Source: Bdellovibrionota bacterium
GTDB taxonomy: Bacteria > Bdellovibrionota_C > UBA2361 > JBGSMV01
Assembly (NCBI GenBank): GCA_044356455.1
Contig: JBIKWF010000089.1
Location: forward strand, 1 to 18,887
DNA: 18,887 nt
Direction: 5' to 3'
Shown here: piece by piece, positions 1-18,887 of the stretch
How positions within the stretch are numbered: the stretch's first letter is position 1
How the letters are laid out: every line of letters starts with the position of its first letter
Notes under the pieces: model-generated
Databases searched by the model: none
Seen by the model: only the letters and a program-made list of their open reading frames with translations
Told to the model about the DNA's origin: nothing
Program-made: the position numbers and the translations under genes

Positions 1-15
1 AACAGCAGCGCCAGC

Positions 16-3000
16 ATGCGCCTACATCTCGCCCCTGAGCGAGCCAGCAAACGTGCGCCTCGCACGGCGCAGCCTGAAATAGATCCTGATTTGAGTAAGG
101 CCCGTGACCTGGTGGCAGCGATGAACGCACTTACTGCTCAGTGGGGCTCTCTGCCTCGGGCAGCTGACGAAGCCACCCCCCGGGATCAGTCACCAGACTT
201 TGAGGGGATGTCGCGCGCGGATCTCGAAACCTTTATTTCAAAGACGGTAGCCAGTGCTGAGAAACTGCTTAAAGCTCGTGGCGAACTTAGCACCGAGAGT
301 AGAAAGCTATCCAATTTACTCGCCGATGACAGGGCGTACTCACCCGGTGAAATCGTCTCAACCACACGCTCATATATAGAACGATTCTCAGACAATCAAA
401 GATCCCTCATTGCCCTACTTCCCGACATTGACGCGCTTGCAGTTGCGCAGGGCCGACTTGAACGCATTCAATCTCAAGAGTTCGGTGTTTCGTCATATGC
501 AGTTGCCCAGGAGCAAAGTTCAGATCTCGTTACGCGCACGAATAATCTTTCTCTCGAGTATCGCGGGCTCGGCGGGCTTTTCAATCGAGGCGAAATAAAT
601 CGCTTGTCGGCCGCGCGAAAGAAATTGGAGCCTCTCTTTGAGCTCTCGGACAAAGCTCAAGAGCAAGAGACTATTGCCCGTACCGTGCGTAGCGAAGCGT
701 TCTCGCACCAAGCCGCACACACGGTAATCGAGAGGGCGGCAGCGGCGTTGCTGGATTCAGCGGGCAAGCTGCTAAGCAGTAGCGTGGAGGCGACGAGGAA
801 CTCTACTGAGCGCACACCACCCCCCAAGCTACTAGAGAGCCTTCAGGAACGATTCGTGTCAGAGGTTGTAGTGCCGCATCTTGAGACGGGATTACGCTGC
901 GCCTTTCCACGAATTGGAGCTGCGGAACTCCACCGAAAGGCAGTTGAATTGGGTAATCTAACTCTCGCCGCGGGCTCGCGGAGGGACGATCCAGCTTTAA
1001 CAGCGGCCCTAAAGGAATATAGCTACGCGGTGTCCGGAGCAGTCTACGCGATACAAGAAATGACCAAGGGAGGTCTTGCCGAGACCATTGCTAACCAATG
1101 GAACGTGGCCATCAAACTAAGCGACGCTGGCTGGCGAAACGCGGTGCCTGAAATTCTTTCCCAATTTAATACCGCGGCCAATTCACTTTCTGGGATGCCT
1201 ACAGCTTTAGGAACTTACGGTTTCTTCCTTCCCGGGCTTCATGACTTTGACCACAAGCTGGCGGAACTTCGGAATCGCACGGCCTCAGTCGCAAGAGAGG
1301 TCCACGAACAACTCTCGCCGCACGTTCTGAACTTACTGTTGGCGGATAGCAGCGTGACGGCAATACTTGGCCCCAAAAGCGCGGCCTCGATTCGCAGTCT
1401 GGTGTGCGATCATGCCACGAGGGCTGCCATCGCTACTTCACCGTATGCTGACGCGGGATACGGCATAACCGAAAAGCTCTATCTTGGGAGAGAGCCGAGA
1501 GATGTAGGGCGCGCAATTTTGTTCTCTTACTATTATCGTGGCCATCATGGCACCTGTCCACTCGTGTACCCTTCTGACACCTTTCGGGACGAAAAGCCGC
1601 GGCCGCCACCTCTAAGGCAATATCTCACGGTACTAACAGATGCCGAGGCGCAATCGGCGATTGGAGCTTCAATACCTGGCCTGAGTGACCTTGTGCAGAT
1701 CGGACGGAACTCGCGCACGAGTTCCGCCCTGTTTGTGGGCCGAACTGAGGTATCAGGGTTCGCAGCGATGGCCCACGAACGGGCCCGTGCTGCGCTTGAG
1801 GATCTCTCGGTTCACTTCATAACAGAGGGCTCTCCAGAAGAGGCCGAAGCAGCTGTTGCAGTACTTGGAGGTATTGGAAAGCCGCTTGAGCCAGGGACAA
1901 TTGCCGCGTTACTGGAAGGTTGCAGGAACGAAACTTCCGCCTCCCGAATGACCGCTGCAGTCGCTAAGCTTGCCCCAGATCTACTTGGTAAATCGTCGAG
2001 GGAAGAGTATGCCCAGCTCGCCAAAGAATTCTTAAGACAAATTGGCGGGGAAAGAGACAAGCCTGGCGTGAACGCCCAAGAGGCTGAGCTTATTCGGAGG
2101 GTTCTCGAGCGACCTCTCGATACGGCCACCGTGTCCGCCATCTCTCGTTTGACAGGGGCAGGCCAAAGTGAACTTCGTGTATTGAATAACCATTTGGTCT
2201 CGCTTAGTGGCTTCGAAGATATTGGACTAAGAGAAGTACTGCGCCTAGCCGACAAGACTTTCTGCGAGACTCTTGCCTCAACCGCGGCGCTTGTATCCCA
2301 TCCAAAATTTGCCGACGCTATACAATGTCTGCGCCCCCCTGAGTCTAAAGCTTCCGGGTATTTCAGAATTGACAATAATAACCTTGCGCTGATGCCCCTC
2401 ATTGTCGAACAGCACACCGAGATAGCGGCTAGTATCGCGAGGATGAGAGTACTAGATCCGAACTTTAGCTACCGCGCGCATCCAGTGGGCCCAGTGACAT
2501 CGCCCGAACTCATGCAAGCAGCAATCGATCCTATTAATGATTTGCTGCGGCAGCGCACCCATGATTTGGCAGCCTGGTATGCGGAGGTGGCTTCGAACCA
2601 CCCAGAGGAGAGCAAAGCACTGACTGAGGTGGTATGGAAAGCTGCCAGGGCCACGAATGCAACTGAAGAGGTCTTGGTAGCACTGCTTTCTGCGGAGGAG
2701 AGGAGCAAGGCAGAGGCATTTAGAGAGAACGTAGTTGCTCTCACTGGAACACTGAATTCCAAAACGCGAAATGAAACGGTTTCGATTCCGAGGCGAATAT
2801 ACCAAAACAAGGCGGTGCTTTCAGATCTTGCGGCAGAGCCCTCCCGATTTGCTGACGTAGCAAAAAACCTGGAAAGTCATCTTGCAGCGCTCTCTACCCA
2901 AATAGCCGATAAAGACGGTAAAACTATTAACCACGAGGTACTTTTCTTCTATCTGCGCCTCCCGCACGAGATCCTGGGAGATATTGTTGCTGCCAAGTAT

Positions 3001-5331
3001 TCAAGCGCTGCGCTTTCGGCCATTGTATTTCCAACCATGTCTCAGGCGGGTGAGCGGGAGATCACCGCCAAGATGTTTGCTGAGAAGATTTCGGGGTCGC
3101 ACCCACTGGTCTCGGACAAATATACGGTTGAGTATCTTACCACGCAGCTTCAGGAGCACCCGCAGCTTCAAGGAAAGCTGCTCGCAGCTGCAGTAACAAA
3201 CTTCGCGCAGATTAGCCGGGACGATTCGGCGCATATTCTCGCCGCCACCACCCTGATAAACGCCCTAGGAGATGAAGGATTTGCTCAGGGACTACAAGCC
3301 AAAATTGAAAGCCGACAAATTACGAATGCTGCCTCGCTCTCACAGGTAGCTTTACAAGACGCCGCACACTTGCTCAGTGCTCGATATCCGGAATCCTTAG
3401 TCGCTGAATTTCCTGCTGAGCATGCCGGGAGATTTATCGAGGTAGTTAGTGCCTTCGAAAAGACACTGGCGCGTTTCAATCGAACTGAGCTTATTGCGCC
3501 CTTTCGGGTGCTTGCCACTGTGGAATTGCTGGGCGCCGAGGAGAAGTTCCGAACTGGTAACAAGAAGTTCTTTGCCGAGCTCGATGCCAAGATAGCAGAG
3601 TTGTTTGTTGTTCCTGCTGAGCACGAAGCGGTGCGAGGCTATCTCAGGGAGTACCATGAGCGTGGGTGGTTACCGCGACTTATGCCATCAATGAATCCCG
3701 CAGACCGAGAGACCGCGCTCGAGCTTTGGAACGACCCACGGCACAAGCTTGACCATGTCTTGACTGAAGTGACGGCGGAAGATCGGGTGAACTCAGCCTT
3801 TACTCAGCTTGAAGCACTCTTTCAAGGCGGGCATCTGAGTGCTGAATTTAGAGCTGCCCATCGCCTCGCCGAAACTCGAAATCCTGCCGAAGAGCTGGGA
3901 CGCCGCTGGCGAGCAGCAGATGCTGTTGAGAAAGCCTTGAAGAAAGGGACAGCTGCGGAGGCGAGTACGGCAGACGACGAAGAGATGGTGCGCGCGCTGA
4001 TCGCGGAACTAGGAGCAGCCTCACGAGAGACAGCGCTCGTGCGCTTGGGGCAAATAAAGTCAACCACCCAAAATGAGCAGAAACGGCTCAAGGACTGGGA
4101 GGATCTCCGCAAGTTCGGCATAAGCTACAGCCATAAGCTGGGTGGATATCTTGAGAGATTTAGTGATTCAAGACGTAGGCTCGGTCAGTTTGTGCCAGAG
4201 CTTGAAGAGCTTGGGTTTAGTTTTGTTGATTCCTTCCAGGTCAAGGTATTTCGCGGAGAGCTGAGCGTGCTTAAGCGTGAGCTTGAGAAAGAAGGAAGGA
4301 CTCAAGGAAAGAGCCGCCGCATCAGAGACGAGGGCCGGCGAATGGAAATGGTGGCCATAGTTGAAGAGTTAGATCGAGTGGTAAGCGATGCCGAAGGGTA
4401 TCTGCAGACAGTCTCCGGACAGCTAAAGAAAGTACTGCCGCGCATGGAGGCTAAGGCCGTCTGGGCGCAAGGTCTTGCACAAGATACCAGCAAGGGAGCA
4501 TCTGATCTCCTCGCTGCGATTCGAGAAAAGGATCCGAGCTTGGCTGCGCACCTTAATCAGACCATCTCTGAGGTTACCTTGGAGGTGGAGCGAGTCAGTA
4601 AGGTTCGGCAAGCTCTTGTCGCATATGGAGATCAAACTGCGATGGGAGATATTAAAGGACTTCTAAGTGCACTTTCGGCTGATAGCCAGGCGCAGCCGGC
4701 CGTGTTCACCTACCAAGCAGAACATACCTTCTCTAGAATGTTGCATGCGCTAAAGGGTCAATGTCTCGACTATAGAAGCAATAGAAATAGTATTGGAAAC
4801 AGCCCCTACACGGTCTCGTTTCAGGATCCCTTTAGGCAAGTAGTAGTTGGCTATGATGAGCAAGGAACCGCACGCTTCAACGCACTTGTTTATCTCGCCC
4901 CAGTAGCAAAGGTCAGTCCATCAGCCAAAGAGCTGCCCAAAGAAATATCCTCATCAGCAGACTGCTGCATCGTGCTTGATCCACCGTATGTTCCTGATGG
5001 CTCGCCTCTGACTCGTACCAAGATGGATGGCTATCTGGATTACGCAATCCTCAAATCAGCGGTAACGGGACTTCCTGTGGTCATTCCCTCCACTGTTGCT
5101 CGGCAAATGGCGGCCAGCAGCGATAAGCGGCAAGAACTCCAGGTGCTTGAGAGCGAAGCCGCTAATCTACGCTCGCGAGGATTGGACGCCGTTGTTGAAC
5201 ACGTGGATGTTGGTATCATCACCGGCCCAAGTGGCAGCACTTACTGCGAGATAGTGGGATTTGATCCTTATCGCACGGACGCCGTGATTCGGACTTTGGC
5301 TGTGGTGATCCGTCCCAAGGAAATTGCTTAA
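16..5331 (+). CDS. Very large uncharacterised protein (1771 aa): long helical/coiled-coil body plus a C-terminal alpha/beta domain
   Basis: 5.3-kb uninterrupted ORF rich in Ala/Leu/Glu. Coiled-coil-like stretch at about aa 1340-1545. C-terminal ~210 aa has alternating strand/helix segments (QCLDY, FRQVVVGYDEQG, FNALVYL, IVLDPPY). The frame has no stop from base 1, so the true start may lie upstream of the window. Confidence 0.9.
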   Translation: MRLHLAPERASKRAPRTAQPEIDPDLSKARDLVAAMNALTAQWGSLPRAADEATPRDQSPDFEGMSRADLETFISKTVASAEKLLKARGELSTESRKLSNLLADDRAYSPGEIVSTTRSYIERFSDNQRSLIALLPDIDALAVAQGRLERIQSQEFGVSSYAVAQEQSSDLVTRTNNLSLEYRGLGGLFNRGEINRLSAARKKLEPLFELSDKAQEQETIARTVRSEAFSHQAAHTVIERAAAALLDSAGKLLSSSVEATRNSTERTPPPKLLESLQERFVSEVVVPHLETGLRCAFPRIGAAELHRKAVELGNLTLAAGSRRDDPALTAALKEYSYAVSGAVYAIQEMTKGGLAETIANQWNVAIKLSDAGWRNAVPEILSQFNTAANSLSGMPTALGTYGFFLPGLHDFDHKLAELRNRTASVAREVHEQLSPHVLNLLLADSSVTAILGPKSAASIRSLVCDHATRAAIATSPYADAGYGITEKLYLGREPRDVGRAILFSYYYRGHHGTCPLVYPSDTFRDEKPRPPPLRQYLTVLTDAEAQSAIGASIPGLSDLVQIGRNSRTSSALFVGRTEVSGFAAMAHERARAALEDLSVHFITEGSPEEAEAAVAVLGGIGKPLEPGTIAALLEGCRNETSASRMTAAVAKLAPDLLGKSSREEYAQLAKEFLRQIGGERDKPGVNAQEAELIRRVLERPLDTATVSAISRLTGAGQSELRVLNNHLVSLSGFEDIGLREVLRLADKTFCETLASTAALVSHPKFADAIQCLRPPESKASGYFRIDNNNLALMPLIVEQHTEIAASIARMRVLDPNFSYRAHPVGPVTSPELMQAAIDPINDLLRQRTHDLAAWYAEVASNHPEESKALTEVVWKAARATNATEEVLVALLSAEERSKAEAFRENVVALTGTLNSKTRNETVSIPRRIYQNKAVLSDLAAEPSRFADVAKNLESHLAALSTQIADKDGKTINHEVLFFYLRLPHEILGDIVAAKYSSAALSAIVFPTMSQAGEREITAKMFAEKISGSHPLVSDKYTVEYLTTQLQEHPQLQGKLLAAAVTNFAQISRDDSAHILAATTLINALGDEGFAQGLQAKIESRQITNAASLSQVALQDAAHLLSARYPESLVAEFPAEHAGRFIEVVSAFEKTLARFNRTELIAPFRVLATVELLGAEEKFRTGNKKFFAELDAKIAELFVVPAEHEAVRGYLREYHERGWLPRLMPSMNPADRETALELWNDPRHKLDHVLTEVTAEDRVNSAFTQLEALFQGGHLSAEFRAAHRLAETRNPAEELGRRWRAADAVEKALKKGTAAEASTADDEEMVRALIAELGAASRETALVRLGQIKSTTQNEQKRLKDWEDLRKFGISYSHKLGGYLERFSDSRRRLGQFVPELEELGFSFVDSFQVKVFRGELSVLKRELEKEGRTQGKSRRIRDEGRRMEMVAIVEELDRVVSDAEGYLQTVSGQLKKVLPRMEAKAVWAQGLAQDTSKGASDLLAAIREKDPSLAAHLNQTISEVTLEVERVSKVRQALVAYGDQTAMGDIKGLLSALSADSQAQPAVFTYQAEHTFSRMLHALKGQCLDYRSNRNSIGNSPYTVSFQDPFRQVVVGYDEQGTARFNALVYLAPVAKVSPSAKELPKEISSSADCCIVLDPPYVPDGSPLTRTKMDGYLDYAILKSAVTGLPVVIPSTVARQMAASSDKRQELQVLESEAANLRSRGLDAVVEHVDVGIITGPSGSTYCEIVGFDPYRTDAVIRTLAVVIRPKEIA

Positions 5332-5346
5332 GCGGGTTGAAGAGCC

Positions 5347-7344
5347 TCAAGCATTAAGCCACTGTGATATTTTTTCAACTACCACAGGTGGAGTGAACCC
5401 AAATTTCTCAGCCAAGACTCCCCCTGGAGCTGAGGCACCAAAGTGGTTAATTCCAAGCATGAGGGCGTCGCACCCAACAATCCTCTCCCACCCTACCGTT
5501 GTCCCGGCCTCTATAAGGACACGCTTGGCACTCCGCGGAATGAGAGTTGCCTGATAGCTTGCCGACTGCTTGAGGAAAAGTTCCGCGCAGGGCATGGATA
5601 CTACACGTACTGATTTTCCCTTAGCACCGAGCTGTTTCGCGGCATCCACCGCAACCCAGACCTCAGAGCCGGTCGCAACAATCACCACTTCAGGCTTCTC
5701 AGCTTCGACGACCACATAGGCGCCCTTAAGCACATCCTCTGGCACAAAATTCTTTGGTCGTTCAAGAACGGGAAGATCCTGGCGAGTAAAGAGTAGCACA
5801 CTTGGCGCGTTCTTTGTCTCAAGCGCAGCCATATAACTCATGGCAACCTCCAGACCATCCGCAGGACGATACACATAAGTATTAGGGATAAGACGAAGAC
5901 TCTGAATATGTTCTATCGGCTGGTGGGTCGGACCATCCTCGCCTACCCAGAAACTATCGTGTGTAAAGATAAAGAGAGACTGCAAGTGCGAGATTGCGGC
6001 AAGGCGCACCGTGGGCCGCATATAGTCAGAGAAAACCAAGAACGTTGAGCCATACGGAATCCAGGAGCGAGTATAGGCGAGGCCGTTTACCGCTCCCCCC
6101 ATTCCATGCTCACGAACCCCGAAACGCAGATTCCTGCCCACAAATGCGGGGGCTTGAACATCAGGACTATCTTTAATGAGCGTCTTCGTAGACGGTTCCA
6201 AATCCGCTGAGCCACCAATAAAGTACGGGATATGCTTCGCAATCACTTGGATCGCTTTTCCGGAGAGATTTCGAGTCGAATCCTTCTTGCTCTCTCCTAG
6301 TGTCTTGATCAGATCGTTCTTAAGTCCACTGGGAATAAGACGCTCTGCCTGAGCACGCCACAGCGCAGCTTTGCTTGGGTTCTTCTCGCCCCAAGCTTTA
6401 AATGTGCTATGCCACTGGGCGTATGCTTTTTTCTTCTGCTCAACCATCTTTGAGCAGAAACCCGAAACTTCTGGGGGAACAAAAAATGAGGGTTCGCTGG
6501 GCCACCCAAGAGCTTTCTTGAGACCCGCCAGCTCTTCAGCTCCAAGCGGAGCGCCATGCACTTCGGCATCACCTGCCTTATGAGGAGCACCAAAGCCAAT
6601 GGTGGTGCGAGCACAAATGAGCTTGGGCTTCCCTTTCTCCGCAACTGCGCGCTTGAGGCACTCGCGCATTTCATTCTGGTTATGACCATCACAGCTTTGA
6701 ACATGCCAACCGTAAGCTTCAAATCGCTTAGGAACCGACTCGGTGAAGGTAACCTTGGTATCTCCACCAATAGAAATATGATTGTCGTCGTAAATATAAA
6801 TCAGGTTATCGAGCCCAAGATGGCCCGCAAGCGAAGCAGCCTCATGTGAGATTCCCTCCATGAGATCTCCGTCACTTACAATCCCGAAAACGCGGTAGTT
6901 AAAAATTTCAGGAGAGTATTCTTGGGCGAGAAGCTTGCCCGAAAGCGCGAGACCCACCCCGTTCGAGAAACCCGCACCGAGGGGACCTGTCGTCGTCTCT
7001 ACGCCAGTAGTAAATTCGAACTCGGGGTGACCTGGCGTCTTACTACCCCACTGCCGAAAGTTCTGAAGTTCGGACATGGGGAGATCGTAGCCGAACAAAT
7101 GCAGCAGGGTATAGAGGAGCATGCAGCCATGCCCCGCTGAGAGGACAAAGCGATCGCGGTTTGGCCAATGCGGGTCTTGCGGGTTAAATTGAAGCGTCTC
7201 AGCCCAAAGGACAGCAGCATAATCAGCGCTTCCCATCGGCATGCCTGGATGACCTGATTTCGCCTTTTCAACTCCCTCCGCCGCGAGTACGCGTAGAGCG
7301 CTCGCTAACCCCGCTACTGAGCCAAAGCTATTATCCATAATCAT
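5347..7344 (-). CDS. tkt: Transketolase (copy 1)
   Basis: Motifs [33 protein letters not shown], ThDP motif SDGDLMEG...[35 protein letters not shown]. Start is probably ATG 7344 or 7338 rather than the TTG at 7359. Confidence 0.97.
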   Translation of the reverse strand: MIMDNSFGSVAGLASALRVLAAEGVEKAKSGHPGMPMGSADYAAVLWAETLQFNPQDPHWPNRDRFVLSAGHGCMLLYTLLHLFGYDLPMSELQNFRQWGSKTPGHPEFEFTTGVETTTGPLGAGFSNGVGLALSGKLLAQEYSPEIFNYRVFGIVSDGDLMEGISHEAASLAGHLGLDNLIYIYDDNHISIGGDTKVTFTESVPKRFEAYGWHVQSCDGHNQNEMRECLKRAVAEKGKPKLICARTTIGFGAPHKAGDAEVHGAPLGAEELAGLKKALGWPSEPSFFVPPEVSGFCSKMVEQKKKAYAQWHSTFKAWGEKNPSKAALWRAQAERLIPSGLKNDLIKTLGESKKDSTRNLSGKAIQVIAKHIPYFIGGSADLEPSTKTLIKDSPDVQAPAFVGRNLRFGVREHGMGGAVNGLAYTRSWIPYGSTFLVFSDYMRPTVRLAAISHLQSLFIFTHDSFWVGEDGPTHQPIEHIQSLRLIPNTYVYRPADGLEVAMSYMAALETKNAPSVLLFTRQDLPVLERPKNFVPEDVLKGAYVVVEAEKPEVVIVATGSEVWVAVDAAKQLGAKGKSVRVVSMPCAELFLKQSASYQATLIPRSAKRVLIEAGTTVGWERIVGCDALMLGINHFGASAPGGVLAEKFGFTPPVVVEKISQWLNA

Positions 7345-7448
7345 TCCAGCAAGATACAAAAAAAATCAAAAAAGCCTGGAGCAAATTCTCACAAACTCGG
7401 GAACTACATTAACCAGGGACTTTTCCTTCCCTTTGGCTTCCTACTACA

Positions 7449-7559
7449 TGGCATGTTTCTGGCATTGAAGCCTATTACCCTTCCGCGAAGCTGTGTTCGC
7501 ACAGCTTTGTGGATGCCTGACTCCTCGTTAAGTGGGCTCCCCCGCCCACTTAACTTTTT
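7449..7559 (+). ncRNA. Candidate small structured RNA
   Basis: Hairpin TCCGCGAAGCTGTG-TTCG-CACAGCTTTGTGGA with a UUCG loop and G-U pairs that work only on the + strand, followed by a + strand intrinsic terminator. No credible + strand CDS here. The 5' end is inferred. Confidence 0.4.
7527..7559 (+). terminator. Intrinsic terminator
   Basis: Perfect 11-bp stem GTTAAGTGGGC/GCCCACTTAAC, loop TCCCCC, then TTTTT on the + strand. Confidence 0.75.
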
Positions 7560-7570
7560 CCCCCTCCTAG

Positions 7571-7679
7571 GAGTGTGTCCCGTAGAAACATTAATCCTCA
7601 TTTTGGACACAATCCGTAGGGGGGCTGTCCCGTTGCCACCACAACATGTAGTGGTAGAATTTTTCTACGGGACAGACTC
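7571..7679. mobile_element. MITE (non-autonomous IS derivative), 109 bp, CTAG target-site duplication
   Basis: Left end GAGTGTGTCCCGTAGAAA (7571-7588) and right end TTTCTACGGGACAGACTC (7662-7679) are a 17/18 inverted match. CTAG flanks both sides (7567-7570, 7680-7683). Too short to encode a transposase. Confidence 0.8.
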
Positions 7680-8237
7680 CTAGGCAAGGCGCCACTTAAT
7701 TGAGCAGCCGATCGGATGAGAGAACTGGGGCTCTGGCTTCATGCCCTTACTTAGTTGATCGAGCGCCTGGGCGAGAAACCCTTTACTAACCGCAGCAGGG
7801 TTCTTCGGGCTATCATTTATCGCTCCGTGAAAGACGAGCTCATGCTTCGAATCGAAGAGATAACATTCTGGAGTGCATGCTGCGTCAAACGCCTTCGCTA
7901 CCGCTTGTGATTCATCATAAAGATAAGGGTACGGAAGCTTCATTTCCTTCGCTTTTATCTTCATAGGTTCAAATGCGTCATCCGGGTACTGAGCGGCATC
8001 ATTAGAACTCACTGCAACAGCACGTAATCCCTTTGCCTGATACTGCTTTACCAACTCAACGAGCTGAGCTTCCGAGCCCTTTACATAAGGGCAGTGGTTA
8101 CAGGTAAAGACCACTAGCGCCATGCTGCCATCACGAAGATAGGTGTCTCCTACCGTTGCGCCGTCAACGCTCGGCAAAGCGAAGGTTGGAAGAGCTGAAC
8201 CTAAAGGGAATTTGATACTACCAGTTGCACGTTCCAT
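7680..8237 (-). CDS. Thioredoxin-fold protein, AhpC/TSA/redoxin (PRX-like1) type
   Basis: VVFTCNHCPYV CxxC motif, SSND..YPDD, YPYLYDESQAVAKAFDAACTPE, C-terminal GCSIKW. Confidence 0.92.
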   Translation of the reverse strand: MERATGSIKFPLGSALPTFALPSVDGATVGDTYLRDGSMALVVFTCNHCPYVKGSEAQLVELVKQYQAKGLRAVAVSSNDAAQYPDDAFEPMKIKAKEMKLPYPYLYDESQAVAKAFDAACTPECYLFDSKHELVFHGAINDSPKNPAAVSKGFLAQALDQLSKGMKPEPQFSHPIGCSIKWRLA

Positions 8238-8276
8238 CAGCCAAAGACCTCTATGTCTATAAACGCTTCAAAGCAT

Positions 8277-8316
8277 GGGAATTACCACTTCTGGAGGCGG
8301 AAATTACCACAGCTGG
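8277..8316. promoter_or_regulatory. Direct repeat with 22-bp spacing upstream of the thioredoxin-fold gene
   Basis: GGGAATTACCACTTCTGG (8277-8294) and GGAAATTACCACAGCTGG (8299-8316), 15/18 identical. Confidence 0.4.
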
Positions 8317-8381
8317 GGAGTTTTATGTGTAAATAAAATTTTGTGTGTAACCAAAAACAAGCGCAAGTAAAAACGACGCAC

Positions 8382-9317
8382 TCAAGGCTTCTGTGCGCGG
8401 TAATAACGCGAGTGTTGACGCAAGAAGCGCTCGACATGGTCAGAAAACCACTGTGGATGCTCAATCATCGGAGCGTGCCCACAATTTTTAATGGTGTGGA
8501 GCTCTGAGTTTGGAATGAGCTTATGGAATTGCTTCGCAACATCCATAGTAGTTACCAGATCATCCTCCCCCCAAAGAAGCAGGGTCGGAACTTTAATCTG
8601 GGGAAGCAGTTTTTGCAGATTATCTTTCTTGGCACTTCGCGCTGCGTGAATGAGATTCAGCACGTTACTTCTGTTAGTAAGGATCTGATAAATTTCTTCT
8701 ATCGCGGCATCCGTAACGAACTGGGGCCCATTAAATACTCGCCCCATATGCTCGCGAACAAACTTCCTGTCTGGTCTCACAGGAAGCGCGTCAACAGAGT
8801 GCTCGTAAAGCCCAGACGAGCCCGAGAGAATTAAACAATCAACAAGCTCGGGGGACGTGAGGCAAAGACGCAGTGCGATGTGCCCACCCATGGAATTCCC
8901 GCACAAGGCGACCGGCGCCAGGCCACGCAAACGAACAAAAAATTCAGTAAAGGCCGCGAGAGGCTTAATTTTTACTTCCGAGCGATGTCCCGAAATTATC
9001 GGAAGCTGCAAGGCAAGCGGTCGCGTGTACTTTTCAAAAAGAGGAAATACCGAATCCCAATTTGAAAGCGCACCAAACAATCCATGCAAGAGCACCATTT
9101 CAGGGAGGCCAGATGCCGCCCCAGCTCCAGCCGACCCCGCAACTGCACTCTGAAGATTCGATTCAGTTACATGGAACTGAGGCACGGTCTCATGCTTAAG
9201 CCACTGAGGATCGCAGGAACCTAGGCGCGCGGCGCTCTTCTTAACGTCACCGAACACTGCAGCAGCCTGAGCGGCATTTACCTGAGAATTGTGTAGAGGC
9301 GGGATCTTGCTGGCCAT
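8382..9317 (-). CDS. Alpha/beta fold hydrolase
   Basis: LLHGLFG oxyanion motif, nucleophile elbow GNSMGG, LLWGEDD (Asp), NCGHAP (His): complete Ser-Asp-His triad. Confidence 0.93.
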   Translation of the reverse strand: MASKIPPLHNSQVNAAQAAAVFGDVKKSAARLGSCDPQWLKHETVPQFHVTESNLQSAVAGSAGAGAASGLPEMVLLHGLFGALSNWDSVFPLFEKYTRPLALQLPIISGHRSEVKIKPLAAFTEFFVRLRGLAPVALCGNSMGGHIALRLCLTSPELVDCLILSGSSGLYEHSVDALPVRPDRKFVREHMGRVFNGPQFVTDAAIEEIYQILTNRSNVLNLIHAARSAKKDNLQKLLPQIKVPTLLLWGEDDLVTTMDVAKQFHKLIPNSELHTIKNCGHAPMIEHPQWFSDHVERFLRQHSRYYRAQKP

Positions 9318-9573
9318 GAAAACTATTCCACGCCTACCTAATCATGCGCCTCGGGGAAAGGAAACTCCCCCCAATCTCGGCCCACCCCATCATGGCGGCG
9401 CACCGGAATTAGGCAAAAGGAAAGGCTAATCACCATGTGATCTGCTTAAACCGCATTAACTTAGCTCTTACCGCTAGCAGCTGGCAAGATGGGGCGCCTG
9501 AGAATCCTGTCATTTTTATCATAAAATTCAGTGATCTACCCTATCCCTCGCGAGGTTTCTGGTGAGGTTACTG

Positions 9574-11502
9574 TCAGATATCGACCTCAAGTCGATGCGC
9601 GTTGTCCTGAATGAGGCGATAGCGCTCTTGTGTCTCTTTTCCGAAAAGGCTCTCTAAAACTTCTACAACCTGCTTTTCGTCATCCACACGCACCCGCATC
9701 AAGGTTCTCGTCTTCGGATTCAAGGTGGTCTCCCAAAGGGTCTTAGGATTCATTTCACCCAGTCCTTTGAAGCGAGTGATATGCAAATTCGAAGTCTTCG
9801 CGCGCTTCTTAAGAAACTCTTCCTTCTCAGCGTCTGAGTAAACCCAGTGCTCTTCCTCTTTTGAACCTGAACCGAAACGGAGCCGATAAAGAGGCGAAAG
9901 AGCAATATAGAGATGACCGCCATCTACGAGCGGACGCATGAACTTAAAGAAGAACGCCATGAGCAGAGATGCGATGTGCATTCCATCAGCATCAGCATCG
10001 GTCAGGATGATAATTCTTCCGTACCGGAGGCGATCAAGATTGCTTCGCTCTCCAAGTCCGCAACCAATCACCGAGACAAGATCAAGAAGCTCTTTGTTCT
10101 CCTTAAGCTTTGCCTCGGACGCAGCGATAGAATTCAGAACTTTACCACGCAGCGGCAGTACCGCTTGAGTTTCTCGATCGCGCCCTTGTTTCGCACTACC
10201 ACCTGCGGAATCTCCTTCCACAATGAAGAGTTCGGTATCGCCAGGACGGTTCGACGAACAATCAGCAAGCTTCCCCGGCAAGTTGAGCCGATGCGCGACG
10301 CCAATCTTTCGCGAGACATTCTCAGATGCCATACGAGCAGCGGCACGCGCGCGCGCCGCGCTGAGAACGCGCTCCACAATTTGAGCGGCAAGCTGCGGCT
10401 TGGAGTTGAGCGTATTCTCGAAGGACTTCGCTACCGCTTCAACAGGCCCCTCAATTTCAGGGTTATTGAGCTTATCTTTGGTTTGTCCCTGGAACTGGAG
10501 CTGGCTAATAGCACCCGGAACATTGACCGAGAGCACTCCCAGCAAGCCTTCGCGAATGTCTTCGCCGGTCAACTTCACGCCGCGGGGGACAAGATCGTGA
10601 ACGGAAAGATAATTACGAACTGCCTTAACCAGGCCGCCTTTAAATCCGTCTTCATGGCTTCCGCCTTCTGCGGTTGGAATCCCATTGACGTAGGAAAGAA
10701 CCTTTTCACTCGTTGCATCCGTCCAGCAAAACGCAAGTTCTATGCGAATGCCATCTGCGCGCTCCATATAGAAGCTTTCGCCGCCAAGGATTTCCACGCC
10801 CTGCCGAGTGACAAGCGCCGCGAGATAGGACTTGAGTCCATCATCATATTTGAACGCTTTCTCAGACCCGTCGCCTTCGTTCTTGAAAACAATGCTGAGA
10901 CCTTTGTTGAGAAACGCCTTCTCTTGGCACATCTTTTCAAGGCGCTCAGCAGAAAACTGTATCGACCGAAAAATGTCCGTGTCCGGTCTGAACGTGACCT
11001 TAGTGCCATGCTCCTTAGTTTTCGCCCCCTTCTCGAGCTTGCCTTGAGGTTTTCCTCTCTTGAAACTCTGAGACCATTCGTGACCGTCCCTTTGGACATG
11101 CACTTCAAGCTGCTCAGAGAGCGCATTCACCACAGAGGCGCCCACACCATGAAGTCCGCCAGCCGAAGTATAATTATCAGCAGAGAACTTTCCGCCTGCA
11201 TGGAGAGTCGTAAAGACTATTTCTAGGGCAGATTTCTTAAACTTTGGGTGCAAATCAACAGGTATGCCACGGCCGTTGTCCTCTACCGTGACACTTTCAC
11301 CGTCTTTATGCAGGGTCACCGTAATGGCACTGGCGTGCCCGTTCATTGCCTCATCAATTGAGTTATCAAGAATCTCTTTGACAAGGTGATGCAACCCTTG
11401 CGGGCCCTCGGTCCCACCAATGTACATACCCGGCCTGCGCCTCACAGGCTCAAGCCCTTCGAGAACCTCGATGTCTGACGCGCGGTATTCGCTCTTTCCC
11501 AT
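9574..11502 (-). CDS. parE: Type IIA topoisomerase subunit B, probably topoisomerase IV ParE
   Basis: LEGLEPVRRRPGMYIG, EILDNSIDE, DNGRGIP, LHAGGKF, GGLHGVGASVVNALS (GHKL ATPase); EGDSAGGSAKQGR, PLRGK, TDADADG (TOPRIM); RFKGLGEMN. Starts 8 nt after the A-subunit stop. Confidence 0.9.
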   Translation of the reverse strand: MGKSEYRASDIEVLEGLEPVRRRPGMYIGGTEGPQGLHHLVKEILDNSIDEAMNGHASAITVTLHKDGESVTVEDNGRGIPVDLHPKFKKSALEIVFTTLHAGGKFSADNYTSAGGLHGVGASVVNALSEQLEVHVQRDGHEWSQSFKRGKPQGKLEKGAKTKEHGTKVTFRPDTDIFRSIQFSAERLEKMCQEKAFLNKGLSIVFKNEGDGSEKAFKYDDGLKSYLAALVTRQGVEILGGESFYMERADGIRIELAFCWTDATSEKVLSYVNGIPTAEGGSHEDGFKGGLVKAVRNYLSVHDLVPRGVKLTGEDIREGLLGVLSVNVPGAISQLQFQGQTKDKLNNPEIEGPVEAVAKSFENTLNSKPQLAAQIVERVLSAARARAAARMASENVSRKIGVAHRLNLPGKLADCSSNRPGDTELFIVEGDSAGGSAKQGRDRETQAVLPLRGKVLNSIAASEAKLKENKELLDLVSVIGCGLGERSNLDRLRYGRIIILTDADADGMHIASLLMAFFFKFMRPLVDGGHLYIALSPLYRLRFGSGSKEEEHWVYSDAEKEEFLKKRAKTSNLHITRFKGLGEMNPKTLWETTLNPKTRTLMRVRVDDEKQVVEVLESLFGKETQERYRLIQDNAHRLEVDI

Positions 11503-11510
11503 ACCTGACT

Positions 11511-13820
11511 CTATACTTTTAAGCTTGTTTGTTGCGGTGCCTTCTCTACGCGCACGATATCATCGCGTACGCCGACCTTATTGCCCTTCAGGGCACGGCT
11601 ACCTTCAACTACTTCTTTACTTGAAATATCTTTGGTTTTACCGGTGGAAAGCAGCATCTGAAGCGCAGCGTTACCGCGGTGGCAGACCGCTGCGACGCAG
11701 CGATCCCCTTCCCGCACGCCCAAGAGGGAAACACCAACGGCGGCACTGTCGCGTACTGGAATTTCTTTGAATTCAATCCTAAGTCCCGAGCCTTTCTGCG
11801 AGAAGAGACTGACCTGCGTATCGGTCCCAGGCACACAAAGCGACGCTGCGCCAAGTTCATCACCGTCTCGAAGCTTCATAGCACGCTTACCGCTACGCTT
11901 AATCGACTCAAGCCCTTCAAGCTTGAGAATGAAGCCAACGCCGTCCTTGGAAACAAGGAGTACGTGATCATCATTTTTTACAAGATAAGGGTAGCCAATC
12001 TGAGGCGAGCCAGCTTCAGGCGCTTTGTCCGTTAGCTTCATGCCAAAGCTCTCTACTATTCGCTCCCCATCCTTAAACTTAAGGAGCTTTTGCACGGGGT
12101 CTCCGTAACCACTAGAAGACGGGAAATCCGTTACCTTAAGAGAGTAGAGATTTCCGTGGTTCGTGAGAAACGCCACCATATCGAGAGTTGAGAGCGGATG
12201 TGCTCGGCGAATGCCATCACCTTCACGAAGCCGAGTAGACTCAAGCTCGTTATTCTGACGAATACGCTTAATCCAACCGTCGTTGGTAACTATCGCGTAC
12301 ACATCCTCATGAACAACGTAATCTTCCTCGTTGAACTCAATTTCAATTGGCTCAGTCACGAGCTTGGAGAATCGCTTGTCACCAAAGGTCTCGCTCACGA
12401 GCTCGAGGTCCTTTTTGACGATTGAAGCGATCTTATCCTTGCTCTTAAGGATAATGTCGATCTCCTTCACTCGTCCGCCCTTCTCCTTAAGTTCCGCCCG
12501 GATTTCGTCAATGTTGGTCTTAGAGAGCTGATAGATTCGCATGTCAACGACGGCAAAGGACTGGATTTCCGTCAGCTTGAAGCGTGCCTGCAGCTTTTTG
12601 GCCGCATCGGTTCTGCCATCGCTTTTGCGCACAATCTTAAGTGCCTCATCGAGCGCGTCGTAGATTGCAATCAAGCCTTCCAGGATATGGATGCGTTCGA
12701 GGAGCTTCTTTCGCTCGTATTGCAGCTTCTTCTGAACAACTTCCTCACGGAAATTAAGGAAGTGCTGCAAGCAGTCTCTCAGCGAGAGGAGCTCAGGACG
12801 GCAGGTCGCTGGGCCACAAGGGACCAGCGCGGTCATATTAACAGGGAAGTTGCTCTCAATTGGCGTATGTTTAAATAAATATGCCATCGCCACTTCCGGA
12901 TCCGCCCCGGAGGCAAGCTCGAGAACCACTCGAACTTCGCTGGTAGATTCGTCTCGCACATCCAGGAGCTGCGGAACCTTCTTTTCGATAATTGCAGTCG
13001 CAATCTTCTCAACTAACTGCGATTTGTTTACCGCATACGGAATAGAAGAAATGACAATAAAGCGCTTACCTCGCGCCGTCTCCTCTGTTCTCCACTCTCC
13101 TCGCATGCGAATGGCGCCGCGACCCGTGCGGTAAATCTCAGTTAGTTCCTTGCGGGTATTGAGGATAAGACAGCCCGTGGGAAAGTCTGGGCCCTTGATC
13201 GTCCCCGCGAGCTTCGCGTTGCTCACCTCAGGATCCTCAAGAAGCTCAAGGAGTGCCTTTACCGTATCTTTTAAATTATGTGGGGGGATGCTTGTCGCCA
13301 TTCCCACTGCAATACCCGAAGCCCCGTTGACCAAGAGATTGGGAATACGGCTGGGCAAAACCACAGGTTCACGTTCGGTGGCATCGAAATTGTCGCGAAA
13401 ATCAACGGTTTCCTCATCGATTTCGCCGATTACCTCGACTGCAATTTGTCGCAATCTCGCTTCGGTATAACGGTAGGCAGCTGCGTTATCACCATCGACC
13501 GAGCCGAAGTTTCCCTGACCATCAACAAGCGGGTAGCGCAGTGAAAAGTCTTGCGCCATGCGAACCATGGCCTCATAACACGCCACGTCGCCATGCGGGT
13601 GATAACTCGCGAGAACCTTACCAACAATCGCCGCGGATTTTCGGTGCCCGCCATCGGGCAAGAGGCGCAAATCACGCGCCATTGAAAAGAGAATACGCCT
13701 TTGAACGGGCTTAAGCCCATCTCGCACGTCTGGGAGCGCGCGTCCCGTTACTACGCTAAGCGCATACGTAAGAAAGCGATCGCGCGATTCTCTTTGCAAA
13801 GAGGCATCAATAATTCCCAT
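11511..13820 (-). CDS. parC: Type IIA topoisomerase subunit A, probably topoisomerase IV ParC
   Basis: [29 protein letters not shown], catalytic Tyr in [22 protein letters not shown]. The C-terminal domain begins [13 protein letters not shown] with no GyrA-box (QxRGGKG). Confidence 0.88.
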
Positions 13821-14085
13821 GAGCGTTCAACAAAAAAAGAAGATTCATTACCAGAAGTGGCACTCCTCAGCCGCTTAAAGCCGCGAGAAGTTTCAGACGG
13901 TGCCGTAACCGCTTACCACAGCTCACCGCTCACGCAGCAAACCGCACACTCTGTCTACCGCGAGAGAGATTCCCTTTCGAGGCGCCGTAAGAGTACTCGA
14001 AGGTACGGCGTAGCGTAAAGGTGGCGCAGAAGCTTGCACCTCGAAGCAGAAGTTCCACAATAAGCCTAACGCTCTTCTGAAAAAA

Positions 14086-14289
14086 TTATTTTGCCCGTGC
14101 GGGTCTTGACTCGGCCCCAGTCGCCGGAATCGAAGCCGCCTGAGTCGCGGAAGGAGATGCCGGGGTATCAAAGAAAAGCACCTCGCAGAGGGGAATAGCA
14201 AGAAGCACAACCAGGGCTGCACAGAAGCCAAGAGCAATCAGCTCAATGGAGCCTGCTTCTGAGGCGCAATTTGATGGTGCTCGCATCAC
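14086..14289 (-). CDS. Small single-pass membrane protein (67 aa)
   Basis: Purine-rich RBS-like AGGAAAGGGG just upstream of GTG/ATG; hydrophobic segment LIALGFCAALVVLLAIPL followed by an Ala/Ser/Pro-rich tail. Confidence 0.5.
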   Translation of the reverse strand: MMRAPSNCASEAGSIELIALGFCAALVVLLAIPLCEVLFFDTPASPSATQAASIPATGAESRPARAK

Positions 14290-14741
14290 AGGCGAATTCC
14301 CCTTTCCTATACTATCGGCCTAGAGAGGCAAGTGGTTGAGGAGGGTAACTGCCTGGATAAACAGGACTTTTCCGGGGGTCTCGATTCTTATGACATCTCC
14401 GTGCAGTTTTGCGCCCTCGGCAGTAACGTTTATCACCAAAAACTCCCCACAGAGGACTTGGGGGAGGCGCACCGAGGAGATTTAAGAAGAGACGTTGTTA
14501 AGAAATTCTCAACGCTTAATTGCCAACAACGCGCACGCGAAGAGGGATATTCTCGCTCCGTTTTCTGCCCATTCTCGCTAAAAGCTCTAAAGTGCCGCAT
14601 ACAGGAGTGGCAAGAACGTTAACTTTCGAGCAAGCTTGAAAGGAGAATCAGGCTCCAGAAGGGCGCTCTCCCCTTGCTTGTTTATGGCATCTTCAAGAAA
14701 ATTTACTCGGATCTGAAGTCCACTCTTTTTTGGGTCTCCGC

Positions 14742-15272
14742 ATGTCAACCACGCCTCCGCCCTCCCGCAATCAACAAAAGCGCACACTCTTAGAGCGCTT
14801 TCTCGAGGAGGACTACGCGTTCATTCACATCAAGGTAAAAACTCCTGGGCTTGTTCTCCCTCTCAACGTAATGCAAGAGGAGATGACTACCTTGAAGGTG
14901 AGCTTCAATTTTCAAGGAGCTATGACCCTCTCCGACGAAGGTATTGTTGCTGAGCTCTCCTTCGGAAACCGCTCTTTCTCCTGTAAAATACCCTGGGAAG
15001 CGATCTGGGCCATGACCTCTATCAAAGACGAGCGCCTGATGTGGACAGACGAGCTCCCCGCAGAAGTACTGAAATCACTTTCGCAGGCCCCTTCAGAGCC
15101 CACGCCTGCTGCTGCAACCAGCACCTCTGAATCAGAACCTTCTCCCAGCGCCTCTCCGGCAAAGGCTAAGCCGGCACTCGCACCTAGCCCCGCGGTTACC
15201 CAAGACCTAGAAGAGCAGGCTCCCCCTCCGCGCAAACCACCCTCGAGACCTCAGCTCAAGCGCATCAAATAA
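14742..15272 (+). CDS. sspB: SspB-like ClpXP specificity-enhancing factor
   Basis: Core PGLVLP...LSDEGIVAELSFG...CKIPWEAIWAM, a disordered Pro/Ser/Ala linker, and C-terminal RPQLKRIK resembling the ClpX-binding tail of E. coli SspB (RPALRVVK). ATG at 14742 preferred as start. Confidence 0.82.
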   Translation: MSTTPPPSRNQQKRTLLERFLEEDYAFIHIKVKTPGLVLPLNVMQEEMTTLKVSFNFQGAMTLSDEGIVAELSFGNRSFSCKIPWEAIWAMTSIKDERLMWTDELPAEVLKSLSQAPSEPTPAAATSTSESEPSPSASPAKAKPALAPSPAVTQDLEEQAPPPRKPPSRPQLKRIK

Positions 15273-15398
15273 TGACCAGCCCTGAGGTAATCGCCCGAAA
15301 ATATTGCTGTTAGGCGCCTCTTAGGTGTGCTACTTCCAACGCGGTATCTTTTTTCTACCGTCGCACCTTCAACTTATCTAATAACCGTGGATTCCTGC

Positions 15399-17459
15399 AT
15401 GTCCCGCATAGACACGTACAGCAAAACCGACCAACTCTGTATCAACACCATCCGCACTCTCGCGATGGACGCCGTTCAAGCCGCAAACTCAGGCCACCCA
15501 GGCACTCCCATGGCCATGGCGCCCGTTGCCTACCAACTCTGGAACCATTTTCTTAAATTCGACCCAAGCGATCCCATCTGGCCCAACCGCGACCGCTTCG
15601 TGCTCTCCATGGGTCACGCCTCAATGCTCCTGTACTCGATGCTGCATCTGACAGGCGTAAAAGCCGTGAACAAGAAATACGAGCGACTTGGGGAGCTCTC
15701 AGTTACCCTCGATGATATTAAGCGCTTCCGCCAGCTCGATAGCCGCTGCGCAGGTCACCCCGAGTACCGCTGGACCTCTGGTATTGAAACTACCACTGGG
15801 CCCTTAGGCCAGGGCGTTGCGACCAGCGTCGGTATGGCAATCGCCGGAAAGTGGATGGGAAATTATTTCAATCGTCCTGATTTTGAAATGTTCAACTACA
15901 GCACCTATGCGCTCTGCGGCGATGGGTGTCTCATGGAAGGTATTTCTAGCGAAGCCGCATCTCTCGCGGGGCACTTAAAGCTCAACAATCTTTGCTGGAT
16001 TTACGACAACAACAAAATCACCATCGAAGGCCATACCGAATGGGCCTTCTCGGAAGATGTGGCGACGCGCTTTATCTCCGCAGGCTGGAACGTCACCCGC
16101 GTAGGAGACGCGAACGATCTCGACATGCTTGAGAGAGCCTTCAAATTATTCCAGCGCACGACAGACCGGCCCACACTGATCATTGTGGATAGCCATATCG
16201 CCTGGGGCGCACCGAATAAACAAGATACCCATGCCGCGCACGGCGAGCCTCTTGGCGAAGAAGAGATTAAACTAACAAAGCGTAACTACGGCTGGCCGGA
16301 AGATGCAAAGTTTCTTGTTCCCCCGGAAGTTACGGCTCACTTTGCTTCTCGTATCGGCGCCCGAGGTAAGGAGCTTCGTGACTCATGGTTCAAGAAGTTA
16401 GAGGACTACCGCAAGAAGTATCCAGAACTCGCCACGCAGCTCGAGCAAATGCAGCGCCGCGAGCTACCAAAAGGTTGGGACAAAGATCTGCAGCCGTTCC
16501 CTGCTGACCCTAAAGGCGTGGCAGGACGCGACGCTTCAGGCAAAGTTCTTAATGCCATTGCAAAGAACGTTCCCTGGCTCATCGGCGGTTCTGCAGACCT
16601 CGCTCCTTCGACCAAAACCAGGCTCACGTTTGAGGGCGCAGGCGACTTCACGGCTCACGAAGTAGGCGGCCGCAACATGCACTTTGGCATCCGCGAACAC
16701 GCCATGGGCGCGGTGCTTAATGGTATGTCGCTCTCAAAAGTTCGTCCTTACGGATCAGGATTTCTCATCTTCAGTGATTACGGCCGGGCACCGATTCGCC
16801 TTGGCGCAATCATGGAGATTCCAACGATTCACATCTTCACTCACGACTCTATTGGCGTCGGCGAAGATGGCCCGACCCATCAGCCCATCGAGCAGCTGCC
16901 CTCACTTCGCGCAGTACCAGGCGTTCTCACGATTCGGCCTGGAGACGCGAACGAGGTTCTCGAAGCCTGGCGCATGGTAATGCAGTTCTCGCATGAGCCA
17001 ACTATTATGGTGCTCTCACGCCAGGCCCTTCCCACCGTCGACCGCTCCAAATACGCCTCAGCAGCCGGAGTCGCCAAAGGAGCCTATGTGCTTGCAGATG
17101 CGCAAGGCGGCAAACCCCAAGTGATCCTGATGGCATCGGGAAGTGAAGTATCGCTTTGCCTCTCGGCCTACGAGCAGCTCACCAAAGAGGGCATCAAAGC
17201 ACGCGTGGTAAGCATGCCTTGCTGGGAACTTTTTGAGCACCAGCCCCAAGCGTACCGGGACGAAGTGCTGCCGCCCGATGTTCGAGCACGCGTTTCGGTG
17301 GAGCAGGCCTCTACCTTCGGATGGGAGCGTTACGTTGGTCTCGATGGCGCGATGATCGGAATGAAGAGCTTTGGCGCTTCAGCACCACTTAAGGAACTCC
17401 AAAAGAAGTTTGGGTTCACGGTTGAAAATGTGGTGAGCACGGCGAAAGAGCTGCTTTAA
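15399..17459 (+). CDS. tkt: Transketolase (copy 2)
   Basis: [40 protein letters not shown]...[41 protein letters not shown] at 15399 preferred over GTG 15327. Confidence 0.97.
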
Positions 17460-17473
17460 TTAGTCAGTGATAA

Positions 17474-17515
17474 AGAAAGGGGCACCCGGCTCTTGAGAGC
17501 TGGGTGCCCCTTTCT
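17474..17515. terminator. Long hairpin, probably a bidirectional terminator between tkt copy 2 and the hutD-like gene
   Basis: 19-bp stem AGAAAGGGGCACCCGGCTC/GAGCTGGGTGCCCCTTTCT (one G-T pair), loop TTGA, lying between convergent stop codons. Confidence 0.85.
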
Positions 17516-17531
17516 CTTGAGCCACTTGTAA

Positions 17532-18140
17532 TCAAAGCTCAATCACGATTCCAAACGCCGAAGAGCTATCTCCTCGAACTACAATCTCCTTCGCCTGCAA
17601 ATGAGGACGCCTCATAAGGCACGCATCAAACTTTCCTAAGTTCATGCGGGCGCCTCCGCAGGAGACATGAAGAGTCCCGCTTAAACAGACAACAACGCAA
17701 GGTCGCCCATGCTCAAACACCCTGTACTCTGCGTCACCCAAAAGAGGCGAAACTCGAACAGCGCTTCCTTCAGCATAAATAACATTGAAATCACGAACTG
17801 GCCCGTCAAGCAGCTGGGCGGAAACATTATCAGAGCCACTGAACTCCACGCGATCAAAAGGATGTTGCAGAATTTCGCGGCGCTCGGATTCAGCGCCCGC
17901 GAAGTGCAGTTCCATCCCGTTCCCTTCAAGAAGATAAAGAATGCGATGATAGCCCGGGAGTAAGGTGAAGGGCCCTGGCTGCATGACCGTCGCGGTACTA
18001 ATGCGGCACTCAAAATTTCTCTCCGAGAACGTGGCGGCGGGAGGAAAAATTGCAATCTCAGTGGTCTCTCCTCCTGTCCAGCGGCTCGTCCGATGGGAAG
18101 AAGACCGTAGCACGCAGCACCCCTCGACTGGTCTCTCCAT
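17532..18140 (-). CDS. hutD: HutD/Ves family protein
   Basis: WTGGETTEIAIFP, RISTATV, GPFTLLPGYHRILYLLEGNG, VRDFNVI; RBS AAGGAG at 18151-18156 on the - strand. Confidence 0.85.
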   Translation of the reverse strand: MERPVEGCCVLRSSSHRTSRWTGGETTEIAIFPPAATFSERNFECRISTATVMQPGPFTLLPGYHRILYLLEGNGMELHFAGAESERREILQHPFDRVEFSGSDNVSAQLLDGPVRDFNVIYAEGSAVRVSPLLGDAEYRVFEHGRPCVVVCLSGTLHVSCGGARMNLGKFDACLMRRPHLQAKEIVVRGDSSSAFGIVIEL

Positions 18141-18282
18141 ACCTATCTGTCTCCTTGCAACATGTTCTTACAGAATACCAGCAGCAATGCCATATTGCGT
18201 TACGGCACTTCTGCAGACGTTCACCACGCACTGAAGCTACTGGCCGCCAGCGGAACTTACCGAAAATTGAAGTTGCTGCGCG

Positions 18283-18381
18283 GAGTGCCTGCCGCAGAAG
18301 TGCCAAAGCCTTTACTTTTTGTGCCCGCGCCAAGAATCCGTAGTAGCGCACTCTGACGAATCCTCACGGCAGGAGATGCAG
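18283..18381 (-). pseudogene. IS91-family transposase, C-terminal fragment
   Basis: Translates LHLLP*GFVRVRYYGFLARAQKVKALALLRQAL, matching the IS91 Y2-transposase motif LHVLPxGFxRIRxYGFLA. In-frame TGA at 18364-18366; N-terminal part absent. Confidence 0.8.
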
Positions 18382-18382
18382 G

Positions 18383-18487
18383 CCGCACATGAAACAGGTA
18401 TAATTCCTCAGAATGCTTAGTGTAATTCCGCAGCCGCAAATCCTCTTTCATTCGCTCACGAAGTGGCGTAGCCCCTTTCTTAGTCAT
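18383..18487 (-). pseudogene. Tyrosine recombinase N-terminal (SAM-like) fragment
   Basis: MTKKGATPLRERMKEDLRLRNYTKHSEELYLFHVR matches the TPLRxRMxEDxxLRNYSxxTxxxY start of the integrases that accompany IS91-type transposases. RBS AGGAG upstream; similarity stops after 35 codons. Confidence 0.8.
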
Positions 18488-18633
18488 GACTTCTCCTGTG
18501 TTTGTGTAGGCTTTCGATTTCGAAATCTCCGCTCTACACAACTCTGGAGTTTTTTTCGCCAAGATTCGTTCTCGACTTTCAGATAGGCTTTGGGGCGGTC
18601 GGGTGGTGCCGTGCCCCCCCTCTCTCTTATTCA

Positions 18634-18663
18634 CAAAAAGAAGGACTGGCTTGCGCCAGTCCT
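18634..18663 (-). terminator. Intrinsic terminator-like hairpin upstream of the integrase remnant
   Basis: Minus strand reads AGGACTGGC-GCAA-GCCAGTCCT then TCTTTTTG: 9-bp stem, GNRA loop, U-rich tail. Confidence 0.55.
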
Positions 18664-18714
18664 CTATTCTTCACCACTATCGTTTCAATTAGGAACCCCC
18701 GCGATCGCGGATCA

Positions 18715-18765
18715 GTTCAGCGGCTTAAATGTGCCGCCGCGAAGCGATCGGCACGATTTGTTTGT
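18715..18765 (-). other. Integron attC-like site (the + strand is the bottom strand), interrupted in R'' by the intron
   Basis: R' GTTCAGC (GCTGAAC on -, 6/7 match to GTTRRRY); 6-nt spacer; L' AATGTGC; central hairpin with GAA loop; L'' GCACGATT with extrahelical G18755; 5-nt spacer; GT of R''. Confidence 0.65.
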
Positions 18766-18887
18766 GTACGCCCCGCATGGGCGTGAACTAGAGGGTGAAA
18801 ATCCCTTACGGAAGAATCACCGACTATGGGGATAATACTATAGGAGGGAACCGTTAGTCTAAGGCAATGGCGTCATCGTGAGATGGG
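18766..18887 (+). mobile_element. Group II intron, class IIC, 5' end of domain I (truncated by the window edge)
   Basis: GTACGCCCCGCATGGGCG...AGGGTGAAAATCCC...AACCGTTAGTCTAAGGCAATGGCGTC is collinear with the recalled Oceanobacillus iheyensis IIC intron start (GUGUGCCCGGCAUGGGUG...AGGGUGAGAGUCCC...AACAGUUAGCCUAACGCAAGGGUGUC). Preceded by TTGT and a stem-loop. Confidence 0.85.

Follow-up and report, generated by a model that had tools for sequence, protein, structure and literature searches.

The window ends in what is very probably (about 90%, in our estimate) an intron of the group IIC-attC type, inserted on the bottom strand of an attC site into its R'' box at TTGT|T and lying antisense to the cassette genes. 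By the window we mean the whole 18,887-nt stretch analyzed, which is the entire contig C54 of a 4.7-Mb assembly (G000; 216 contigs, 93% complete); other C numbers denote contigs of this genome, other G numbers denote compared genomes, and L numbers denote loci. Backward insertion of a group IIC intron into an integron-type hairpin is already known behavior, and the host here is an uncultured lake bacterium. A literature search, which left out most subscription journals, returned no papers on introns of this host. The features at the right end of the window are as follows.

18641..18664, no strand: two-way terminator-like hairpin (z -5.46), conserved in the G002, G004 and G015 units
18715..18765, plus strand: attC bottom strand up to the intron insertion point (direct reading, DNA fold, uninterrupted sites of the same family)
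18715-18721, plus strand: R' box, GTTCAGC
18722-18727, plus strand: R'-side spacer, 6 nt
18728-18734, plus strand: L' box, 7 nt
18735-18750, plus strand: loop, 16 nt
18751-18758, plus strand: L'' box, 8 nt, with the extra G at 18755
18759-18763, plus strand: L''-side spacer, 5 nt
18762-18765, plus strand: IBS1, TTGT
18764-18765, plus strand: GT of R''
18766..18887, plus strand: first 122 nt (start of domain I) of the group IIC intron, ended by the contig edge
18832..18861, minus strand: weak promoter-like site, directed outward from the intron (its nt 67-96; 9/12 matches)

A first-pass annotation, made from the letters of this DNA, had described attC-like geometry ending in TTGT at 18715-18765, and direct reading bears this out. 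The R and L boxes, the 6- and 5-nt spacers and the extrahelical G expected of an attC site are all present; in the predicted DNA fold the L box is paired 7/7 and G18755 is bulged. Because the extrahelical G lies on the 3' arm, the plus strand is the attC bottom strand. The neighboring ORFs, at 18487 and on C123, are encoded on the minus strand, which places the intron antisense to cassette genes. The strand, insertion point, position of the extra G and orientation proposed at first pass all hold. The energy of the hairpin goes just modestly past chance (z -1.74, with 9 of 200 shuffles equally good). We defined the full geometry, after the site had been seen, as an AAC or AGC core, a 7/7 L box with extra G, and TTGT. 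None of 60 first-order Markov resamples contains it, whereas the window has it once and the 4.7-Mb assembly seven times, and three of those seven sites directly precede the C54-type intron. Uninterrupted sites of the same attC family are found on C258 of G054, inside a cassette array, on C8 of G015, and on C123 of the genome itself. The one departure is the R' core at 18719-18721, which reads AGC (GCT on the top strand) instead of the canonical AAC. Judging from aligned sequences, this is probably a point change, since the same flank in G002, G004 and G015 ends in an AAC core before attC.

The intron 5' end that had been placed directly after TTGT is recovered by a covariance model (R1) built from 27 IIC 5' ends from other sources, with the window sequence excluded. 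The match spans 18766-18887 at 69.3 bits (E 9e-19) and covers model positions 1-120 of 130, cut off on its 3' side; an Rfam search of the window gave no intron family match at E<=1. The intron begins with GUACG, departing from GUGYG, and this start is normal in the lineage, being found in 45 of 46 related introns with a recognized 5' end and in both clinical introns. While the first-pass interpretation stands, it overlooked the GUACG start, the AGC core and the integrase/IS91-type remnant to the left, described below. The same intron start also ends contigs C44 and C180, each time after a canonical attC ending in TTGT, and an 84% fragment of it follows an attC-like site on C118. An exact 35-nt pattern had 0 matches in metagenome contigs, and a covariation search for the partner of intron position 3 was uninformative because nearly all rows have A. 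The outward promoter-like site lies near P1out of known IIC-attC introns (Table 3, PMC3001079); one such site against a mean of 0.4 in 50 shuffles does not go beyond chance.

Most IIC introns target terminators (PMC4424553), and an ordinary IIC intron sitting after a terminator-like hairpin that merely resembles attC would agree with a hairpin energy that is by itself weakly significant and with an imperfect R' box. We regard this reading as largely refuted and very improbable: the extrahelical G and the 6/5-nt spacers agree exactly with attC, the G054 cassette array contains homologous sites without an interruption, and the sister intron copies on C44 and C180 occupy canonical attC sites. A true terminator-like hairpin does exist nearby (18641-18664), and as it lies 100 nt from the intron it is not the intron's target.

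For insertion into the attC site, further evidence comes from beyond the contig edge. Two Logan records of 1876 and 1881 nt, from two public lake runs, begin at 18761/2 and each continue for 1750 nt beyond the window, from which a C54 intron of about 1.87 kb would follow; the median length of 40 related introns is 1921 nt. The depth of these records, which is not a copy number, is several times that of the flank, and their length and depth together fit a collapsed repeat of about 1.87 kb, a length that would hold an RT/maturase ORF. Logan runs with small word shares were left out of this comparison. Because the contig ends within a multi-copy repeat, and because every record falls short of 31 nt on at least one side of the junction (the Logan records cross it with just 25 nt on the intron side, below the tool's 31-nt bridging rule), one might suspect that a repeat end was wrongly joined to C54. 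We consider such an artefact most improbable, given that the join falls exactly at the TTGT of an attC and that records of two studies (runs X1, from which this DNA may itself stem, and X2) go from the flank to 18790 without difference.

An RT/maturase ORF and domains V and VI had been predicted to lie to the right. These parts are indeed present in relatives and in unlinked G000 fragments, but an RT search of the G000 assembly found none, so that the RT, EBS1 (ACAA) and domains V/VI are visible only in relatives and on other contigs that carry 3'-end fragments. In G000, 3' ends of matching type lie on C177 (at the contig start), C123 and C95, none of them physically joined to the C54 copy, and a mini-intron in G103 combines a C54-type 5' end and a C177-like domain VI in one molecule. 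The 122-nt intron start is matched in 5 of 61 genomes (G000 counted), and Bdellovibrionales MAGs are among the named records whose intron starts are nearly identical to it. A homolog from the same order, in G047, is 86% identical over the 122 nt and goes on to an ACAA loop (nt 203), an RT carrying YADD and an internal deletion, a maturase, and domains V/VI. Its protein has RVT_1 and GIIM domains and is 79% identical (96/121) to the maturase fragment on C95, with which it groups at 100/100.

With the G047 protein we found 80 metagenome loci, and the intron 5' end could be recognized by pattern in 46 of them. It lies directly after TTGT in 30 of the 46, ACAA occupies a closed loop (EBS1) in 28 of these 30, and the 3' exon starts with T in 38 of the 40 related introns that have a 3' end. 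In the close homologs L022 and L036, ACAA sits in a loop closed by 4 bp, placing EBS1 about 200 nt into the intron. The two plasmid matches inspected, of 25 listed, are introns about 53% identical that lie antisense to blaIMP genes, with TTGT|T junctions and ACAA, and one of them sits in a class 1 integron with intI1 annotated. In a 34-row protein tree, the homolog and the C95 fragment join an attC-flanked intron (94/94), apart from six terminator-type introns; basal support for the split between attC and terminator types is weak (79/83). At one locus (L051:16), a related intron adjoins an intron 3' end on both sides, as in a circle or tandem copy.

The first-pass annotation also expected minus-strand cassettes to the right of the intron. 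They are likely, on C123, though the connection between C54 and C123 is drawn by elimination among three assembled 5' ends and three contig-end 3' ends, the other two 3' ends running into a repeated unit with a C44/C180-type attC. On this ground we lean towards C123 as the right-hand neighbor of C54. C123 carries the end of domain VI, a 3' exon TATCT, an RDD-family ORF on the minus strand and then a second attC, which belongs to the window's family, is degenerate, and has an R' box complementary to the restored R'' core. Where a 3' exon restoring GTTRRRY had been predicted, the candidate exon on C123 restores the GTT but not the full motif. Several observations speak against the link: depth suggests more than three intron copies, the domain VI loop of C123 differs from that of C177, and the left end of C123 looks chimeric through a hairpin. 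Energies of in-silico empty sites from 12 exon pairings single out no partner, and the 11-mer common to the C54 and C123 sites occurs four times in the genome and so is no proof of linkage. An RF00029 search of G000 gave 12 matches, all in two other intron families, which were rejected as 3' partners of C54 because their 3' exons are not attC-like.

IIC-attC introns are described as inserting into the attC bottom strand at TTGT/T, with the hairpin replacing IBS2, and as lying antisense to the cassettes, and they can carry outward promoters (PMC7923331, PMC3001079, PMC4424553). By the same route, the intron RNP would here have reverse-spliced into single-stranded DNA, with the folded attC standing in for IBS2 while EBS1/EBS3 pair with TTGT/T at the target. 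The intron would then run rightwards from 18766 for about 1.87 kb, probably to C123. Because the R box is split by the intron, IntI should be unable to recombine this attC. The C54 intron shares with S.ma.I2, Kl.pn.I1, G.s.I1 and N.e.I1 the attC bottom-strand 5' exon, the TTGT/T target and the antisense orientation (PMC3001079, PMC7923331), and it resembles known IIC-attC introns in its implied length of about 1.9 kb; its close homologs also have an EBS1 of ACAA. The GUACG start is common to it and two clinical IIC-attC introns, whereas the protein of its closest homolog is just about 53-54% identical to the clinical ones and forms its own branch with the C95 fragment. Further differences lie in the target, with its AGC R' core, and in the host, a lake bacterium not in culture. 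Neither the window nor C123 showed a resistance gene. The case extends the IIC-attC introns by one host lineage and by a divergent branch of the protein, without changing any model.

To the left of the attC site, the window holds the remains of a different kind of element.

18277..18721, minus strand: internally deleted tyrosine-integrase/IS91-type (Y2) transposase unit
18277..18375, minus strand: C-terminal part of a Y2 (IS91-type) transposase, read in a different frame and containing an in-frame stop
18383..18487, minus strand: integrase start, first 35 codons (Phage_int_SAM_4-like), after which the frame loses homology
18699..18710, no strand: short palindrome just before the R' box; relatives have a similar inverted repeat there

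One group of the IS91 family has a two-gene organization with an upstream tyrosine recombinase. Both coding pieces fall below the Pfam cut-offs (integrase piece, PF13495, E 0.04; Y2 piece, PF04986, E 0.12) and align with G004 homologs, the integrase piece closely; the G004 homologs themselves match these families at E 1.4e-14 and 1.2e-18, respectively. A PF13495 search of 124 genomes gave mostly integrase-sized frames, and no intact copy of the integrase/IS91-type unit was found in G000. The region 18277-18721 is matched in 5 of 91 genomes (G000 counted), and the non-coding end of the unit recurs in G002, G004 and G015, where hairpin and palindrome are again present and an attC follows. In G004 a further attC-like hairpin lies beyond the other end of the unit, with a core complementary to the unit start, and to judge by this arrangement the unit looks like a cassette. 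By comparison with these sequences, the unit in the window is probably the last, truncated cassette, one that has no visible attC of its own on the left, and the window's attC is most likely flanked by this truncated integrase/IS91 cassette on its left and by another cassette on its right. We also considered GTTC at 18715 as an IS91 terminus, GTTC being taken as the target motif; the cassette reading is preferred because relatives have GTCC or GTTC there, all continuing into attC. Two observations touch the limits of the unit: in runs X1 and X2 there is a sequence about 90% identical to 18282-18725, either a paralog or a strain variant, that is absent from the assembly and diverges after 18725, and 38 bp at the unit's left edge (18242-18279) are 92% common to C177:33401-33438. 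The rest of the window contains two genes within 10 kb that we take to be transketolase-like (5347-7359, minus strand; 15327-17459, plus strand) and, between them, presumably a type II topoisomerase-like gene pair (9574-13820). A 1776-aa open frame at 1-5331, cut by the contig start, had no Pfam match at E<=0.1.

Since the left unit abuts attC in three relatives and looks cassette-like in one, the C54 site probably closes a small CALIN-like array that lacks an integrase, as its last attC, with a truncated integrase/IS91-type cassette beside housekeeping genes. A CALIN is taken to have at least two attC sites and no intI nearby; the window holds one attC, and C123, if linked, a second. As in CALIN and SALIN (bioRxiv 10.1101/2022.09.11.507474), attC is present here without a nearby intI. 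The integron integrase of this genome is on another contig, C92 (TIGR02249, 295.6 bits; cut-off 265), which also holds an attI-like site and cassettes bounded by attC sites whose spacers are similar. A multi-copy intron breaks assemblies exactly at attC, and the cassettes therefore land on separate contigs, which shows how such arrays stay hidden in assemblies.

Two other accounts concern the setting of the site. In the first, intron and attC are as we describe, but a single cassette was put by IntI at a chromosomal secondary site (SALIN/attG), with no array. Genomic insertion by IntI is documented (bioRxiv 10.1101/2022.09.11.507474), the top strand has G|CT at the R' junction, no other convincing attC turned up in the housekeeping DNA that makes up the left side of the window, and G000 holds many scattered copies of another attC-bearing unit. 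We nonetheless think this unlikely, as GCT does not fit the attG consensus GWT reported in the same preprint, the AAC core in the G002, G004 and G015 flanks makes AGC look like a point change, and a second attC is present on C123.

In the second account, the integrase/IS91-type end would itself be the recombination partner, a separate att site that acts like attI, captures attC cassettes and anchors arrays away from intI/attI, possibly served by its own tyrosine recombinase, with two IIC lineages at mirror attC positions (bottom-strand R'' and top-strand R'). The same element end followed by different attC sites in G000 and three relatives would be consistent with this, as would the X1/X2 variant that enters a different sequence after 18725. 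Such an anchor seems quite improbable, given the far-side hairpin with complementary core in G004, which is an ordinary cassette signature, and given that every copy seen is deleted or partial. Moreover, a cassette-forming IS91-like element has already been reported in ISShvi3, beside attC in Shewanella (PMC9229058). Like ISShvi3-type elements, the unit in the window has an integrase N-terminus and a Y2 transposase C-terminus directly beside attC, but just 35 and about 33 codons of these remain, in different frames.

Beyond the reading of the C54 site as an interrupted attC in a small array, the more interesting leads are the order-wide cassette-like integrase/IS91 unit, a top-strand IIC lineage and a chromosome-spread, ORF-less attC unit. 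The top-strand lineage is represented by a second IIC-like intron at C92:1-122 (minus strand; L016), which begins behind the GT of R' on the top strand of attC, in cassette sense, with a 5' exon ending in CCGT; its relatives are L162, L163 and L164. Top-strand junctions of this kind also occur in G034 and G049, and the EBS1 loop of the G034 intron, ACGG, is complementary to CCGT. Possible 3' ends of the C92 intron lie on C133 and C212. Top-strand insertions are mentioned as single cases only where the subject comes up in PMC7923331 and PMC9229058.

The apparently ORF-less unit has a 57-bp attC with 16 BLAST matches and varying left flanks, and its far end has 22. It is found on C44, C180, C127, C39, C68, C216, C86, C138, C36, C92, C1, C27, C116, C169 and C130, and appears to be a cassette that spreads to secondary sites; two of its copies carry the C54-type intron. 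The left ends of C40, C99, C173 and C196 are paralogs (71-84%) of the attI/promoter region on C92, all four hold the ORF-less unit, and an integrase search found no intI on these four contigs. Two more multi-copy group II families are present in G000, one on C37, C55, C90, C103, C150, C198 and C204 and the other on C85, C99, C155 and C171, with 8 and 4 RF00029 matches, and one of them inserts beside a short palindromic repeat.
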